From positions 1 to 64,000 of the IMG/VR virus record IMGVR_UViG_3300031922_000090: a stretch of DNA of 64,000 nucleotides. The stretch is one strand, 5' to 3'. Numbering within the stretch: the first letter of the stretch is position 1; each line of letters begins with the position of its first letter. Position numbers and translations under genes: made by a program. Origin of the DNA: a virus. Shown here one piece after another: positions 1 to 64,000 of the stretch. The notes under the pieces are model-generated. The model was not told the origin of the DNA. It made no database searches and was given only the letters and a program-made list of their open reading frames with translations.

Positions 1-58
1 TAGAAACGCCTTGAGCGATAGTCTGAACAGTTTGCTGAGTGACTCGGGCGTTAGACAT
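1..58 (-). CDS. partial CDS, N-terminus only (continues past the left edge); unknown late/tail-region protein
   Basis: ATG at 58 (minus) opens MSNARVTQQTVQTIAQGVS... with no stop before the window edge. It lies directly downstream of 101..1150 in the same orientation. Confidence 0.3.
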   Translation of the reverse strand, partial: MSNARVTQQTVQTIAQGVS

Positions 59-100
59 CGTTTATTCTTCAAGGCATGGAAGCCGGAACGGCGGCGATTT

Positions 101-1150
101 TCAACTTCGAAATTCGACGCCCGCTTCCAATCCATTTATCTGAGCGGCGGTCCATGCGGCGGAGGTGTTTGGATTAACGAGGTGAAGTTTCCCGCAAATA
201 TAGTTATATGGTGCAGTCTGAAGCGGACTATCGACGTCGTCGGAATAGTCAATCCCACCTGTTCTAACAAACATTCTGACATTACGCCCGAGAGTATCGT
301 CACGGCGGGCGCGTATAACCGGGAAAACAGCTTCCGGCGTAACAACCGAAGCCGGAAGATCCCCAAGAACAAAACTTGATTTTTGTAAAGCAGTGTTAGA
401 CGCTATGTAATTTGTATCATCATTGTAAGCCGTCTCGCTAACAGACCCCCAATCAGTCGCGGCTCCTGTTGCCGTCCATGCAGAAACGTACCCGTCCGCC
501 GTCGGATGAACGGTAACAATGCGGCGCTCTGCGAGAAGATGACCATTGAACGGCGCGGAACCTACCGGGTCCATGATGATAGTGTCGTCCCATTGAACCG
601 GAGCGGTAGTACCCTGTTGCCAGAAAACTTTATTCACCCAAGCATTAACCGTACTCTGCGTATTCCCGGTAAAGTCGAAAATAAGGTTTCCATCCAGATA
701 TGCCTGAACGCGACCATCGGTGGAGCCGATCTTGATATAGATTGAAAGCCAATACCATGTATTGAGGATTAACAGATCTAAAACCGTTGACCCGATCTGA
801 GTCCCGTTTCGCGTAAACCAGAGGCTCCCTGTCCCGCTAACTCGCATATCGATCTGAACGACGCCAAGGTTGCCATCCTGAAAAATGAGACACTGATTAT
901 CCGTGCCCGTTCCGCTTCGCATAATAGCGGTCGCGAAGTAAACCTCATTTTTCTGTCCCCCGAGGTTCCAGCGTAAAAATTCAAAGTTCGAGATATTCGT
1001 TCTTTTTCCGGAGGCATATCTTGTAGCCGTTGCTGTTGTAGAATATGAGCAATCTTCGCAGAAAGCCCCATCGAAATATCTTTTCCCAACAATATGCGCA
1101 GCGCGACTTGTTGTATGTTCGTCGTAACTTTCGGCGATAAGCAGAGCCAT
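101..1150 (-). CDS. tail-region protein with a LamG/concanavalin-A-like lectin signature (possible receptor-binding or distal tail component)
   Basis: 349-aa ORF two genes after the tape measure. NTWYWLSIYIKIGSTDGRVQAYLDGNLIFDFTG resembles the W..h....G...lYlDG core of LamG-type jelly rolls. By eye only. Confidence 0.4.
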   Translation of the reverse strand: MALLIAESYDEHTTSRAAHIVGKRYFDGAFCEDCSYSTTATATRYASGKRTNISNFEFLRWNLGGQKNEVYFATAIMRSGTGTDNQCLIFQDGNLGVVQIDMRVSGTGSLWFTRNGTQIGSTVLDLLILNTWYWLSIYIKIGSTDGRVQAYLDGNLIFDFTGNTQSTVNAWVNKVFWQQGTTAPVQWDDTIIMDPVGSAPFNGHLLAERRIVTVHPTADGYVSAWTATGAATDWGSVSETAYNDDTNYIASNTALQKSSFVLGDLPASVVTPEAVFPVIRARRDDTLGRNVRMFVRTGGIDYSDDVDSPLQTAPYNYICGKLHLVNPNTSAAWTAAQINGLEAGVEFRS

Positions 1151-1177
1151 AACTGAAATTCCTCCATAGGAATTAGA

Positions 1178-1588
1178 TTAAAGTTTGAAGATCCTGTTCG
1201 AATCGTTCGGCCAACTTACGGTAATGTTCCCGCCGTTCGGAATACAGGGAAGTCCCGTATAATTGTCGATATATGCAATGAGCCGGGAGGTTGTCTCAGT
1301 CCCGGTATGCCTGTAAATGACAATCGCTTCGAACTGATCGCCGGAGACTGCCGGAATCGTATGATCGTCCGCATCGCATACGCCATTCACTGCTGTCTTG
1401 TTTCCCAACGAAGCGGAACTTACGGCAACCCGCGCAATGGCAGGAATGTCGTTAAGAAAATCGTGCGTTGCCTGATCGACTAAATAGTCGGCACTATCGG
1501 CGAAGATCAACCGGATATCGTCTGCGGGCCAATTGATCGCGGCGATTGCGAAACCTTCTCGGCCTTTGTCGTACATGAAAGTTGCCAT
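1178..1588 (-). CDS. hypothetical tail-region protein
   Basis: 136-aa ORF starting 24 nt after the TMP stop, with an AGGAGA SD-like element about 8 nt upstream of the ATG. Confidence 0.45.
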   Translation of the reverse strand: MATFMYDKGREGFAIAAINWPADDIRLIFADSADYLVDQATHDFLNDIPAIARVAVSSASLGNKTAVNGVCDADDHTIPAVSGDQFEAIVIYRHTGTETTSRLIAYIDNYTGLPCIPNGGNITVSWPNDSNRIFKL

Positions 1589-1611
1589 TGTTCATTTCTC
1601 CTGTCAAAGTT

Positions 1612-4600
1612 TTAGATATCAACGCCCCTCGATCTCCAAGTCGAAACCATCTGATTAGCGACCTGCTGAGCGTCGGCGTTATTGACGTTAACGTTAAGGG
1701 AGAGAATCGGCGTCGAAGTGACTCCAGTATAAGGCGCTCCCCAATAGACACCCGCAGGTTGAGCGGGACCGATTCCAGCGGGCGAAGCGAAAAAAGATCC
1801 GGTCGTCTGAGAAACTTTGTTTCCGAGATCGGAGGCGGCATCGACCATTTTCGTCATTGCGAACGAAGCGGATTGTCCAATGGAAGCGGCAGCTCTCTGA
1901 ATAACGTTCCCGGCGCGGGATGCGGCGTCCCCGAGAAGCATGATTGAAGGATAGATCCGGTCCGTTGCAGCATCAATTCTGTAGCCGAACTCCGAGAGAG
2001 AAGAAGCAGCATTCCCGGAAACTTCAGCGATCGCGTGAAGCGGCGGCTCAACAATCTCCGGAAGCGCTTCATATTGCCTGCTCATAATCGTTAGGTTATC
2101 CGAAGCGGAGTTGACCTCGCCGGAGAAAGCCTTCAAGCGGCGTTCGCTTTCCTTGAATGCGCCTGTTACCTCTTTAGTCGTACCAGTAAGATCTTTGAGA
2201 GCTTTTTCCTGTTTTTCTTCCGGAGATTCTCGGCCAGTCACTGTCTTTTCTTCTTTAGCAATTATACCTTCAGAAAAAACACGGAGGATATCTGTGAGAC
2301 GGTCGCGGCATTCCTCAACCGTCGCCATAAGCTGCCCGAAGTATCTAAGATAATCCCACGCCCAATCGTTGAGACCTTGAATTCCTGGCAGGAACTTGTT
2401 AAACAATTCCTGGAACGAAAGAAGCTGACTCTGCATTGCGCGGGTTGTAACCTCGATACGCGCGATATCCTGTTCCATGCGTCGGCCCTGGAAGTACTGC
2501 AATACGCTTGCTACGGCGGTAACAGCAGCGGAAACGGCATTGACTATGTTGAGAGCCTTTGAAAAGCCCGTAGCTACCGCTGTCCCGGCTTTTGCAGCGG
2601 CTCCTCCGGCCTGTGCGGCGCTTTGTGCGGCGGAAGTCGCGGCTCTTGCGGCGTTCGTTGCGGTATCAGCAGCGTTTTTAGCAATTTCCGCAGTCTTCAT
2701 AGCGGTCGCTGCGGCAATTTCCCCGGATTTAGCAAGGTTTGTGATAACCGGCCCGATTTGCGCAAGATTCCCAACACCGAATGTTCCTGCAAAAGCATTA
2801 CGAATCACAGGAATTTTCCGGAGTATTCCGTTGAAACCGTCCATAACAGAACCAAAAAGATTTCTCGTAAGCCAGTCAGAAACACTTTTTGTCAGATTAT
2901 CAAAAATACCCTCGAGTTGCTTACTAAAAGGTTTAGTGAAAATATCACTGAAGGATGACAGCATTGACCGCCCCAGGTTCTGGAAAGATGTTGCAAAACC
3001 TTTGAAGTCCCGGTCAATCAGGTTACCAAAAATATCCTTAAAACCGACATTAAGAGTTTGCCGGAAACCGTTGACAGATTCAGTAAAGGCAAGCTGCATC
3101 GCAGCCCCGGATCTCAGCGAAGAAGAAACAATAAAACCAAACAAACCAGTATTTAATGCCTTAAAATCTTCGATATTCTTGTTTTCTGCGCTTGCTTTTC
3201 TCCGGAGGAAATTAAGATAGGCGTCTTCGATTTGTTTAGCGGATGCAGTACCGGAATCCCGAATCGTTTCGAAGGCCCTCCGTGCTCTATCCGCTTCTAC
3301 CGACAGTTCAGCAAACTGCCCTCCGGAGCGGATAAGCGTTTCATCGAAGGCAATACCAGCGGCACGATAAGCGGCAACTAAGTCGTCGATTGCCTGTTCC
3401 TGTTGCTTCCACTCTCCAATAAAATCGGGAGGAGGAGGAAGTTTGCGAACATCGCTATTTAATTCAGCGATGCGCTTATTGATCTCATCGAGTTCTCTAA
3501 TCTGCTGATCAAAGTCAAATTCCCTCTTATAAAGCCGCATCCGCTCTCGGGCTTCGGTAAGAACCTTTACCTGTTCCTGAATAGCGTTTGCTAAATTTTT
3601 ATGTCCTTTGTTAGCAGCCCGGTTTGCTGCGACTTCAAGATCCGAAATTTCCTCCGTCAATGAGCGTATAGTCCGGTCAACGTTGAAGCCCTCACTCATT
3701 GCTCGCCGGAATTGCTCGAATGTTTTCGGGAGATCCTTCACCCGGTCCTGAACCCGATCAAATACTTTATCGATGGACGCCATCTCTTTAGCATGGTCTC
3801 GAGTTGCTACGGCAGCCTGCTTTTGCGCATCGCGGTATTCCTTCAAGGAAAATGCGGTCTCGCCGACTTTCTTCGTTAAGCTACCGGCAGCGGCACCTCC
3901 TCTCTCCATTGCTTTTTGAGATTCGTCCCCCATAGACTTCATTGCCCCGGCAGAATTCTTCGCAGCGGTAGAAAGCCCATTTAGCTTATTGAGCCAATTC
4001 TCTAAAGCTTTCGCGGTCTCCCCGGCTCCGATTGCACGTGCGGCGGTTAGTGCGCCCTCAACTATCCACTTCAAACCATTCTGAAAAATCGCAACAATCC
4101 CATTCCAGATACTGATAAAGAAAGTTCTAACACCTGTCCAGACTGAGGAAATATAACCGGCAACCCGCGTTCCAAAAGCTTTCTCAATCCATTCCATAAT
4201 CCAACGTCCAAAAGAAGAGAAAGCATTCCCAAGATCTGTCCAGATTCCGAGTAGGACTGCCTTGATATCATCCCAATGTTTGTAGATGGTGTAGGCGATT
4301 GCGGCGAGTGCTGTACCAGCAGCCACAATCGCACCCATGCCAACAGTGACGGGCGCGGCGGCAGCCCCGAAGGCAATTAAAGCAGCTTTAGCAGAGCCGA
4401 GCGCAGCAGAGATTCCTCCAGCGGAGGCAAGTGACGCGATAAAGCCGGTAATCGAGGCTCCGATAGTAGACAGGGCTCCCCGTATGCCTTGCCCTTGGGT
4501 CAGAGACGCGGCGAAACCGGCGATAGCAACCGTCATGCTCTTGAAGCCTTCGGAAAATCGCCTTGCGTTGTCCAAGGCAAATGTCGCGGCGGCAGCCCCG

Positions 4601-6066
4601 AACTCAGCAATTGCCTGTCTTGAACTTGACAGTGCTCCCGGAATGCCCCGGAATCCAGCGATTATCGCGTTACCGAATCCCTGAATTCCTCCTACAACGC
4701 CACCAAGCATCTCTTTTAGGTGGAGCCCCTGGAGGAATGTAGCGAAGCCAGCAAAGATTCCTTTTCCCGTATTAAGATTTGTACCAAGCGTTAAAAACGA
4801 ACTGCCGATACTTGCCAAAATCGGTCCAAGAACTTTAAGTTCGCCTATCGAGCTAACTACCATCCCAAGCGCAACCATCGCCGGACCTGCAACGAGAGCA
4901 AGCCCCCCTAAAGCGATAATGAAAACCTGAATTGATTGCGGCATCCCGGCGAAAGCTTCGGCGAGCTTACCAAGACTATTAACCATCTTGATTGCCATAC
5001 CAAGCAATGTCTGAATCGCCGGAGCTAAAATTTTACCTACCTGGATTCCGACTGTCTCCAGAGATGACATTAGCTCTTCCCACTGGCCTGCAACGCCTCG
5101 CCGGATAATAGATGCCATCCTGTCAGCAGCACCCGTGAAATTTTCAATTTCGGCGCGAGTCCTAATAAACGCGGCTCCACCCTTATCAATAAGTGGAATT
5201 ACCTCAGACCACCGTTGGCCGAAGATCGCGTAGGCAGCGGCAGCATTAGTTGTTAAAGGCTGTAGTTCGGCAATAAGTTCTCTCAGTGGTTTAATTCTGC
5301 CCGTTGTATCCAGAACATTGATACCAAGGGCTTTCATTGTATCCGCCGCTTTCGGTGTCGCGGAGGAAAGATCGTTGATGATATTCCGGAGTGCTGTTCC
5401 GCCTCTCTCCCCACGGATACCGGCGTCGGCAAGAACACCAAGCGCAGCGGCAGCGTCGAGAAAATCCACCCCAACAGCTTTAGCTACAGGACCAACATAT
5501 GAAAAAGCCCACCCGAGTTCTTTGACCGATGTTGCGCCCGTAGCCGAGGTTTTTGCGAGAATATCCGCAATCTTTTGGGTATCCTCTGCTTGGAACCCAT
5601 AACCTTTAAGAATATCCGAAGTGATTTGCGCCGCATCCGCTAAAGCCATTTGCTCAGTGGCAGCGAGAGCCAAAAGACCCGGCATCGCCATGTAAATTTC
5701 GTTCGTCTTAAACCCGGCAGCGGCAAGATTTCCCATTGCCTCGGCAGCTTGTTTCGCTGAATACTGGGTCTTTGCCCCGAGTTCCATGGCCTGATCGGAG
5801 AGCTTTCTTAATTCCTCCCCGAAAATATCGCCAAGAGCGGAAACCCGGTTCATTTCCTTTTCGAAGCCAGCGAAAACCAGCGTAGCAGCGGTAGCAACCC
5901 CGGCAAGTGGGAGCGTGATTGCTTTCGTCATGCCCTCACCCATTGATTGCATCGCCTCGCCCTGCTCACGTAATTTTCTTTGGGTATCCTGAATACCTTT
6001 GGAAAAATCTGTTATGTCCATCCCAAGACGGACAAACAAATCGCCAATTTTGGTCCCCCCGGCCAT
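1612..6066 (-). CDS. tail tape measure protein
   Basis: 1484-aa ORF with TMP core AMELGAKTQYSAKQAAEAMGNLAAAGFKTNEIYMAMPGLLALA, an Ala/Gly-rich hydrophobic middle and a long coiled-coil C-terminal half. It follows the G/GT chaperone pair. Confidence 0.9.
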   Translation of the reverse strand: MAGGTKIGDLFVRLGMDITDFSKGIQDTQRKLREQGEAMQSMGEGMTKAITLPLAGVATAATLVFAGFEKEMNRVSALGDIFGEELRKLSDQAMELGAKTQYSAKQAAEAMGNLAAAGFKTNEIYMAMPGLLALAATEQMALADAAQITSDILKGYGFQAEDTQKIADILAKTSATGATSVKELGWAFSYVGPVAKAVGVDFLDAAAALGVLADAGIRGERGGTALRNIINDLSSATPKAADTMKALGINVLDTTGRIKPLRELIAELQPLTTNAAAAYAIFGQRWSEVIPLIDKGGAAFIRTRAEIENFTGAADRMASIIRRGVAGQWEELMSSLETVGIQVGKILAPAIQTLLGMAIKMVNSLGKLAEAFAGMPQSIQVFIIALGGLALVAGPAMVALGMVVSSIGELKVLGPILASIGSSFLTLGTNLNTGKGIFAGFATFLQGLHLKEMLGGVVGGIQGFGNAIIAGFRGIPGALSSSRQAIAEFGAAAATFALDNARRFSEGFKSMTVAIAGFAASLTQGQGIRGALSTIGASITGFIASLASAGGISAALGSAKAALIAFGAAAAPVTVGMGAIVAAGTALAAIAYTIYKHWDDIKAVLLGIWTDLGNAFSSFGRWIMEWIEKAFGTRVAGYISSVWTGVRTFFISIWNGIVAIFQNGLKWIVEGALTAARAIGAGETAKALENWLNKLNGLSTAAKNSAGAMKSMGDESQKAMERGGAAAGSLTKKVGETAFSLKEYRDAQKQAAVATRDHAKEMASIDKVFDRVQDRVKDLPKTFEQFRRAMSEGFNVDRTIRSLTEEISDLEVAANRAANKGHKNLANAIQEQVKVLTEARERMRLYKREFDFDQQIRELDEINKRIAELNSDVRKLPPPPDFIGEWKQQEQAIDDLVAAYRAAGIAFDETLIRSGGQFAELSVEADRARRAFETIRDSGTASAKQIEDAYLNFLRRKASAENKNIEDFKALNTGLFGFIVSSSLRSGAAMQLAFTESVNGFRQTLNVGFKDIFGNLIDRDFKGFATSFQNLGRSMLSSFSDIFTKPFSKQLEGIFDNLTKSVSDWLTRNLFGSVMDGFNGILRKIPVIRNAFAGTFGVGNLAQIGPVITNLAKSGEIAAATAMKTAEIAKNAADTATNAARAATSAAQSAAQAGGAAAKAGTAVATGFSKALNIVNAVSAAVTAVASVLQYFQGRRMEQDIARIEVTTRAMQSQLLSFQELFNKFLPGIQGLNDWAWDYLRYFGQLMATVEECRDRLTDILRVFSEGIIAKEEKTVTGRESPEEKQEKALKDLTGTTKEVTGAFKESERRLKAFSGEVNSASDNLTIMSRQYEALPEIVEPPLHAIAEVSGNAASSLSEFGYRIDAATDRIYPSIMLLGDAASRAGNVIQRAAASIGQSASFAMTKMVDAASDLGNKVSQTTGSFFASPAGIGPAQPAGVYWGAPYTGVTSTPILSLNVNVNNADAQQVANQMVSTWRSRGVDI

Positions 6067-6067
6067 A

Positions 6068-6813
6068 TTAGGAGCCCTCGCCCAAAATTCGAACGATCTC
6101 TTCTTTCTCCAGAGGCTTCATAGCTGGCGGCAATTTGCCACCGTAAGCAACCGTCAGAGCTTTAGCGATTTCTAACTGCTGTTGCCATGTTTGGCGTGGT
6201 TTCTCTCCTTTTGCCTCCCGGCGCTTAGGCATAAAGTCGGAAATCTTAAATGCTTTCCGTTTCCCACGGTGAGCATTTGCGAAGATTGTAGCGATTAGGG
6301 CAAACCGCGCGTCTTCAATTTCCAGACTCTCGATATAGGCATCGTATAGCCGGAAAAATTCAAACGGAGTAAGCCGGAAGAAAGAGTCGTCGGAAAGCTG
6401 AAGCTGGATCCGGGCAATCTGCCAAAGGCGTAGGTAGTCTAACCGGCCAGCGCGAGAAACGTCTCGTTGCTCATCCCTGCCGGTACTGCTAAAGGGCGGA
6501 CAGATCCGTCCTCCGGGCCGGAAATCGCATTCGTCCATGCTTTTGAGACCTGCCCCATGACGTAAGGCAAGTTTCCGAGATGGAGTAAACGGCCTACCTG
6601 TTTCTCGGTTAGCGTAGGGTCGTCTTCCCGCAAAGACAGCCATAGCATGAGCCGGACATCTGCCGTTTTCATCCCGGACCACGCTTCGGCGTTCATCACC
6701 GAACGCCCGGTTCGTTCTTCGAGTTCGATCAAGGCATTGAAATTTACCCGGAGCATTCGGATTTTGTCGAGTTCGATCTCGACAGAAGGTGTGATATAGC
6801 GCTGCGAAGCCAT
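6068..6813 (-). CDS. tail assembly chaperone, -1 frameshift fusion product (gpGT-like), predicted ~248 aa
   Basis: The G frame (codon starts = 0 mod 3) and the downstream frame of ORF 6068..6838 (= 1 mod 3) differ by exactly -1 on the minus strand. After the slip the sequence reads ...VRP(L/F)SSTGRDEQRDVSRAGRLDYLRLWQIARIQLQLSDD... Confidence 0.55.
6439..6813 (-). CDS. tail assembly chaperone (gpG-like)
   Basis: 124-aa ORF between the major tail protein and TMP. Its 3' end is overlapped by a -1 frame ORF, the canonical siphovirus G/GT layout. Confidence 0.7.
   Translation of the reverse strand: MASQRYITPSVEIELDKIRMLRVNFNALIELEERTGRSVMNAEAWSGMKTADVRLMLWLSLREDDPTLTEKQVGRLLHLGNLPYVMGQVSKAWTNAISGPEDGSVRPLAVPAGMSNETFLALAG
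6490..6496 (-). promoter_or_regulatory. candidate -1 programmed frameshift slippery heptamer C_CCU_UUA
   Basis: The minus strand reads CGC CCT TTA in the G frame, giving X_XXY_YYZ = C_CCU_UUA. It sits 16 codons before the G stop, and the -1 frame is open from here to 6068. Confidence 0.5.
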
Positions 6814-6953
6814 CGCTGGAGATCCTCTCCTGTATCATCTCCGGTCCCCCTTCAGATACCCTGTCTTGTACGCTACGCTGCCCGTAGACGCCCCACAGTA
6901 GAAAAGCGGAGACCAGACCCTCTTCTCTACTGAAAAAGATGCCTCAGACGATT

Positions 6954-7391
6954 CTAGGCAAGCGTCGGCGGGCCGGAAACCTTTGCCGTAACGGACGCCA
7001 TGAGAACCTCCGCCGGATCCGATGACATCTCGAAGCCGGTAAAAATAACCGGGATAGTCCAAGTTGTCGCACCCGTATCCGGAAAAACAATCTGAATGTT
7101 GCGCCGTGCCCGAGTAGTGATGTCCTTCAAAATTCCGGCAGAGTGCGAATGAGTCGGCTCCGTCGGGATGAAGTTTAGCTCGAAGGTTACCTCACCACCG
7201 TCAAGCAGCCCGGCAATGAAACGCCTCCACGGCGTCGGCGTGTTGTGCGTCGTGACGTCGATAGCGTCGGCGGAAATTGAAGGCCCTGAAATAGTGCGTA
7301 ATTCAGCAACAGTAGTGAAATTCTCTACTGGCGAAGCCCCATCTCCAAGCTTAAGAAGCGTCCCGAATGCGGAAACAGCAGCGCTAGACAT
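6954..7391 (-). CDS. major tail protein
   Basis: 145 aa. FGTLLKLGDG...FTTVAELRTISGPSISADAIDVTTHN...GGEVTFELNF is typical of siphovirus major tail proteins. It lies immediately upstream of the G/GT chaperones. Confidence 0.75.
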   Translation of the reverse strand: MSSAAVSAFGTLLKLGDGASPVENFTTVAELRTISGPSISADAIDVTTHNTPTPWRRFIAGLLDGGEVTFELNFIPTEPTHSHSAGILKDITTRARRNIQIVFPDTGATTWTIPVIFTGFEMSSDPAEVLMASVTAKVSGPPTLA

Positions 7392-7436
7392 TTTTACAGA
7401 TCTCCCTTTCTGAAAATCGTTCCTATTCCCTATCCG

Positions 7437-7793
7437 TTACGGACGCGGGAGGTTAATTACAGCAAATCCAATATCGGCGGAAGAAGCTTCAAAGTGAAGT
7501 TTTCCTCCCGACTGTCGCCACCCGTCGAGACTTCTAAACGGCCCGTAAACATGAAATGCCCCGGCAGCAATAGAGTCGGCCACAATATCTTTCGTCCGCC
7601 CTCGCGCATTCGCAACCGAGTTTATCGTCACCGTTGCAGCCCCGGCTCCGGTATTTCGCGCGACGATGATCTCCGCTCCGGTAAGAACGAACTCATTCTT
7701 ACTCGCAACATCAGCGGCGGAAAAAATAACAGCGACACCTGCTGAAGGAAAACTTCCCGGAGCGTTAGTTTTTGTTACATTAGTGCGCGGCAT
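7437..7793 (-). CDS. small virion-module protein, paralog 1 of 3 (unknown function)
   Basis: 118 aa. Shares T(K)T.APGS(F/Y)P..GV...AD...KN.F...G......RN.....TVTINS....GR..DI...S.A.GA.HV(Y/F)GPF....GW.Q.GGKLH with 7816..8178. Confidence 0.6.
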   Translation of the reverse strand: MPRTNVTKTNAPGSFPSAGVAVIFSAADVASKNEFVLTGAEIIVARNTGAGAATVTINSVANARGRTKDIVADSIAAGAFHVYGPFRSLDGWRQSGGKLHFEASSADIGFAVINLPRP

Positions 7794-7815
7794 ATGAAAA
7801 TTTCCTCCTGAGAAG

Positions 7816-8178
7816 TTATTCGTTCAACGGGAGAGCTACAACAGCAAACTTAACGTTGTTGTCTTCACCTTCAAGGTGAAGTTTTCCACCTGTTTGCTGC
7901 CACCCAAGCAGTTCCTTAAATGGACCGAAAACATGAACAGCACCAACAGCGAGAGATTGCGCTGTGATATCCCGGACCCGGCCCTGCGCATCGGGAGAGG
8001 AGTTAATTGTCACGGTTCTAGCAAGCGTAGCGTGCGCGTTGCGCACGAAGAGAAGATCATTCCCTCCCATTGTAAAAGCGTTTTTATTAACCGCGTCGGC
8101 GTCGGTCCATACCATCGTTACACCATCGGCAGGATAACTTCCGGGTGCGGTTGTTTTCGTGATAGGTGATCGCGCCAT
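7816..8178 (-). CDS. small virion-module protein, paralog 2 of 3
   Basis: 120 aa, roughly 40% identical by eye to 7437..7793. AACCGATAATATA motif 22 nt upstream of the ATG. Confidence 0.6.
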   Translation of the reverse strand: MARSPITKTTAPGSYPADGVTMVWTDADAVNKNAFTMGGNDLLFVRNAHATLARTVTINSSPDAQGRVRDITAQSLAVGAVHVFGPFKELLGWQQTGGKLHLEGEDNNVKFAVVALPLNE

Positions 8179-8199
8179 GCCGAGTTTTGCCTCTACACT

Positions 8200-8209
8200 A
8201 TATTATCGG
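8200..8209 (-). promoter_or_regulatory. CCGATAATAT late-region motif (candidate -10-type promoter element)
   Basis: The minus strand reads AACCGATAATATA, the same 13-mer as at 12880-12892. It is intergenic, upstream of 7816..8178. Confidence 0.35.
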
Positions 8210-8229
8210 TTCCGGTTTCCACTACACTG

Positions 8230-8580
8230 CTAAAATGGCGGAGAGACTATGGCAATGAAGATATCTGTATGACTCGGATCAAGATAAAGGTAGCCGTCCG
8301 CTTGCTTCCACCCGCTTAGCATGAATGGACCGTAAAGTTTTTGTTCGCCGGGTAAAATACTTTCGATGATATCCCGCTCGCGATTAAAAAGATCAGGAGA
8401 AGACTGAATTGTTACTGTGTGGGTAAGTGAAGCTGACGTATTCCTGACGGCAATATATTCTCCACCGATAATTTTAACCTTATTACCATTTATCGGATCT
8501 CCCGGATAAAAAACCAGCGTGGTTCCATGATGTGAGTAAGAACCCGGCGCTAAAGTTTTTTCAACAATCGTTCTTGACAT
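8230..8580 (-). CDS. small virion-module protein, paralog 3 of 3 (most divergent)
   Basis: 116 aa. Keeps APGSY, RN, TVTIQSSPD and YGPF..SGWKQ.DG.LYL in register with the other two paralogs. Confidence 0.55.
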   Translation of the reverse strand: MSRTIVEKTLAPGSYSHHGTTLVFYPGDPINGNKVKIIGGEYIAVRNTSASLTHTVTIQSSPDLFNRERDIIESILPGEQKLYGPFMLSGWKQADGYLYLDPSHTDIFIAIVSPPF

Positions 8581-8941
8581 CTTCGGGTAAACCTTCCGCT
8601 ATAAAATCGGGAATTAATGCTTCGAATAAAGCATCATCTGGAATTCCGGCTTCTTCCTCCTGTAGCTTTCCGGAAGCAATAGGAATTTCTTCTATCTTCC
8701 TACCGGCTTCATCGAATAAAAGAGCTTGAGCCGGTCGGGAAACAGCCTCAGATTTCGGAGAAGTATGCCGCGTAAAAACATGGAGTACTATATCATCTTC
8801 ACGAAAAAGATCCTGCGGGCAGAAAATACAACGATAGACTGCTAAGCCTTTCCATTCACCCAGTGTATAACCGCGCTCCCGGTCAAGATCGCTTTTCGGG
8901 TAGTGGCCGAGCATTCCCGGAGAATCGTAGTTCGGCATCAT
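8561..8941 (-). CDS. hypothetical protein with a classical C2H2 zinc-finger-like motif
   Basis: 126 aa. YRCIFCPQDLFREDDIVLHVFTRH fits C-X2-C-X3-L-X5-I-X2-H-X4-H. Acidic C-terminus. Confidence 0.5.
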   Translation of the reverse strand: MMPNYDSPGMLGHYPKSDLDRERGYTLGEWKGLAVYRCIFCPQDLFREDDIVLHVFTRHTSPKSEAVSRPAQALLFDEAGRKIEEIPIASGKLQEEEAGIPDDALFEALIPDFIAEGLPEDVKNDC

Positions 8942-9366
8942 ATTTTTGGTTGAACCTCAAAACGAAATCTAAGTACGAGATGCCGGACATCATCGGCCTC
9001 GGTAAACGCCTCATTTAACTCGATACGGATAGATACGGAATTCCACCCGGTCATCAAAATAGAACGGCGGTCTAAAAGTTCAGCGATTCGTTCAACGATA
9101 AACTTTCCCTCCTTCATGCCCTGATAATTTGAATAGACGTGAATCGTTTGAGTCACGGAGCGGGCAACCGTTGTTAAACGGTCGGCTCCCGCTTCCGTAG
9201 CCTCTCCGATTAGGATATAGGGAAAAGCTATGGGAACTTCCGGAGGAATAGTTCCATCAAAAATTCCTTTAGATCGTTGCTGCAATTCCGGATCCCGAGA
9301 CAGGACGGAGTAAACGCCCGTCTGAACCTCCCACATAGCGGACCCGGCACGAATTGGGTAGCTCAT
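8938..9366 (-). CDS. tail terminator / tail completion protein (DUF3168-like)
   Basis: 142 aa. Its position after the gp10-like gene and the pattern VYSVL...IPPEVPIAFPYILIGEAT... resemble the tail-terminator family. By eye only. Confidence 0.5.
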   Translation of the reverse strand: MSYPIRAGSAMWEVQTGVYSVLSRDPELQQRSKGIFDGTIPPEVPIAFPYILIGEATEAGADRLTTVARSVTQTIHVYSNYQGMKEGKFIVERIAELLDRRSILMTGWNSVSIRIELNEAFTEADDVRHLVLRFRFEVQPKI

Positions 9367-9935
9367 AAATTTTTTGCCGCTTCCTCTACGAGACGCTTAA
9401 CCTTATCTTCATACTTCGGACGAAACATCTCGAAAGCTGGAAACATAAAAGGACGGGCGTGCAAACCGCGCCGTCCAATAGCGCGAGCGATAAGGAAAGC
9501 AAGGCTGCGCATAGCCTGATTCGGATTCTGTCCGCGCGTTACTCTCGGCTTAATGCCTTTACGGCGCATCCAATCAAGGATAACTTCAATTGGAGCCATC
9601 TTTCCTCCGGACCCATGCTGATATCCCGGAGGTAGCGGACCACCAAAAAGATTTCGCTGCTTTCCACGCGGGCCGGTCCCGAATTCAACGAACGCTGCAT
9701 AGCCTGTATTTGTTGAGATATCAGCGGTCATCCCGTTGTTGTAATATGATGGCTGAATCGAAGCGCGAAGACGGCCATAATTAACGGGAGCTAACCGTTT
9801 GGCCTCATTCATAATTTGCGTAGAGTAGTAAGAAATCGTTGCCCGGATCCGGCGTGCGGTTACGTCGTCCAACTTAGCGAGTTTTGCGCTAACCTCATCT
9901 TTGCCGATTAGCTGAGCATGAACGCGGAAATTCAC
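9363..9935 (-). CDS. HK97 gp10-family head-tail connector / tail completion protein
   Basis: APVNYGRLRASIQP...GYAAFVEFGTGPRG is the gp10-family signature. The start is set at GTG 9935 (GGAGGA SD 6 nt upstream, GTGA overlap with the upstream stop) rather than ATG 9971. Confidence 0.65.
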   Translation of the reverse strand: MNFRVHAQLIGKDEVSAKLAKLDDVTARRIRATISYYSTQIMNEAKRLAPVNYGRLRASIQPSYYNNGMTADISTNTGYAAFVEFGTGPRGKQRNLFGGPLPPGYQHGSGGKMAPIEVILDWMRRKGIKPRVTRGQNPNQAMRSLAFLIARAIGRRGLHARPFMFPAFEMFRPKYEDKVKRLVEEAAKNL

Positions 9936-10273
9936 CCTCGTTCCTCCGTTTGAGACTTGATCTCCCGGCACTGGAGAATCATTCTACGTTTCCTCTCCTC
10001 AACATCCTGCATACCCACAATGGCAAAAATACGGTCATCGTATTTAACACGATCTTGCGGAAGAATCACAGTAGAGTAGCGGATCTCAATTGTATGAGAC
10101 TGTTCGATCTGCCGTTGTGCGGCGACCTCAATTTCTCTGGAAGAACTTTGCCGAATATCACCCCAAACGCTACTATACGTTTGAAAGACGCCCTCTCCTC
10201 CCCCGCCCTCGTCAGCCTGAAATGTCTTTCGTTGCAATTCAAGCTGATAGCGTAATTTTCCGGCTTCGATCAT
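9932..10273 (-). CDS. head-tail adaptor / head closure protein (SPP1 gp16-like)
   Basis: 113 aa. GKLRYQLELQRKT...GGG..VFQTYSSVWGDIRQSSSREIEVAAQ...IEIRY...RVKYDDRIFAIVGMQDVEERKRRMILQCRE fits the head-tail joining family pattern. Confidence 0.6.
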   Translation of the reverse strand: MIEAGKLRYQLELQRKTFQADEGGGGEGVFQTYSSVWGDIRQSSSREIEVAAQRQIEQSHTIEIRYSTVILPQDRVKYDDRIFAIVGMQDVEERKRRMILQCREIKSQTEERG

Positions 10274-10929
10274 TAGGAAAAACTCCGGTCAATGTAGGGC
10301 TCCAGCAGAGTAATTACATTAGGTGGAAGATTCCCGGAAAGTTTCTGGGAAACCTCATATTTCGAAACCGGCCCCTGTCCCTCACGATTTTCATAAAAGT
10401 GTCCGCATAGCTGAAACAGGGCGCGGCGGATGTTCTCAGGGATGGCGGCACGGGCGGCAATAAAGTCGCTTTCTTGGGGAGATTCAGGAAGAGGATAGTA
10501 TCCTCCCCTAAAGACCGTTTCCCAGGATGCGAAACCACGGTGAGCCTGCCACCCGGAACGGCAGGCTACACGATTACCGATAGCAACGTAGGAAGAAGCC
10601 GGAAAAATAACTGGAGTATCGATCTCCCACCCTGAAATGTAGCTAATGGAAACAACAGAGATTACAGGCTGCCTATAAAGTTTATACCACCGTCCGGCAA
10701 CCTGATCTTGCGTTTGTTTCCATGTTTGAGAAATAAGACAACGGGAGGTGTAGGCTTCCACCCATTCGCGGGCAGCCTCAAGCAAGGTCTGCAAATCGGC
10801 GTCTTCGGCATTACCTGAAGGAAGCTTGATAGCCTGCTTTAGCTCATCGAGCGTTACCGGCTCCGTTGCTGGAGCTACAATGCGGGTAAGCTTAACGCCT
10901 TGATGTCTTAACGTCGCTGGATTAGCCAT
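10273..10929 (-). CDS. head-tail connector protein (gp6-like, DNA-packaging QLRG-type)
   Basis: 218 aa. N-terminal EPVTLDELKQAIKL...DADLQTLLEAAREWVEAYTSRCLISQTW is typical of gp6-like connectors. First gene after the capsid module. Confidence 0.55.
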   Translation of the reverse strand: MANPATLRHQGVKLTRIVAPATEPVTLDELKQAIKLPSGNAEDADLQTLLEAAREWVEAYTSRCLISQTWKQTQDQVAGRWYKLYRQPVISVVSISYISGWEIDTPVIFPASSYVAIGNRVACRSGWQAHRGFASWETVFRGGYYPLPESPQESDFIAARAAIPENIRRALFQLCGHFYENREGQGPVSKYEVSQKLSGNLPPNVITLLEPYIDRSFS

Positions 10930-10943
10930 GGTTACTCCCTAAT

Positions 10944-10990
10944 AATAATGCCTGCCGGGAGGCGGCGGAGCCACCCCGGCAGGCATTATT
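10944..10990 (-). terminator. strong stem-loop / probable partial intrinsic terminator after the capsid genes
   Basis: Perfect 16-bp stem AATAATGCCTGCCGGG / CCCGGCAGGCATTATT with a 14-15 nt loop, followed by ATTA. Intergenic between 11016..11444 and 10273..10929. Confidence 0.5.
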
Positions 10991-11015
10991 GTATCGAGGC
11001 AGCCCCGCCGAATGG

Positions 11016-11444
11016 TTAGGCAACCGGGAGGTTTCGCGCCCCGCCAAGAACAGCGATTGCGGAAACCGTGATGTCGGCGAGCCCGGTTTCGTCGAAGACG
11101 AGGCGCATATACCGTCTCGTTCCGATTGTCACACCGAATTTGCAGACGGCTCCGGCCAGCGTCGTCGCATTCACAACAAGCTGATTCCCGATAATCCGGT
11201 ACACATTTGCCGTAACTTCGGTGACTCCCGAAGAAAAATTCGCTACGTCGCTTTCCTCCACCCGAACAGTGAAAAAATTAGAGGCGTTAGCGGTTGTCAC
11301 GGCTTCGAGGTAAACCGCGAACATCACGGGACCGAAGTAACCCTGAGTATCGATGACATTAGGCGAATTATCATCAACGGTGAGTTGCGCCCGCGCCCGC
11401 GCGAGTTGCAGTCCGAGAGCGTTAACAAGATCTTTGGCGTACAT
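11016..11444 (-). CDS. hypothetical head-module protein (possible decoration/accessory capsid protein)
   Basis: 142-aa ORF 29 nt after the MCP stop with a GGAAGAAAGGA SD. No recognisable motif. Confidence 0.45.
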   Translation of the reverse strand: MYAKDLVNALGLQLARARAQLTVDDNSPNVIDTQGYFGPVMFAVYLEAVTTANASNFFTVRVEESDVANFSSGVTEVTANVYRIIGNQLVVNATTLAGAVCKFGVTIGTRRYMRLVFDETGLADITVSAIAVLGGARNLPVA

Positions 11445-11472
11445 ATGCGTTCCTTTCTTCCTGCTTCTCCGC

Positions 11473-12732
11473 TTAGGCGGCGATCTTAAGTTTCTTCAGC
11501 GCTTCGGGAAGAACAACCTGCCCACCCACGCGCTTCCGGGCGGAAAATTCGATCATCCCGGTTTCCTTGCTCTTGTACGGATCCACCATAATCTCCATGG
11601 CAATCCGGTCAAGGATGAGGTAAGCCCGGCGGAAATCACCAAACACAACCGGATAGTTCCCCGGCGCGATAGGCGGCATGTCGATTGCCGTCACGTAGGG
11701 ACGATCAAGGATGGTCGCGGGGCGTCCGTCCGTTTTGATTCCGGCAGCCCACAGATAATTACCCTGCCCGTCCTTCAATAGGCGGATGGTCTTCAACGTC
11801 GAGCGGGAGAGCACAAACGTTGAGTTGTTAACGTACTGCTCCTTCACTTCGTAATACAGCCCGATCAACCCATCGCCCGTAATAAGGGAAGCGTGGCCGG
11901 AATTAACTTCACCGACTGAAGAGTTAGCAAGGAATCCTTCAGGCTTCCCGACACCGTTCCCAAGAACGAAAGCGCTTCCCTCCAACACGCCGAACTGTTC
12001 CGCAAACTCCGCGCGGAGGAACCCCTCAAGCCCGAAAACAGCATCATCGAGTTCCGCACGCGAGACTTTCGTCATAGCGTACAGTTCATGCGAGCGAATT
12101 TCGATCATCCCAAAACTCGGATTTACAGTTTCGCCCCGTACTCCGAGTTCCTCCACCCACGCGGCGGAGGCGGTCCCGGTCCGCTTCGGCATCTGGACAC
12201 CAAGCCGGGACGTTGCACGAACACCAGCGATAGCACGAATCGGAGAAAATTCAACAGCGTCCGAAATCATGTCCTGAACATACTCAAGCGGCGCAAGATA
12301 ACCTCCCTGAGTGTCATCTCCAGTAAAGAGAACCTTTTGCTGCTCAGGTGTCAAGATCGAAGTCGACTTGATAGCCTCCGGCGTGTAGCCGGAGCGGAGA
12401 GCCTTGAAGAAGGCAGCGCGAAGTGCCAACTTCGAAGCTTTCACTCCATCATCAGCCCCATCACCAGCATTCGCAGTCCGGCGATTAAGCTTCGCCTCAA
12501 ACTGCTCAAGGTCTTCATTGATCTTCCGCATCGCAGCGTCAATCTGCTCTTTCGCTGCCTTTGCGTTAATCTTAACCTCGATATCATCAAGTTTCGTGTT
12601 CAGTTGATCGACTTTGGCGGTCGTATCACTGAGAGCCTGCCCATAGCGTTTAACCTCAGCAAGCGACGTTTCATGCGCAGCCTTAAAAGCTGCAAACGCG
12701 CCCTGAAGTTCCTGGATCTCTTGAGGCGTCAT
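11473..12732 (-). CDS. major capsid protein, HK97 family (with N-terminal coiled-coil delta/scaffold domain)
   Basis: GGYLAPLEYVQDMISDAVEFSPIRAIAGVRATS...ELYAMTKVSRAELDDAV...FAEQFGVLEGSAFVLGNGVGKPEGF. Start chosen at MTPQEIQ (GAGAGGA SD). Confidence 0.9.
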   Translation of the reverse strand: MTPQEIQELQGAFAAFKAAHETSLAEVKRYGQALSDTTAKVDQLNTKLDDIEVKINAKAAKEQIDAAMRKINEDLEQFEAKLNRRTANAGDGADDGVKASKLALRAAFFKALRSGYTPEAIKSTSILTPEQQKVLFTGDDTQGGYLAPLEYVQDMISDAVEFSPIRAIAGVRATSRLGVQMPKRTGTASAAWVEELGVRGETVNPSFGMIEIRSHELYAMTKVSRAELDDAVFGLEGFLRAEFAEQFGVLEGSAFVLGNGVGKPEGFLANSSVGEVNSGHASLITGDGLIGLYYEVKEQYVNNSTFVLSRSTLKTIRLLKDGQGNYLWAAGIKTDGRPATILDRPYVTAIDMPPIAPGNYPVVFGDFRRAYLILDRIAMEIMVDPYKSKETGMIEFSARKRVGGQVVLPEALKKLKIAA

Positions 12733-12881
12733 ATTGAATTTCCTCTCAAAATAGATTGTTGGCAACCCTCAAGTTATCGAAGTGGTGTCCGCATAGCGTC
12801 TTTAACGCCCGGCCCGGCTTCTCAGCGGCTCCGTCGCGGCTCTGTTTAGGAGTGTTTCGGAGTGCAAGAGTTGTTCTACAT

Positions 12882-12891
12882 ATATTATCGG
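12882..12891 (-). promoter_or_regulatory. CCGATAATAT late-region motif
   Basis: The minus strand reads AACCGATAATATA, overlapping the protease stop codon at the head of the ~150-nt leader before the MCP gene. Confidence 0.35.
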
Positions 12892-13547
12892 TTTGAGTTT
12901 GTCTGCGACATTTCTTCTGACAATTGTCTCATATCTCTAATCATTTGCCGAAGACTTAAAGTCGCCACATCACTCTTAAGCGAACGCAAAAAAGCAGCAA
13001 TTTCTTCCGGGGAAGCTTGAGCCGGGGAAAGCGGCTCTCCATTGTTCTGATCAATCTTCGCGGTTTTAACCGCTTCGATCATCGCTTTGGGATTCATCCC
13101 CCACGCGACTACGGAGACCTCATAAAGTTTGAGTTCTGTCAGATGGCGGATTTTCTCATTCTTGGGGTCAGGCGCGGCCTTCAAAACATCGAAGCCGAAC
13201 GAGAGAGCGTTGAGGATACCTTCCTTAATTTTCGTCCTGATATTTTGCGCTCTTTGCGTCGAAGAGAACTTCGCCTTAAACTTCAAGCCGTGGTCGTCCT
13301 CTTCAGCCTCGGTTACAACCCCGATGATTGCCTCGGTTCCCTCAAAGATAAGGTGTGAGTCAAAGAGCTTAACGTAACCTTTGCGGATTGTCTCAAGCGT
13401 TTTCTTGAACGCCCCTTTTTCAACGACATCTCCGCTAAGATCAACGTTGCCGAAAACAGAGGCGTAGCCTTCAAGAATTCCGGAATCTTCCTCAGATTCG
13501 AGTACCTGGAGTTTCGTATTGTCAGGACAGATCTCACGGTAAATCAT
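12885..13547 (-). CDS. prohead maturation protease, HK97 family (S78)
   Basis: EGYASVFGNVDLSGDVVEKGAFKKTL...KLFDSHL...LNALSFGFDV. Lies between the MuF-like and capsid genes. Confidence 0.85.
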   Translation of the reverse strand: MIYREICPDNTKLQVLESEEDSGILEGYASVFGNVDLSGDVVEKGAFKKTLETIRKGYVKLFDSHLIFEGTEAIIGVVTEAEEDDHGLKFKAKFSSTQRAQNIRTKIKEGILNALSFGFDVLKAAPDPKNEKIRHLTELKLYEVSVVAWGMNPKAMIEAVKTAKIDQNNGEPLSPAQASPEEIAAFLRSLKSDVATLSLRQMIRDMRQLSEEMSQTNSNR

Positions 13548-13565
13548 GAATTTTATCTCTCATTG

Positions 13566-13575
13566 ATATTATCGG
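13566..13575 (-). promoter_or_regulatory. CCGATAATAT late-region motif
   Basis: The minus strand reads GACCGATAATATC, 18 nt upstream of the protease ATG. Confidence 0.35.
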
Positions 13576-13576
13576 T

Positions 13577-13819
13577 CTACCAGACTGCCCCCTCTGGTAA
13601 ATCCTCTATCGGCGGCTCCCAAACAAGAATCTCAACAGTACCAAGTTGCTGAAGACGTTCAACGGCAAGACCTTCCGGAAAGGGGCAATACTCCCGCAAG
13701 AAACCGTTAAAAGCCCTATCAACAATTGATGCTACAAAAGCTTTATAACTTGGGTCAGAAGTAGTAACCTCTAAGCCGGAGATCGTTACATGAACTCCAT
13801 TAAAACGAAGCTGAATCAT
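13577..13819 (-). CDS. hypothetical protein
   Basis: 80-aa ORF whose ATG overlaps the stop of the MuF-like gene (4-nt overlap). Confidence 0.4.
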   Translation of the reverse strand: MIQLRFNGVHVTISGLEVTTSDPSYKAFVASIVDRAFNGFLREYCPFPEGLAVERLQQLGTVEILVWEPPIEDLPEGAVW

Positions 13820-15684
13820 GGTACGGCTACCCCGCGCGCTTTCCGTAACGCTTCCCAGACAGTTTCAAATAATTCGGGATCATCCCGCATAAGTCTAGCC
13901 GGATCCCGGAATAAAAACTCAAAAACAGATGACACTAATTCTGTTGCGCCGAACGCATATTTTTTCCCAATATACGGGTGAACCCATCGGTCTCGAAGAG
14001 TTATTTCGTCCGGACTATACTCATACATTGGAAAATAATCCCGTAAACGTTCGGCGACATCAGCGGCAGTTCTCCGTTTATATAGAGCCGTGACAGCATC
14101 AAAGACTTCAGGCACAGTATTCTCAACAATATGGCCGAATTCATGAAAAAGAACATCCCCGCGTTCTTTGGCCATGATAACTATATTAGATCGTAAACCT
14201 CCTCCAGAAGCATAGGCCCGGTCTACGCCGGATTTGATTGTTGTCCTTATATCTCTATTAGGAAGATTGCCGACAATTTTTCGTATTTCTAGTAAATTCT
14301 CTCTTACTTTTTCTACCATCTCCCGATCACGAGTAATGTTACCGGAAAGCCGTACCGTCCATGACATCCTAGAATCCTGATATAGATATTTTCTTCTAAA
14401 TTCGCGGGTAGCTTCCAAGCCAACATCTAACTGTCTATCTCTAAGAACTTTAACTTTATCCCGAAAATGTTTAAGCTGTTGTCTTGCCTCCCACGTTTCG
14501 GCTCTGGAAAGTTCAAGAGCCCAACGGGATTCCAACAAATTGATTTCCCGGCCTATATCCTCTACAACAGTTAGCGTCTTTAGGAGTTCTTCATCCGCAA
14601 AAAACTCGTCCATAATCTCGCGGGCAGTTGCTTTCGACGGATCAAGCGGCGGACGCGGAGGGGCGGCTTGAGGCTGACGGGCTACCGGCTTTGGTTTTCG
14701 CGGCGCACGTGGTTTACGTGGAGGCTTTGGAGCTACTGGTGGCGGTAATGGGGGAACCTCCCGTTCCTCAACGTTCCGGATAAACTCATCGAGTTTAGGT
14801 GGATAGTAGAGATTTGTACAACGGCATTGAATGATTTCTTTCGGCGATGCCCCTAGAGAGCCATCACCGGGAAACATCAGGAGAGATGTGCCAACGTTAA
14901 ACGGCGCGAGATAATCACGCTCCTGTCCGTCCGCTCGCCGATGTGTCGGGCGCGTCCTCCGATCACCAGTTGCTAACCATTTTTTAGTCATGCCCTTAAC
15001 GGGCATATAACGGCCAACACCGAAGTGAGTCGCAGCGTTCGATACCTGGATAACCTCCGTTCGCGCGATCATAAAGGCGCGAAAATCTGAAAATCCAGTT
15101 CCGGTTCTGATCTCTTTCGCAATATCAAAAATAGATTTCCCATCCCGGACACCTTTTTCTACCACTCTCCGGACGAAGTTTTTTGTATTGTCGGTAACGG
15201 CCTTGATTTTCTCCGCAGTTGTCCGCGCTAGATAGTCCCGCATTTCGGGTATATCATTAGGCCCTACCTCATCCCAGGGATCTGCTTTCGCGCTTTTTCT
15301 TCTAATAGCCTGCGGGATCCTCTGGAGAAAGGCTCTTCCGACTTCATCCTTAAGCAGTGGATAGATACGGCGCAATTCTGGATCAATCGTCCGGTCAACT
15401 TCATTTAAGGTCATGCTCAAAGAAGTCGTTGCGGTATACTTCTCCGAAACAGCTTTTCCAGCGGAGGCAAACATTCTTTCCAGTCTTCCGCCCCACTGAC
15501 GTTCGAACTGACGGCGTAAAGCGTCGTAGGCTTTCCACCCGGCTATGTCACGAAGTCGCGCAAGGGTAGTACTAGCGGGAAGAGGAAAGTAAGCTTCGAT
15601 ACCCCGATGAACATTTCGCGCCCATCTTTGTAAAGAAGGAGAAGCCTCCGCAATCACGAAGCTGGAGTGCAAACGGGACGACAT
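13816..15684 (-). CDS. head morphogenesis protein (SPP1 gp7 / Mu F family) fused to a C-terminal HExxH metallopeptidase-like domain
   Basis: gp7/MuF core ...TRPTHRRADGQERDYLAPFN...PGD...IIQCRCT. Pro/Lys-rich linker at 14647-14760. C-terminal domain carries VLFHEFGHIVEN (HEFGH at 14131-14145). Confidence 0.8.
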   Translation of the reverse strand: MSSRLHSSFVIAEASPSLQRWARNVHRGIEAYFPLPASTTLARLRDIAGWKAYDALRRQFERQWGGRLERMFASAGKAVSEKYTATTSLSMTLNEVDRTIDPELRRIYPLLKDEVGRAFLQRIPQAIRRKSAKADPWDEVGPNDIPEMRDYLARTTAEKIKAVTDNTKNFVRRVVEKGVRDGKSIFDIAKEIRTGTGFSDFRAFMIARTEVIQVSNAATHFGVGRYMPVKGMTKKWLATGDRRTRPTHRRADGQERDYLAPFNVGTSLLMFPGDGSLGASPKEIIQCRCTNLYYPPKLDEFIRNVEEREVPPLPPPVAPKPPRKPRAPRKPKPVARQPQAAPPRPPLDPSKATAREIMDEFFADEELLKTLTVVEDIGREINLLESRWALELSRAETWEARQQLKHFRDKVKVLRDRQLDVGLEATREFRRKYLYQDSRMSWTVRLSGNITRDREMVEKVRENLLEIRKIVGNLPNRDIRTTIKSGVDRAYASGGGLRSNIVIMAKERGDVLFHEFGHIVENTVPEVFDAVTALYKRRTAADVAERLRDYFPMYEYSPDEITLRDRWVHPYIGKKYAFGATELVSSVFEFLFRDPARLMRDDPELFETVWEALRKARGVAVP

Positions 15685-15686
15685 AT

Positions 15687-16154
15687 TTACCGCATTGGCG
15701 TTATGAAGAAATCAACAGATACTACCGGCGCATCCATTTCAGCGTAGTGTTGGATGAAAATAATCTCAGCCCCGTTGCGCGCGTAATCTATCCTCTCCGA
15801 TACCCGCAAACCGTTCAGAAAGACTCGAACGGGATGCCCCGCAACAGGAACAGCGCTCAATACAAATTTCCGGTCCTGCGGCATCGTCAACGGCGCAAAA
15901 GTATCTGTTATCGGTAGAAGCTGTCTAACTGAGTTTGTCCGTAAAATCGGGCGTCCAGTCGGTTTAAAATCCAGAACTATTCCGGCTCCGAGTTCAGCAA
16001 AGACAACGCTCCCAGTTGGAGTCACGATCTGGATAAGCCCTGAAGAAGAAGGGATCCCTCGAAGCTGTCCAGTTGGCATGCTCGTAGTAGATACGGGACT
16101 TTGGGCAAGCATCGGCGCAAATGAGCACAGTAAAGCAAGCTGCCTCAATTTCAT
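15687..16154 (-). CDS. predicted secreted protein (signal peptide), unknown function
   Basis: 155 aa. The N-terminus MKLRQLALLCSFAPMLAQSP looks like a Sec signal peptide. GGAGG SD. Sits between the portal and MuF genes. Confidence 0.5.
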   Translation of the reverse strand: MKLRQLALLCSFAPMLAQSPVSTTSMPTGQLRGIPSSSGLIQIVTPTGSVVFAELGAGIVLDFKPTGRPILRTNSVRQLLPITDTFAPLTMPQDRKFVLSAVPVAGHPVRVFLNGLRVSERIDYARNGAEIIFIQHYAEMDAPVVSVDFFITPMR

Positions 16155-16175
16155 GAAGCCTCCATTATTTGAACT

Positions 16176-17624
16176 TTACAGGATTGAGTACGGTCGAGGT
16201 TTCTGCTTTTTTCCGGCTTCTTCTGAGACGGTAGGTTCCTCCGAACCTTCGTCACTTTCAACATCTTCATCGTCGGGATTAAGTGTGTCTTCGATTTCGA
16301 CATCATCATTTTCTGGAACAGGCGATTCTTCCGGAGGCGTAGGGGGAGCTTCACTTGTCGAAACCGGAACAAGATTTAGCGGCATCCACGCCACGTTACC
16401 CCAAGGTACGTCTTCTAACCCGAGACCGAGCCGCTTATTCACTAGATTGATAGGATAGCTCATATCAAAAAGCGTTTTTGCGGTCGTAACAAGCTGAGCA
16501 AAACTATCCCGGAAAGCGGGCACATTTGAGATATCGTATTCTGCCCGGATATTCTCGCCCCAGTAGATCGCCAGGTGCCCATTGATTTTCGTCTGGAGCC
16601 AGTCGAGCAGCGGTATGATCGTATCTTCCCAAAAAGAAAGTCGGGCAACAGAATAGTTGGAATATGTTGGGTCTTCGTTAGCGCCAATAATCTGAGGAGG
16701 TACGCCAAGGATGGAACAGATCTCGTATTTGTTAATCTTCCTCTGCTCCAGAAATTCCATATCCTTCGGTGAAAGTGAAAGCTGCTCCCAAGTCATCCCG
16801 CCCCAAAGAATCATAGGACGGTGGCGGTTTTCGCCGGTAAACTCCCGCTCAATCTCTTCCTGAATTTCTTTCCGTTCCTCTGCTACAACACCCTGCCCCG
16901 GTACGTTGAGGATCCCGCCCGGCACAGCGTAGTTGTCAAGAATAGCTTTGTTCCAGCGCACGGCGGCATCCTCAATCTCGATTGTCCGCGCGGCAGCACT
17001 CATCGGAGAAACGCCCACGTAAGGGTTCATGGGGTCCACGTAACGAAAATGGGTAATTTCGAATGGCTTCAATTTCTCCATTTTTCCATCGCGGGTTCGG
17101 AATTCATAACCCTTAATAAATGAAACCGGATCCGGAATCGGAGCAATCCAATCAGGGCGGACGTGATAAAGCGTCTTTACCACTGGGCGGCTTGTACCTG
17201 TGATCCGATCAACGACAAACGTTTTCTCCCAATAAGCGTTACCGGCCAGCGATAGATGCGCAATCCACGTCGCAAAAAATTCGGAACGATCTTGATTCGG
17301 GTTCGGGTTATTCAGGAGTTTCTCCAAGGGATGTCTGGAAAGCGGTACTTTCACCCCGCTATCTTCAACGTAGACGACTTTCCATGGGATCGAACCAACA
17401 GCCTGCCCGAGTTCCGTGATGCATCGATAAACCCAAACCTGCGAACGAAAGCCTTTCTCCGTTGCCTCCCGGAATGTGAAATCGCTGAAAATTCCGGAAC
17501 CTACACGGCCACCAAAAACCGCAGATAGTACAGACGCGATCTTCGACTTTGCGCTTGCCGGAGCCGGGTTTGAACGCCGCAACGGCGGCGTCGTGGTGTA
17601 GAAAAGCTTTTCAAGAAACGTCAT
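16176..17624 (-). CDS. portal protein, HK97 family
   Basis: 482 aa. ...LAGNAYWEK...ITHFRYVDPMNPYVGVSPMSAAARTIEIEDAAVRWNKAILDNYAVPGGIL...LEQRKINKYEICSILGVPPQIIG. Acidic C-terminal tail. Confidence 0.9.
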   Translation of the reverse strand: MTFLEKLFYTTTPPLRRSNPAPASAKSKIASVLSAVFGGRVGSGIFSDFTFREATEKGFRSQVWVYRCITELGQAVGSIPWKVVYVEDSGVKVPLSRHPLEKLLNNPNPNQDRSEFFATWIAHLSLAGNAYWEKTFVVDRITGTSRPVVKTLYHVRPDWIAPIPDPVSFIKGYEFRTRDGKMEKLKPFEITHFRYVDPMNPYVGVSPMSAAARTIEIEDAAVRWNKAILDNYAVPGGILNVPGQGVVAEERKEIQEEIEREFTGENRHRPMILWGGMTWEQLSLSPKDMEFLEQRKINKYEICSILGVPPQIIGANEDPTYSNYSVARLSFWEDTIIPLLDWLQTKINGHLAIYWGENIRAEYDISNVPAFRDSFAQLVTTAKTLFDMSYPINLVNKRLGLGLEDVPWGNVAWMPLNLVPVSTSEAPPTPPEESPVPENDDVEIEDTLNPDDEDVESDEGSEEPTVSEEAGKKQKPRPYSIL

Positions 17625-17638
17625 GTTGCCTCTCTTAA

Positions 17639-18223
17639 TTATCTTCGGTCTGAAATAAAAAAGCTTCCTTTAGAGTGCTGAAAAGACTTTCGTAAAAAAT
17701 CCAGAGCTTCCAATCGTAGTAGCCCTACTCGTTTCACGGGAATTCTCAGTTCCTCCGCGATAAGGCGTTCCGGACACTCCTTAAGGTAGAACAGATGAAT
17801 AATTTTAACCTGCTCCGGAAGAAGTTTTTCTCCGGCTATCCGCATAACTTTTTCAAAAAGCGCGCGATTTGAAAGCCGTGCTATGAAATCTTCGGATGAA
17901 ACCAGCTTTTGAGGTAACACCGAAGGGTCAGTCGGAATAAATCGGGAGGAGTAGCGGCGCTCCGAGATAATAAAATCCTTTGTTCCTCCGATAATCCGGC
18001 GATAGGCAAAGGTGGAAAGCTTAACCGGCCCCCCATTATGACGATTTTTTGCCCGGAGCACGGTAACAACAGATTCCGATATCGCGTCTTCAAATGAAGC
18101 GGTTTCTATATTACGACCACCCCAAACACGTCCGGTAAGCTTCACGATGAGCGGGTAAACATCAACAGGACCGTTTCCATTCGGTACAACGAGACTTAGA
18201 CGCGACGCAAACTGCTTTGCCAT
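17639..18223 (-). CDS. sigma-70 family (ECF-like) factor-like protein, late-module copy
   Basis: Region-2-like FEDAISESVVTVLRAK...LSTFAYRRIIGGTKDFI and region-4-like LPEQVKIIHLFYLKECPERLIAEELRIPVKRVGLLRLEALDFLRK. The start overlaps the TerL stop (TAATG). Confidence 0.5.
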   Translation of the reverse strand: MAKQFASRLSLVVPNGNGPVDVYPLIVKLTGRVWGGRNIETASFEDAISESVVTVLRAKNRHNGGPVKLSTFAYRRIIGGTKDFIISERRYSSRFIPTDPSVLPQKLVSSEDFIARLSNRALFEKVMRIAGEKLLPEQVKIIHLFYLKECPERLIAEELRIPVKRVGLLRLEALDFLRKSFQHSKGSFFISDRR

Positions 18224-19587
18224 TATGAGCCTCCTAAACGGGAAACCCCCGGACGAATAGCGGAGTATTCGTCAACAAAGAAACTGAAGGCTCCCGCGAT
18301 TGAGTCAGCCTGATCATCATGGTCGGAATCCGGAACATTCAGGATTTCATCAAACCAATCTGCCTGCCAGTGACCATTGCACACATATACATTTCCCTCC
18401 CGGCATTGCGCCGCAAAAGGCATCCAGCGCGCAAGTTTACTTCCGGACGATGGAATCCCCCGCACGTCCCACCCTGCGAGAAGGCGCACGTAAGAAGCGA
18501 TCAAACTTTTTCCAGATGCGCCCGGCTCTTGTTCAATTCGTATTCTCACTTGTCGAGTATCTAACCGTGCAGTGGAATAGATTTTTTCTTCAACATCGCC
18601 CGGATTAAGACGGAATCGCTGCACATCTTCCACATAGTATCTTCCGGAGCGATCTCTCGCTAAGAGTGTTCCAACAGTATAATCCGGATCCCTTCCGGCC
18701 TTCGGGGCAGTTGCCGCTAGATCCCAGTATCGGACCCTGAAATAAGCTGTGCCTCCGGAAGCGGACGGAGCTTTATCTATAATGCGTCCTTCGAACCATT
18801 CGCGCTTGAAAATTGAGCCTTCCCGGACGGCATCCCAATCCCCCGATTCCCGTTGTTTCCGGGTTACCGGATCAAGCATAGCGAGAGACGCACGATAAGC
18901 CCGCGCATCCAAGGAAGGGTTATCGTCCAGTGTTGCTGGTACGAAAAAGCGGTCTTTCGTCGCGGAGCCGGGAACGATGAAGCGATTCTTCACCCATACG
19001 TGCCCAACGCCTCCCGGATTGGTCGCTGAACGCATCCGGAGCGGAATTGTCGTGTTTTTCAAACGCCGAAGACGCCCGAAAAGAAAACGATATTGTTCTT
19101 CCTGAAAATGTGTAAGTTCATCAAAACCAATAAGCTGAAATGCCGGTCCGTCGTATTGGTAAACATCCTTGAAGTACTGTAGATAACCAAACTGCAAAGA
19201 TGCTCCTGAAGGAAAAACGTAGCGGTTGTTTCCGGCCTCCCACGTCGCATCGGTTCCGCGAAGCCACATATGCGCCCGGTCAAGAATCGAATCCGCTTTC
19301 GTTAACTGCCCGTAAGTCCGGCGAAGAAGTAAAGCAGCATAACCTGGAACATCAGCATATTGAAGCGCAGCCATGAGAAGCGCGTCGCTTTTCCCCCCAC
19401 CAGCGGCTCCCCCATACATACCCTCTAATTTATCGATTAGGAGAAAAGCTGCTTGTTTTGGGTGCGGTTTGTGCTTCCAATAACGATTTGCGCGCGGCAT
19501 CGTAAGGGTACGGAGAGACGGTATTTTCTTTGCCTGCTCTGTCCAGTACCTAGTAAGTTTTGGATCAATTACGTTAGATGCCGACAT
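18223..19587 (-). CDS. terminase large subunit
   Basis: Walker A GGAAGGGKSDAL, Walker B-like LIGFDELTHF, C-terminal nuclease-type region. The start is trimmed to MSASNVIDPK (ATG 19587) because the longer ORF overlaps thyX and a terminator. Confidence 0.9.
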   Translation of the reverse strand: MSASNVIDPKLTRYWTEQAKKIPSLRTLTMPRANRYWKHKPHPKQAAFLLIDKLEGMYGGAAGGGKSDALLMAALQYADVPGYAALLLRRTYGQLTKADSILDRAHMWLRGTDATWEAGNNRYVFPSGASLQFGYLQYFKDVYQYDGPAFQLIGFDELTHFQEEQYRFLFGRLRRLKNTTIPLRMRSATNPGGVGHVWVKNRFIVPGSATKDRFFVPATLDDNPSLDARAYRASLAMLDPVTRKQRESGDWDAVREGSIFKREWFEGRIIDKAPSASGGTAYFRVRYWDLAATAPKAGRDPDYTVGTLLARDRSGRYYVEDVQRFRLNPGDVEEKIYSTARLDTRQVRIRIEQEPGASGKSLIASYVRLLAGWDVRGIPSSGSKLARWMPFAAQCREGNVYVCNGHWQADWFDEILNVPDSDHDDQADSIAGAFSFFVDEYSAIRPGVSRLGGS

Positions 19588-19639
19588 AGTCGTTTTACTG
19601 ACTAGCGGAGCCCCCGCCCGATATCCCGATCTGCCTTTA

Positions 19640-19647
19640 ATTATACC
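19640..19647 (-). promoter_or_regulatory. GGTATAAT element, candidate promoter -10 for the packaging/structural operon
   Basis: The minus strand reads CCGGTATAATTAAAGG. It lies just after the thyX hairpin and 52 nt upstream of the TerL ATG. No TTGACA-like -35 is seen. Confidence 0.4.
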
Positions 19648-19653
19648 GGAATC

Positions 19654-19693
19654 AATGAAATAGGGGTGATCCTCCCGGAGGAGAATCACCCCT
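19654..19693 (-). terminator. intrinsic terminator-like hairpin after thyX
   Basis: 13-bp stem (one G-U) GGGGTGATTCTCC/GGGAGGATCACCCC with loop TCCG, followed by a weak U tract ATTTCATT. Confidence 0.5.
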
Positions 19694-19718
19694 ACCTCAA
19701 TCCGATAATTACAGGATG

Positions 19719-20678
19719 CTAAACCTTCGGATAGCGCACGTCTACATACCTCCCGCGCAAATCGGATAGTGCCAGTTGGACGTCGGCGAAAAGCAGCGGA
19801 CAAACAACCTGAAAAATTTTCGCAACCCGAAGCGCAAGACCGCGAATTTCCGTTTCAGCGTGAAGAGACCCGCGCATATTCAGGAAGTGTCGCCACGCTC
19901 GAAGATTTGCTGAAACTACGATTGGAGCTTCAGCCTCATTCGGCAGTATGGCGCGGGCAACCTGATTGACCATCTTACGGAGATCCGCTTTCGAGCCGAA
20001 AGCGTCTCCGAAATTATCAATCAGCTTTTCCTGTTTCTTCTTTAGTATTTCCGCAATCCGTTCATAGTCTGAAACAAGAAAATCAATCCGCTCCTTAAAC
20101 TCCTCAAATAGAACGGGGTCATCTGAGAATTCGGGACGGCAAACAAACCGGAGTTTGGTCCCATCGACGTAACGTTGCGACACCTGAGAAAAGCTGAATC
20201 CAGCGCGATGCCGCACCAATTCATGGGTCAAAGACCGAGAGATGCCATAAAACAGGAAAGAAAATTGCGCGTGCTCCAGAACCGAACCATGACCTGAAGA
20301 CAGGATATTCTCGAAGTACTGAGCGGCGCTCGCATTCGGCGATCTTTTTGGACCGAAACTCAGGTAACAGAGTTGTCCGGCAAACTTCGTTAGCGTTTCG
20401 GCGTCGGGCAGGGTAGTAGGATCCCGCGCGTAATCGTCAAATTGAAGCCCCGGATCATAGTTATCAAGAAAGCCGGAGTAAACCTCGGACAGGTTAACCC
20501 GTGGCTGCGCAATCAGGACGACGCCCGGCTCCGTAAGATAAGGGGTCTTCTGAAGCGTCTCGTAGACATCGGCGTGAATCGCCGGAAACGCCCCGTCCAA
20601 TTTTTCATTCCCGGTCTTTTCGAAAAGTTCGAGTTGACTATAGTTCTGCACAACTTCTCCTTTCAAAAAAGTCTCCAT
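19719..20678 (-). CDS. thyX: flavin-dependent thymidylate synthase ThyX
   Basis: ThyX signature ELVRHRAGFSFSQVSQRY, 319 aa. Confidence 0.9.
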   Translation of the reverse strand: METFLKGEVVQNYSQLELFEKTGNEKLDGAFPAIHADVYETLQKTPYLTEPGVVLIAQPRVNLSEVYSGFLDNYDPGLQFDDYARDPTTLPDAETLTKFAGQLCYLSFGPKRSPNASAAQYFENILSSGHGSVLEHAQFSFLFYGISRSLTHELVRHRAGFSFSQVSQRYVDGTKLRFVCRPEFSDDPVLFEEFKERIDFLVSDYERIAEILKKKQEKLIDNFGDAFGSKADLRKMVNQVARAILPNEAEAPIVVSANLRAWRHFLNMRGSLHAETEIRGLALRVAKIFQVVCPLLFADVQLALSDLRGRYVDVRYPKV

Positions 20679-21004
20679 TGCATAAGTTTCTGTTTCCGGT
20701 TCTTTACCGGAGGTGAAGCCGGAGCCGGAGCCGGAGATTGTTCCGACTTCTTCCGAACCTCTAAAGTTGGAACATGCGTTACGTGTACGGCTAACTGAGG
20801 ATAGACATTAAACCTGTGCTTTCGTGCAAGCGCGAGCCCCTCTTCTATTACCTCCTCAAATTTTCCCGGTCCGGTTTTCAGCGTACCGGCGCGGAATAAC
20901 CAACGATCTTTACCCGAGCCGTGGGAAAGAGGAGTCATCGAACATGGAATCCCGCGCGGGATCTCCCGGACAACGCGATTCCAAAGTTCAGCGGTAGGTA
21001 GCAT
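20663..21004 (-). CDS. hypothetical protein
   Basis: 113-aa ORF in an operon-like tight array. Its end overlaps the thyX start. Confidence 0.4.
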   Translation of the reverse strand: MLPTAELWNRVVREIPRGIPCSMTPLSHGSGKDRWLFRAGTLKTGPGKFEEVIEEGLALARKHRFNVYPQLAVHVTHVPTLEVRKKSEQSPAPAPASPPVKNRKQKLMQWRLF

Positions 21005-21010
21005 CGGGAA

Positions 21011-21145
21011 CTACTGGTAGAGGTTTGTCTTCGGATAGGTAGGCTCTTTCGGAGGTGTGGACGTGGGCTTCCGCGCAATCCAAGCAAGCGCAAGTACGAA
21101 GATCGCGCCGAACAGCCAAGGACCGATCTCAAGATACAGACTCAT
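21011..21145 (-). CDS. small predicted membrane protein (44 aa; below the ORF-track cutoff)
   Basis: Hand-translated MSLYLEIGPWLFGAIFVLALAWIARKPTSTPPKEPTYPKTNLYQ. The ATG overlaps the MazG stop (ATGA). One hydrophobic helix. Confidence 0.35.
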   Translation of the reverse strand: MSLYLEIGPWLFGAIFVLALAWIARKPTSTPPKEPTYPKTNLYQ

Positions 21146-21717
21146 TCTGATTTCACCTCCGTAAGATTAGTCTCAAGCGCGGCACGCTCGGCTTCGGCGT
21201 CCCGCTCAATTGCCTCCTGCTCTGAGAATTTTTCCGGATACCGGACACGAAGCTTAGCGATGTTCGCCTCCAGAATACCTTCCGGATCCACCCCAAGAAC
21301 ATCAAAAATTAAGGCATTGTACCAAGCGTCGTCTCCCATTTCCTCCGCGATGTTAACCCGGTCGAGCAGCTTTCCCTCACGAACATAGCTGAGCAATGCC
21401 TCGACGAGTTCGCCGACCTCCGTCATCTTTCCCAGTAGGCCGTGTACCAGACGGACGATATCCGGTTCGTTGAGCCGGATAACTTGGGTGCTATCGGCGT
21501 AAGCACCCGGTATCAGGAGCGAACGGAAACCCTTCTCCGGATCCTTCCCGTAGATCACTGCCCGCTTCCAGCGATTGGTGAGTTCGCCAAGGTGGACGAT
21601 CTGATTCAGCAGAAGCAAAAAACTTTTCGCTTCGTTCGATCTGGTCAAGCGCGAAACATACCGCGTGTAGTCAGCCTCGGTCCGAATAGCGGCAGAAACA
21701 TAGTCCTTCAATGTCAT
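21142..21717 (-). CDS. MazG-like nucleoside triphosphate pyrophosphohydrolase
   Basis: KMTEVGELVEAL...AEEMGDDAWYNALI...NIAKLRVRYPEKF, the MazG/all-alpha NTP-PPase signatures. Confidence 0.75.
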   Translation of the reverse strand: MTLKDYVSAAIRTEADYTRYVSRLTRSNEAKSFLLLLNQIVHLGELTNRWKRAVIYGKDPEKGFRSLLIPGAYADSTQVIRLNEPDIVRLVHGLLGKMTEVGELVEALLSYVREGKLLDRVNIAEEMGDDAWYNALIFDVLGVDPEGILEANIAKLRVRYPEKFSEQEAIERDAEAERAALETNLTEVKSE

Positions 21718-21887
21718 CTGGACTCCTTCAGAATTTTTTCGATCTCAACCGTTGTGCGAGCATCATGTATCCGCACCCATGCCCAGTACTTTGGTATCCC
21801 CCATAGTGCAAGGATCAATAGGATGACCGTCAGAAGACAGCCCCAAAATGCAATTTTCTGACGGTCGAGGTAGAGGATTTCCGGCAT
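21714..21887 (-). CDS. small membrane protein
   Basis: MPEILYLDRQKIAFWGCLLTVILLILALWGIPKYWAW... has one TM helix. Start set at ATG 21887, 9 nt after a CGTATAAC motif, because the longer ORF overlaps the upstream gene. Confidence 0.4.
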   Translation of the reverse strand: MPEILYLDRQKIAFWGCLLTVILLILALWGIPKYWAWVRIHDARTTVEIEKILKESR

Positions 21888-21896
21888 ACATCTTCT

Positions 21897-21904
21897 GTTA
21901 TACG
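21897..21904 (-). promoter_or_regulatory. CGTATAAC motif (candidate -10-only promoter element)
   Basis: The minus strand reads GGCGTATAAC. It overlaps the stop of 21898..22383, 9 nt before ATG 21887. Confidence 0.35.
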
Positions 21905-22383
21905 CCAACTTTACGCTTCGCGGAAGCCCGGCGCGGAGCGTCCGTCGAAGGGGCATACGTCGGCCCGTAGATCAGTTCTCCGGCGTCGGAACCGTGCTTC
22001 CCTTCGCGCACATACTGACGGATTGTCCCATCAACCGAGATAACACCACTATCATGCTGTGCCCCTTTGTTGCGGACGATGCACACGCCACGACGCAAAG
22101 TCATTGCAGCCCGATTCTTCCCGTCATGACGCTCGAAGTCGATCTCCCATCCGTGTTTTTGCGCCCAAGAATAGCTAATGCTGAGCGGGTGGCACGAAAC
22201 GTAATCGAGATGCTCCGGCAGCACGCGCTCCCGGCGTTGCGAGTCCCAGTCCGTCTTCGTCCGCGTCAAAAGTTCGGCAAACACCCTCCCGCGATTCAGC
22301 TTACCCGGACGATGCCCTGTGACGTGAATGTAGGCCAGCGCAGCGTCGAGCATGTTTTCCTGAACGATTGTGAGATGCTTCAT
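21898..22383 (-). CDS. hypothetical protein
   Basis: 161-aa ORF with no recognised motif. Confidence 0.45.
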   Translation of the reverse strand: MKHLTIVQENMLDAALAYIHVTGHRPGKLNRGRVFAELLTRTKTDWDSQRRERVLPEHLDYVSCHPLSISYSWAQKHGWEIDFERHDGKNRAAMTLRRGVCIVRNKGAQHDSGVISVDGTIRQYVREGKHGSDAGELIYGPTYAPSTDAPRRASAKRKVGV

Positions 22384-22386
22384 GAT

Positions 22387-22839
22387 CTAGTACTCCTTAT
22401 CTTTCTGAGGATCAAAGCCCTCGGTTGTGCGCCCGGCAGTGGTGAACTTTCGGGGATTGTCAAGATAGAATTGGGCGCGTTCCAGGATCAACCGGCCCAC
22501 GGGAGACGGTTTCGCCCTTACAGCTTCGTGAAAAATATCACGCGAGGTGAGCACTGCCTGTGCCAGTGCCTGTGATTGCGGGCGTACTGTGAACCGTACC
22601 CGTCGGCCAGCGTACCCTAACCGGGCGGGGCGGGCATCGATTACAGCGGCAATCGGACGGATGCCGGTATCGTTCGCAGCGGCGGCAAGCGCTAAGCGTC
22701 CCTGTTCCGCTAAGGTGTCCCGGAGCCCGGAACCGGATGTGACGAAAACCAGCGTCTTGCGCGGAAGCGCGTGTGCGCCGTTGCTGTACCGGTGCTCTAC
22801 CGTGATCCAAGCCATATACCGATCATTCTTTTTTGTCAT
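22387..22839 (-). CDS. hypothetical protein
   Basis: 150-aa ORF with a tight 3-nt gap to the next gene. Confidence 0.45.
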   Translation of the reverse strand: MTKKNDRYMAWITVEHRYSNGAHALPRKTLVFVTSGSGLRDTLAEQGRLALAAAANDTGIRPIAAVIDARPARLGYAGRRVRFTVRPQSQALAQAVLTSRDIFHEAVRAKPSPVGRLILERAQFYLDNPRKFTTAGRTTEGFDPQKDKEY

Positions 22840-22848
22840 TGCTGCCCC

Positions 22849-23106
22849 CTATGTCCGGCGCAAAAGCGATCTGGAAACCTTCTTCGGCTTCTTCCGCCCG
22901 GCGGCTTTCTCCGCGCGTACCCGCTCAGCTTCCTTCTTCGCTGCGAGGTGAAAGATCGCCTCATAGCTCACATCGTAGCTTTGATGCCGGCCCTTCTCCC
23001 GGATGCGCAGGAAGAAAGATCTGAGTTCGACCATGAGGTTCCGGCCCTGAATTTCGCCGAGCGTCTCCCGGCGTGTTACAGCGTCCACTTTGGCAAGTTT
23101 TGTCAT
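22849..23106 (-). CDS. hypothetical protein (basic, coiled-coil-like)
   Basis: 85-aa ORF with its own consensus promoter at 23128-23156 and a GAGAGG SD. Confidence 0.5.
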   Translation of the reverse strand: MTKLAKVDAVTRRETLGEIQGRNLMVELRSFFLRIREKGRHQSYDVSYEAIFHLAAKKEAERVRAEKAAGRKKPKKVSRSLLRRT

Positions 23107-23127
23107 GACGGCTTACCTCTCAATTAT

Positions 23128-23156
23128 AGGATACAGCTTCCCGAAGAAGTTGTCAA
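23128..23156 (-). promoter_or_regulatory. sigma70-type promoter TTGACA-N17-TATCCT with CTTC..GAAG spacer palindrome
   Basis: The minus strand reads TTGACAACTTCTTCGGGAAGCTGTATCCT with an A/T-rich upstream tract. 21-nt leader to ATG 23106. Confidence 0.6.
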
Positions 23157-23197
23157 CAGTTTTCTCCATGCCCGGTAAAAAATTTTCACGGCTCCGC

Positions 23198-23491
23198 TTA
23201 CACCGGGTACTTGAAGCCCTTCACGGTGGCGCGGCGGTAGATCATCGCTACCCGTTGCCCGCTAATGCCGATGAAACGTCCAATCTCCCGGTACGAAAAC
23301 CCGGCGTGCTTCCACTGGACGATACGCTCGTAGATCGCGTTCCGGTCCCCGTACCGTGCCACGCCATGACAGGCGATGCAACAGAAGACCCGCTCGTTTT
23401 CAGCAATGGTTTTTCGCCGGAACACCCGCTTACAAGCCGGGTTCCCGCAAACATGCGTATCCGGACGATCTTTGACAGAGATACCTGACAT
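23198..23491 (-). CDS. Zn-ribbon plus HTH (sigma region-4/LuxR-like) DNA-binding protein
   Basis: CGNPACKRV...CCIACH cysteine cluster, then FSYREIGRFIGISGQRVAMIYRRA HTH. Confidence 0.5.
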   Translation of the reverse strand: MSGISVKDRPDTHVCGNPACKRVFRRKTIAENERVFCCIACHGVARYGDRNAIYERIVQWKHAGFSYREIGRFIGISGQRVAMIYRRATVKGFKYPV

Positions 23492-23503
23492 TATTTCTCC
23501 TTT

Positions 23504-23884
23504 TTAGACTACAGGGCGCACTTTCTGCGGCTTAGTACGCCAGTCACAGGCGTTGAAGACTTGAAGCCGGTTAATGAGGAAGACAACGATATCTACCTCC
23601 TCCGAAGGCTTCAGGGTAACAACCGAAAGCGACTCCGGAAGGATCTCCAGAAACTTCGCCATTTCTTCGTCATCCTCCGGAAAAAGCTGCACAACGGCGT
23701 AGCCGGGTTCGACTAAACCGCAAAAAATACCCCGCTTACCCCTGTAAGCTTGGGACTCCGGCTCTGTACCGTAGAACGCACTGATTTCGACCACGGTTCC
23801 GGTTTCGATGATGCGCACACCTGGCTCACCGAAAGAACCTTCCGGATCAAAGCGGCGCATGACAGCCAAAATTGGATTAGACAC
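23504..23884 (-). CDS. hypothetical protein
   Basis: Start set at GTG 23884 (AAGGAGG SD 5 nt upstream). The longer ORF to 24034 has no SD. Confidence 0.4.
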   Translation of the reverse strand: MSNPILAVMRRFDPEGSFGEPGVRIIETGTVVEISAFYGTEPESQAYRGKRGIFCGLVEPGYAVVQLFPEDDEEMAKFLEILPESLSVVTLKPSEEVDIVVFLINRLQVFNACDWRTKPQKVRPVV

Positions 23885-24053
23885 TTGAACCTCCTTGAAA
23901 ATTCTGGGAGAGAGCCGACTTACCCTCTCTCCCTCCCGGCCCGCGCCGTAGCTTTCGGATCTATGGCTACTTGCTACGGCTTCACGGACCCGGCTTCGCG
24001 GCTTACCTCCTCCCGCTCCTCCTAGGAGGAGCAAGACGTATCCGCCCGGAACC

Positions 24054-24365
24054 CTAAAGAAATCGAACGTCCTTCAGGGAAATCGAAGTCGCAATCCTGT
24101 TTAACATCGACCACCCGAAATGAATCTCCTTCCCGGCCAGCGGTCCGAATTCGATAGGCTCGCCCTTCGGATCCACGAGAGCAAGTTCACCCTGTGCGAA
24201 CGCGACACCAAGTTTCCGCTTTTGCGTCTTCAGGATGAGAGCCAAAGAGTACCTCTCGGAATGCCCGCGATACTGCGGGTAAGCGCTCATTTGCGCTTCG
24301 GCCCGCGCCCGTAAAGAAGCGAGAAGGTCCGCTTTTTCCATTGCGCTGAAGTTGTGCTTTGTCAT
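24054..24365 (-). CDS. hypothetical protein, predicted leaderless mRNA
   Basis: 103-aa ORF. The ATG lies exactly 6 nt after the -10 of the promoter at 24372-24400. Confidence 0.5.
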   Translation of the reverse strand: MTKHNFSAMEKADLLASLRARAEAQMSAYPQYRGHSERYSLALILKTQKRKLGVAFAQGELALVDPKGEPIEFGPLAGKEIHFGWSMLNRIATSISLKDVRFL

Positions 24366-24371
24366 GACTCC

Positions 24372-24400
24372 AGTTTAGCGCTTCCTGAAGAAGCTGTCAA
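24372..24400 (-). promoter_or_regulatory. sigma70-type promoter TTGACA-N17-TAAACT with GCTTC..GAAGC spacer palindrome
   Basis: The minus strand reads TTGACAGCTTCTTCAGGAAGCGCTAAACT, then GGAGTC, then ATG. Confidence 0.6.
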
Positions 24401-24457
24401 TAATTCTTTCAACTTTTTTTACGGACAACGAGACAGTGCCGGAGATACTGGTCATTC

Positions 24458-24802
24458 CTATCGAGCATAACTTCGTACCCGCGCGATCTCCGGCAGATCG
24501 GCTCCAAGCTGAAAGGCTGCGCAGCGGGCATCCTCCGCTTGCTCATCCGAAAGCCATGCCGATAGATGGTTCATCGCCTCGGAACACAGCGCATGAACGC
24601 TATTCTGCATTGCCTTGTAGACAATTTCGGCCAGAAGGTTCATAACCGGATGCAGGCGCTCGGGGTGCGCCCGAAGCAGCCACCAGAGCCTCCACGCGGG
24701 ATGTGGGCAGGTAGCCCACGCCTCCGGCGCATAGCAACGGTGTGCCCAAGTCACCATCGACTCAGGAGCCCCGGCGTAGTGAAAGTAAGCTGCCAAACTC
24801 AT
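24458..24802 (-). CDS. hypothetical Trp-rich protein (weak paralog of 44036..44560)
   Basis: 114 aa. EAWATCPHPAWRLWWLL resembles SAWRECSRPDWMLGW in the 44-kb gene. Confidence 0.45.
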   Translation of the reverse strand: MSLAAYFHYAGAPESMVTWAHRCYAPEAWATCPHPAWRLWWLLRAHPERLHPVMNLLAEIVYKAMQNSVHALCSEAMNHLSAWLSDEQAEDARCAAFQLGADLPEIARVRSYAR

Positions 24803-24820
24803 GTTCCTGTCCTTTCCTGT

Positions 24821-25321
24821 TCAAAACGTCTTCTTCAAAAACTCGGTAGCTCCCTGCGCTCCGAAAACTTCTTCAATCTCGGCGTGCCACTCAGCGAGAG
24901 TCCAGTTGCCCGTCTGAAGAAAACGGACAGTGGCCGTATTCCGGAAAAACCAGCCATCGGCGGATTGCCCGACACAGGACGGACGGCCCGTAAGGCGGTT
25001 TGCCTCCGGTAAGGGATGCGTTTCTCCGGCCCGGCAAGCCTGAATCGCAACCCGGAGAAAGCGCTCCCAAGCTACGGCAGAAAACTTCCAGAACACTCCG
25101 GATTCTTCCACGTAAACAGGCAGAATCGAACGGGTTCCGATGCGGTTATCCCCGTCCATTCGTTTTTTCCGGTCGGCGGACTCGAACCCGGCTTGAATCC
25201 AATCATTCACCATCGCGTACTTCGGCAGTACCGCAATCTCGTCGAAGCGAAGGCCGCAACGGGAAGAACTGGAGCCCACGTTGTGCCAGTGGGTTTTGTT
25301 GGACATCAGCGTCGTTTTCAT
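24821..25321 (-). CDS. hypothetical protein
   Basis: 166-aa ORF with promoter 25340-25368 and a GAGGA SD. Confidence 0.5.
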   Translation of the reverse strand: MKTTLMSNKTHWHNVGSSSSRCGLRFDEIAVLPKYAMVNDWIQAGFESADRKKRMDGDNRIGTRSILPVYVEESGVFWKFSAVAWERFLRVAIQACRAGETHPLPEANRLTGRPSCVGQSADGWFFRNTATVRFLQTGNWTLAEWHAEIEEVFGAQGATEFLKKTF

Positions 25322-25339
25322 TTTCTCGTCCTCAATTAA

Positions 25340-25368
25340 AGAGTAGCAGTTCCGGAGGAAGTTGTCAA
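25340..25368 (-). promoter_or_regulatory. sigma70-type promoter TTGACA-N17-TACTCT with TTCC-TCC-GGAA spacer palindrome
   Basis: The minus strand reads AAACCTCTTGACAACTTCCTCCGGAACTGCTACTCT. 26 nt are identical to the promoter at 25861-25889. Confidence 0.6.
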
Positions 25369-25378
25369 GAGGTTTCTT

Positions 25379-25420
25379 AAAAAAATCGCGTCCCCCGAGG
25401 TGAGCGGGTTACCCCGCTCA
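25379..25420 (-). terminator. terminator-like hairpin plus T7 tract
   Basis: TGAGCGGG-GTAA-CCCGCTCA is an 8-bp stem right after the stop of 25426..25854. The T7 run is 15 nt further on, so spacing is atypical. Confidence 0.4.
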
Positions 25421-25425
25421 GCCTG

Positions 25426-25854
25426 CTACTTAACCTCCGTAATCGTGACGTTGCGGAAGCCTTTCGACACAATCTCGTCCCGAAACGCAATCGCAAGATC
25501 CAATCGAGACCTCCACCCATGGACCCGCCCCTGCCCGGTTTCCTCCTCCTTGGCATACGTCGCGGCAACAGTCTGGTAACACTTCTCGATTGCTTTGTGT
25601 ACCTCGGGAAAGCGCGCGGCCTCCATTTGATACCACTCCAACGATTCACCGTGGCTCGGAACCGGCAACGCTCCGGACGCGATGTCGGCATAGTACTCGT
25701 AGTTCTCTATTTTCCGGGCAAGCTCAAGCTGCCGACGCCTCTCCAGCGTGGCGGCTTCGATGCCCCTTGAAGTGATCACGTACTTGTACTCACGGCTCGT
25801 CCGGCGTGAGAAAGTGCCATTCGGCGTCGAAACGGTCAGTTTGATTGTCTTCAT
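25426..25854 (-). CDS. hypothetical protein, predicted leaderless mRNA
   Basis: Start at MKTIKLTV (ATG 25854), 6 nt after the -10 of promoter 25861-25889. The N-terminal extension in the ORF track runs through that promoter. Confidence 0.5.
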   Translation of the reverse strand: MKTIKLTVSTPNGTFSRRTSREYKYVITSRGIEAATLERRRQLELARKIENYEYYADIASGALPVPSHGESLEWYQMEAARFPEVHKAIEKCYQTVAATYAKEEETGQGRVHGWRSRLDLAIAFRDEIVSKGFRNVTITEVK

Positions 25855-25860
25855 GCGATC

Positions 25861-25889
25861 AGTGTACCTCTTCCGGAGGAAGTTGTCAA
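25861..25889 (-). promoter_or_regulatory. sigma70-type promoter TTGACA-N17-TACACT with CTTCC-TCC-GGAAG spacer palindrome
   Basis: The minus strand reads TTGACAACTTCCTCCGGAAGAGGTACACT, then GATCGC, then ATG. Confidence 0.6.
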
Positions 25890-26156
25890 GAGGTTTCCTA
25901 AGAAAATTTCGTCCCGTACCCGGCAGGTAAGCCGGGACGGGAGAAGAGGAGAGCGATACGGGAGAGGCGCTCAAGCGCGATGTCGAGGCAGGAAGCCAGT
26001 TCACCGTCAGCAACTTCCAGTGAAGAAACGTTGTTTTCCGGCTCCGGGAAGATCCGGAAAAAAGCAGTGTCGGCTTTGTGGACTGAGGGGCGGATGAGCA
26101 CAAAGAAAAAACGATACTGCTCACCGTCGGTTAGCTGGTAGGGTTTCCATGCTTCT

Positions 26157-26186
26157 AGTATCCTACGCTCCGGAGGAACTTGTAAA
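26157..26186 (-). promoter_or_regulatory. weaker member of the same promoter family (TTTACA-N18-GATACT)
   Basis: The minus strand reads TTTACAAGTTCCTCCGGAGCGTAGGATACT, then AGAAGC, then ATG. That ATG opens only 9 codons. Confidence 0.35.
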
Positions 26187-26192
26187 CTAGGT

Positions 26193-27128
26193 CTAACCTT
26201 GATCTTTGTAAACTTTCTGCCCCTGCTGGCGTCGAAATTCGGGGTGATCGCTACCCAGTTGCCTCCACTCCCCGAAGACTTCGCGGGCGGCTTCCTTGCG
26301 CCGCAAGGACAGCGTTGCAGCATAACCCTCCCCGGCAAGAATGCGGAGAGCGGCATCCTGAAAAATCTCTTCAGCGAGCGGTCCCGCGATTCCGGCCTGC
26401 TTGATGCGCTCCCGGAGGATGCCGGAATTTTTTTCAAGGTGCGCGGCCCCGCCCTGAAGGAAACCCTTACCGCAATCGAAGCAAAAACCCCGTCTTCCCC
26501 CGCCCTTCTTTACCCCGTCCGGCCTCCGTCCCGGCCCCCCGTTTTTGGTGTTCGTCCCGCCACACCGTCGGCAAACAAGCGCGAAATCAATCCGCTCCTT
26601 CTCTTTCTTTGGGTAAACCCAGGTTGAATTACAGTCCCTGCAACGGAACATCTGAGCTTTCCCGCGCGTGAAACCGGCGCGAATTATCCGGGTAGCCTCA
26701 GCGGGGCAGCGCGGACAGGCGTCCGGATACGGAATCCCCTCGTTTTTCCTCCAGCGTGGTGAAGCCGCTTCCCGCTCACGAAGAAAAATCTCCCGGCGAA
26801 CGTTACGGATTGCTGAGCGAAGAAGCGGGATTAGATCCTCCGTCACCCGAAGTTCCACAAACAAGTCTTGCTCCTCACGCCGGAGCACCTCAGTAGTACG
26901 GTCGGCGAAACGCTGGCGTGCGGCGCTTACCGTCGGCATCGGTTTCCGTGGAGCCGGAGGCTTCAGCGGGCGCTCTCCGTGCGGACGTAGAGCCCAAAGC
27001 GTCTTACGATGCGGGTTTTTCAGCGGGCGCTTCGGTTTCCTGGAGGTTAAGTTTGCTTCCCGGCGCGATGATGCGGCATATTTCTCCCGCATCTCCTGAC
27101 AGCGACGCTCGAAGGTTTCCCGGCGCAT
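26193..27128 (-). CDS. double Zn-ribbon, basic DNA-binding-like protein
   Basis: 311 aa. CPRCPAEATRIIRAGFTRGKAQMFRCRDCNSTW and CRRCGG...FCFDCGKGF. Very Arg/Lys-rich N-terminus. Confidence 0.5.
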   Translation of the reverse strand: MRRETFERRCQEMREKYAASSRREANLTSRKPKRPLKNPHRKTLWALRPHGERPLKPPAPRKPMPTVSAARQRFADRTTEVLRREEQDLFVELRVTEDLIPLLRSAIRNVRREIFLREREAASPRWRKNEGIPYPDACPRCPAEATRIIRAGFTRGKAQMFRCRDCNSTWVYPKKEKERIDFALVCRRCGGTNTKNGGPGRRPDGVKKGGGRRGFCFDCGKGFLQGGAAHLEKNSGILRERIKQAGIAGPLAEEIFQDAALRILAGEGYAATLSLRRKEAAREVFGEWRQLGSDHPEFRRQQGQKVYKDQG

Positions 27129-27593
27129 TTACGAAAACCGATGCAAAGAAACCGAAACCAGAGCTTCCCGGAACATCTCAAAGATGCGCTCCCGTATATC
27201 GTCCGTAAGCCACCCCGAACCAACATAGGCGTCCATAAAATCGCCATCGACGATAACGCGCGCGATTCCTGCTTGTACAATGAGTTTCGTACATTCGAGA
27301 CAGGGAGTCAACGACGTGTACAGGACGCATCCCGCAACAGGCGTACCAACACGCGCGGCGGCAACAATCGCGTTCGCCTCCGCATGGACAACCCGTTTTT
27401 GCTTTTCTCCCGGATTCCACCTTTCGGGCGGAGTATCCGGGATGCGGCGCGGGAACCCATTGTACCCGGTTGCCCGGATTTCCCGGTGTTCCGGTCCGAC
27501 AATTATTGCGCCTACCTGAGTATGCGGATCCTTAGAACGGACTGCGATCTCACGCGCGAGGTGTAGAAAATAAGTGTCCCAGTCAGGAACCAT
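27129..27593 (-). CDS. dCMP deaminase (cytidine/deoxycytidylate deaminase family)
   Basis: HAEANAI...TPCLECTKLI zinc-binding motifs (H-A-E, P-C-x2-C), 154 aa. Confidence 0.85.
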   Translation of the reverse strand: MVPDWDTYFLHLAREIAVRSKDPHTQVGAIIVGPEHREIRATGYNGFPRRIPDTPPERWNPGEKQKRVVHAEANAIVAAARVGTPVAGCVLYTSLTPCLECTKLIVQAGIARVIVDGDFMDAYVGSGWLTDDIRERIFEMFREALVSVSLHRFS

Positions 27594-27605
27594 AATTAAG
27601 TCTCC

Positions 27606-27944
27606 TTAAGTTTTCGCCGGAGTTTTCCACAGCTTAAACAACCCGTTGACGTAAAGCTGAAGCGTAAATCCCCCGAACATGAGAGCGAGCCCGTTATCAA
27701 CGGGAAGCGCTTTCACTCCGGCCAGTGCGGCAGCGTGCGCAACAGTCTCAAGATTAGGGGCAGGGATATCATTCCGGAGTTTGCGATTCTCTAGCAATAG
27801 CCGGGTATTCTCCTCTTGCAGATCGTTACGGAATTTCCGGAGATACTCCAGTTCCGCGAAAGCGGCGTGAATGGCCTGAAAAATCTCGTTATCCTGCTCC
27901 GTCTGCATGAGCGTTTTTACACCAGCGATGCCCTTGTAAATCAT
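27606..27944 (-). CDS. hypothetical coiled-coil protein
   Basis: 112-aa ORF. CGTATAAC motif 9 nt upstream of the ATG. Confidence 0.45.
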   Translation of the reverse strand: MIYKGIAGVKTLMQTEQDNEIFQAIHAAFAELEYLRKFRNDLQEENTRLLLENRKLRNDIPAPNLETVAHAAALAGVKALPVDNGLALMFGGFTLQLYVNGLFKLWKTPAKT

Positions 27945-27953
27945 CTCTTCTAC

Positions 27954-27961
27954 GTTATACG
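27954..27961 (-). promoter_or_regulatory. CGTATAAC motif
   Basis: The minus strand reads ATCGTATAACGTAGAAGAG-ATG. Intergenic. Confidence 0.35.
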
Positions 27962-27969
27962 ATGCCCGG

Positions 27970-28533
27970 TCAGTAAAGCCGAACTTCCCAGATTAAAACG
28001 TTCCTGCCGACTGCCCACCCGACAGCCCGGCTATAAGCTGAAAATTCTACGACATGATCAGGATACAAGATGAGTAGCTCCTGAAGATCGTCATAGCTTG
28101 CAGGCGAACAGTAACGGCGCAAAAGAATCTCAGCGGTCAGTCCCCGGTACTCCCGCGCCTTCAGAAGAGCCTCCCGCATCCGGATCATTTTTCCGGAATC
28201 TTCCGGCTCCCGAATCGCGGCAAAAAGACGGAGCCCACCAACGTCTTCGAGAAGTTCACCCTGAAGAACAGCGTGCCTATCCGGCGCGGTCTCGTTTGCT
28301 ACCAAATCCGGTTTTCTGCCCGTGTTAAGGTAGCCAGTCCAAAACGGGATAGCGCGGCGAACGGGAAATTCCCAGATGCGGTCAGATCCACCAAGCCGAC
28401 TAACCCGGCGAAACATAAGGCGTCCGGTATAGTTTCCCGGAACATCTTCGGGCCTCGACCACGTCTGGAGCTTGTTCCCAAGCTTCCCGCGATTCCAAGC
28501 CTCGAAAAACGCCCGTTTATCCGGCAGCCTCAA
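27970..28533 (-). CDS. hypothetical protein
   Basis: 187-aa ORF ending ...VLIWEVRLY. No motif recognised. Confidence 0.45.
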   Translation of the reverse strand: MRLPDKRAFFEAWNRGKLGNKLQTWSRPEDVPGNYTGRLMFRRVSRLGGSDRIWEFPVRRAIPFWTGYLNTGRKPDLVANETAPDRHAVLQGELLEDVGGLRLFAAIREPEDSGKMIRMREALLKAREYRGLTAEILLRRYCSPASYDDLQELLILYPDHVVEFSAYSRAVGWAVGRNVLIWEVRLY

Positions 28534-29513
28534 TCTGGAAGGTCTCCTTCGGGCGGAAGTCCGGCGGAAATCGTAAGCTTGATCGAATCGGCAAGGGACG
28601 AGGCGTATTGCATAACAACATCTTCCGGAATTTCCTCTTCAGGCGGAGCGGAGGTTCCGTCAGGCAAATGTTTCCCGATCTCATAGACAAAAACCAAGTG
28701 CTGACGTTCCCCGGCTTCAACCGTCGCACTATCGGCTTGAACCCATCCCGGAAAGGCGAAATCATGGGAGACAACCCGTGCGCCCGGCTTCATCTCGCTG
28801 GAGAGCTTAGCGGCGATCTTCGCATTGGAGGCTGTCAGCAGGTAGACGAAGACGACATCGGCGTCGTCGATCTTCGCATCCTGAATCAACCCCTCTACAA
28901 CCTCGCCCCTTGCCGATAGCTCCATCGCTTTCAGCAACGCACGCGCAACACGGGCGCGGTCTTTGTTCATCTCGACGCCCCGGACGCGGGCACGGTAGCG
29001 GTCTCCGGCAACAGCGAGTACACGTCCGTCTCCGGCTCCCAGATCGACCAGCAGTTCCCCCGGATTCAGCTTCGCTTTCGCCAGCGCAACTTCGATTACC
29101 AGTTGATCCGTAGAAACAAACGGCGCGAGAGAATTCGGCTCGTCCTCATAGCCTCGAACCAAGTTCATCATGAGATGAAGCGCTTCCTGGAACTGGTGAA
29201 TGTAGATCCCCGCTCCGACTTCCTCCTCCGAAATCGGACCCTCCGGCGCGATACCGTTCTCAGGGTCTCCTTCAGCGGCGGTCTGCAATCCCGCCCACAG
29301 AAAAAGCCGGAGATCTGCTACCGACTTCGGGATGAACTCACCTTTCAGAAGATCGCGCCCCGTCCGCTCCTGAATTAAATCGATAGCGTTGAAGTCGAGT
29401 TGTAGCGTCCGGAGCTTCCCGCCGAGAAAAACCTTGAATCGCTTAGGGGCGGTATTACCGATGACAGGCTTTTTCCCGCCCGGCATTGTGACAACATTAC
29501 TCATCTCGATCAC
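28530..29513 (-). CDS. class I SAM-dependent methyltransferase fused to an N-terminal tail-assembly-chaperone (gpG)-like domain
   Basis: Motif I LLVDLGAGDGRVLAVA, later VVFVYLL and PGARVVSHDFAFPGW. The N-terminus KLRTLQLDFNAIDLIQERTGRDLL...VADLRLFLWAGL aligns with gpG 6439..6813 (IRMLRVNFNALIELEERTGRSVM...TADVRLMLWLSL). Confidence 0.65.
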   Translation of the reverse strand: MIEMSNVVTMPGGKKPVIGNTAPKRFKVFLGGKLRTLQLDFNAIDLIQERTGRDLLKGEFIPKSVADLRLFLWAGLQTAAEGDPENGIAPEGPISEEEVGAGIYIHQFQEALHLMMNLVRGYEDEPNSLAPFVSTDQLVIEVALAKAKLNPGELLVDLGAGDGRVLAVAGDRYRARVRGVEMNKDRARVARALLKAMELSARGEVVEGLIQDAKIDDADVVFVYLLTASNAKIAAKLSSEMKPGARVVSHDFAFPGWVQADSATVEAGERQHLVFVYEIGKHLPDGTSAPPEEEIPEDVVMQYASSLADSIKLTISAGLPPEGDLPD

Positions 29514-29692
29514 TGCAATTTCTCCGTTTCCGTAGCAAAAATTTCAAGAACCACGATCAACCCCCGTAGCCGGAGAATTATATCGGCGTCGGAGATTTCC
29601 GTGACCGTTTTTGCGCGTTGTTCTGTCAATTTGCGGAGCCTCCGCGCGGCATCCTGGAGGATCTCAACGGACTGTTGGGTTATATCTCGCAT
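29510..29692 (-). CDS. hypothetical small protein
   Basis: 60-aa ORF whose stop overlaps the next gene's ATG. No SD seen. Confidence 0.3.
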   Translation of the reverse strand: MRDITQQSVEILQDAARRLRKLTEQRAKTVTEISDADIILRLRGLIVVLEIFATETEKLQ

Positions 29693-29782
29693 TGGTAGGG
29701 TTCCCAGAGTAAAGCCGGAGATAGCTGGAGACCCTTGTCGATTCCGGCCACCCCCGGCCTCGTCAGAGCGGCTCTTGAGGCG

Positions 29783-30013
29783 TCAATCGCACCCTTCTCT
29801 GACAACGTTACCGGCAGGATGCTCAGTAGCAAGACTACGCACAACACGGAGATACTCTTGCGCGTCGGCACCTGCCGGAAGCTTAAAGCTGAAGGACAGA
29901 ATCAGATCCCCATACTTGGACATCTCCACGTGAAAGCCCACAAAGTCGCCAAACGTAAGGCTCCGTCCCTTAAGCCGTACAGCATTTTCGCGCTCGTAAG
30001 GGGGAACTGTCAT
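29783..30013 (-). CDS. hypothetical protein
   Basis: Start at MTVPPYE (ATG 30013, GAGGAG SD). The longer ORF overlaps the upstream gene. Confidence 0.4.
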   Translation of the reverse strand: MTVPPYERENAVRLKGRSLTFGDFVGFHVEMSKYGDLILSFSFKLPAGADAQEYLRVVRSLATEHPAGNVVREGCD

Positions 30014-30023
30014 ATGCGTCTCC

Positions 30024-30941
30024 TCATTGCCGCTGGTCAAAGCTACGCTGCAATTCGATCAAACGCTGCAAGATCTCCGAAACACGGCGCGGCATAGCGA
30101 TAACATCGGCTTGGGCGTGCGCCTCAGTGGTGTCCGTCCGCTCGACCATCGGCCCCGAAAAAGGAGTACCGATGATAAAGCGCTCGTTAAGGTACAAGGC
30201 GCGTTGCGGAATCGGGATCTCCGGGCGGAGATCCTGCTCGCCAGCGTCGGTCGGAACGTCGGGAATCCAACGCAAGTAGTGATCGCTGATAAGATCCCAC
30301 CTTCCGGGTGCGCCAACACCATGCACGTAACGTGCGCGAAGCAGAAGCCCAACACTCATGGATTCCCCACGAATGATAAAATTCCAGAACCGGCGTCGTT
30401 CGGTATCATCGAACCGGACGGCGAACGGACCACCAAGAACGGACTCATACGGTTCAGGAATCTCGCCGATACCTTCTACCCGTTGAAGTTCCGTCCTCAA
30501 CGCGAGAGCATCGCCATGATGCGAAAGCGCATCAGGCAACAGGTATCTCTTCTCTCCCGTTGCGATGCCGTTTTCGTCAAGAACAGGCTGCCATGCGCCC
30601 GAAGGAGCGGTAACATGCTTCGGCCAGCGGAAGACTCCGGGCAGGTTCGGAACAGCAGCTTCGGCGTTTGTGATCACGGTATGCGACAAAACAGGCAGCC
30701 CGTTAGCCCCCCGGACGTAGTGATAAACGTAGTACGGTTCCTTCGGTGGTAGAGTCCCGGCAGAGGAATCAAACCAGCGTTGAATCCGGCGAGTCTTGTC
30801 CCATGCCGGAGCCTGCTCACCGTAAAGCTGAAAGTAGGCGGCACGGGTCAGTCTGGGAAAAAGGCTGAGTTCCGTAAGCGGGTACTGTATCGTATCCGGT
30901 TGCGGTAGCACGGTCGGGATTGAATGGGGAACAGGTTTCAT
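30024..30941 (-). CDS. hypothetical protein
   Basis: 305-aa ORF with an AGGAGAG SD. CGTATAAC motif 16 nt upstream. Confidence 0.5.
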   Translation of the reverse strand: MKPVPHSIPTVLPQPDTIQYPLTELSLFPRLTRAAYFQLYGEQAPAWDKTRRIQRWFDSSAGTLPPKEPYYVYHYVRGANGLPVLSHTVITNAEAAVPNLPGVFRWPKHVTAPSGAWQPVLDENGIATGEKRYLLPDALSHHGDALALRTELQRVEGIGEIPEPYESVLGGPFAVRFDDTERRRFWNFIIRGESMSVGLLLRARYVHGVGAPGRWDLISDHYLRWIPDVPTDAGEQDLRPEIPIPQRALYLNERFIIGTPFSGPMVERTDTTEAHAQADVIAMPRRVSEILQRLIELQRSFDQRQ

Positions 30942-30957
30942 AGCTCTCCTACAATAA

Positions 30958-30965
30958 GTTATACG
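30958..30965 (-). promoter_or_regulatory. CGTATAAC motif
   Basis: The minus strand reads AGCGTATAACTTATTGTAGGAGAGCT-ATG and overlaps the stop of 30959..31399. Confidence 0.35.
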
Positions 30966-31399
30966 CTGATACCACGGTCGGCCAGCAGGCGGCGTGCAAT
31001 TTCTCGCTGGTCTGTCTTCGAGTCCATCACAGCGTTACGGACTACCTCGAAGCCGTGACGCAGCAACGAATCCGGACGGCGTGGGTTTGGCGCGTGGAAG
31101 TCGAGATCGATCTCCACGAAATACTCATACCCATCTTGCTCTTGCGGCGGAATCCGATGAATGCAAACCTGAAGAGCGGGGGCAGCGTGCGGCTCACGAT
31201 AAGCGGCGGCAACGCTCTCACCATGATGATGACGCGCGATAAAATCGCTGTCAACACGCCAGTCGTGTAGGACAACATGAGAGAGGAGCCTGCCTTCGGT
31301 GTCCCACCCGTAGACCCTATCTTCCTCCTCCCGTGTAATCACCACACCCCGCACCCCAAGCGTGCGGAGAACAGCCTCGATGTTAGCCTTAGCAGTCAT
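30959..31399 (-). CDS. hypothetical protein
   Basis: 146-aa ORF. Confidence 0.45.
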   Translation of the reverse strand: MTAKANIEAVLRTLGVRGVVITREEEDRVYGWDTEGRLLSHVVLHDWRVDSDFIARHHHGESVAAAYREPHAAPALQVCIHRIPPQEQDGYEYFVEIDLDFHAPNPRRPDSLLRHGFEVVRNAVMDSKTDQREIARRLLADRGISV

Positions 31400-31677
31400 T
31401 CCGGTTTCCTCTGATTCCTCTGGAATTCCAAGCGGAGATCTGGAATAACGGCTCCCTTGGGCACCTCCTCAAAATCGTCGCTTGCAATTTTGAGGCGGAT
31501 AACCTCCCACTCTGAATCGAAGGCTACGCCAGCAACTTTAGCGTCTGCTGGAAGCCCGTGTAGGGAAATCCAGTCATCCGGCGCGGTCGCGCTAACGAAA
31601 TTCTTCAGAAATTCGATAAAGGCGTCCGGACTAAGAGAAAGAACCCTAACCCGGCGAGAAGATGTTAGAGGCACCAT
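31396..31677 (-). CDS. hypothetical protein
   Basis: 93-aa ORF with a 4-nt overlap with the downstream gene. Confidence 0.4.
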   Translation of the reverse strand: MVPLTSSRRVRVLSLSPDAFIEFLKNFVSATAPDDWISLHGLPADAKVAGVAFDSEWEVIRLKIASDDFEEVPKGAVIPDLRLEFQRNQRKPE

Positions 31678-31684
31678 AAAAATT

Positions 31685-32095
31685 TTACCACTCCACTGTT
31701 CCGTTCCGGATACTGGCGATACCGAAGATACAGGCTATGGCGATGTCGGCAAGTTCCCGCTCAACGCATCCGAGATTATCCGCGCACACGGCAGCCACCA
31801 ATTCAGACCTCTCCTCCTCAACAGCCCCGAGAATCTCATGCCGGGAAGCAAAGGTTCCACGGCCTTTCTGATTAAGACGCCGCATCATGAGATTGTTCAA
31901 AATTTCGAAGGAGTCAGAGAGAGCTTTTTCCGTCACTGCTTTGCGCAAAGAAGACGGTAACTTATCGGTACTCCGCGATTCCCATATACCCTCAACAGCC
32001 CGAGCCTCATCCGAATTTATCGCACGCCAGCAGGAAGGGCACACTTCGCGCTCTGCATTAAACATCTGGTAACAGTAGATACAGGTTGTCATCAT
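31685..32095 (-). CDS. Zn-ribbon plus possible all-alpha NTP pyrophosphohydrolase (MazG-like) domain
   Basis: N-terminal CIYC...CPSC. C-terminal SRHEILGAVEEERSELVAAV...VERELADIAIACIF resembles small phage MazG-like NTP-PPases. By eye only. Confidence 0.35.
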   Translation of the reverse strand: MMTTCIYCYQMFNAEREVCPSCWRAINSDEARAVEGIWESRSTDKLPSSLRKAVTEKALSDSFEILNNLMMRRLNQKGRGTFASRHEILGAVEEERSELVAAVCADNLGCVERELADIAIACIFGIASIRNGTVEW

Positions 32096-32763
32096 GCTTT
32101 TCTCGCCCTCCGTTCCGCTTTGAAGACACCGAACGAGGTTGTCAGCACACGAGCTAGAGCAACAGTCATCCGGACATCGTTTAGCGCATCGTGGAGTTTT
32201 GCGTCCCCCGGCAAGGAGATCCCGAAAAACTTTGTGACGGCATCAAGCGTCAACCGCTTGGGACGGCGCAATTCAACCGGCGCGAGAGGATCTGCTACAG
32301 CTTTCGTCTCATGGAAGTAGAAATACCATTCGGCAAGCTGCTTAAGACACAGCGGGCGCGTATCAATCGGGATATAGATAGCTCGGCCAAATTTCCGAAG
32401 CGCGGTCATGGCGTCCATCAAAAAACCGATGTCAAAGTGCGCGTTGTAGGCAGCGCTCCGCGCGACGTAGTAAGGGTTCCCGGTTTTCTGAGACCATCTC
32501 CGGACGATATCCCCATCCTTTTTGACCCATGCGGCAAACCCGCCAAAGGCTTCCTCCGGAGGAAGCCCCTCCCGCTTCCATACTTCGCGGTCGTAGTGGT
32601 TCACAGCGAGAGCTTCCTGAGTTGCCTCCGACTCCTGAAACAGAAGTTTGACCTCGAAGGTATCGAGAATCTTCCACTCAACCGGCTTAACGCGGGCAGC
32701 GGCAAGTTGGATAATCGGCCTGCCCGGCTCAACCCCTCCGGTTTCCAGATCGAAAACAATCAT
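32092..32763 (-). CDS. DEDDh 3'-5' exonuclease (DnaQ/epsilon-like)
   Basis: Exo I MIVFDLETGG, Exo II AAYNAHFDIGFL, Exo III HDALNDVRMT. Confidence 0.8.
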   Translation of the reverse strand: MIVFDLETGGVEPGRPIIQLAAARVKPVEWKILDTFEVKLLFQESEATQEALAVNHYDREVWKREGLPPEEAFGGFAAWVKKDGDIVRRWSQKTGNPYYVARSAAYNAHFDIGFLMDAMTALRKFGRAIYIPIDTRPLCLKQLAEWYFYFHETKAVADPLAPVELRRPKRLTLDAVTKFFGISLPGDAKLHDALNDVRMTVALARVLTTSFGVFKAERRARKA

Positions 32764-33182
32764 GATTCCTGAAGCCTCCGTGCCTTGCGGTCGATTTTAG
32801 CCAGCAGTTCAAGCCTTGCGGCGTGGTTACGTTCCTTCTCCTCCCGCAATTTCTGAGCCTCGCATTGAAGATCGTTGAAATAAACCCAATCTTCGGCGAA
32901 CTCGGGAAGCTGGCGGACATTACCCGGGAGAGCGACATAGACATCGAGATCCCGGCCCGTCTTCGGGTTAACCCGAGGCTTCACGCGCTTCCGGATCCTT
33001 CCCTCGTCAATCAACATCTGGAGACACTTATCGGTAGAGTGAGAGACGATTCCGGTTTCCCGGACGATCTCAACCCGCGTCGCGCCGTGGTAGCCGATAT
33101 CGCGGATGAGACCGAACACCCGCTCCTTTTGGCTGTCCCGGAACGGAAGCCCCTTTTTCAGCGAAGCCCGGCGAGCATTCAT
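32760..33182 (-). CDS. winged-helix DNA-binding protein
   Basis: FGLIRDIGYHGATRVEIVRETGIVSHSTDKCLQMLIDEGRIRKRV is a MarR/wHTH-like layout. Confidence 0.45.
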   Translation of the reverse strand: MNARRASLKKGLPFRDSQKERVFGLIRDIGYHGATRVEIVRETGIVSHSTDKCLQMLIDEGRIRKRVKPRVNPKTGRDLDVYVALPGNVRQLPEFAEDWVYFNDLQCEAQKLREEKERNHAARLELLAKIDRKARRLQES

Positions 33183-33739
33183 GCTGCTACCTCATCGATC
33201 ATCCGGAGAAGCGTTGCATACTTGGCGCGATATTTCTTGATACTCAGGAAAAAATAGTACTTCGTCTTCCACGACTTCAATTCAGAGTGCGCACGCTCCA
33301 GCATGGAGTCGAGGTGCGCGTCGTTATTGATGTCGAACAGGGCAGTCCCGCGCTCGTTCGGATGCTTTGAGTTTGCAATCGGAGTTGTGAAAAACATCGG
33401 AATAGGCGTCCCGACCACCTTCCGGCCAGCGGACGTTACCTCGATGATCCGGCGTTCAAGCCCGGTACGAAGCTGCCCCGCGATGCCCCGGTAATAGCAG
33501 AAAGCGGCTTCCTTTTCACTGGGGAAAAATCGGGAGGAGTAGTACTGCGAACGATTATTGACGATTTCTTCGGCGATGATATCGGTCGTCAGATTCTCGT
33601 TCTCAAAATCACCAAACCCGTGCTTTTGGGCAATCCGGGCAAGGTCTTCCGCGATGTGCGGCGCGTCAACGTTGCTGAAATGGTAACCGGGACGCGCGAC
33701 AATCTCGACTTCGTGTTTGATCTTCGGCTTTGCAGGCAT
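33179..33739 (-). CDS. hypothetical protein
   Basis: Start at MPAKPKIK (ATG 33739, AGGAGA SD, CGTATAAC 15 nt upstream). 186 aa. Confidence 0.45.
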   Translation of the reverse strand: MPAKPKIKHEVEIVARPGYHFSNVDAPHIAEDLARIAQKHGFGDFENENLTTDIIAEEIVNNRSQYYSSRFFPSEKEAAFCYYRGIAGQLRTGLERRIIEVTSAGRKVVGTPIPMFFTTPIANSKHPNERGTALFDINNDAHLDSMLERAHSELKSWKTKYYFFLSIKKYRAKYATLLRMIDEVAA

Positions 33740-33754
33740 CGTATCTCCTACTTC

Positions 33755-33762
33755 GTTATACG
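33755..33762 (-). promoter_or_regulatory. CGTATAAC motif
   Basis: The minus strand reads GTCGTATAACGAAGTAGGAGATACG-ATG. Intergenic, preceded by an 8-bp-stem hairpin GGAGCGGG...CCCGCTCC. Confidence 0.35.
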
Positions 33763-33806
33763 ACACGGAGCGGGAGATCCCCGGAAGAATCCCCCGCTCC
33801 AGTGCC

Positions 33807-34412
33807 TCAGACGGCAACGTGTTGCACACTATCGACGCGAAAACGCCCGAACATCCCGCGTTTCTCAACGCGGAATGAACCGAGCCCGATTGAGAAACCG
33901 GCCTGCTGGAAGTGCTGAATCAATTCGTCCAGCGTGACGAACTCCGGCACGAAATCAACGACAAAGGACATCGACCACTGGTCAAAGCGCGGCCTTGGAA
34001 CGCCGATAGCCTGTCCTTTGGCATTGACGGCACAGCGCACGTCCCGCGTCGGCGGATTCGGCGCTTCGATCACGACGTACTCTTCCGGAAAAACCAGCGT
34101 TCCAGTCAGCTTCTTTCCCATGCCCTTCTTCGCCCCGAACGTGATCGCGGCAGAGATCAGGGCGCGGAACATACCAACAGTCGGGAAGAGGAAACGCTTA
34201 CCCTCCATCCGGACCTTCTCCTCCCATCTCACCAGCGCATCTTTCTTCGTTCCGAGTCCTTCCGCTTTCCGGTTCAAGGACTCGATGATTCGGGGCGGCA
34301 TGGCGTTACACAGCAAGGGAGAGATCCCCGCTATGGTGATACAGACGCGCCGTGAAACGATGGGGTCAATCGTAACCACATCTTTCTCGGCGTTGACGGC
34401 TTTCTTCGGCAT
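33807..34412 (-). CDS. hypothetical protein; possible RAMP-like/RNA-binding fold (unverified)
   Basis: Start at MPKKAVNAEK (ATG 34412, AAGAAAGG SD). Features RVCITIAGISPLLCN, FLFPTVGMFRALISAA and a C-terminal glycine-rich GLGSFRVEKRGMFGRFRV. It is the first gene after the tandem RNA cassettes. Confidence 0.5.
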   Translation of the reverse strand: MPKKAVNAEKDVVTIDPIVSRRVCITIAGISPLLCNAMPPRIIESLNRKAEGLGTKKDALVRWEEKVRMEGKRFLFPTVGMFRALISAAITFGAKKGMGKKLTGTLVFPEEYVVIEAPNPPTRDVRCAVNAKGQAIGVPRPRFDQWSMSFVVDFVPEFVTLDELIQHFQQAGFSIGLGSFRVEKRGMFGRFRVDSVQHVAV

Positions 34413-34516
34413 AAATCTACCTTTCTTGGGAATACTGCGGGAGCCCGGAGGCTCCCGCCATTGCGTTGATTTGCTGTGCAAAGCGACGCGGGGCGAAGCA
34501 TTACACTAACACCACC

Positions 34517-34545
34517 AGCATAGCTCATCTGGAGGAGGAAGTCAA
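34517..34545 (-). promoter_or_regulatory. cassette promoter P1 (TTGACT-N17-TATGCT), drives the leader and CDS 33807..34412
   Basis: The minus strand reads TTGACTTCCTCCTCCAGATGAGCTATGCT. The ~100-nt leader contains hairpin GCGGGAGCC-TCCG-GGCTCCCGC (34437-34458) with no U tract. Confidence 0.55.
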
Positions 34546-34548
34546 CAG

Positions 34549-34583
34549 AAAAAAATGATGCCGGAATCCCGAAGGATTCCGGC
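34549..34583 (-). terminator. intrinsic terminator T1
   Basis: GCCGGAATCC-TTCG-GGATTCCGGC 10-bp stem, then ATCATTTTTTT. Confidence 0.8.
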
Positions 34584-34640
34584 CATTGATTTACTTTACT
34601 CCACAAAGCAATACAGCGCGATACGAGGCATAATCTCAAC
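34549..34640 (-). ncRNA. predicted small RNA 3 (~92 nt), promoter P2 to terminator T1
   Basis: Approximate transcript GGUGGUGUUGAGAUUAUGCCUCGUAUCGCGCUGUAUUGCUUUGUGGAGUAAAGUAAAUCAAUG plus hairpin and U7. Only an 11-codon ATG ORF. Ends are inferred, not measured. Confidence 0.45.
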
Positions 34641-34646
34641 ACCACC

Positions 34647-34675
34647 AGCATAGCTCATCTGGAGGAGGAAGTCAA
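34647..34675 (-). promoter_or_regulatory. cassette promoter P2 (TTGACT-N17-TATGCT)
   Basis: Identical to P1 and lies within the 85-nt repeat. Confidence 0.55.
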
Positions 34676-34678
34676 CAG

Positions 34679-34713
34679 AAAAAAATGATGCCGGAATCCC
34701 GAAGGATTCCGGC
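34679..34713 (-). terminator. intrinsic terminator T2
   Basis: Identical hairpin and U7 tract to T1. Confidence 0.8.
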
Positions 34714-34775
34714 CATTGATTTGAGATGCTGTGCTTCACATTACTACGCCGCACACCACTTTGTCCAACACCAAC
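34679..34775 (-). ncRNA. predicted small RNA 2 (~97 nt), promoter P3 to terminator T2
   Basis: Approximate transcript GAAGAUGUUGGUGUUGGACAAAGUGGUGUGCGGCGUAGUAAUGUGAAGCACAGCAUCUCAAAUCAAUG plus hairpin and U7. The 5' AGAUGUUG can pair with CAGCAUCU. Only a 13-codon ORF. Confidence 0.45.
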
Positions 34776-34781
34776 ATCTTC

Positions 34782-34810
34782 AGCATACCTCATCTGGAAG
34801 AGGAAGTCAA
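34782..34810 (-). promoter_or_regulatory. cassette promoter P3 (TTGACT-N17-TATGCT)
   Basis: The minus strand reads TTGACTTCCTCTTCCAGATGAGGTATGCT. Confidence 0.55.
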
Positions 34811-34813
34811 CAG

Positions 34814-34847
34814 AAAAAATGATGCCGGAGCCCCAGGTGACTCCGGC
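34814..34847 (-). terminator. intrinsic terminator T3
   Basis: GCCGGAGTCACC-TGGGGCTCCGGC hairpin (GCCGGAG/CTCCGGC arms), then ATCATTTTTT. Confidence 0.7.
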
Positions 34848-34914
34848 TATCAGATTACTTTAATGCGCCAAATAGGGAGGCAGGTTACCCTACTGTACGT
34901 GACGGCGCATTAAC
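34814..34914 (-). ncRNA. predicted small RNA 1 (~100 nt), promoter P4 to terminator T3
   Basis: Approximate transcript GAAGGUGUUAAUGCGCCGUCACGUACAGUAGGGUAACCUGCCUCCCUAUUUGGCGCAUUAAAGUAAUCUGAUA plus hairpin and U6. Perfect 10-bp internal stem UUAAUGCGCC/GGCGCAUUAA. Confidence 0.45.
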
Positions 34915-34920
34915 ACCTTC

Positions 34921-34949
34921 AGGATAACCCACCACACCCTGAACGTCAA
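34921..34949 (-). promoter_or_regulatory. cassette promoter P4 (TTGACG-N17-TATCCT)
   Basis: The minus strand reads TTGACGTTCAGGGTGTGGTGGGTTATCCT and starts 9 nt after the DNA methylase stop. Confidence 0.5.
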
Positions 34950-34957
34950 GAACTTTT

Positions 34958-35974
34958 TCAGGAAGAACTCGGAGCCAACGCTTCTTCAAGATCCGCGTAC
35001 CGCGAAAAATGCTCCAGACGTTTGAGTGCAATGGCAACGTAGCCCGGCTCCCGCTCGATGCCCGTAACCCGCTCCCACCCGGCAAACCGCGCTCCGATCA
35101 TCTCGGAGCCACTCCCGGCGAACGGCACCAGCAGGCGTCCACCCGTGGGAGGCAGGATCAACTTTGCGAGGTACTGGGTCAGATAAAGCGGCTTCACAGT
35201 CGGATGGTCGTTATACTCACAGCGGTCCTTTCGAGCTTTCCCACAGTAGAAAAATCTGGAAGAACCCGGAGCTTGAGCCTCCAGCATCTCAACCGGCTCG
35301 CCAGCTTCGAACAGGACGTTAACGGGATAGCGCCCTTCGGTAATCCGCGTACCGTCAATGTTCAAGCCACCCGTCCCGTACTGAACAACGTTATCGCACA
35401 CCGGGCCGGTTACAGGTTTCCGCGCGAGAATGATCGGCTCCCATCCCGGCCTCAGAGTCGTGTTGTAGCCGTCCCACAGCGCAGCCTCGGGAGATCCCGG
35501 CAACGTCTTCAGGCGGTTACTTCCAGAAAAATCACCCTCGTAGCCGATGGAGTTGTGATCGTGCGCGGCATAATTCCGCTCCCGAGGTTCGGCTCCGGGC
35601 GGACAATACTGTGCCCCGGTCTCCCGGACGATACCTTTCTTCCGGTCGATGAGCTTACCGAGATCCTGTCCCTTCGGAAAACCATTTCCGTACAGCCACA
35701 TCAGGCAGTCAACAATCTCAAACCCTCCGGCTTCAATCGCCACGGCTAGATGATGGAAGGTCCGCGTGCCCCCGAACGCCAGCAACGGCGCTCCCGGCTT
35801 CAAGACCCGGCAAACCTCGGCCCAAACAACGGCGGACGGAACCCCATGGTCCCATTCCCGCCCGAGAAATTTCAGCCCGTAGGGCGGATCCGTAAGCACG
35901 GCGTGGTACTGTTCCGGCTTCTTCCGCTTGAGAACAGCAAGCACGTCGCCGGTCTCAAGTAAAATCCCCGCCAT
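34958..35974 (-). CDS. DNA N4/N6 methyltransferase (ParB-less, beta-class order)
   Basis: VLTDPPYGL catalytic motif near the N-terminus and LLVPFAGSGSEMIGA SAM-binding motif near the C-terminus. 338 aa. Confidence 0.85.
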   Translation of the reverse strand: MAGILLETGDVLAVLKRKKPEQYHAVLTDPPYGLKFLGREWDHGVPSAVVWAEVCRVLKPGAPLLAFGGTRTFHHLAVAIEAGGFEIVDCLMWLYGNGFPKGQDLGKLIDRKKGIVRETGAQYCPPGAEPRERNYAAHDHNSIGYEGDFSGSNRLKTLPGSPEAALWDGYNTTLRPGWEPIILARKPVTGPVCDNVVQYGTGGLNIDGTRITEGRYPVNVLFEAGEPVEMLEAQAPGSSRFFYCGKARKDRCEYNDHPTVKPLYLTQYLAKLILPPTGGRLLVPFAGSGSEMIGARFAGWERVTGIEREPGYVAIALKRLEHFSRYADLEEALAPSSS

Positions 35975-35977
35975 CTT

Positions 35978-36379
35978 CTAAAGCTGCCCCTCCGGCGTCC
36001 ACCAAAGCATGGAACCGAGAATCACGTTGGACGAGTACACCTCACGCGCTCCGGCCCAGTGATACCGCGCGATGATCACTCCCCGCTTCTTCAGCAAGAC
36101 CTCGAATGTTCCGGACTCGAACTCCATCGCCCGGACACCAGAGACTGCCGTAACTGCTTCCGGCTTCTTCGGCACGCCAGCGTCCAGAAATCGCGCCCCC
36201 TGATAGCCGAGAATCTGGTCAGTCGGGGTAAGCTGCTTCAACATCTTCGGCTCCTCAAGCTTGAGCCATGCCCGGACGTTCTTGACCAATTCCGGAGGAT
36301 ATTTCCATGCGTCATCCTGAAGAAGCGGAACCGGGTACGTTTCGCCCGGCGGCAGCTTCCACTCCATGACCCGAATCAT
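35978..36379 (-). CDS. hypothetical protein
   Basis: Start at MIRVMEWKL (ATGA overlap with the upstream stop). Confidence 0.45.
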   Translation of the reverse strand: MIRVMEWKLPPGETYPVPLLQDDAWKYPPELVKNVRAWLKLEEPKMLKQLTPTDQILGYQGARFLDAGVPKKPEAVTAVSGVRAMEFESGTFEVLLKKRGVIIARYHWAGAREVYSSNVILGSMLWWTPEGQL

Positions 36380-36711
36380 GTAGGCTCCCCGCCAACAGAA
36401 CTTTGTGAGGAGCACTCCGCATCAAACATCAACAGGCAACGGTCTTCGTACTGCTCGAGCGTCATATCCTTCGGAACAACGTCAAGTAGTACGGGTTGCA
36501 TCATATCCCCGAAGGTTGAGACCGTCAGAAGGATATCGGCTCCAGCGGCGATCTGAACGCGCTCTTCCGGCGTCGGCTCCCAACGCGACATGATAGGCAC
36601 CCGCTTCCCGCGCTTTATCAGCCCCGGAATCGGGAAGTAGATTGGTTTCTGTTGCTCAACGGGCCTCTCGAACTCCCGTTTGTCAATAAAAACTGGCGAT
36701 ACAGGTTTCAT
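36376..36711 (-). CDS. hypothetical protein
   Basis: 111-aa ORF immediately after the stop of 36712..36969. Confidence 0.45.
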   Translation of the reverse strand: MKPVSPVFIDKREFERPVEQQKPIYFPIPGLIKRGKRVPIMSRWEPTPEERVQIAAGADILLTVSTFGDMMQPVLLDVVPKDMTLEQYEDRCLLMFDAECSSQSSVGGEPT

Positions 36712-36969
36712 TCAAGTTCTCCATGACACAAGACAGATTCGGCCTTGCTGCGTCTTCCCGGCTATCGTCCGGTAAACAAGCCTTGATTCTCCCTCAATCC
36801 TCATCCCCGGAGGAAGCGGCTCCCCGTCCCAAAGCGTGATCGTCGTCGCCCGGATATGCCGGTCAGTCGGATCCGTACTTAGCCCGCTACCGGAGCAAGC
36901 CCCGCAAATATGCGCAGCGCGGCGTCCGGACCCGGAACAAATGTTGCAGCGTACCGAGGTGTGATTCAT
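36712..36969 (-). CDS. small protein with DnaJ-type CxxCxGxG zinc-finger repeats
   Basis: CNICSGSG and CGACSGSG repeats. 85 aa. Confidence 0.5.
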   Translation of the reverse strand: MNHTSVRCNICSGSGRRAAHICGACSGSGLSTDPTDRHIRATTITLWDGEPLPPGMRIEGESRLVYRTIAGKTQQGRICLVSWRT

Positions 36970-37232
36970 GCGTCGAAGATCCCCGGCTCATGCGAACAGC
37001 CCGGCGTAAGCAGATCTACAACATCAAGCGGCATCGGCCTTCCGGCCCGCGCGTTAGACAGAATCTTTTTTATCCGGCGTTGCAGAGAGGAAAGTATCAC
37101 GGCAGCCTGCCCGGCGTCCCCCGCCGAAAGAACGTAAGAAGCATAGTCCAGCGCGATGTCCGCGAAGTGAAGCCCGGCGCGATATCGGGCAGCGGCGGAT
37201 AACGGCACCCGTGCCCGGCGTTTGCGGCTCAT
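36966..37232 (-). CDS. hypothetical protein
   Basis: 88-aa ORF with 4-nt overlaps on both sides. Confidence 0.4.
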   Translation of the reverse strand: MSRKRRARVPLSAAARYRAGLHFADIALDYASYVLSAGDAGQAAVILSSLQRRIKKILSNARAGRPMPLDVVDLLTPGCSHEPGIFDA

Positions 37233-37543
37233 CTCTCCTGCTTCTTCCGGAGGAAGGAAGCCTCGGCCAGCGAAGACGGGAGGCTTACCGCGAAGACCAT
37301 CTGGGCATCGGGTACACCATCGGGAAACTTCCGGCCAAAGTCGCGCTCCACAATCGGCAGATCGTACAAAGCGCTATCTTTATTTCGCCACACGCGCCGT
37401 GAAGATACCATCACCGATTCTTCACCAATCTTAGCCCGGACAACAGCCTGATAAAGAGTCTCCCGGCGCGAAAAGTAGAACGCGACGAAGCCAGCGGTAG
37501 CGATGAGCACGCCTATGGCAAGCCCGGCAAAGAAATGGGTCAT
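37229..37543 (-). CDS. small membrane-anchored protein
   Basis: N-terminal TM helix FFAGLAIGVLIATAGFVAFYF. Confidence 0.45.
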   Translation of the reverse strand: MTHFFAGLAIGVLIATAGFVAFYFSRRETLYQAVVRAKIGEESVMVSSRRVWRNKDSALYDLPIVERDFGRKFPDGVPDAQMVFAVSLPSSLAEASFLRKKQER

Positions 37544-38079
37544 GATACGCCCCCGCCTCCTTTGGACTGGCGTTTGATCACCGAACGTAGAATCTGTTGG
37601 TTGTAAGCGAAACCGAAAGCCTTGTAGCGGAAATCCATCTCGATTTCTACCTCCAGCTTACGAGCCCAAGCAGGCTGTAGCTTTTCCCATGCTGGAGCAA
37701 ACCGGATAGATGCCCGGAAATCGGAGTCGTAGATATTCAGGAAATCGCGGAACCGGCGCGGAGTCAGATACCCAATCCGGCCAGTGGAATGAACCCGGCA
37801 GTCCTTTTTCTTGCAGACGGTATCATGCAAGCCAACGTCGTCACCGAAGCGCATGAAGAAATCGTGCGCTTCAAGCTTATCTTCGATAGTCTCGGGAAAA
37901 AGCTTGAAGACTCTGAGCAAGTACTCAAGCTTATCGTCCGATAGCAGCACCCCGTCAGGCTGAGCGGCAGGCAACGCGGGACCGAACAACACTACTGGAA
38001 CGGCGAGAGGTTGCAGCGGCTCCGGCATAGACGGCTTGGGTTTCGCGGGAGCGAATAGAGTATCAAAGTCTTCGTCCAT
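37540..38079 (-). CDS. hypothetical protein
   Basis: 179-aa ORF. CGTATAAC motif 21 nt upstream of the ATG. Confidence 0.45.
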   Translation of the reverse strand: MDEDFDTLFAPAKPKPSMPEPLQPLAVPVVLFGPALPAAQPDGVLLSDDKLEYLLRVFKLFPETIEDKLEAHDFFMRFGDDVGLHDTVCKKKDCRVHSTGRIGYLTPRRFRDFLNIYDSDFRASIRFAPAWEKLQPAWARKLEVEIEMDFRYKAFGFAYNQQILRSVIKRQSKGGGGVS

Positions 38080-38100
38080 TTTAACGGCGCCTTAAACTAC

Positions 38101-38108
38101 GTTATACG
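38101..38108 (-). promoter_or_regulatory. CGTATAAC motif
   Basis: The minus strand reads GTCGTATAACGTAGTTTAAGG... and overlaps the stop of 38102..38947. Confidence 0.35.
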
Positions 38109-38947
38109 ACGACCTTCTCCGCAGAGACGGCTTCGGCCTCAACCGTGATCGTTTCCCCAGTTTTTTCTTCCGGAGCTGCTGGAGCGGGTAACTGTCCCAC
38201 GGCCTGCAAGATCGCCAAGATTGCGCCCGCTTCCTCCGGCGATTGAGGAATAATCTCATCCTTGCGGTCGGCCTGCTCGACCACGCCCCCGACGAGAATC
38301 TGCTGTTTAGCGCCCCAACGATGCGGGAAGCGGCGTTCAAGCAGCGAGAAAAGATTGCCCCCATGGCGCGCTCCGAGCTTGATCAAACTGACATCGGCGA
38401 TTTCAGACTGCGCTTCAGCGATATCCAGCGCTCTTATGAACTTTGCAAACTGCGAATTACCGTCCTCAATTTCCTCCACACCACGGTCGCGCCATGCCCG
38501 GTATTGCGATGCCGTGATGCCAATTGCCCGGCAGGCGATCTCCGCATGGAGCCCCGCACCCACCCACCGGGTAGCAAGCCGAATCATCTCGTCCGTCGGC
38601 CCTTCCTTAAACAGGAATGAAGTAGGAAGGCCGGAGAGCGAAACCGGCTTAGGTAGATCTTCCTTATAGAGATTTTTAAGCTGGCGGCGCATCTGCAAAT
38701 ATGCGCCGTTCACCAAACCCTTTCTCCCGTTCGGCTTCCCGTTTGGCGTAGTTCCGGAAGAGGAGGATTTACGAAAAGCGGAGAAGTCCGGCGCTGCTTT
38801 TTTAGCCTTCGGAACCTTACTACTGGGTCCGGCTCCACCCCCGGACGCGGCCTTCCGGGTGGATTTTGATCTTGGTCCGGCTTTAGCAGCGCTTTTATTT
38901 TTAGAATTACCCGGCCTCCCCGGCTTCTTAATTGGCTTTTTACCCAT
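38102..38947 (-). CDS. Lys-rich N-terminus plus HTH protein, terminase-small-subunit-like (tentative)
   Basis: IACRAIGITASQYRAWRDRGVEE...FAKFIRALDIAEAQSEIADVSLIKLGA...LLERRFPHRWG resembles HTH-type TerS proteins. By eye only. It is far from TerL. Confidence 0.3.
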   Translation of the reverse strand: MGKKPIKKPGRPGNSKNKSAAKAGPRSKSTRKAASGGGAGPSSKVPKAKKAAPDFSAFRKSSSSGTTPNGKPNGRKGLVNGAYLQMRRQLKNLYKEDLPKPVSLSGLPTSFLFKEGPTDEMIRLATRWVGAGLHAEIACRAIGITASQYRAWRDRGVEEIEDGNSQFAKFIRALDIAEAQSEIADVSLIKLGARHGGNLFSLLERRFPHRWGAKQQILVGGVVEQADRKDEIIPQSPEEAGAILAILQAVGQLPAPAAPEEKTGETITVEAEAVSAEKVVV

Positions 38948-39014
38948 TAGACACCCATATTACGACATAGCGGGAATACTATCTCGCCGATATTCTGGAG
39001 GAACCTTACAGCTT

Positions 39015-39284
39015 TCAACAAACAGAAAGCGGAAAATTCAGGTAACGATATACCTGTATCCACTCCCGCGCGATAACCAGATAGCAGCGCAGCCCGTAAG
39101 CAGGCGGCTCTGAGTGGTATACCGAACGTGCCACATCGGTTGAAATCTCTTCCAATACAGGACGGCCACCACAAATAATCTGCCCCGGCCTTAGATTCTT
39201 CTCACTCCAGACTACAGCAACGTTTTTCCTCTTGAGGAGGATATTCCCGTCCTGAAAAAGCATCTCACGGCGATAGTGCAACAT
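39015..39284 (-). CDS. hypothetical protein
   Basis: 89-aa ORF with a GAAGAGGA SD. Confidence 0.35.
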   Translation of the reverse strand: MLHYRREMLFQDGNILLKRKNVAVVWSEKNLRPGQIICGGRPVLEEISTDVARSVYHSEPPAYGLRCYLVIAREWIQVYRYLNFPLSVC

Positions 39285-39371
39285 AGTTCCTCTTCATGAA
39301 CGCTCGAAGGATTCGTAGAGAACTTCCCCCCCCCCCCGGCCATCCTTCGGCCCCACTTCCAGAATTAAACT

Positions 39372-39722
39372 CTATTCACCTTCCTGTCTACCTTGCGAAA
39401 GATAACCCGGCAGGATACGGCGGAAAAACGAATACTCAGGCTCCAGCTTCGGAGCGGACTCCGCTCCCCGGATAACAGGCGGATAACGGCGTTCCGACAA
39501 AGGAACCATGGTGAATTTCCTCCGGACGGAGTAGTACTCCCGGACACCAGCGTCAACAGCCCGGACAACGGCGTAAAGCCACAGTACGCCACGATACAGG
39601 CGCAATGTCAGATTCTGAAGCATCCCCCGGCGTTTTCCCGGCTCCACGTCGCCGAGAAAAAACACCAGAACGGCGGCAAGGAAAATCGTGACAGCGAAAT
39701 AGAACAACGGCTCATTTACCAT
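39372..39722 (-). CDS. membrane protein
   Basis: N-terminal TM helix LFYFAVTIFLAAVLVFFLG. Confidence 0.45.
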   Translation of the reverse strand: MVNEPLFYFAVTIFLAAVLVFFLGDVEPGKRRGMLQNLTLRLYRGVLWLYAVVRAVDAGVREYYSVRRKFTMVPLSERRYPPVIRGAESAPKLEPEYSFFRRILPGYLSQGRQEGE

Positions 39723-39931
39723 TTGCTTTCTTCCTTACTGGTCTCCTTAATCAGTTTCCTCCGGATATAGTTGTACCGGCTCAAGAGTACCTTGAGGATC
39801 TGCTTTTTGAACTCGGCACCATCCGGCCCGCGCACCCGCATATAAGCCTCGATATCGAACATCACCCGCGCGTAGTCGGCTAGAAGCTGCGAGAGACGCT
39901 TTGTATCTCTGACTGCCAGTTTAACCTTCAA
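39716..39931 (-). CDS. hypothetical protein
   Basis: 71-aa ORF. Confidence 0.4.
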   Translation of the reverse strand: MKVKLAVRDTKRLSQLLADYARVMFDIEAYMRVRGPDGAEFKKQILKVLLSRYNYIRRKLIKETSKEESKW

Positions 39932-40115
39932 GCTTTTCCTCCTGATCAGGTTCTACGATTTCAAACTCCCGTCCGGCGTCCATCCCGGCGAAAATTCCTG
40001 GAACCTCCTCAAACGGCACAATCGGAAAACCAATGGAGCGGGAGAGACTCGCTGCCGAAAAACTCCGGTACAGCGTCAAAATGGGGAGCGTATCCTCCTC
40101 TTCCGGCTCATACAC
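39921..40115 (-). CDS. hypothetical acidic protein (GTG start, uncertain)
   Basis: 64-aa ORF with no clear SD. Confidence 0.3.
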   Translation of the reverse strand: MYEPEEEDTLPILTLYRSFSAASLSRSIGFPIVPFEEVPGIFAGMDAGREFEIVEPDQEEKLEG

Positions 40116-40204
40116 GAAGTAGCGGTAGCCTTCCTCCGACTTATTCCGGAGGAAGTCGGGGGAAGATCCTTAAGAGAGACAATCTTCAATGGGCACATTG
40201 CCTG

Positions 40205-40327
40205 TTAGCCCTCCATTAGCCGGTTGATAAAACGCTCCCGGCGTCGTTTCCTGCGCAACGCGGAAATACCGGAACCAAACGCGAACAGCGCGGCTCCTGA
40301 AAAAATAAACACCATGATCTCGTTCAT
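40205..40327 (-). CDS. small membrane protein (40 aa; below the track cutoff)
   Basis: Hand-translated MNEIMVFIFSGAALFAFGSGISALRRKRRRERFINRLMEG. ATGA overlap with the upstream stop. Confidence 0.35.
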   Translation of the reverse strand: MNEIMVFIFSGAALFAFGSGISALRRKRRRERFINRLMEG

Positions 40328-40887
40328 ACGGGTATTGGTATCCTTGTAGTCTTCTTTTTCGGTTGATTGAACGTCGACAACTTATCCTTGAGATAAGACT
40401 CCCGGAGCGGGCGCGGATTTTTCAGCGGAACCCTTATGCAGGCTCCGGCCACGTCGGGATAACACTGAAAAGCGTGCCCCTCCTCCCACGGTACGGGAAA
40501 CATGGCACGAAGTATTCTCGAACTCACCCACACCGACATACGGGTGTGAACCGTCATGCAGGCTCTGAGTAGCCCGAGTTTCCGGCGTTCCTTAAGAGAC
40601 TTTTTCGTCTCGGCGTCGGAGATCCTTGGATAGATGAAAAACGTTCGATTGGAACGCTTGAACAGAAACTGGAGATCGAGCTTCGTCTGCTTGAGATCAA
40701 GGTCCGGCATCTTCATCACCTTCCGGATTTGAGACAACGGGACCGTAATAGCGTGCTGTCTCGCCCGTACCCGGACGTGATTTGATTGCGAGTACCATTG
40801 CCCGAAATCGAGAGGCTTAGGGATATCGACCTTTGAACGCCGCATCCTAACCTTTTTCTCCTTCGGTTTGTCTTTCTTCTTCCTCAT
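40324..40887 (-). CDS. hypothetical basic protein
   Basis: 187-aa ORF. An alternative start at ATG 40845 would remove the overlap with the upstream gene. Confidence 0.45.
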   Translation of the reverse strand: MRKKKDKPKEKKVRMRRSKVDIPKPLDFGQWYSQSNHVRVRARQHAITVPLSQIRKVMKMPDLDLKQTKLDLQFLFKRSNRTFFIYPRISDAETKKSLKERRKLGLLRACMTVHTRMSVWVSSRILRAMFPVPWEEGHAFQCYPDVAGACIRVPLKNPRPLRESYLKDKLSTFNQPKKKTTRIPIPV

Positions 40888-41545
40888 GAGGAGCTTTCAC
40901 CTTTAGCGATTGAATCACAAGTCCTTTCTCCGCGTTTCCGCGAATGTGCTGTGCGAAAAAATAAGTTCCGGTTGCCGAACCGAAAAGAGGTTTCGCGGGC
41001 GTATAAGTCTTGAAGTGCCCTCGAACAAAGTGCATTGCCTTCCGGAGATCGGCAGCGGCTCCCGGCTTCCGGCCCGTGCCATGATCGAGAATCTTCCGGA
41101 ACGGCTCGTTGTCGATGACCCGGTATCGAATCAGATCGCACCCATGACGGCGGCGGTATGCCTTCTCGAATTTTTCGTCGCGGGCAAGCGGCTCTGAGAT
41201 GTGAACATTCTTGCAGTTCAGGAATGTTAGAGCCATCAACGGAACGGCGAGATACGCCGAAAAACTCGAATACATTTTCTCTGCATCTGGTGTCAGAGAA
41301 TCCTTCGGCACAGGCAGGATAGTCTGGGCCAGCATCGGAGATCTGTCCGCGTCAATTCCGAGAAAAGCGTGGAGAGCGGGACCAAGCAGGTAGTCCCCCG
41401 GAATTCCAATATCCGGGACGGCACGTGTACGGAAGTACATATCGGCCACGAAAAACCAGCGCATTTCCGCGATAAAAGCCTTCAGCACCGGAATGACCCT
41501 ATACCTGATCTCCGGCTCCTTTGGAGATTTCTTTGAGGCTCTCAT
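40847..41545 (-). CDS. hypothetical protein
   Basis: Start at MRASKKSPKE (ATG 41545), 18 nt after a strong extended -10 promoter. Contains HFVRGHFKTY. Family not recognised. Confidence 0.5.
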   Translation of the reverse strand: MRASKKSPKEPEIRYRVIPVLKAFIAEMRWFFVADMYFRTRAVPDIGIPGDYLLGPALHAFLGIDADRSPMLAQTILPVPKDSLTPDAEKMYSSFSAYLAVPLMALTFLNCKNVHISEPLARDEKFEKAYRRRHGCDLIRYRVIDNEPFRKILDHGTGRKPGAAADLRKAMHFVRGHFKTYTPAKPLFGSATGTYFFAQHIRGNAEKGLVIQSLKVKAPHEEEERQTEGEKG

Positions 41546-41563
41546 GCGGGAAGTCCTTTCTGA

Positions 41564-41591
41564 ATTATACAAAAAACAAACAGAGTGCAAA
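41564..41591 (-). promoter_or_regulatory. strong sigma70-type promoter with extended -10 (TTTGCA-N16-TGTATAAT)
   Basis: The minus strand reads GTTTGCACTCTGTTTGTTTTTTGTATAATTCAGAAAGGA. It lacks the TTCC/GGAA spacer palindrome. Confidence 0.55.
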
Positions 41592-41613
41592 CAGTGAAAC
41601 ATCAAAGGCGCTG

Positions 41614-42093
41614 TTAAGACACGTTAACGCGCAAACCGTAGTTCTGAGCAAGTAAGCGGATGCGCGGAACCGAAGCTGCCCAGGTAGTCTCCAGCGTGCG
41701 GCGGCAATTATCATGCGTCGTCAGCATCCAATACCGGCCCTCCAGACGATAGTGCCACTGGTAAGGCTTACCGTCCGCGCCTTGCAAGTACAAGGTACGG
41801 TAGCGTTGCCCCTCCGCTTGCACAATCAAGCGCACGTAACGCGGGAGCCCGGCAGTCCACTTGCCTGAAAGCAAAGCCGGACGGGCAGCAACAAGCGCGG
41901 AAACGGGCGTCAAAGCGCAGGGAACGGCCTCGATAGCATCCTGCCCATACTTACGGAGCATCTGACGGACGTACCGCGCACCGTTTCCAATTAACGTATC
42001 GCCGACCACCATATGCACGTGGGAGCATTCCTGCGCAATCGTACCGTCGGCACGGCGGCACTCAACCACAATGGCAACGAGGTAAGTGGGCAT
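41614..42093 (-). CDS. hypothetical protein
   Basis: 159-aa ORF. Confidence 0.45.
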   Translation of the reverse strand: MPTYLVAIVVECRRADGTIAQECSHVHMVVGDTLIGNGARYVRQMLRKYGQDAIEAVPCALTPVSALVAARPALLSGKWTAGLPRYVRLIVQAEGQRYRTLYLQGADGKPYQWHYRLEGRYWMLTTHDNCRRTLETTWAASVPRIRLLAQNYGLRVNVS

Positions 42094-42098
42094 CGCGC

Positions 42099-42329
42099 TT
42101 AGACCCCCGTACCAAGCTTCGATTTCGGCGCGGCAAGCGCTTGCAATTGCGCCCGCAAACCGTGTAGCGTGATGGCGGACAGAAAAATCCCCGGCCCGGT
42201 CGCGCTCCAGCGGAAGCGGGATGCGCCCTTTGGGTTTATCGCGCCCTCAACGCGAATGAGCCCGTAGCCCGGAATGTGGACGGTATAGCGCTGATAGCCA
42301 GCGCGATGCAACGTGACGGTGGTGTGCAT
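42099..42329 (-). CDS. hypothetical protein
   Basis: 76-aa ORF. Its start overlaps the upstream stop (TAATG). Confidence 0.4.
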   Translation of the reverse strand: MHTTVTLHRAGYQRYTVHIPGYGLIRVEGAINPKGASRFRWSATGPGIFLSAITLHGLRAQLQALAAPKSKLGTGV

Positions 42330-42571
42330 TATTTTTCCTCTGAAACACGAACGTTAGCCGGGTGTGAGACCAACAGGAGATCTCCCCGGATGAACAGGTA
42401 GCTTGAGAAATCCCGGCTCGGCTCAAAGACACACTCATTGCCCTGGAAGACGGTCTCCTTACCGAGCTTGGTCGCCTTTAGCGCCCCGAAAACTCCGGTC
42501 TCAGCATCGCGCTTAGCGGTCTGAACAGCGCTTCCAGCGCGGAGTACGTAGGTTTCCTTCGATCTTTTCAT
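42329..42571 (-). CDS. hypothetical protein
   Basis: 80-aa ORF with a GGAAAGGGAG SD. Confidence 0.45.
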   Translation of the reverse strand: MKRSKETYVLRAGSAVQTAKRDAETGVFGALKATKLGKETVFQGNECVFEPSRDFSSYLFIRGDLLLVSHPANVRVSEEK

Positions 42572-42619
42572 GGCTTCTTCTTTCTCCCTTTCCTATTTAG
42601 AATGTCTTGCGCCCCCCGC

Positions 42620-42644
42620 CCGGACTCTCCTTGTGAGAGTCCGG
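42620..42644 (-). other. perfect 10-bp stem-loop without U tract (RNA stability/processing element or factor-dependent terminator)
   Basis: CCGGACTCTC-ACAAG-GAGAGTCCGG, intergenic between 42665..43018 and 42329..42571. Confidence 0.45.
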
Positions 42645-42664
42645 ACGCCAGCGCAAATCGAAGG

Positions 42665-43018
42665 TCAGTCATCCTCTCCCAACACGAACCGGCCATGACT
42701 GTCTCGGTAGGACATGCCCCCGGCGTAGCGGGAGCCACCCTCACGGCGCTCGATGCTGCAATCGCGGCAGTAACGGTAGCCGGAGCGAACGGCGTCTCCG
42801 CAATCGGGGCAGGTTCCAGACCCGGACCCAGTACCGGACGCGGGAATAATCGAACAAAGCGCGATCTTCCCATCCGTCCACACCACGCGGTCGATGCGCT
42901 CGTTCTTGGCCTCGCCCGAACGCTTCACGACATTGACGGTCTGCCCCGGACGCACTGTGCCCGTAACGCGCACGCCCCAGTCGCCAGAGCGGAGTTTCGT
43001 GTAGGTTGCTGTCTCCAT
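42665..43018 (-). CDS. Zn-ribbon protein, predicted leaderless mRNA
   Basis: CPDCGDAVRSGYRYCRDC. The ATG lies 6 nt after the -10 of promoter 43025-43053. Confidence 0.5.
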   Translation of the reverse strand: METATYTKLRSGDWGVRVTGTVRPGQTVNVVKRSGEAKNERIDRVVWTDGKIALCSIIPASGTGSGSGTCPDCGDAVRSGYRYCRDCSIERREGGSRYAGGMSYRDSHGRFVLGEDD

Positions 43019-43024
43019 GCTTTA

Positions 43025-43053
43025 AGAATAGCGCATCGTGAGGAACCTGTCAA
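43025..43053 (-). promoter_or_regulatory. sigma70-type promoter TTGACA-N17-TATTCT
   Basis: The minus strand reads AAAAAAATTTTTTGAACTTTTCTATTGACAGGTTCCTCACGATGCGCTATTCT, then TAAAGC, then ATG. The spacer motif is degenerate (GTTCCTC). Confidence 0.55.
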
Positions 43054-43075
43054 TAGAAAAGTTCAAAAAATTTTT

Positions 43076-43309
43076 TTAGACCCGGCACCCTTCCGGCGTG
43101 CGGTACTCCGGCCAAACGCTCGGACCTGCTTGTATCGCCCACGTCTCCCAGTCGTCCTCCCATGCCGCACGAGCGGCAGCACGGGATTCGAACACAAGCG
43201 CGGTCGCTGGATTCTTAACCAGCTTTTTTCCGGGACCGACATATCCCATCCAAAATTCATGTCCGCTATATTTCGCGGAATGATCGAACACGGAAAGCAG
43301 AACTTTCAT
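43076..43309 (-). CDS. hypothetical protein
   Basis: 77-aa ORF with a GAGG SD. Confidence 0.4.
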   Translation of the reverse strand: MKVLLSVFDHSAKYSGHEFWMGYVGPGKKLVKNPATALVFESRAAARAAWEDDWETWAIQAGPSVWPEYRTPEGCRV

Positions 43310-43316
43310 AATTACC

Positions 43317-43679
43317 TCATTTCAAGCGGTCCTGTGGAAATGCCTCAAGAAACACCTTGACGGCCTGCTGTTTGACATCATCCTGAAAAGACGCCTCACG
43401 GTGAGTATCCCCCTGCTGAATACCAGTCGAATCACCCTCTGCCGGTATCGAGCGGATACTCTCCGCCACCGATGCCGTTGTATACAAATATCCTAAATCC
43501 TCCATGATATTCCCCCATTCCGGAGCCGATGCCAAAGCAAGTACTGTACGCTTCAATTCGTAATCGTAATCTACGCTACCTTGAATCATTATTGAGAAAG
43601 ACGCTATCTTACAGTGAAGAATGGAAACCAGTCTTATTAAGCGCGTAGCCCGCTCGTTAATATCAGTGCTCATAATCAA
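43317..43679 (-). CDS. hypothetical protein
   Basis: 120-aa ORF. Confidence 0.4.
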   Translation of the reverse strand: MIMSTDINERATRLIRLVSILHCKIASFSIMIQGSVDYDYELKRTVLALASAPEWGNIMEDLGYLYTTASVAESIRSIPAEGDSTGIQQGDTHREASFQDDVKQQAVKVFLEAFPQDRLK

Positions 43680-44043
43680 ACCTCCATTTATTCCAGCGTT
43701 CCAGCAATCGCTTCTTCGCAGTCATACTAAGGCCCTCAAGACAGCCCGTTGTCATCCTTGGGAAGAGAAATTCTTCAAGATCTCCCCAGATCCCATCGAA
43801 CAACCACGAACCATCACAGGAAAACTTTGTACGAATTTCGACACACACTAAACAAGTTCGATATCTGGACACCTCACCGTCCCACTTGCCAGTTGCCCGC
43901 TCGTACTCCTCCCCCGGCGCAATCTCAGTACCGCATTCCGTACAAGCGTGCGGCTTTCGCGCCCGCACAATCTTAAGGTGGCAAAACTCACTGGCGAGCC
44001 CGTCCCCGTCAGCCCTGATAGCACAGACGTTGCAATTAGACAT
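43663..44043 (-). CDS. Cys-rich (Zn-binding-like) hypothetical protein
   Basis: Start at MSNCNVCAIR (ATG 44043). CNVC...CHLK...HACTECG...CLVC clusters. Confidence 0.45.
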   Translation of the reverse strand: MSNCNVCAIRADGDGLASEFCHLKIVRARKPHACTECGTEIAPGEEYERATGKWDGEVSRYRTCLVCVEIRTKFSCDGSWLFDGIWGDLEEFLFPRMTTGCLEGLSMTAKKRLLERWNKWRFDYEH

Positions 44044-44560
44044 TATTCTCCTCCGTCCATGGCGGATCCGGCCATCGCTGGCGGATAGCCTCACACCAGC
44101 GGATATCCTCATCGTCGCCAACAGCCTCAATCGCCCAAGCGGCGGCACTGCTAACGGCCCATGGTGCCCGGTCAGCACTCATAGCAGCGGCGCTCATTGC
44201 CCATGCTGCCCTTGCGGCGGCTCCACAATTGAGCGTAGACCTGGAGAAAAACCACGCCTTCTCTGCGGCCTGCCGATGCTCTTCCGTGGGCTCCAATGCC
44301 CACCTTTCTGCGACATCTAAAGCATTTTTGCAAGCTGCGAGATACTCCAACAGCACACACGGCAAGGTACGCGCCCGAAGCTGCCCTACCGCAAACAGGA
44401 TCAAAGCGGCTCGCTGTTTGGGTTGCGCTGCTATTCGCCACCCCAACATCCAATCGGGACGCGAGCATTCACGCCACGCTGAAGCAGAGTCACGCTCGCC
44501 TACCCAGTCCACCATCTCTTTCCAAGCATGAATTTTCGCTAGATGATCGCGGAGAGTCAC
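44036..44560 (-). CDS. hypothetical Trp/Ala-rich protein (weak paralog of 24458..24802)
   Basis: Start set at GTG 44560 (GGAGG SD, GTGA overlap with the upstream stop). Contains SAWRECSRPDWMLGW. Confidence 0.45.
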   Translation of the reverse strand: MTLRDHLAKIHAWKEMVDWVGERDSASAWRECSRPDWMLGWRIAAQPKQRAALILFAVGQLRARTLPCVLLEYLAACKNALDVAERWALEPTEEHRQAAEKAWFFSRSTLNCGAAARAAWAMSAAAMSADRAPWAVSSAAAWAIEAVGDDEDIRWCEAIRQRWPDPPWTEENNV

Positions 44561-44838
44561 TTGCACACCTCCGTATCCGAACACTCCCGCGCACCCAGGT
44601 AACGAATGCACATACGCTCGTCTGCCCCCAAACGGCGAACACGCGCTTGAGCCCTCCGGCCCATGCTATGACACGTCGTATAGGCCCGCGCGACGTCATC
44701 GTAGACCCACACCGTGTTTTCGCCTTTGTAGAAGAAAAACGAATACTGTCCATAGCGGTAGCCGGAACGCTGCCGTGATCCGAAAGGATCACGCGCAAAC
44801 GCCCGCACGTGAATTATCGAAGGATTGTTTTTGCTCAT
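44557..44838 (-). CDS. hypothetical protein
   Basis: 93-aa ORF with a GGAAGAGG SD. Confidence 0.4.
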   Translation of the reverse strand: MSKNNPSIIHVRAFARDPFGSRQRSGYRYGQYSFFFYKGENTVWVYDDVARAYTTCHSMGRRAQARVRRLGADERMCIRYLGARECSDTEVCK

Positions 44839-44861
44839 GGTTGCCTCTTCCTAAACCTCGA

Positions 44862-45245
44862 CTAGTAAATTGCGGAGCAACTTCTCCGCACAGTCCGAAC
44901 CTGATGGGCAACAGAGCCACGGAGATGCTTCTCTCCGGCAATCTGAGCCCGGACAGCCTCATCTGTCCATAGCTGGCGTTCGATGCCGTTACGGTACAAA
45001 TTCCGGCCCTTGCGCCGCGTCTCCACCCCGGCAACGAGCGGTTGCACCCCACTGGACTCAACCACGCGAAACGTAAAAGTATGCTGTTGCTTACCTGCTC
45101 CGTAGCTCTCCCGGAGAATTTCGGCAACGATAGTCCGGTTACCGGCATACTTCGGTGAACGGAAGGATCCGGAAAAAACCGCTTCCGTAAAGCGCACGAC
45201 GTCGCCTCTAACCACATCGCCAGTTGCGTCTGTCCACTCAATCAT
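44862..45245 (-). CDS. hypothetical protein
   Basis: 127-aa ORF with a GGAGG SD, preceded by a long G/C-rich imperfect hairpin. Confidence 0.45.
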   Translation of the reverse strand: MIEWTDATGDVVRGDVVRFTEAVFSGSFRSPKYAGNRTIVAEILRESYGAGKQQHTFTFRVVESSGVQPLVAGVETRRKGRNLYRNGIERQLWTDEAVRAQIAGEKHLRGSVAHQVRTVRRSCSAIY

Positions 45246-45332
45246 AATGCCTCCAAATTGACGGAGGAAGGGGGAAACCCTCCCCCTCCTTCAGATCGCG
45301 GTCACCCGCGTAAGAACAGTCTCCCTACGTCC

Positions 45333-45340
45333 GTTATACG
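45333..45340 (-). promoter_or_regulatory. CGTATAAC motif
   Basis: The minus strand reads TTCGTATAACGGACGTAGGGAG, in the 250-nt low-coding gap 45246-45498. Confidence 0.3.
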
Positions 45341-45385
45341 AATCGTGCTTCTTCACCGTCCCCTTCAATTTGTAGCTCTGTCCGG

Positions 45386-45490
45386 TCACCAGATCAGAGC
45401 GGTCGCCGGAAGCAAGCCAGTCCGGCGCACGATCTCGCAAACCTCCTGGAGATCCGCAATGGCATCTTCGATGAGTTTAGTTACGTGCAT
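45386..45490 (-). CDS. possible 34-aa small protein (below the track cutoff)
   Basis: Hand-translated MHVTKLIEDAIADLQEVCEIVRRTGLLPATALIW. Strong GTAGGAGG SD 5 nt upstream of the ATG. Confidence 0.3.
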   Translation of the reverse strand: MHVTKLIEDAIADLQEVCEIVRRTGLLPATALIW

Positions 45491-45498
45491 AGAGCCTC

Positions 45499-45864
45499 CT
45501 ACAAACTCCGGATTATCCCGGCAAGATTCTGCCCCACTGGCAGCCCGTGGATTTCTCGCACAACGGTCTTCGTCAGAGCCCGGAAGTAGGCGATTGGATC
45601 ACGCTCGAAAAACCGGAGAAAAGCCTCCCGCTCCTCCGGCACCATGGCCTGAAGCTTGAGCGTCTCGACCTCGAGAATACGCTGTGCGATAGCAGCGCAC
45701 ACGTCCCGTGCCAGTTCAGAACGCGCAACGGTTAGCTCATCAATCGGCGGCTTCACCTGTGCAAGCAGCCCCGGCCCTCCCATAGACATGAAAAAATCCT
45801 CAACTTCTTCCTTATACTGCTCGCGGGCAGCCTGAAAACGAGCGGTCGCGCCTGTCAAGTCCAT
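45499..45864 (-). CDS. hypothetical protein
   Basis: 121-aa ORF. Confidence 0.45.
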   Translation of the reverse strand: MDLTGATARFQAAREQYKEEVEDFFMSMGGPGLLAQVKPPIDELTVARSELARDVCAAIAQRILEVETLKLQAMVPEEREAFLRFFERDPIAYFRALTKTVVREIHGLPVGQNLAGIIRSL

Positions 45865-45892
45865 AGTCTTCTCTCCTTAATTATGCGAAAAA

Positions 45893-46222
45893 TCAGTCCC
45901 AGTAACGCCCACCGAATATAGCCGGTTTAACACCAGCGGAGCGGTCGAGGTACTCCCGGCGATAACTGGGACATCCCGGAATAAAGATACCCTCATAATG
46001 CGGTAGGGTAAAAAGCCCAAGCAGCTTCCCTAGGGCTACCCGCTCGTCAACATTCATCCTGTGAGTAGCGTTCCGGGCGGTAATCTTGATCCACCCATAA
46101 GCAGTACCCCGCCCTCCAGTAACGGACCAACGGATGCCGATGCCCTGCTCGGCGGAACGCCGCTTGAGATTGTCGTGAATCGTCTGAATCACGGCATTAC
46201 GGTCATAAATTGGGTCACTCAT
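45893..46222 (-). CDS. hypothetical protein, predicted leaderless mRNA
   Basis: 109-aa ORF. The ATG lies 6 nt after the -10 of promoter 46229-46257. Confidence 0.5.
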   Translation of the reverse strand: MSDPIYDRNAVIQTIHDNLKRRSAEQGIGIRWSVTGGRGTAYGWIKITARNATHRMNVDERVALGKLLGLFTLPHYEGIFIPGCPSYRREYLDRSAGVKPAIFGGRYWD

Positions 46223-46228
46223 GCTATC

Positions 46229-46257
46229 AGTTTAAGTCTTCCGGAGGAACTTGTCAA
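46229..46257 (-). promoter_or_regulatory. sigma70-type promoter TTGACA-N17-TAAACT with TTCC-TCC-GGAA spacer palindrome
   Basis: The minus strand reads TTGACAAGTTCCTCCGGAAGACTTAAACT, then GATAGC, then ATG. Confidence 0.6.
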
Positions 46258-46275
46258 GCGCTATCTTCATTTTCT

Positions 46276-46309
46276 AAAAAAAAAATAGCGGCTCCCCCGA
46301 AGGGGAGCC
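46276..46309 (-). terminator. intrinsic terminator
   Basis: GGCTCCCC-TTCG-GGGGAGCC 8-bp stem, then GCTA plus T10. Lies after 46336..46866. Confidence 0.8.
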
Positions 46310-46335
46310 ACCTTTCACCGTGCAAACAACGGTCG

Positions 46336-46866
46336 TCAGACCTTCGGGAAAACTTTCATTTGCACCATACCGGGCGCGGTCCGCTCAACGCGAAACTGCC
46401 CGGAAAATTCCCCACGCCGGATAATGTACTGGAGCATCCGAGCGGGATCCGCTACCCGGACGGGCGCACCATTCGATGTCGTCAAGCCACCGAACAGGGT
46501 CATGAGATCGAATTCCTGCCCCGTCATGAGACGGTCGAAAGCAAGCGCGAAAACCGAGTCCGAACGGAAAATCGGCTTCTTCGGCGGAGCATCGGGAAGG
46601 ATCCCGAGAGGTATCTCCTGTTTGGCTTCCTCCGGAACCGGGCACACCTCCCGCTCCTTTGCCTTCTTCGCGGCGAGCTTCTTAATCAATGGGCTGTAAG
46701 GCTTCCTCATGCCGATCTTCTGTTTAGCCGGAGCATCCGGCTTAAGTTTCGTTGGCGCGGTAGGCTTCTTTGCCTTGGCGTTCGTGGGCTTCGCAGCTTT
46801 CGGTTTTACCACCGGAGCGGAAGCGGGCACGGATGCCTTCACCTCCGGTTTCGTTGTCTCGATCAT
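46336..46866 (-). CDS. Lys/Ala/Pro-rich (histone-H1-like tail) protein with a globular C-terminal domain
   Basis: Start at MIETTKPEV (AAGGAG SD). KPKAAKPTNAKAKKPTAPTKLKPDAPAK low-complexity region. Confidence 0.5.
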   Translation of the reverse strand: MIETTKPEVKASVPASAPVVKPKAAKPTNAKAKKPTAPTKLKPDAPAKQKIGMRKPYSPLIKKLAAKKAKEREVCPVPEEAKQEIPLGILPDAPPKKPIFRSDSVFALAFDRLMTGQEFDLMTLFGGLTTSNGAPVRVADPARMLQYIIRRGEFSGQFRVERTAPGMVQMKVFPKV

Positions 46867-46928
46867 AATTGCTCCTTTCAAAATTCAACTTAGGGGGAGC
46901 GGGAGAACACCTACCACTCCCCAAAAAA

Positions 46929-47894
46929 TTAGCGCGTCCACTGGAAATCAATCCACCCGTTCCGGAACTTACTCAGCCTCCACTGTCCCGTTGCGGCTCC
47001 TTTCGCAGCGATGAAACTAACCATGCGCGTGACATCGGCGGCAGCAACTCTCCTCCGGATCTCATCAATGTGGATTGTGCCCTCACAACCGGCGATCAAT
47101 TCGAAGATCTCGGCCATCTTCCCGCGATACCAGATATTCTTGACAGCGGCAGGCTTCGCCTCTTCCCGGTTAACCGGGACAGCAGGCTTCACGGTCGCGC
47201 CGAGACTATCAACGAATCGAACCATGAGACGGGCACCCTTCACAGACGCCTCGGCCATCTTTGCAGCATCGAAGATGAACCCGCCTTTAGCGTCTCTGGA
47301 GATCGACGCCGCTTTCAACACCAGCGGGAAAATCTCACCCATGACTACCGCGAAAATCCCGGACTCATCCCGGAGCTTCAGCAGATCGTCACAATACTCC
47401 GTCGAAAAAACAATGTTCCCGTCTCCGTCAAACTGGCGAGCTTTGGCAGCCCCCGCCCGCACCTTAAAAGTGAGCCCAAGTTCACCACCGTAGGCACGGC
47501 TCAGCGCATCCAAAATAGGGGCATACTTGACGCGGAGCTTCGCGTCCTTCGCCTCCAGTTCAGCCTTACGCTCCGCGTATAGCTGGTAGTACATATCGAT
47601 GGATACCGAACTGCCGACACCGAATCGAGCCATGATGCGAGCAAACAAACGAAGCGTCATCAGAAGCGCTGTCTCAGCCTCCGGTTTCGGAGTCCCGGCC
47701 CCGAAGCCGAGATTCTTCGTGGAAAGCGATTTCTGAAACTTCGCTTCCTCATCCGGAGTAAACTGGAGACGATGAGACGGAATGAGCATCTCATACCACA
47801 CCACGGCTTTCTTCAGAGCGGTAATGCGGGCGTCAACATCCAAATCGATGACGCCTGAAAAAATCGCGCGAAGATCCTTCTCCTGTTTGGTCAT
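46929..47894 (-). CDS. hypothetical protein
   Basis: 321-aa ORF downstream of the vWA gene. Confidence 0.5.
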   Translation of the reverse strand: MTKQEKDLRAIFSGVIDLDVDARITALKKAVVWYEMLIPSHRLQFTPDEEAKFQKSLSTKNLGFGAGTPKPEAETALLMTLRLFARIMARFGVGSSVSIDMYYQLYAERKAELEAKDAKLRVKYAPILDALSRAYGGELGLTFKVRAGAAKARQFDGDGNIVFSTEYCDDLLKLRDESGIFAVVMGEIFPLVLKAASISRDAKGGFIFDAAKMAEASVKGARLMVRFVDSLGATVKPAVPVNREEAKPAAVKNIWYRGKMAEIFELIAGCEGTIHIDEIRRRVAAADVTRMVSFIAAKGAATGQWRLSKFRNGWIDFQWTR

Positions 47895-47938
47895 GACGGC
47901 TCCTTAATTTTATCCTCTTCCTGAATAAATTGCAAGCC

Positions 47939-48949
47939 CTACTTGATCCGTTTTTGCGGCGCGTTCAGGAGCAACGGACGGCGAGACGACTCAACGAATT
48001 TCTGCCGGAAAACACGCGCGGAGTCGACGCGCGTGTAGGTTCCACCCGTAGCCTCGCACGCTTCCTTCAACTTATCCCAGGAATTCGCGTCCTCTACGAG
48101 TTCATTCGGCGAAAGGACGTGAATGAAATCAAGGACGATTCTTGCGTCGAGCAGCCTCGGCACCAAACGAAGAACGTATGCGGCTCCGTGGTCGAGAGCA
48201 TCCGAAACGAAAACAACCTGATTTGCTCCAACAGGAGACGGGTTGCTCTCAACAATCTTGATGACGGCCTCAAGCGCGGCGGTAATGTTCGTATCCCACC
48301 CAGGAGCGGAAAGCCGAGCGATCTGCCTCTTCAAATCGGCAATGCCGCAAGGTTTCCGGTAACGAGGCTCTGTGTCGAACTCCACAATGTGCAGATCGGC
48401 TCCCGGATTCTTCGCAAACCTCTCTTGCACCATCTCACCGAGGTACTGCTGTACGGCCTCGATTTTCGAGAGTCCCAGATAACCCTCAAAATGCTTGATG
48501 CCGAGCTCCTTCACGAGCTCTTGAGCAACAGCCTCGGCTTTCAGCAGTTCATCGTTCGCGTTCTGAAGACGCACCCACAGCAGATCATTTTCGATGTTCT
48601 CTTTGGAAATCTGGTGTGGTACGGTAGCATGGAACGCCGAAAGATCCTCACCATCTTCCGAGATGAAAGCACCCAAGGTGCGCGCTTGCATCGCTGCCAC
48701 CCGGACAGTAGCGTTCTCAATGCGGCGGCGCATGAGTGCAATGTTGGCCGGAGAAAAATCGTAGCTCTCCACGTCCCCCACTGCGAGCAGACGGGATGTC
48801 ATCGAATTCGAGGTATCGATAACATAGATGAGCTTTTTCCCACGGTCGTACACGACCTCAAGCATCTGCTCGGGCGCGGCGGTTACGTTGAATTCATCGT
48901 CCGTCGTAGCGTCGGACGGCTTCTTCCCGAAATTGTCAAGGTCTAACAT
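47939..48949 (-). CDS. von Willebrand factor A (vWA) domain protein
   Basis: MIDAS-type LIYVIDTSNSM (DxSxS). 336 aa. GGAAGGAG SD. Confidence 0.6.
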   Translation of the reverse strand: MLDLDNFGKKPSDATTDDEFNVTAAPEQMLEVVYDRGKKLIYVIDTSNSMTSRLLAVGDVESYDFSPANIALMRRRIENATVRVAAMQARTLGAFISEDGEDLSAFHATVPHQISKENIENDLLWVRLQNANDELLKAEAVAQELVKELGIKHFEGYLGLSKIEAVQQYLGEMVQERFAKNPGADLHIVEFDTEPRYRKPCGIADLKRQIARLSAPGWDTNITAALEAVIKIVESNPSPVGANQVVFVSDALDHGAAYVLRLVPRLLDARIVLDFIHVLSPNELVEDANSWDKLKEACEATGGTYTRVDSARVFRQKFVESSRRPLLLNAPQKRIK

Positions 48950-49000
48950 ATGGCTCCTTCCAGAGATTGAAGAGGGGCAGGAAACCCACCCGCCATCTCA

Positions 49001-49029
49001 ACGATAGCAATTCCGGAGGAAGAATGCAA
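49001..49029 (-). promoter_or_regulatory. promoter-family member TTGCAT-N17-TATCGT with TTCC-TCC-GGAA spacer palindrome
   Basis: The minus strand reads TTGCATTCTTCCTCCGGAATTGCTATCGT. ~50-nt leader to ATG 48949. Confidence 0.45.
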
Positions 49030-49087
49030 TAGTACTTTAGTACTAAAAAGAGCTCGATCTGAAAAAAAAAAGGGGGGGGGGCACCCT

Positions 49088-49669
49088 TCACAACGACGTC
49101 GGCAGATCAACCTCACGGCTCCCGCCGTCGGAAAGCTTGGACTTAAACGGCCTGCCCATCCGTACCCGCTCACCGAGCATATCGAGAAACGGTTGAAACG
49201 GCAGCATCAACCACGTTTCTTGTTCCCTCTTCCCGGCAACGTCAGCGGAGGCAAGCACCAAGACGGGACGAACGCGGAAAATTTTAGCGTCGAAATACCG
49301 GAAAAGATGGGTAAAAGGGCCAGCGACGAAAATCTCCGTCCGGTTACCTCGCATGATCAACAGAGGTACTTTTTCCCCCCGTGCTGCCTTGTACGTCTGA
49401 AGGATCCATGCGCGTTCTTCTCCGCGCGGCGCAAACATAACCCCAGGGTGCCAGTCCCGGCGATGCTTACATTCAACAGAAAACGGAAAGTATGGAAGGA
49501 GCTTTTCCGAAATCTGAAGATCGCCAGCGTCGGCGTAGGGATGCCCTCCAGAAAGAGGAGTCCGGTAACAGTCCTTCTTTTCAAATTTCGCGGCTTCGAT
49601 AATCTTATTCGCCACGAGATTTTCAAAGGCACTGCCTTTCTGTTTTCCCCGCCCCCGCCTAAGTGACAT
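49088..49669 (-). CDS. PD-(D/E)xK nuclease, Holliday-junction-resolvase-like
   Basis: KGSAFENLVANKII...RTPLSGG...AGDLQ...FSVECK gives a D...E-x-K arrangement like Hjc/RecU-type resolvases. Start set at ATG 49669. Confidence 0.5.
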   Translation of the reverse strand: MSLRRGRGKQKGSAFENLVANKIIEAAKFEKKDCYRTPLSGGHPYADAGDLQISEKLLPYFPFSVECKHRRDWHPGVMFAPRGEERAWILQTYKAARGEKVPLLIMRGNRTEIFVAGPFTHLFRYFDAKIFRVRPVLVLASADVAGKREQETWLMLPFQPFLDMLGERVRMGRPFKSKLSDGGSREVDLPTSL

Positions 49670-49877
49670 TCTGGGGACCACCCTTTCGAATGTTACGGAA
49701 ATAATCAGGGCCGTGCTTCAAGTATAGCTTCATGCCTCCACGCTTGCCGTTCCGGCTCATATGCTCGGGACCATATTTCGCAACTAAAGCTAGACCACCT
49801 TTACGAGCACGCTCCCGGTAAACCGGGTTTCCGGCTCCGGTCCTTTGCGCGAGAGCATCTTTCTGTTTTTTATTCAT
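49659..49877 (-). CDS. small basic protein with KGG-like repeats
   Basis: ARKGGLALVAKYGPEHMSRNGKRGG resembles stress-protein KGG repeats. Weak. Confidence 0.35.
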   Translation of the reverse strand: MNKKQKDALAQRTGAGNPVYRERARKGGLALVAKYGPEHMSRNGKRGGMKLYLKHGPDYFRNIRKGGPQNVT

Positions 49878-50320
49878 ATCTTATTCCTCTTGATAATAGT
49901 ATTGTCCCACCCGTACACAGCATACGGAGCGGAAGAACCTTCCAAACGTGATACAAGATCCTCAATTTGTCCAATCCTGGAACGGGTTGTGAAGATGTGG
50001 AATTCTTCCCCGATATCACAGAGAGCGGCGTGACGGGTCAAATATAAAAGTTCATACTCCGGTCGTGGAACCCGGTCTGAAAAACGGAATAGAACCTCGG
50101 CCACCCCAAAGCCAAGTTCAACAGCAACAGCCTTAATCAGTCTTCCAAAACCCCGATCACAACCTTGAGTTATGATATACGCTTCCGGATTTTTAAAACG
50201 AACATCGTCGAGAATTGTCTTCAAAAAAGCATGATCTTCAGGACTACCCTCCTGATCTCCATAACCCTTAGCGTCATTCCACCCGCGATGTCGCGCTCCG
50301 GCGATAACTACCCGTTTCAT
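49874..50320 (-). CDS. hypothetical protein (possible SLOG/DUF2493-like fold)
   Basis: RVVIAGARH...IITQGCDRGFGRLIKAVAVELG pattern. By eye only. Confidence 0.35.
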   Translation of the reverse strand: MKRVVIAGARHRGWNDAKGYGDQEGSPEDHAFLKTILDDVRFKNPEAYIITQGCDRGFGRLIKAVAVELGFGVAEVLFRFSDRVPRPEYELLYLTRHAALCDIGEEFHIFTTRSRIGQIEDLVSRLEGSSAPYAVYGWDNTIIKRNKI

Positions 50321-53127
50321 ACCCTCTGAAGCACCTCGCTAATTTTGTTTTTCTTCCGGATAACCAATTGCGCAACATCGGACAATTCCGAAAGAATAAC
50401 GGGATTATGAGTAGTCAGAAAGATCGATTGATAACGCTCCGCCAATTCGCGCATCCCGGCGGCAAATTGCCGCGCGTTACGCTCATCAAGACCTTCCCCC
50501 GGCTCATCCGCGATAAGGAGATTGCACGGCGCAAGAACATCACGAAGGACAAAGGAGACGATCAAGGACGCAAGACGGGTCTCCCCGTTCGATTGATCGT
50601 CGAGAGATTCCCCGCCGTTTTCGTTGGTAACCTTGATATCGATATCTTCGCCCGACATCACAAACTGGACACCGATTTCACCCTCGGTAAATAGCTGTGA
50701 ATAGTATGCGGCACTCCGGTTGAGGCGCGGATAGAGCCGTGCTGAAATATATGCGGGAATCCCGTCTTTCGCAAATGCCTTACCAGCAAACGAAAGAAAG
50801 CTGCTCTCAGCGTCAAGAGCGGTAAGACTGCCCGTATACTTCCGGATTTTATCATCCGCCTCCAAAAGAGCCTTCTGGTAATGAATGACACCCCTGTCCT
50901 CATCCGAACGGAGAGCTTCCAGTGCGGCCCGCGCCCTCTTCAGATCCCGGCCAGCGCTCTCATAGGCCGCTTCGGCCCTCTGGTGTGCCTTGCTGGCGTT
51001 AGCAAACTCAGACTCAAGCGGAGATAGGGTACTAGCCTCGAAAGCGCTGTGAGCCTTACGAGCAGCCTCAGCGGCAGCCTGCGCTTTCCCCGTTTCCTCA
51101 ATCAATTCTCGCGCGTGACGCTTAAATTTTGATGCGTCAATCTGCTGTTCGCACGTTGGACAGATACCTTTTTCATGAAGATCTGTAATTCGCGCGAGTT
51201 CTTTGGCCTTAAGAGCTACGGCAGTTCTCAAACCAGATAACGTCTCGCGTAGTTCTTCCGATTCCTTCCGGACGAGAGCCAGCTTCTTCTGGAGATTAGC
51301 TACTACGGTAGCTGTACGTTTTACTTCAGTCTCGGCATTGGTAACCTGTGTCCGGATATCCGTAATCCGCTTTTCCGCCTCAGCAACATCGGTCTTTACT
51401 TTAGCCCTCAAAGTTCCCAGAAATTCCCGGTACTGCATTGCGGATGCCTCAGCCACTGATAACAGTGCGCCAACTTCCCGGCGCTCCGTCTCCAGCTTCT
51501 TCGCCTCAACCTTGATCGCCTCAAGAGCTTTCTGGTAACGTTCAAGATTCAGAAATTGCGCGAAGATCGCCTTACGGTCGGCGTCGGTTCCTGTCAGCAT
51601 CCGGTTCAAGTCCCGTTGATCGATATACAGCGCGTTTGTGACGGTCTCAAAAGTCAGCCCGGTTAGAATCTCGATGTTCCGTTGAATCTCCCGGTCTCCC
51701 ATGCCAGAAGAAATGTCCCGATCATCAAGGAACAACGACGTCGTCTTCGGTTGCCGCGAACGAAGGATACACAGCTTCCGCCCATCCGGAAGCCGGAGCG
51801 TCGCCCGGATAAACGATTTCGCTGAAGACGAAATCCCGCAACGCTTCAAACGGTCGGCAGCCTGCCCCTTGAGCGTTTTCCCAAACAGCGCGACCAAAAG
51901 AGCTTGAAGATAACTCGTCTTCCCACTCCCGTTTGAACGGCCCTCCCAGTCATCATTGCGTCCGGAGATAAGCCGAAGCCCTTTTGGATTTTCGTAATCG
52001 ATAGAGAGCCGTTCGAAACTCAGGATATTTTCGGCCTCCAACGACACAATCTCAACACCGTCAATCGAACGCGAAACATTGGAAACCTGTGCAAGTTGAT
52101 ATGTCAGATAGGCGCACAACTTATCCTGTTGACCGCTCAAAGATTCCGGCACAGATGAAGTAATCCAGTCACTAATGATTTCACCATCTGAAGCATTCTT
52201 CCGGATCTTCAGTCCTACTGTTTCTGCCTCGGCAACCTCGGGTACAACAAAAATTCGCGCACCTGGATACGCTGCCTCCGCTTTCGCTTTGGCGGCAACA
52301 AGAACAGCAGGCACGTTCTGATCATCTTTTTCCACCGGAACCTTGAGTCGAACCGAGGCTCCCGCCCAAGTCTTAGGCGGGGTGAAATCTTTCATTCCCG
52401 GATCATACATTCCCGGAATCCGGGAAGCGATCTTCCGGATCTTCCCCGTACCGGCGTCAAAAATTAGAAAACCCTTCGCCTCGTTTGCCTCCCCCCAGTC
52501 GGTCGCAAAAGGGGAACCGATATACCACACGCCCGGTTTAATCTCCTGCTGACGGTGAAAGTGCCCACCGAAGACAGCACTATAAGCTTCGGGACTAAGA
52601 GCGTTGAGCGGAAGCGCGTCGTCGCCCTGATAGGATCTTCCGGCATTGATCTTCGCGCCGTGAATCCCGGCATGAAAAACCAAAATCGTATTTTTATGTT
52701 TCCGTACCCGCGCGGCAAGGTCAGCAGCGGCTTCCTGGAGCTTTCCGGCGTCGCGCATAAAAGGCAGGAAAGCGATAGACACCGTTTCTCCGGCCTTAAC
52801 GATACAGGGTTCGGTAAAACACTGAACACCCGCTCCATGCAACACCGGAAAGAAATTATCGGCACCCTCCGACGTTGCGAGCATGTCGTGATTCCCGAGA
52901 TTTGCAAGCAGGTTAATCTTCCGGAGAGAACATGCACTAGCAAAATCAATAAGACGGTTCAGCACACGCCCATCAATAGGGTTGAGATTATGCTTGATAT
53001 CGCCCCCATGGACTATATAGCTAATACCCTCTTTTCCGGCAATCTCCAGCAAGTGAGCAATTGTCGCATCAACTTTTTGAAGATTTGAGAAAGTGGCCTG
53101 CCAGTCTGAGGTAAAAAGAATTTTCAT
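50317..53127 (-). CDS. fused SbcD/Mre11-like nuclease and SbcC/Rad50-like ATPase (single 936-aa polypeptide)
   Basis: N-terminus: phosphoesterase motifs TSDW, GGDIKH, LGNHDM, VFHAGIHG, GGHFHRQ. C-terminus: Walker A GRSNGSGKTS, coiled coil with CPTC zinc hook, signature SNGETRLAS, Walker B LLIADEPGEGLD, H-loop LTTHN. Confidence 0.8.
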   Translation of the reverse strand: MKILFTSDWQATFSNLQKVDATIAHLLEIAGKEGISYIVHGGDIKHNLNPIDGRVLNRLIDFASACSLRKINLLANLGNHDMLATSEGADNFFPVLHGAGVQCFTEPCIVKAGETVSIAFLPFMRDAGKLQEAAADLAARVRKHKNTILVFHAGIHGAKINAGRSYQGDDALPLNALSPEAYSAVFGGHFHRQQEIKPGVWYIGSPFATDWGEANEAKGFLIFDAGTGKIRKIASRIPGMYDPGMKDFTPPKTWAGASVRLKVPVEKDDQNVPAVLVAAKAKAEAAYPGARIFVVPEVAEAETVGLKIRKNASDGEIISDWITSSVPESLSGQQDKLCAYLTYQLAQVSNVSRSIDGVEIVSLEAENILSFERLSIDYENPKGLRLISGRNDDWEGRSNGSGKTSYLQALLVALFGKTLKGQAADRLKRCGISSSAKSFIRATLRLPDGRKLCILRSRQPKTTSLFLDDRDISSGMGDREIQRNIEILTGLTFETVTNALYIDQRDLNRMLTGTDADRKAIFAQFLNLERYQKALEAIKVEAKKLETERREVGALLSVAEASAMQYREFLGTLRAKVKTDVAEAEKRITDIRTQVTNAETEVKRTATVVANLQKKLALVRKESEELRETLSGLRTAVALKAKELARITDLHEKGICPTCEQQIDASKFKRHARELIEETGKAQAAAEAARKAHSAFEASTLSPLESEFANASKAHQRAEAAYESAGRDLKRARAALEALRSDEDRGVIHYQKALLEADDKIRKYTGSLTALDAESSFLSFAGKAFAKDGIPAYISARLYPRLNRSAAYYSQLFTEGEIGVQFVMSGEDIDIKVTNENGGESLDDQSNGETRLASLIVSFVLRDVLAPCNLLIADEPGEGLDERNARQFAAGMRELAERYQSIFLTTHNPVILSELSDVAQLVIRKKNKISEVLQRV

Positions 53128-53172
53128 CGATTGGGTCTCCCGGTTTTAGCAGGCTCCTACCCGCTCAATGAA

Positions 53173-53180
53173 GTTATACG
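53173..53180 (-). promoter_or_regulatory. CGTATAAC motif
   Basis: The minus strand reads GTCGTATAACTTCATTG. It overlaps the clamp-loader stop, 45 nt upstream of ATG 53127 (GGGAGA SD in the leader). Confidence 0.35.
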
Positions 53181-54160
53181 ACGCCAACACGAAAAGAACG
53201 AATATGCTGTGAAATAATCGCTACAAGCCATGCGCTAAACGCAGGATCCTCATACGGTGGCGGGCCGGATAACGCAAGAATCAACTTAGCAGCGGGAGCG
53301 GAGATATCCGAACCCTTCAAGACGCACCCGCGAAGATAGCCCATTAACGCAAGTCGAAATCCCCGCAGTGCTTCAGCCTCTGAATCCCGGAGGAAGGACT
53401 TAACGGCTCCCCAATCGGCGCGTACAACCGCTTGACAAGCGCTATATGAATTGACGGAGTTGTCACCTGCCGTGAGCGATTTCTTCGCTGGCATACCAGC
53501 GGCGAATTTTTCAAAGGCATTCAACAGCGAACGCGGAGACGTAACCCCATAGTCAACCACAGCCTCAAAGAATGAAGTCAAATCCCCGTGAAACTTAATA
53601 GCCTCCGAAGCACGCCCGATAAGTTTCTCGATTCCATCCGGATCAAGCACCTTCATCTGTAAGGCATAACAACGGTCGCGGAGAGTCTTCAACATTTTCG
53701 ATGGGTTAGTCGTTGCGAATATCCAAAGCGTCGATAGCGGCGCATCTTCCACATACTTCAAAAGTACGTTCTGCGACGCATCGGTCAAACGGTGGCACTC
53801 ATCGATAATGTAGACCCTACGACGACTTCCGGGCGGCGGAACGTAGCGGCTCTCGTCGGCAATCGCCCGAATCTCGTCCACGCCATTCACGTCAGAAGCA
53901 TTAATTTCCCGGATAGCATAAACAGCGTAGTTGTCCCAATCAGCCTGTAAAGGAGAGCCGAAATTTTTCGGCACCTGATAGCTGAGAGCGATCAACCGGG
54001 CAAGTGATGTCTTCCCGGTTCCGGCATCCCCGCTCAGCAAAAAAGCCTTCGGATCACGCCCGGCATTAAATTGATGCCGAATCGCATCGGTATTAGTGTC
54101 CTGTCCGACCATCTCGGCAAAACTACGCGGGCGCAAAGACAGCGATAAAAGATCTCCCAC
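53174..54160 (-). CDS. AAA+ clamp loader subunit (DNA pol III gamma/tau / RFC-like)
   Basis: Walker A GDAGTGKTSLARLIA, DExx box VYIIDECHRLT, sensor-1/SRC-like TLRDRCYALQ. Confidence 0.8.
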   Translation of the reverse strand: MGDLLSLSLRPRSFAEMVGQDTNTDAIRHQFNAGRDPKAFLLSGDAGTGKTSLARLIALSYQVPKNFGSPLQADWDNYAVYAIREINASDVNGVDEIRAIADESRYVPPPGSRRRVYIIDECHRLTDASQNVLLKYVEDAPLSTLWIFATTNPSKMLKTLRDRCYALQMKVLDPDGIEKLIGRASEAIKFHGDLTSFFEAVVDYGVTSPRSLLNAFEKFAAGMPAKKSLTAGDNSVNSYSACQAVVRADWGAVKSFLRDSEAEALRGFRLALMGYLRGCVLKGSDISAPAAKLILALSGPPPYEDPAFSAWLVAIISQHIRSFRVGVV

Positions 54161-54161
54161 C

Positions 54162-54434
54162 TTAAAATCCTTTCAAAAGATTTGTTGCCACCGACGTCAC
54201 ACGCCCGAGAAACATTCGCGCCTCCGCTTTAGCATCATCGAGTTTTCGTCCCGAAAATTGCTCAAAGTATTCCTGAATCTTCGCCTCGGCGATAGCTTCG
54301 GTTACTTTGTTGTCTGCGCGCTGCGCGAGAAGGAAAAATACAAAACCCTTCGGGGGCAAATCATATTCGGTTTGCAGGGAAGCCGCATTCTCCGGAGCTT
54401 GAACAGATAGTGTATCAACACGTTTTTTAGGCAT
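54162..54434 (-). CDS. hypothetical protein
   Basis: 90-aa ORF with a GGAGGA SD. GGTATAATAT element upstream. Confidence 0.45.
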   Translation of the reverse strand: MPKKRVDTLSVQAPENAASLQTEYDLPPKGFVFFLLAQRADNKVTEAIAEAKIQEYFEQFSGRKLDDAKAEARMFLGRVTSVATNLLKGF

Positions 54435-54449
54435 ATTTAATTCCTCCGG

Positions 54450-54459
54450 ATATTATACC
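54450..54459 (-). promoter_or_regulatory. GGTATAATAT element (consensus -10-like)
   Basis: The minus strand reads GACGGTATAATATCCGGAGGAATTAAAT-ATG. Intergenic after the RecA-like gene. Confidence 0.35.
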
Positions 54460-54462
54460 GTC

Positions 54463-55380
54463 TTACGCCTCGTCCTCACCCCGCAAAACAGTTGCATCCA
54501 GAAAGGATGTCTTCCCGTCAAAGTAAATCTTGAAACCTATTTCCGTACCCTCGATTCCACCAGCTTTATTCTTGTCATTACGGAGAATGCCCTTAACCCC
54601 TACAACCTTCCCTTTCTGAAGAATCCGGCCCCCCTTAATCCGGCGCATCCGCACGCGCGAATGAGCATAAAATAGAAGCGCGTTCCCACCCGGCGTATAA
54701 TCCGGATCACCGTACAGCACCCCCGGTTTAGTACGTAGTTGATTAATGAACACGGCAATAGTTCGAGTCTCCCCGCACAGCGCAATCCAGCGGCGAAGCA
54801 GCTTACCAAGCATCACAGGTAATGCCTGATTAGTCCGCATATTCTGTCCTGTCAACCCGGCTTCCGCCTCCTCCTCAACCAACATTGCCGTCACACTATC
54901 GACGATAACCATTTGCCGCACGTCCTGATCTGTCTTCTGTGCAAGAACCATTCCGGCTTCAACCTCTTCCAGTAATTCCTGTGCGGTACAAAGCCGTTCC
55001 TCTTTTTCTTTCCCGAATTTTCCGACATAAGGCTGATACACGTGTACCTTTAACGGGTCAAGCCCACGGCGCGAACTCCAGTCCGGATTAAAACTCCTCT
55101 CGAAGTCAGCCCAATGAATGACGGCCCCGGTAGCCTGCCCGAGTGCAGCCACATCAATAGCTAGGGCACTCTTCCCATTAGATTGCTTCCCGGAGATCTC
55201 GATAATCTGTCCAAAAAACAAACCCCGGTCCGGATCCCCAAGAACAGAATTCAACCGCTCATCTCCAAGACTGAGATATTCGGTCGGCTTCATTTCGTGA
55301 GTCAAGTGACCGAGTTTTTTACGAATCGCTGTCACAAAATTAAGCGGCGCGGTCGATTGTGTTGTTTTCTTTGTTGGCAT
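54463..55380 (-). CDS. RecA-family recombinase
   Basis: Walker A SGKQSNGKSALA, Walker B MVIVDSVTAM, and FINQLRTKPGVLYGDPDYTPGGNALLFYAHSRVRMRR, which matches the RecA FINQIR...GG.ALKFYASVR block. Start at ATG 55380. Confidence 0.85.
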   Translation of the reverse strand: MPTKKTTQSTAPLNFVTAIRKKLGHLTHEMKPTEYLSLGDERLNSVLGDPDRGLFFGQIIEISGKQSNGKSALAIDVAALGQATGAVIHWADFERSFNPDWSSRRGLDPLKVHVYQPYVGKFGKEKEERLCTAQELLEEVEAGMVLAQKTDQDVRQMVIVDSVTAMLVEEEAEAGLTGQNMRTNQALPVMLGKLLRRWIALCGETRTIAVFINQLRTKPGVLYGDPDYTPGGNALLFYAHSRVRMRRIKGGRILQKGKVVGVKGILRNDKNKAGGIEGTEIGFKIYFDGKTSFLDATVLRGEDEA

Positions 55381-55431
55381 TTTCCCTCTTGAGTCGGGGG
55401 CGGAACCGTAGTCCCGCCCCCAATACAACCC

Positions 55432-56526
55432 CTAACGCCGCTTCACGATCTTCTTCACGGGCGCGGTCTTCGTCGCCTCGCGTTCCGACTCTACTTCCGG
55501 CTCAGCAACCTTGCTCCGCTTTTTCCCCGGCGCGGGCAGAGGAGTATTAACCGGAGGATCATCGAGTTCGTCGTCGTCTTCGAACGGCGAGTCTTCATCG
55601 TCATCTTCTTCCGGCTTGCTCTTACCGCGCGGCAAATCGTCGTCGTCATCGTCGTCTAACGCTGGAGCCTTCTTCGATTTCGGGGCGTCCTCATCCTCAT
55701 CTTCGTCTTCATCTTCAAACCTGGACACCTTCTTAACGGGAGCGTCGCCCTCATCGTCATCGTCGTCGAACGCGGAAGCCTTCTTCGATTTTGCTTTTGT
55801 TGGCGTGGCGTCCTCATCATCGTCTTCATCCAACTTACGCCGGGTTGAACGCTCCTCTTCCTCATCGGGATCCGCTCCGAAAAACGTCTTCTTCTGGTCA
55901 GCAACGGAGTACTCGCCGATCACATCTGAGAATGGCTTGATTTTGGCGAGAATGTGCGCGGGCACGGCGGAAGGTTCGTCGTCCGGCTCCAGCGGTCCAT
56001 ACCGCGTATCGCGCGGCCCCGTACCAGTCCGTGTAATAGTGAAGTTCCTGCCCTTCTTGGGATGTTCGTAATCACGGCCATCACGGGACAGTTGCGTCAT
56101 GAGACGTGTTCCCAACGAATTCGAACCACCCGTCGGAATGTACCAAACCAGCGGACCATCGAAGTCTCCGGTCTTCGCGTTGACTGTTGCCACGAAGGCA
56201 ACGGTCGCCTCCTTAGCCACTATCGCCTCGGCCACGGCACGCTTAGCCCTGTTGCCGGACTCCTCAAGCTTCGGGATCATCACATCGCAGAGCCAACACT
56301 TACCTTGCCCGAAAACATCCTTGCCGCAACGCACGAGCCTCTTATTCGGCCCAACATCACGGTGTACCAAGTACTCAAACAGAGGCGGCTCATCGAGACC
56401 TTCGGCATTGGGCAAAATACGAATGACGTTCTCACCCTCGGCAAGCTTGAATTTGCCTCCTGACGACTTCTCTTTCGCGCGTTGCCGCATCCGGTCTTTC
56501 CACGCGGAACGTTTTTCTTGATCCAT
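55432..56526 (-). CDS. ssDNA-binding protein, T4 gp32-like, with a long acidic C-terminal tail
   Basis: FKLAEGENVIRILPN...YLVHRD...RCGKDVFGQGKCWLCD (Zn-site-like H/C cluster), then ~120 aa of D/E-rich tail. Confidence 0.5.
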   Translation of the reverse strand: MDQEKRSAWKDRMRQRAKEKSSGGKFKLAEGENVIRILPNAEGLDEPPLFEYLVHRDVGPNKRLVRCGKDVFGQGKCWLCDVMIPKLEESGNRAKRAVAEAIVAKEATVAFVATVNAKTGDFDGPLVWYIPTGGSNSLGTRLMTQLSRDGRDYEHPKKGRNFTITRTGTGPRDTRYGPLEPDDEPSAVPAHILAKIKPFSDVIGEYSVADQKKTFFGADPDEEEERSTRRKLDEDDDEDATPTKAKSKKASAFDDDDDEGDAPVKKVSRFEDEDEDEDEDAPKSKKAPALDDDDDDDLPRGKSKPEEDDDEDSPFEDDDELDDPPVNTPLPAPGKKRSKVAEPEVESEREATKTAPVKKIVKRR

Positions 56527-56671
56527 GCTATCTCCTATTCAGGCATGAAATTTTTCAGACTCTCGATTTTTCTTCGGAACCACTCCCCGATTACCTCCCG
56601 AAGAAGAAAACGAATTAAGACATATACCACGATGGACTGGAGTGTGAACACCGCAAGATCCGATAGATAGT

Positions 56672-57187
56672 TCATGGCGTTTTTCCGGGATAGCGTTTCT
56701 TCATACGCTCGCGCACTATGCGCACATCCTCAAGTTCCTCCATACGGCCAAGAGAAACCCGGCCAAGATACGCCTCCGCGTTCCGTTGCTCGGAGATAAC
56801 CTTCAACACGTCCCGGCGCTGACGGAAAGCTTCCACTAAGAGTTTGGCAAATTCCTCCTCTTCTTCAGCCCGATGCAGCTTTCCGGCAATCTCGGTAACC
56901 GCTTCATCCTGAAGAATCCGGGACGTGATGTGCGCCTCCGTCAGCTTCTCCCCTAACTCAGCATGTTTCCGGCGAATGCGGAGCCCGAGCGATGCCTTCT
57001 TCGCTTCCAGCATCGATTCATAGATGCGTCTGGAACGCATCTTCTGAACCCGAATCCGGGCAGCTTCTAAAAATAGCTTCGGTTGAACCATGGCGGCTTT
57101 CTCAAGCAGATCCGCATTGATGTCAAGCGCATCGATAAGAAGCGATGCGTCGCTATCTACCGCAAGAATCTTATCCAGAGCAGCCAT
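56672..57187 (-). CDS. hypothetical coiled-coil protein, predicted leaderless mRNA
   Basis: 171-aa ORF. The ATG lies 6 nt after CGTATAAC with no SD. Confidence 0.45.
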   Translation of the reverse strand: MAALDKILAVDSDASLLIDALDINADLLEKAAMVQPKLFLEAARIRVQKMRSRRIYESMLEAKKASLGLRIRRKHAELGEKLTEAHITSRILQDEAVTEIAGKLHRAEEEEEFAKLLVEAFRQRRDVLKVISEQRNAEAYLGRVSLGRMEELEDVRIVRERMKKRYPGKTP

Positions 57188-57193
57188 ACCTAG

Positions 57194-57201
57194 GTTATAC
57201 G
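57194..57201 (-). promoter_or_regulatory. CGTATAAC motif
   Basis: The minus strand reads TAGGCGTATAAC-CTAGGT-ATG. Intergenic after polA. Confidence 0.4.
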
Positions 57202-57202
57202 C

Positions 57203-59896
57203 CTAAACGAAAAATTCCTTTGCCATCTTCGCATCTGTAGCAGCATTCGCTGTAAGCCACCCGGCAAGAAATTCCTCCCGACTTCCCCCAAAGTAATCCT
57301 CCAGAACCCCATACCGGAAGCCAGCGGAACCCTCCGAAACCAGCGGCACCCGGAGGTTCAGATCGAAAACACGCCGGGTATAATCGACGACACCCCCCTC
57401 AAGTAGCGTCTTCGCCTGAACGTAGGCTTCCGGAAGATCCCGGAATTTTACCCGAAAGACGAGAGCGTCGTGTACTTCCATTATCGGAGTTGAGAGTAAA
57501 GGAAATAGGGAAGGAGTCTCATCAAGAATTGCCATTGAACAGAGAAGCAACGTATGGGCTGCCCCCTGAATTGGAGAGTTGATAGCCTGATTCAACGGAT
57601 TAGTTGTGCGGTCTTCATCATAATCGTTACCAATCCGACGCCGAAAACCAAAGATCGTATCAACATACCCATCCCGCTCGGCCTTCGCCCGCATTCGATC
57701 AATGTATGACGCTACGCCCCGGTATCTTGCAAAATAGTCCCTATGAAAACGGGCAGCCTGTTCTTCCGTTGCCTTTATACCCTTGGCTTTAAGGTAATAA
57801 TACAGACCTTTCTCCGAGAGACCGTAGATTAAGCCGAAGTGACAGTTCTTGATAAACGTCCGTGTATCTTTGTCTTTCTTGATGAACTCGAATGACCACG
57901 CCGGGTTAATAGCGTTTCCGACTGCGCAGTGAATATCCAAGCCCGCGTTGAATTGCTCAATCAAAAGAGGATCACCGGAGCATTCCGCCAGCATTCTAAT
58001 CTCGATCTGACTATAATCGAAGGCCAAGAAGAGATCGATTGCAAGAATATCTTCCGGTAATTCCTGCCCGGCTTCCCAAAACAGCACCTCGCACCATTTC
58101 GCATCGGAAACCAAAAGATTCTTCAGGAATGGGGAACCATGGAGATTCTGCATATTAACCACACCGTGTATCCCATCCCTTGTACCACCCGAGCGAAGAC
58201 GGCCCGTAACAGCACCCGTCAAATACCATTTCGTTCTCAGTTCCCCGGAATGCATCCCGGCACTTTCCCGATAACCCCTGAGATAGGTTGAATCCATCTT
58301 TGAGAATTTCCGGTAGTCCAGAACATACTGGGGAAAAGGATGCCCGGTCGCCTGCGCAATAATCGAAAGGGTGCTTTCTTTCGTACTTCGCGGGCTTTCC
58401 TCATTTGCAAACTCACTTGAAACCTCGGGAAGAGTAGGGAGCTTTAATTTATCGTACATTGCCCATGCAATCTCAGTGGGCGCGTTCGGGTTGAGATCAG
58501 GTTTCCCGGCCAGTTGCCGGATCTTGGACGCTAACTCGCTAATCTTATGCGGTATAATCCGTTCCGCCTCCGCTTGATGCTCCATATCCAAAGTAGGCCC
58601 GCGTCTCTCCATCTGAAACAACGTTCGCCCGGCTCCGATATAGACGCGCACCAACGGCGCGGATACCTCATCCCTGTTGTCAACTTCAATCCTTTTAGTC
58701 AGTGCAGCATCGGCTCCGTTATATTTAATAAGCGTCGGCAGTGGGCAGGCAGCGAGCCCCTCCGCGCGTGAATAGAATCCCTGAACAATTTGTTTGTACC
58801 CCGCGTAATGCGGATAGTGAAGCGTCGCTATTGTATCCAGACTATGACTCCGGATGAACGTGTTGGCTAAATAATGCGCGTAAGTTGTGTCGAATGTATA
58901 TCCCCTAACTTGAACTCCCAGAGCTTCCTGAAGATGGATTGTGTCGTAAGACCCGTAGTGAAAAATCTTCTCAATTGTCTCGTCTTCAAGAATTTGTTTA
59001 AGAAGTCTCCGGACCTTGCTTATCTCCTCCTGAGACACCGTATTTTCCGGATGGTCAAGAACGACTACGGCGGCTTCATTCTTTGCCCATGAAAAACCAA
59101 TGACGAGAATCTTAGTCTCCCCATCAATTTTTGCATCCTCAATATCTACAGCTATCCGCTCTCCGGAACTACGCATCTCAGAGATAACCTTCTCAAAAGT
59201 TGCGGCCCGCTTAATTACCCGAATCGGGAGAGCATCTAACCAAGCGTAACGCCCGGAATTTTTAACATGCCATAAAGCAGCCCGAAGACGTTGAGCCCAC
59301 GCTTTATATTTCCGCCCATCTTCACTAAGAGCTTCCACTACTTCCGGAGGATCTAAAACAAAAATCTTAGCGGACAGTTTATCACTCCAGAATATGGGGC
59401 AATCCTTTTTATACTCGCGCCCAAAAAGAGCGGCGGCGGCAACCTGCCCGAAAACAATATGGGTTCCAGCAGCACCCAAATTCAACCTCAGTGCTGTATC
59501 GGTATGTGCCCGGCAGTGCGCTATCTCTTCCTTAGCCGGTTCCCGCTCGATCATATACCCACTGACATCACTTACCGGACGGCAGCGAACTATCGTCTGC
59601 ATATCGAAGTCTTCGCGTGTTAACCCGGCTTGAGACAAATGCCTCCAAAGGAATCTACCCGCACGGCCACTCAAGTACTGCCCCGCTACAATATCTGCCT
59701 TCGTCGGCGAGATACCCCATATCATAGCCGGACGCTTCTTAATCAGATCATGACCGAGAAGCTTACGCCGCTTCTGCAACGGACAACCCTGACACCCATA
59801 ACCAAACTTCCCGAATTTTTTCTTAAGCTGTTTACCCGCTTTGTCGGCCTCCAGCGCACACCCATCACCGATAACCGACAGCCAAAGTTTAGGCAT
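57203..59896 (-). CDS. family A DNA polymerase with N-terminal UDG-family-4-like domain and 3'-5' exonuclease domain
   Basis: N-terminus CQGCPL...GISPTKADIVAGQYLSGRAGRFLW...VRCRP. Exo I IAVDIEDAK. Pol motif A DYSQIEIRMLA, motif B RTFIKNCHFGLIYG, motif C MEVHDALVF. Start at ATG 59896 (ATGA overlap). Confidence 0.9.
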   Translation of the reverse strand: MPKLWLSVIGDGCALEADKAGKQLKKKFGKFGYGCQGCPLQKRRKLLGHDLIKKRPAMIWGISPTKADIVAGQYLSGRAGRFLWRHLSQAGLTREDFDMQTIVRCRPVSDVSGYMIEREPAKEEIAHCRAHTDTALRLNLGAAGTHIVFGQVAAAALFGREYKKDCPIFWSDKLSAKIFVLDPPEVVEALSEDGRKYKAWAQRLRAALWHVKNSGRYAWLDALPIRVIKRAATFEKVISEMRSSGERIAVDIEDAKIDGETKILVIGFSWAKNEAAVVVLDHPENTVSQEEISKVRRLLKQILEDETIEKIFHYGSYDTIHLQEALGVQVRGYTFDTTYAHYLANTFIRSHSLDTIATLHYPHYAGYKQIVQGFYSRAEGLAACPLPTLIKYNGADAALTKRIEVDNRDEVSAPLVRVYIGAGRTLFQMERRGPTLDMEHQAEAERIIPHKISELASKIRQLAGKPDLNPNAPTEIAWAMYDKLKLPTLPEVSSEFANEESPRSTKESTLSIIAQATGHPFPQYVLDYRKFSKMDSTYLRGYRESAGMHSGELRTKWYLTGAVTGRLRSGGTRDGIHGVVNMQNLHGSPFLKNLLVSDAKWCEVLFWEAGQELPEDILAIDLFLAFDYSQIEIRMLAECSGDPLLIEQFNAGLDIHCAVGNAINPAWSFEFIKKDKDTRTFIKNCHFGLIYGLSEKGLYYYLKAKGIKATEEQAARFHRDYFARYRGVASYIDRMRAKAERDGYVDTIFGFRRRIGNDYDEDRTTNPLNQAINSPIQGAAHTLLLCSMAILDETPSLFPLLSTPIMEVHDALVFRVKFRDLPEAYVQAKTLLEGGVVDYTRRVFDLNLRVPLVSEGSAGFRYGVLEDYFGGSREEFLAGWLTANAATDAKMAKEFFV

Positions 59897-60954
59897 CAGG
59901 CAGACCTCGGAGAAATAAGAATCCGGGTACTCCCATCGGTAAAACGATAAGGCCCTCCCGGCTCCCAAGCGATAGCGATATCCTCTGCTTTCGATTCAGC
60001 CACAAAAGGCCGAATCGAAGGCAACAGAAAACTCTCGGCAAGATCACCTGACAACGGTCGTAAAGCCGGTACTTTCTCGATAAATGTTGCCGAATCGGAA
60101 ACAGAACTCAAGCGGACCACCGTCTCGCCTTTCAGCCCGGTTACGTTAGCAACGGCGATATCAGCCCCAAGCTTCGCCAAACGGTCGATAGCGCCAAGAA
60201 ACTCCTCCCGCGACAGCCTAACCTTAGTCTTCCACTGCTTAGCGGCATCGAACATCGCTGAAAGTTTGGCAAGCGGAAATTTTAGAGCGTCCTCACTGGA
60301 AAGATGCAACAGCCACCCGTTAGCCGAGAGAAAACGAACCCCATAAGCAGAAATGTTAAGACAATCGCCTGCGGACAATAGCGGTACAAACTTTGGCGGT
60401 ATGCCGACATCAGCGTCAAGAGTATCTCCAAAAGAAGCCTGAAAGGCCGAGAGACGATTTGTCGCCATAACTACCTTTCCCGATTTGAAAATGTGGACAA
60501 GAGATAGTCCCGGAATCTCCGCGTCCTCAGTGCAATACTTCGACGCAATACATAAGGCGGAACATAACTCGGAAGAGATAGGAATTTTAACTTCCTGAAG
60601 ATCGGGAGGAAGGGTGCCATAACCAGTCGGCGATATCGCTGGAAACGTAAACTTGGCTTCCCGGCGTCCCCCTTTTATACGCACCTCGGTATCCGTTTTC
60701 AGGATGCGCAACGCTAAATCCCCGAAACCCTTACCGAGAAAGGTACGAAGCGGTTTACGCGCGATAAACGCAGTCCAGACTGTTGAGTCCGTCTCAGCAG
60801 CGATTCTCACCTCCCCTAGAAAATCGCCTGCCAGCGCTAAGGACACCTCACCCCGGCCTGATTTTACCCGGAAAAATTCGGATGAAAGGCTCTTCTTCCC
60901 GATCACATCGAGAAATTCGATACCCGTTAGAAAATCTGCGGCGGCAATGCGCAT
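59896..60954 (-). CDS. sliding clamp (DNA pol III beta-like), predicted leaderless mRNA
   Basis: 352 aa, the right size for a three-domain beta clamp. Located between the sigma/Cys-rich genes and polA, with a clamp loader nearby. The ATG lies 6 nt after CGTATAAC with no SD. Identity by context only. Confidence 0.45.
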   Translation of the reverse strand: MRIAAADFLTGIEFLDVIGKKSLSSEFFRVKSGRGEVSLALAGDFLGEVRIAAETDSTVWTAFIARKPLRTFLGKGFGDLALRILKTDTEVRIKGGRREAKFTFPAISPTGYGTLPPDLQEVKIPISSELCSALCIASKYCTEDAEIPGLSLVHIFKSGKVVMATNRLSAFQASFGDTLDADVGIPPKFVPLLSAGDCLNISAYGVRFLSANGWLLHLSSEDALKFPLAKLSAMFDAAKQWKTKVRLSREEFLGAIDRLAKLGADIAVANVTGLKGETVVRLSSVSDSATFIEKVPALRPLSGDLAESFLLPSIRPFVAESKAEDIAIAWEPGGPYRFTDGSTRILISPRSA

Positions 60955-60960
60955 ACCAAA

Positions 60961-60968
60961 GTTATACG
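60961..60968 (-). promoter_or_regulatory. CGTATAAC motif
   Basis: The minus strand reads GGCGTATAAC-TTTGGT-ATG and overlaps the stop of 60962..61534. Confidence 0.4.
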
Positions 60969-61534
60969 CCAGTGCCCGATGGGCGCACAGTCAGCCTGTC
61001 CCCATCCCGCTCTACGGTCCATTCGTGACCACGACTATATCCGAGATGCAGCTTACGCAGGAGCACCTTGGAGTTTGCGCCGATATCGGCGCACAGCTTC
61101 TCAAGCTCAGAAATGGTCGTACCCTTCAGTGCCATAGTGTAAAGCTGAGCGATGATCGAACCACGCTGGAACGGAGACTCAGCGGGAGCTTTTGCTTTAC
61201 GGCGCAATCGCGCAACAGCCCGGCGGCCTGCATCAAACTCCTGCAACAGGGTAGCTCGCACCTGTGCATTGGTCTTAAGTTTCATATTTATCTCTCCTGA
61301 CTGAAATTCCGGACATACCAATCTATCCGGGCAATTCACACGGCACTCCGGAGCCTCCTCCGAGTACCTTTTCCCAAAACAGGAAGATGTGGATTCATGC
61401 ATCTCCCGGTAGCAAGCAAGACACACCAGAGACTCGAAGAAAAAATTTGTCCCAAGATCAATAGGACTAAATACACGAAAACAAACCGAGCAACGAATAC
61501 CGGCTACGCTCATACCGGCGTTGCTTGCAGACAA
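60962..61534 (-). CDS. Cys-rich protein with a C-terminal wHTH-like domain (possible sigma-factor partner)
   Basis: CSVC...CLACYREMH...C...C..CP..LCP clusters. C-terminal TTISELEKLCADIGANSKVLLRKLHLGYSRGHEW. Overlaps the sigma-like gene by 25 nt. Confidence 0.45.
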   Translation of the reverse strand: MSASNAGMSVAGIRCSVCFRVFSPIDLGTNFFFESLVCLACYREMHESTSSCFGKRYSEEAPECRVNCPDRLVCPEFQSGEINMKLKTNAQVRATLLQEFDAGRRAVARLRRKAKAPAESPFQRGSIIAQLYTMALKGTTISELEKLCADIGANSKVLLRKLHLGYSRGHEWTVERDGDRLTVRPSGTGV

Positions 61535-62061
61535 CGGAAGTCATCCGCACTAACCGAAGACCGTTTACGGGCGGATGCAACCTGCGCACGAAGACGCCGC
61601 AAGGTTGCCTTGGGCAAACGAGCGTAGTCTTCCCCGCCAAAATAATAACTCTCGATGATCTCCCGGCAATCGGTAGAAAGAGTAAGCAGGAACGCTTGGA
61701 CACGACGTCGGGCATCAAGCTGTAGCTCCGTAGACGGATGCATGGAAATCTTCGATGGGTGTACGTCTTCCAATGCTACGGTGACACCCGGCGACGAAGG
61801 CTTGCCCATGCGGTACAACTTCAGCGTATCGCGGTAGCAGTTCACTACCACTGTGTAGGCGAACGTTGAGTACTGGCAGCGGGCCGGATCATACAGCGCG
61901 TGCTTACGTACCAGTTGCAGAATCCCAATTGAGGTTAGATCCTCACGGCTCATGAAGGCCCTGACGGACTGGGGCAACGAAAGGTAGAACTTCGCTGCGA
62001 GGTGTGCTGCGATTTTAGCTCCAATTTTTTCATCCATGAAGTGACGGCTCCAGAATTTCAA
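61510..62061 (-). CDS. sigma-70 family (ECF-like) factor-like protein, replication-module copy
   Basis: Region-2-like EDLTSIGILQLVRKHALYDPARCQYSTFAYTVVVNCYRDTLK and region-4-like LSTDCREIIESYYFGGEDYARL. Confidence 0.5.
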   Translation of the reverse strand: MKFWSRHFMDEKIGAKIAAHLAAKFYLSLPQSVRAFMSREDLTSIGILQLVRKHALYDPARCQYSTFAYTVVVNCYRDTLKLYRMGKPSSPGVTVALEDVHPSKISMHPSTELQLDARRRVQAFLLTLSTDCREIIESYYFGGEDYARLPKATLRRLRAQVASARKRSSVSADDFRCLQATPV

Positions 62062-62076
62062 CTTAACGGTACAACG

Positions 62077-63075
62077 TTACGCCCGGATAGAGATGCCCGA
62101 GAAAAACTCGCGCTTCCGGCTCAGCAGCGTACCAAGTTCGTACCGCATAAGAAAGCGTACCAGAGAACGGAGCCGTCTGTCAAGACTCTCGCGGGACATT
62201 TTCCGGAAACGGTTCCGGCCCAAGAAACCAAGGGATGCTTCGGCGGCAGCCTGAAGAGCCGGAGGAAGACTGGTACAAGCGGCGGAACGTGGGATCCGGG
62301 CAAGCAGGTAACATGTATGGATCATCTCCCAGTGCGGCGCAAGTTTCGCTGTAAACGCCTCCTGAACCGTCACAGGGTGCTCCTCCCATCGTTCAAGAGA
62401 TGGGTCCACCCCGGCAGCGAGATACTTCAGTGCCCCTTTTTCAGCGAGACCACGAACCGGCTTATAGTTATCGCTGGAATCGCCAGCGAGGGCCTTGAGG
62501 TGTGGCACCCTCGCGGGCCGGACACCAAGACGCTCCTCAACGATATGGGAGGAGATCTCCTCCACCCCTCCGCCACCCCTCGGAGCAACAAGACTGATTT
62601 TCCGCCCAACTAACTGATACAAGTCGCGGTCGTTGGAGTAAATAAAAACATGCGGCACATCGGGATCATTCAATAGAAATGCCGAACCTATACCCAAAAG
62701 ATCGTCGGCTTCTAAACCAGAGCATCCAAGTTGAAGATACCCGAGAATATAGAGAAAACGGCCAAGAGCGGGTAACTGTTTATAGGCTTTCTCGGCCTCG
62801 GCATTACGCTCACGGTTATTTTTGTACTCAGAATATAGCGTCCGTCTCCACAAAGGAATTCGCGTATCCTGCCCGGTAATCGGATAAGGCGGGGGACCAT
62901 CCCAAACTACAACATAGTCAGCCTGCCCGGCAAATTTCTGAATATCGAGTAGAAGAAGCGGGAACCCGTGAAGGACGGAAGTGGATAGCCCATCTTCAGT
63001 ACTAAGATCTTTGAAAGCATAATGAGCACGAAAAAATAGATTCTTGGCATCAATTAGAACAACAGGCTTTTTCAT
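62077..63075 (-). CDS. 5'-3' exonuclease / flap endonuclease (Pol I N-terminal-like)
   Basis: VVLIDAKNLFFRAHYAF, GLEADDLLG, SNDRDLYQLV, LAGDSSDNYKPVRGLAEKGALKYL (H3TH). Confidence 0.8.
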   Translation of the reverse strand: MKKPVVLIDAKNLFFRAHYAFKDLSTEDGLSTSVLHGFPLLLLDIQKFAGQADYVVVWDGPPPYPITGQDTRIPLWRRTLYSEYKNNRERNAEAEKAYKQLPALGRFLYILGYLQLGCSGLEADDLLGIGSAFLLNDPDVPHVFIYSNDRDLYQLVGRKISLVAPRGGGGVEEISSHIVEERLGVRPARVPHLKALAGDSSDNYKPVRGLAEKGALKYLAAGVDPSLERWEEHPVTVQEAFTAKLAPHWEMIHTCYLLARIPRSAACTSLPPALQAAAEASLGFLGRNRFRKMSRESLDRRLRSLVRFLMRYELGTLLSRKREFFSGISIRA

Positions 63076-63983
63076 ATGGCATCTCTCTTAAGCCGGAAAC
63101 GTAGACTATTAGTAAAAGGCTTCACACTTTGAAAGTGGGCGCGAATTGTAGTGGGGGATAGTTCGTCGGCTTGGGCTTCCGGAATGGGATATATAATGTT
63201 CGGAAATATACAGTGCTCTAGAAGTTTCTCCGCAATCATAAGCGTGCCCCGAATACCAGCAGCATCGGGATCTGAAAAAATAATCACTTCTCTGAAACCA
63301 GCGTCATGAATCTGTTCGATCTGCCCATCTGTTATTGAATGCCCCAATACGGCACAGGAGCAAACACCCGGCATAGCGGCCTCAATAGCTAGAGCCTTAA
63401 AACAGCCTTCGGAAAGTACAAGCTTTTGCCCTGCTGTTTTCTCTTTAAGATTATAAAGCGCTTTCTCTCCGGAAGAATTTAGATACTTCGGCTCAGCGTC
63501 AAGCCACGTCCGGGCAACGATACCTTTTAACTCACGGCGGTAGTGAACCGGAATAACAATCCGGTAGGAAAATCGTCCGAGAAGGGTTGCTCCCAAAAAA
63601 TGAACACGAATCTGATTAGCCGAAACCCCACGGCGAAGAAGATAACGGCGCGGATCATAGAATGGAGAGCCGTCGTCTTTGGAAATCTCGGATAGGAGAA
63701 AAAAACCTTCTGGAAGATCGAGTTCTTTTTTTCCGGTTTCCTCTTCCTGAAGATCGCCCCCGGAAATCGTGACATCGCCAAGATTCAATTGCCGGAGCAA
63801 CAAACGTATAGCGTTCCGGCTTTTCCAATCGCAATTGAAACAGTGGCCTATTCTTCTTTCTATATTAATGCCGAGACGAAAACGCTTCTCACCGCAAAAA
63901 GGACAACAGACATTTATTTCACCTGGAGTTGCCCCACGACGCCAGCGGACCCCACGAAACGTTAACAATTCACGGATGGTCAT
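63072..63983 (-). CDS. DNA primase (Zn-finger plus Toprim)
   Basis: CCPFCGEKRFRLGINIERRIGHCFNCDWKS zinc finger. Toprim LVLSEGCFKALA (E) and IIFSDPDAAG (DxD). Confidence 0.75.
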   Translation of the reverse strand: MTIRELLTFRGVRWRRGATPGEINVCCPFCGEKRFRLGINIERRIGHCFNCDWKSRNAIRLLLRQLNLGDVTISGGDLQEEETGKKELDLPEGFFLLSEISKDDGSPFYDPRRYLLRRGVSANQIRVHFLGATLLGRFSYRIVIPVHYRRELKGIVARTWLDAEPKYLNSSGEKALYNLKEKTAGQKLVLSEGCFKALAIEAAMPGVCSCAVLGHSITDGQIEQIHDAGFREVIIFSDPDAAGIRGTLMIAEKLLEHCIFPNIIYPIPEAQADELSPTTIRAHFQSVKPFTNSLRFRLKRDAI

Positions 63984-64000
63984 GTCGGCCCGCTCCCATT

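Follow-up and report, generated by a model that had tools for sequence, protein, structure and literature searches.

VIPR (Viral Interference Programmable Repeat), which is said to be the viral ancestor of the CRISPR RAMP effectors, has to our knowledge been studied experimentally only where the repeat is of GGY type, mainly in the type II systems of Escherichia phage SUSP1 and of P. fulva. We know of no case beyond this GGY type (type II), YNNNG systems included, where the code skipping one nucleotide has been shown. VIPR systems, which carry out CRISPR-like RNA-guided DNA silencing, were first described in 2026 preprints (bioRxiv 10.64898/2026.04.26.720920; 10.64898/2026.04.26.720927). Guide RNAs of ~100 nt (vrRNAs) in arrays are also reported there, with YNNNG as one alternative vrRNA repeat class (bioRxiv 10.64898/2026.04.26.720920).

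The 64-kb stretch of DNA analysed here (the window) represents the genome of a tailed phage that is divergent, uncultured and siphovirus-like (it has a long tape-measure protein), and it very probably carries a VIPR locus consisting of four vrRNA genes, vipr and a probable vap (Table 1). The neighbours of the locus encode a DNA methylase and a DnaQ-like exonuclease, besides small ORFs. The terminase was uninformative as a pointer to the host, with best matches to Gordonia and Methanobacterium phages at identity below 50%. What is directly seen at the locus are sequence motifs, periodicity, the fold and family of the protein, and synteny. The locus is a divergent, non-type-II member of VIPR, hitherto undescribed, in which each guide is predicted to form an autonomous transcription unit. 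A first-pass annotation, made from the sequence by eye, had proposed guide-like RNAs with a constant end, variable body and constant 3' hairpin, serving the adjacent RAMP-like protein. This core reading is borne out by the Cas7-like fold, the profile homology to SUSP1 Vipr and the pentanucleotide-repeat vrRNA architecture, while the accompanying statement that no phage element of such architecture had been described is outdated by the VIPR preprints (bioRxiv 10.64898/2026.04.26.720920; 10.64898/2026.04.26.720927).

Table 1. Features of the locus in window coordinates, in the order in which they are read on the minus strand.
Feature	Position	Strand	Description
P4, promoter of vrRNA-1	34921..34949	-	TTGACG-N17-TATCCT; consensus scan, motif only, activity predicted
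vrRNA-1 (~101 nt)	34814..34914	-	13 in-phase pentamers 34912-34848, hairpin 34847-34824, ATCAU6
P3	34782..34810	-	TTGACT-N17-TATGCT; belongs to the phage's own promoter family
vrRNA-2 (~96 nt)	34680..34775	-	12 YNNNG pentamers 34773-34714, hairpin 34713-34690, ATCAU6
P2	34647..34675	-	TTGACT-N17-TATGCT; identical to P1
vrRNA-3 (~91 nt)	34550..34640	-	11 YNNNG pentamers 34638-34584, hairpin 34583-34560, ATCAU7
P1, predicted to drive vrRNA-4 and vipr(-vap) mRNA	34517..34545	-	TTGACT-N17-TATGCT; consensus scan, activity predicted
vrRNA-4, also vipr leader	34437..34510	-	10 YNNNG pentamers 34508-34459, tail hairpin 34458-34437
vipr, 201 aa	33807..34412	-	RAMP: Cas7-like RRM core, thumb hairpin ~122-143, G-loop G176-L-G-S-F-R181...G186..G189
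GC-rich hairpin	33767..33800	-	No U tract; between vipr and next gene; repeat D5; read from sequence
Candidate vap, 186 aa	33179..33739	-	SD-led ATG 68 nt past vipr stop

The locus resembles type II SUSP1 in several respects: a single phage-encoded RAMP of ~200 aa with RRM core, thumb and G-loop, guides of ~100 nt in which 9–16 pentanucleotide repeats lead into a constant structured 3' tail, several arrayed vrRNAs plus one immediately 5' of vipr, a small gene (here the accessory candidate) directly 3' of vipr, and neither a CRISPR array nor other cas genes. However, the repeat is YNNGG in SUSP1 and YNNNG here, where G1 is not conserved and its contacts H17/D177 are changed to N/S. The SUSP1 tail is a pseudoknot, in contrast to the plain GC hairpin doubling as a predicted intrinsic terminator here, and each of our units has its own sigma70-like promoter, whereas a simple consensus scan of the SUSP1 array finds no such promoter and no terminator. 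Unlike in SUSP1, all the guides lie upstream of vipr, and identity to the SUSP1 protein is low (single-sequence E=4e-4). With G1 at a frequency of 0.2–0.3, which equals background, a simple-hairpin tail and a downstream gene unrelated to SUSP1 vap1, the locus falls outside type II (the SUSP1/P. fulva clade). TRF and repeat scans found no CRISPR repeat-spacer array at the locus and no tandem repeats in the window, annotation of the neighbours gave no cas gene beside the single Cas7-like one, and PADLOC returned zero matches. Searches for tRNA/tmRNA and against Rfam 15, which holds no vrRNA model, gave nothing over the locus at gathering thresholds or at E<=1. INPHARED phages contain no related DNA and the exact promoter-cassette pattern is absent from IMG/VR.

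All four RNA bodies are made of tandem Y-N-N-N-G pentamers, in a register relative to the -10 element that is identical across the units. The first-pass annotation had called these bodies divergent, and variable they are, but it missed the strict 5-nt periodicity that defines these RNAs. The pyrimidine is found in 46/46 pentamers and G2 in 34/46, and the period-5 information amounts to 2.32 bits vs 0.32±0.10 in shuffles (0/5000 reach 2.32), with no signal in the bodies at periods 3, 4, 6 and 7. Exact GY runs at 5-nt spacing are 5, 7, 8 and 7 long (0.05 runs of at least 7 are expected per window), and unit lengths differ by multiples of 5 nt, with MAFFT gaps between units of 5, 10 and 15 nt. 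The n1 base is G in 5/37 variable repeats and otherwise unbiased. Recognition of vrRNAs is based on at least four tandem pentanucleotide repeats (YNNGG, NNNGG, YNNNG or NNNNG) beside vipr; here four such tracts of 10–13 are present, and behind each of them, in all four sequences, stands the invariable structured 3' tail typical of VIPR.

Could the units instead be trans-acting antisense sRNAs, or tandem promoter/attenuator duplications regulating the downstream gene, functionally unrelated to the RNA-binding fold? In favour of this, a promoter and a terminator accompany every unit, the predicted folds are more stable than those of shuffled sequences (z -2.6 to -5.7) and RNA-1 has an exposed CU-rich loop. 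We nevertheless consider this extremely improbable, since it leaves unexplained both the strict 5-nt Y/G periodicity, kept in the same register by four bodies that have nothing else in common, and the multiple-of-5 length differences. Moreover, the same repeat type adjoins vipr homologues at eight other loci which have none of these promoters and terminators. A search of the window for complementary sites gave none, and the anti-SD and antisense-sRNA ideas raised in the first-pass annotation are unsupported.

A consensus scan of positions 33000–36000 identified exactly four sigma70-like promoters (1.1±1.1 in shuffles), all of them on the minus strand where they had been placed by eye, with P4 overlapping the 3' end of the DNA methylase gene (its final codons and stop). 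Promoter and adjoining 9-mer as a combined pattern occur at these four sites only in the 64-kb window, with 0.02 expected. The 9-mer had been interpreted as a constant 5' end of the RNAs, and its pattern does recur at the four sites, but it probably lies mostly upstream of the transcription start, because +1 falls at the 7th nt past the -10 in four leaderless genes that have this type of promoter.

The tail is built alike in 4/4 units, with constant YAAAK/CAATG pentamers followed by the GC hairpin, which is 97% paired with two compensatory pairs (among four sequences only). By sequence motif, the hairpin doubles as a terminator in units 1–3, where three intrinsic terminators had been noticed before, each with ATCAT6-7 after the hairpin. 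The vrRNA-4 hairpin (GCGGGAGCC-UCCG-GGCUCCCGC), also correctly described at first pass, lacks a U tract, and AAAGG-N8-ATG of vipr comes next; therefore, read-through into vipr is expected. In vrRNA-2, 10/12 pentamers are variable and constant CAAAT CAATG completes the tract. In vrRNA-1 the pyrimidine is kept in 13/13 pentamers and the G in 7/13, and the perfect stem claimed for this RNA does fold (UUAAUGCGCCG/UGGCGCAUUAA, 11 bp, z = -5.7). Because of this internal stem we regard vrRNA-1 as an atypical, partly degenerate unit, whose strong self-pairing should compete with filament assembly.

The perfect 85-nt direct repeat with a period of 130 nt, another observation of the first-pass annotation, is exact (34508-34592 is identical to 34638-34722). 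A second, independent assembly (Logan SRR1636513) shows no difference over 10,731 nt and ends within this repeat at window position 34537; the Logan contig (L004) starts inside P1 and reproduces unit 4 and vipr exactly. Since the independent assembly agrees, the 85-nt repeat is real in the reads, while the number of units and their order are given by a single assembly. That misassembly produced the array, or that it is a non-functional relic in decay, is in our opinion hardly credible. The break of the second assembly within the repeat and the degenerate G column of unit 1 would fit such an origin, but collapse of one unit cannot yield three different bodies between identical flanks, and the part covered by the Logan contig is exact. 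The unbroken Y column, the pairing of the tail hairpin kept via compensatory changes, and the intact vipr ORF with conserved G-loop and thumb residues also argue against it.

Vipr proteins are stand-alone RAMPs of ~20 kDa with an RRM core, a thumb and a glycine-rich loop. The 201-aa protein is a Vipr-family RAMP, so that the earlier RAMP-like impression is confirmed both by the fold (AF2/Foldseek) and by profile homology to SUSP1 Vipr. The profile of its family (112 members) matches PDB 36pp_D, 'SUSP1 Vipr protein', with E=1.1e-20 over residues 19-196, Csm5 being next, and the single sequence matches SUSP1 Vipr with E=3.9e-4. The protein falls into PHROG 4652, and an exhaustive HMMER search gave 1470 homologues; a word-indexed protein search returned only Vipr itself and a single-protein locus search nothing. 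With the family alignment the AF2 model has pLDDT 94.6 and pTM 0.85 (pLDDT 37 from the single sequence). Foldseek found 83 PDB matches for this model at E<=0.001, and the 50 listed are all CRISPR RAMP subunits, almost all Cas7-type (Csm3, type VII Cas7, Cmr, Cas7-11; prob 1.00), the best being Csm3 and type VII Cas7.

The residues holding G2 and Y3 in SUSP1 (R138, W178 and R179) correspond to R140, F180 and R181 here and so are conserved or conservatively replaced. SUSP1 reads G1 with H17 and D177 (bioRxiv 10.64898/2026.04.26.720927). Their equivalents here are N36 and S179, in agreement with the loss of G1 in these RNAs, and at 8/9 loci compared the loss of G1 in the RNA tracks the loss of both contact residues. 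The arrays flanking vipr are of YNNGG type in the loci L001, L006, L008 and SUSP1; those in L003, L030, L031 and L032 are of YNNNG type, with GC hairpins and with tails of the CAATG or CAAAC type. The G-loop aromatic residue (W vs F) was considered as a predictor of repeat class and ruled out by L032, which has AW yet YNNNG.

These substitutions, together with the scarcity of G at n1 and with RNA-targeting Csm3 and type VII Cas7 as the nearest solved folds, would also suit a VIPR relative with another code or substrate, in which n1 is a third programmable base, giving a contiguous triplet, or the target is RNA and not dsDNA. Target searches, all of them exact-pattern scans, bear on this reading, as the canonical xNN rule gave no convincing target. 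No self-target was found in the 64-kb window under five skip rules, exact xNN matches in IMG/VR were zero for the full variable tracts of units 2 and 3 (U2, U3) and the first nine repeats of unit 1 (U1), and GTDB genomes contained none for the full variable tracts of U1 and U2. The sole exact U2 match in JGI metagenomes, in a duplicated fungal DUF6535 gene with the skip bases at codon position 1, was rejected with about one expected by chance. Sub-patterns of 16 bases gave 10 + 8 matches (18 loci), with extension and n1 agreement at chance level and no contig shared by two guides; the best of them (19/20, in the phage C5-methyltransferase motif GWKGAVKDT of L020) is within the chance expectation of ~2. 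No statistically supportable natural target was thus found in the window, IMG/VR, JGI metagenomes or GTDB genomes, which is to be expected since the phage is uncultured and its competitors may be outside the databases. The xNN searches leave the skip base free and so cover contiguous NNn targets as well, and there too nothing was found, and n1 agreed with the skip base only at chance level in all near-hits. RNAs of the YNNNG type are ordinary vrRNAs in the preprint (bioRxiv 10.64898/2026.04.26.720920). Overall, we judge a different code or substrate to be very unlikely. A more specific proposal, that n1 pairs with the 'skipped' target nucleotide, in which case a contiguous triplet would be read by each protomer, and that the self-contained guide cassettes need no processing, seems to us rather unlikely but less so.

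Returning to the canonical VIPR reading, the same-strand gene downstream of vipr has counterparts of ~176-196 aa in 5 relatives (L003, L006-L009), abutting vipr or up to ~340 nt away, which are mutually homologous and match phrog_15946; L032 has a 188-aa gene that is comparable by size and position only. The 186-aa protein has no Pfam, PHROG or NCBIfam match of its own, aligns over its full length to the profile of these relatives (hhalign prob 85%, E=6e-6) and matches the L003 gene (BLASTP E=1e-4). On these sequence comparisons it is a probable vap accessory gene, with moderate support.

The YNNNG-type loci L003/P0005, L030/P0021, L031/P0019 and L032/P0016, all from uncultured phages, share with ours a Vipr ~25-40% identical and devoid of the G1-contacting H/D pair, and vrRNAs ending in constant C-A-A-A/T-type pentamers. 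L030 has a GC tail hairpin as here, and L003 has hairpin-rich spacers behind each tail. In contrast to our locus, these arrays are found downstream of vipr-vap and lack per-unit sigma70 promoters and U-tract terminators. The two-hairpin spacers of L003 and, in L030, the constant 5' element and hairpin lacking a U tract, both unlike the arrangement here, suggest that guides in these two loci are cut from one long transcript. Hammerhead ribozymes, considered between the L003 vrRNAs on the basis of TGATGAG/GAAA strings, were unsupported by Rfam.

The likeness to the backbone of class 1 CRISPR-Cas (Cas7/Csm3/Cmr4, type VII Cas7) lies in the fold (Foldseek prob 1.00, TM 0.5-0.6) and in the expected mode of action, with one protomer per fixed guide increment and a thumb that flips bases periodically. 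However, the period is 6 nt there vs 5 nt here, specificity resides in the spacer there and inside the repeats here, and no repeat-spacer array, Cas5, Cas6, Cas10, Cas11 or adaptation genes were found at our locus. Type III toxin-antitoxin systems (ToxIN) also have tandem RNA-coding repeats and a terminator just 5' of a protein gene in a phage-related context, but ToxI consists of 36-nt units cut by the ToxN endoribonuclease, in contrast to cassettes of ~130 nt with internal 5-nt periodicity, and the protein here is a RAMP with no ToxN fold.

How might the locus work? What follows is inferred, from the activity of promoters and terminators through RNP assembly to the targeting of DNA and the nature of the target. 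Every vrRNA would be its own transcription unit, under a promoter from the phage's own sigma70-like family, with transcription probably starting at a G, 7 nt after the -10. The RNA would enter the pentamers 2 nt past the start, as 10-13 copies of Y-N-N-N-G ([n1]-G2-Y3-N4-N5 in canonical numbering), of which 7-11 per RNA are variable and the last 2-3 constant (YAAAK/CAATG), leading into the GC hairpin as the conserved 3' tail. In units 1-3 the hairpin and U tract should terminate transcription, releasing RNAs with predicted lengths of ~91-101 nt, while from unit 4 it would run on into vipr and probably vap. By analogy with the homologous systems of SUSP1 and P. fulva, each pentamer would be bound by a single Vipr protomer and the protomers would form a helical filament, with G2 and Y3 buried and N4N5 presented. 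These dinucleotides may then pair with dsDNA, with every third target base skipped, and the resulting R-loop triplex could block transcription of the target. The silenced target would by the same analogy most likely be a competing phage, satellite or prophage.

If the triplet reading is true, it would be a second, denser VIPR code, and if the promoter-terminator guide cassettes are indeed self-contained, they would represent the simplest known natural format of guide-RNA expression. Since the predicted 5' and 3' ends of every guide are unambiguous, being set by a promoter and an intrinsic terminator that belong to it alone, the locus should be easy to clone and reprogramme. An element of the VIPR class can also, as this case illustrates, be recovered from raw sequence by a reader without tools. 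The locus is a clean and compact example (~1.8 kb) of the little-studied YNNNG class, and the co-variation of the G1 base with its contact residues could explain how VIPR repeat codes have diversified.

VIPR (Viral Interference Programmable Repeat) systems are phage-encoded Vipr RAMPs that bind ~100-nt guide RNAs (vrRNAs) made of 9–16 pentamers (GGY/NN, i.e. YNNGG) and a constant structured tail; each pentamer is held by one protomer, in which G1, G2 and Y3 are buried and N4N5 stay exposed for pairing with dsDNA, every third base being skipped, and competing phages, satellites or prophages are transcriptionally silenced, with NNNGG, YNNNG and NNNNG given in the methods as alternative repeat classes (10.64898/2026.04.26.720920; 10.64898/2026.04.26.720927). 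The locus studied here is a new, divergent VIPR member, with YNNNG-class repeats, autonomous promoter-terminator cassettes and a non-type-II accessory gene, as seen from its motifs and periodicity, the protein's fold and family membership, synteny and conservation among the loci compared. The first-pass annotation was thus essentially right in its overall interpretation, although not in holding that no such phage architecture had been described, since this kind was published in 2026 (VIPR preprints).

Searches of Pfam, NCBIfam and PADLOC with the 201-codon Vipr protein gave no matches, and its sole match in PHROGs was the unnamed family phrog_4652. An exhaustive HMMER search found 1470 homologues of ~180–240 aa. 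A profile of 112 homologues matched the Vipr protein of Escherichia phage SUSP1, the type II reference (PDB 36pp), over nearly its full length with E=1.1e-20, followed by CRISPR Csm5 at ~4e-3. The AlphaFold model built with the homologue alignment has a pLDDT of 94.6, and all 50 Foldseek matches listed (83 had E≤0.001) belong to RAMP subunits of CRISPR systems, nearly all of the Cas7 type, including Csm3, type VII Cas7, Cmr and Cas7-11. The RAMP G-loops earlier suspected by eye were therefore a correct impression.

Broken into consecutive pentamers counted from the -10 hexamer, all four vrRNA bodies share one register. Y3 is a pyrimidine in 46 of 46 repeats (37/37 variable repeats) and is immediately preceded by G2 in 34/46 (30/37), while G occupies the G1 (n1) position, two before Y3, in 5/46 (5/37). 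Column information at period 5 is 2.32 bits vs 0.32±0.10 in shuffles (0/5000 as high), with no signal at periods 3, 4, 6 or 7 in the same test; unbroken GY runs comprise 5, 7, 8 and 7 repeats, runs of at least 7 being expected 0.05 times per window. The gaps in a MAFFT alignment of the units measure 5, 10 and 15 nt; the units therefore differ by whole repeats. On this pattern we assign the four bodies as predicted YNNNG-class vrRNAs. The constant AAATCAATG element forms the final two pentamers of the tract and the GC hairpin is the vrRNA tail, its pairing preserved across units by two compensatory changes and retained in unit 4, though non-terminating there. GY also recurs six times at a 5-nt spacing in two other places, 45046-45072 (-) and 38486-38512 (+); these runs lie within CDSs, lack promoter and terminator motifs and, with 0.34 expected per window, are probably due to chance.

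vrRNA-1 is strongly self-paired (z=-5.7) and partly degenerate, its first two pentamers forming a perfect 11-bp stem with pentamers 9–11 (34860-34913). The 5' GUUGR of vrRNA-2 and vrRNA-3 pairs with AUCAAU of the tail; this 5'/3' pairing, in which one pair differs in a compensatory way (G-C in units 2 and 3 against A-U in unit 1), may be a closing helix in free vrRNAs.

Positions of features at the VIPR locus and of tracts in relatives (P4, P3, P2 and P1 are the predicted promoters of units 1, 2, 3 and 4)
Feature	Position	Strand	Remark
Promoter P4	34949-34921	minus	consensus scan
Promoter P3	34810-34782	minus	consensus scan
Promoter P2	34675-34647	minus	consensus scan
Promoter P1	34545-34517	minus	consensus scan
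Hairpin + U-tract terminator, unit 1	34847-34824	minus	consensus scan
Hairpin + U-tract terminator, unit 2	34713-34690	minus	consensus scan
Hairpin + U-tract terminator, unit 3	34583-34560	minus	consensus scan
Hairpin without U tract, unit 4	34458-34437	minus	then AAAGG-N8-ATG of vipr
vipr CDS	33807..34412	minus	201 codons
Promoter family, -35 starts	46257, 43053, 26186, 25889, 25368, 24400, 23156	minus	
L001 YNNGG tract, 17 repeats	ends ~20 nt ahead of SD		
L006 YNNGG, three tracts	downstream of vipr		
L008 YNNGG tracts	56-124 and 731-794	opposite vipr	

The four promoters and three terminators described earlier are all present, as is the unit 4 hairpin leading to vipr. Within 33000-36000 the four sigma70-like promoters compare with 1.1±1.1 in shuffles, and across the 64 kb scanned the combination of promoter and 9-mer occurs at the cassette sites only. 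The 85-nt perfect repeat is exact at period 130 (34508-34592 / 34638-34722). An independent short-read assembly (Logan SRR1636513) is 100% identical to the window across 10,731 nt and ends at window 34537, within this repeat (L004 1-125), which is therefore genuine; the number and order of cassettes come from one assembly.

P1–P3 are variants of a promoter family that occurs across the phage and whose spacer is conserved (TTGACA-NN-TTCYTC..GGAAG..-TAnnCT); they match it at 20/29 positions as read off the sequences, and the inverted TTCC..GGAA of the spacer could be an operator. Four family members have ATG exactly 6 nt past the -10, opening ORFs of 103–142 aa, which suggests leaderless mRNAs. 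By analogy, vrRNA transcription would start at the G seven nt past the -10, two nt ahead of the first pentamer, so that most of the 'constant 5' tag' proposed in the first-pass annotation is probably untranscribed. Predicted RNAs of units 1–3 are ~101, 96 and 91 nt long, and unit 4 would double as the vipr leader.

We compared the loci of ten homologues and the SUSP1 reference locus. Canonical YNNGG tracts adjoin vipr in L001, L006, L008 and SUSP1; one L008 tract lies upstream of vipr and one in the vipr-vap (vipr-accessory protein) intergenic gap. YNNNG tracts adjoin vipr in L003, L030, L031 and L032, with CAATG CAATG- or CAAAC CAAAG-type tails; the L030 tail includes a GC hairpin, and each L003 tail is followed by a hairpin-rich spacer. 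No clear tract was seen beside vipr in L029, and calls in L007 and L009 were ambiguous. Per-unit sigma70 promoters and U-tract terminators are absent from 3/3 scanned YNNNG loci (L003, L030, L032) and, by simple consensus scan, from the SUSP1 array, whereas each window unit carries a promoter; among the loci examined the autonomous cassettes are therefore peculiar to the window. L003 5190-5800 holds about five YNNNG vrRNAs, every tract closing in CAATG-type pentamers, with two hairpins per spacer (a long GC hairpin and AUCC-N-G-GAAA-C-N-GGAU); this region matched neither a promoter or terminator consensus nor any Rfam family, and the spacer hairpins may represent a processing element or ribozyme not yet described.

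Downstream of vipr, on the same strand and from abutting to ~340 nt away, L003 and L006–L009 carry mutually homologous genes of ~176–196 aa that match phrog_15946. The window's 186-aa gene (33179-33739) aligns end to end with their profile (hhalign prob 85%, E=6e-6) and is unrelated to SUSP1 vap1; it is a probable vap, and the system would be non-type-II. A GC-rich hairpin without U tract (GGAGCGGG...CCCGCTCC, 33767-33800) follows the vipr stop and precedes the SD of the next gene. An N6/N4 DNA methyltransferase gene lies directly upstream of the VIPR locus (34958-35974), and L001, the closest relative, has another (1984-2745), placed two genes upstream of its vipr; this may be a conserved neighbourhood.

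Targets were sought under the published xNN rule (every third target base skipped), 0-, 2- and 3-nt skips and contiguous NNn. No rule gave a self-target in the window. Database scans took exact patterns, which targets with 1–2 mismatches escape, and gave nothing above chance in IMG/VR, JGI metagenomes and GTDB genomes: one exact 20-base match, in a fungal gene, is at chance level, 18 matches to 16-base sub-patterns extend only as chance predicts, and no contig was matched by two guides with these sub-patterns. A phage C5 DNA-methyltransferase gene (L020, IMG/VR 3300007508_000034, ~4953-4982) agrees with the xNN pattern of vrRNA-2 at 19/20 bases, at peptide GWKGAVKDT, just past the PC motif and with skip bases at wobble positions; L013, L016 and L019 belong to the same observation. 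With ~2 such matches expected by chance in the database, it is only a lead.

By analogy with the SUSP1 and P. fulva experiments, Vipr would polymerise along each vrRNA, leaving N4N5 exposed, and the filament would bind dsDNA with a 1-nt skip and repress a competitor's transcription, which Vap may enhance. In SUSP1, H17 and D177 hydrogen-bond G1 (10.64898/2026.04.26.720927), the His lying in beta1 and the Asp in the G-loop. The pair is present in SUSP1, L001 and L006, and both equivalents are missing (N/S, N/A) in the window (N36 and S179) and four YNNNG loci, whereas the SUSP1 G2 and Y3 contacts R138, W178 and R179 are retained in window Vipr as R140, F180 and R181. The free n1 base may be inert or may act as a third specificity base. 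The sole exception is L008, which lacks both residues, yet has YNNGG repeats. Absence of the pair thus coincides with YNNNG at 5/6 loci and presence with YNNGG at 3/3, in a small, phylogenetically non-independent sample (window, L001, L003, L006, L008, L010, L030, L031, L032). This association fits the SUSP1 structure, and protein-RNA co-variation may possibly lie behind the diversification of repeat codes.
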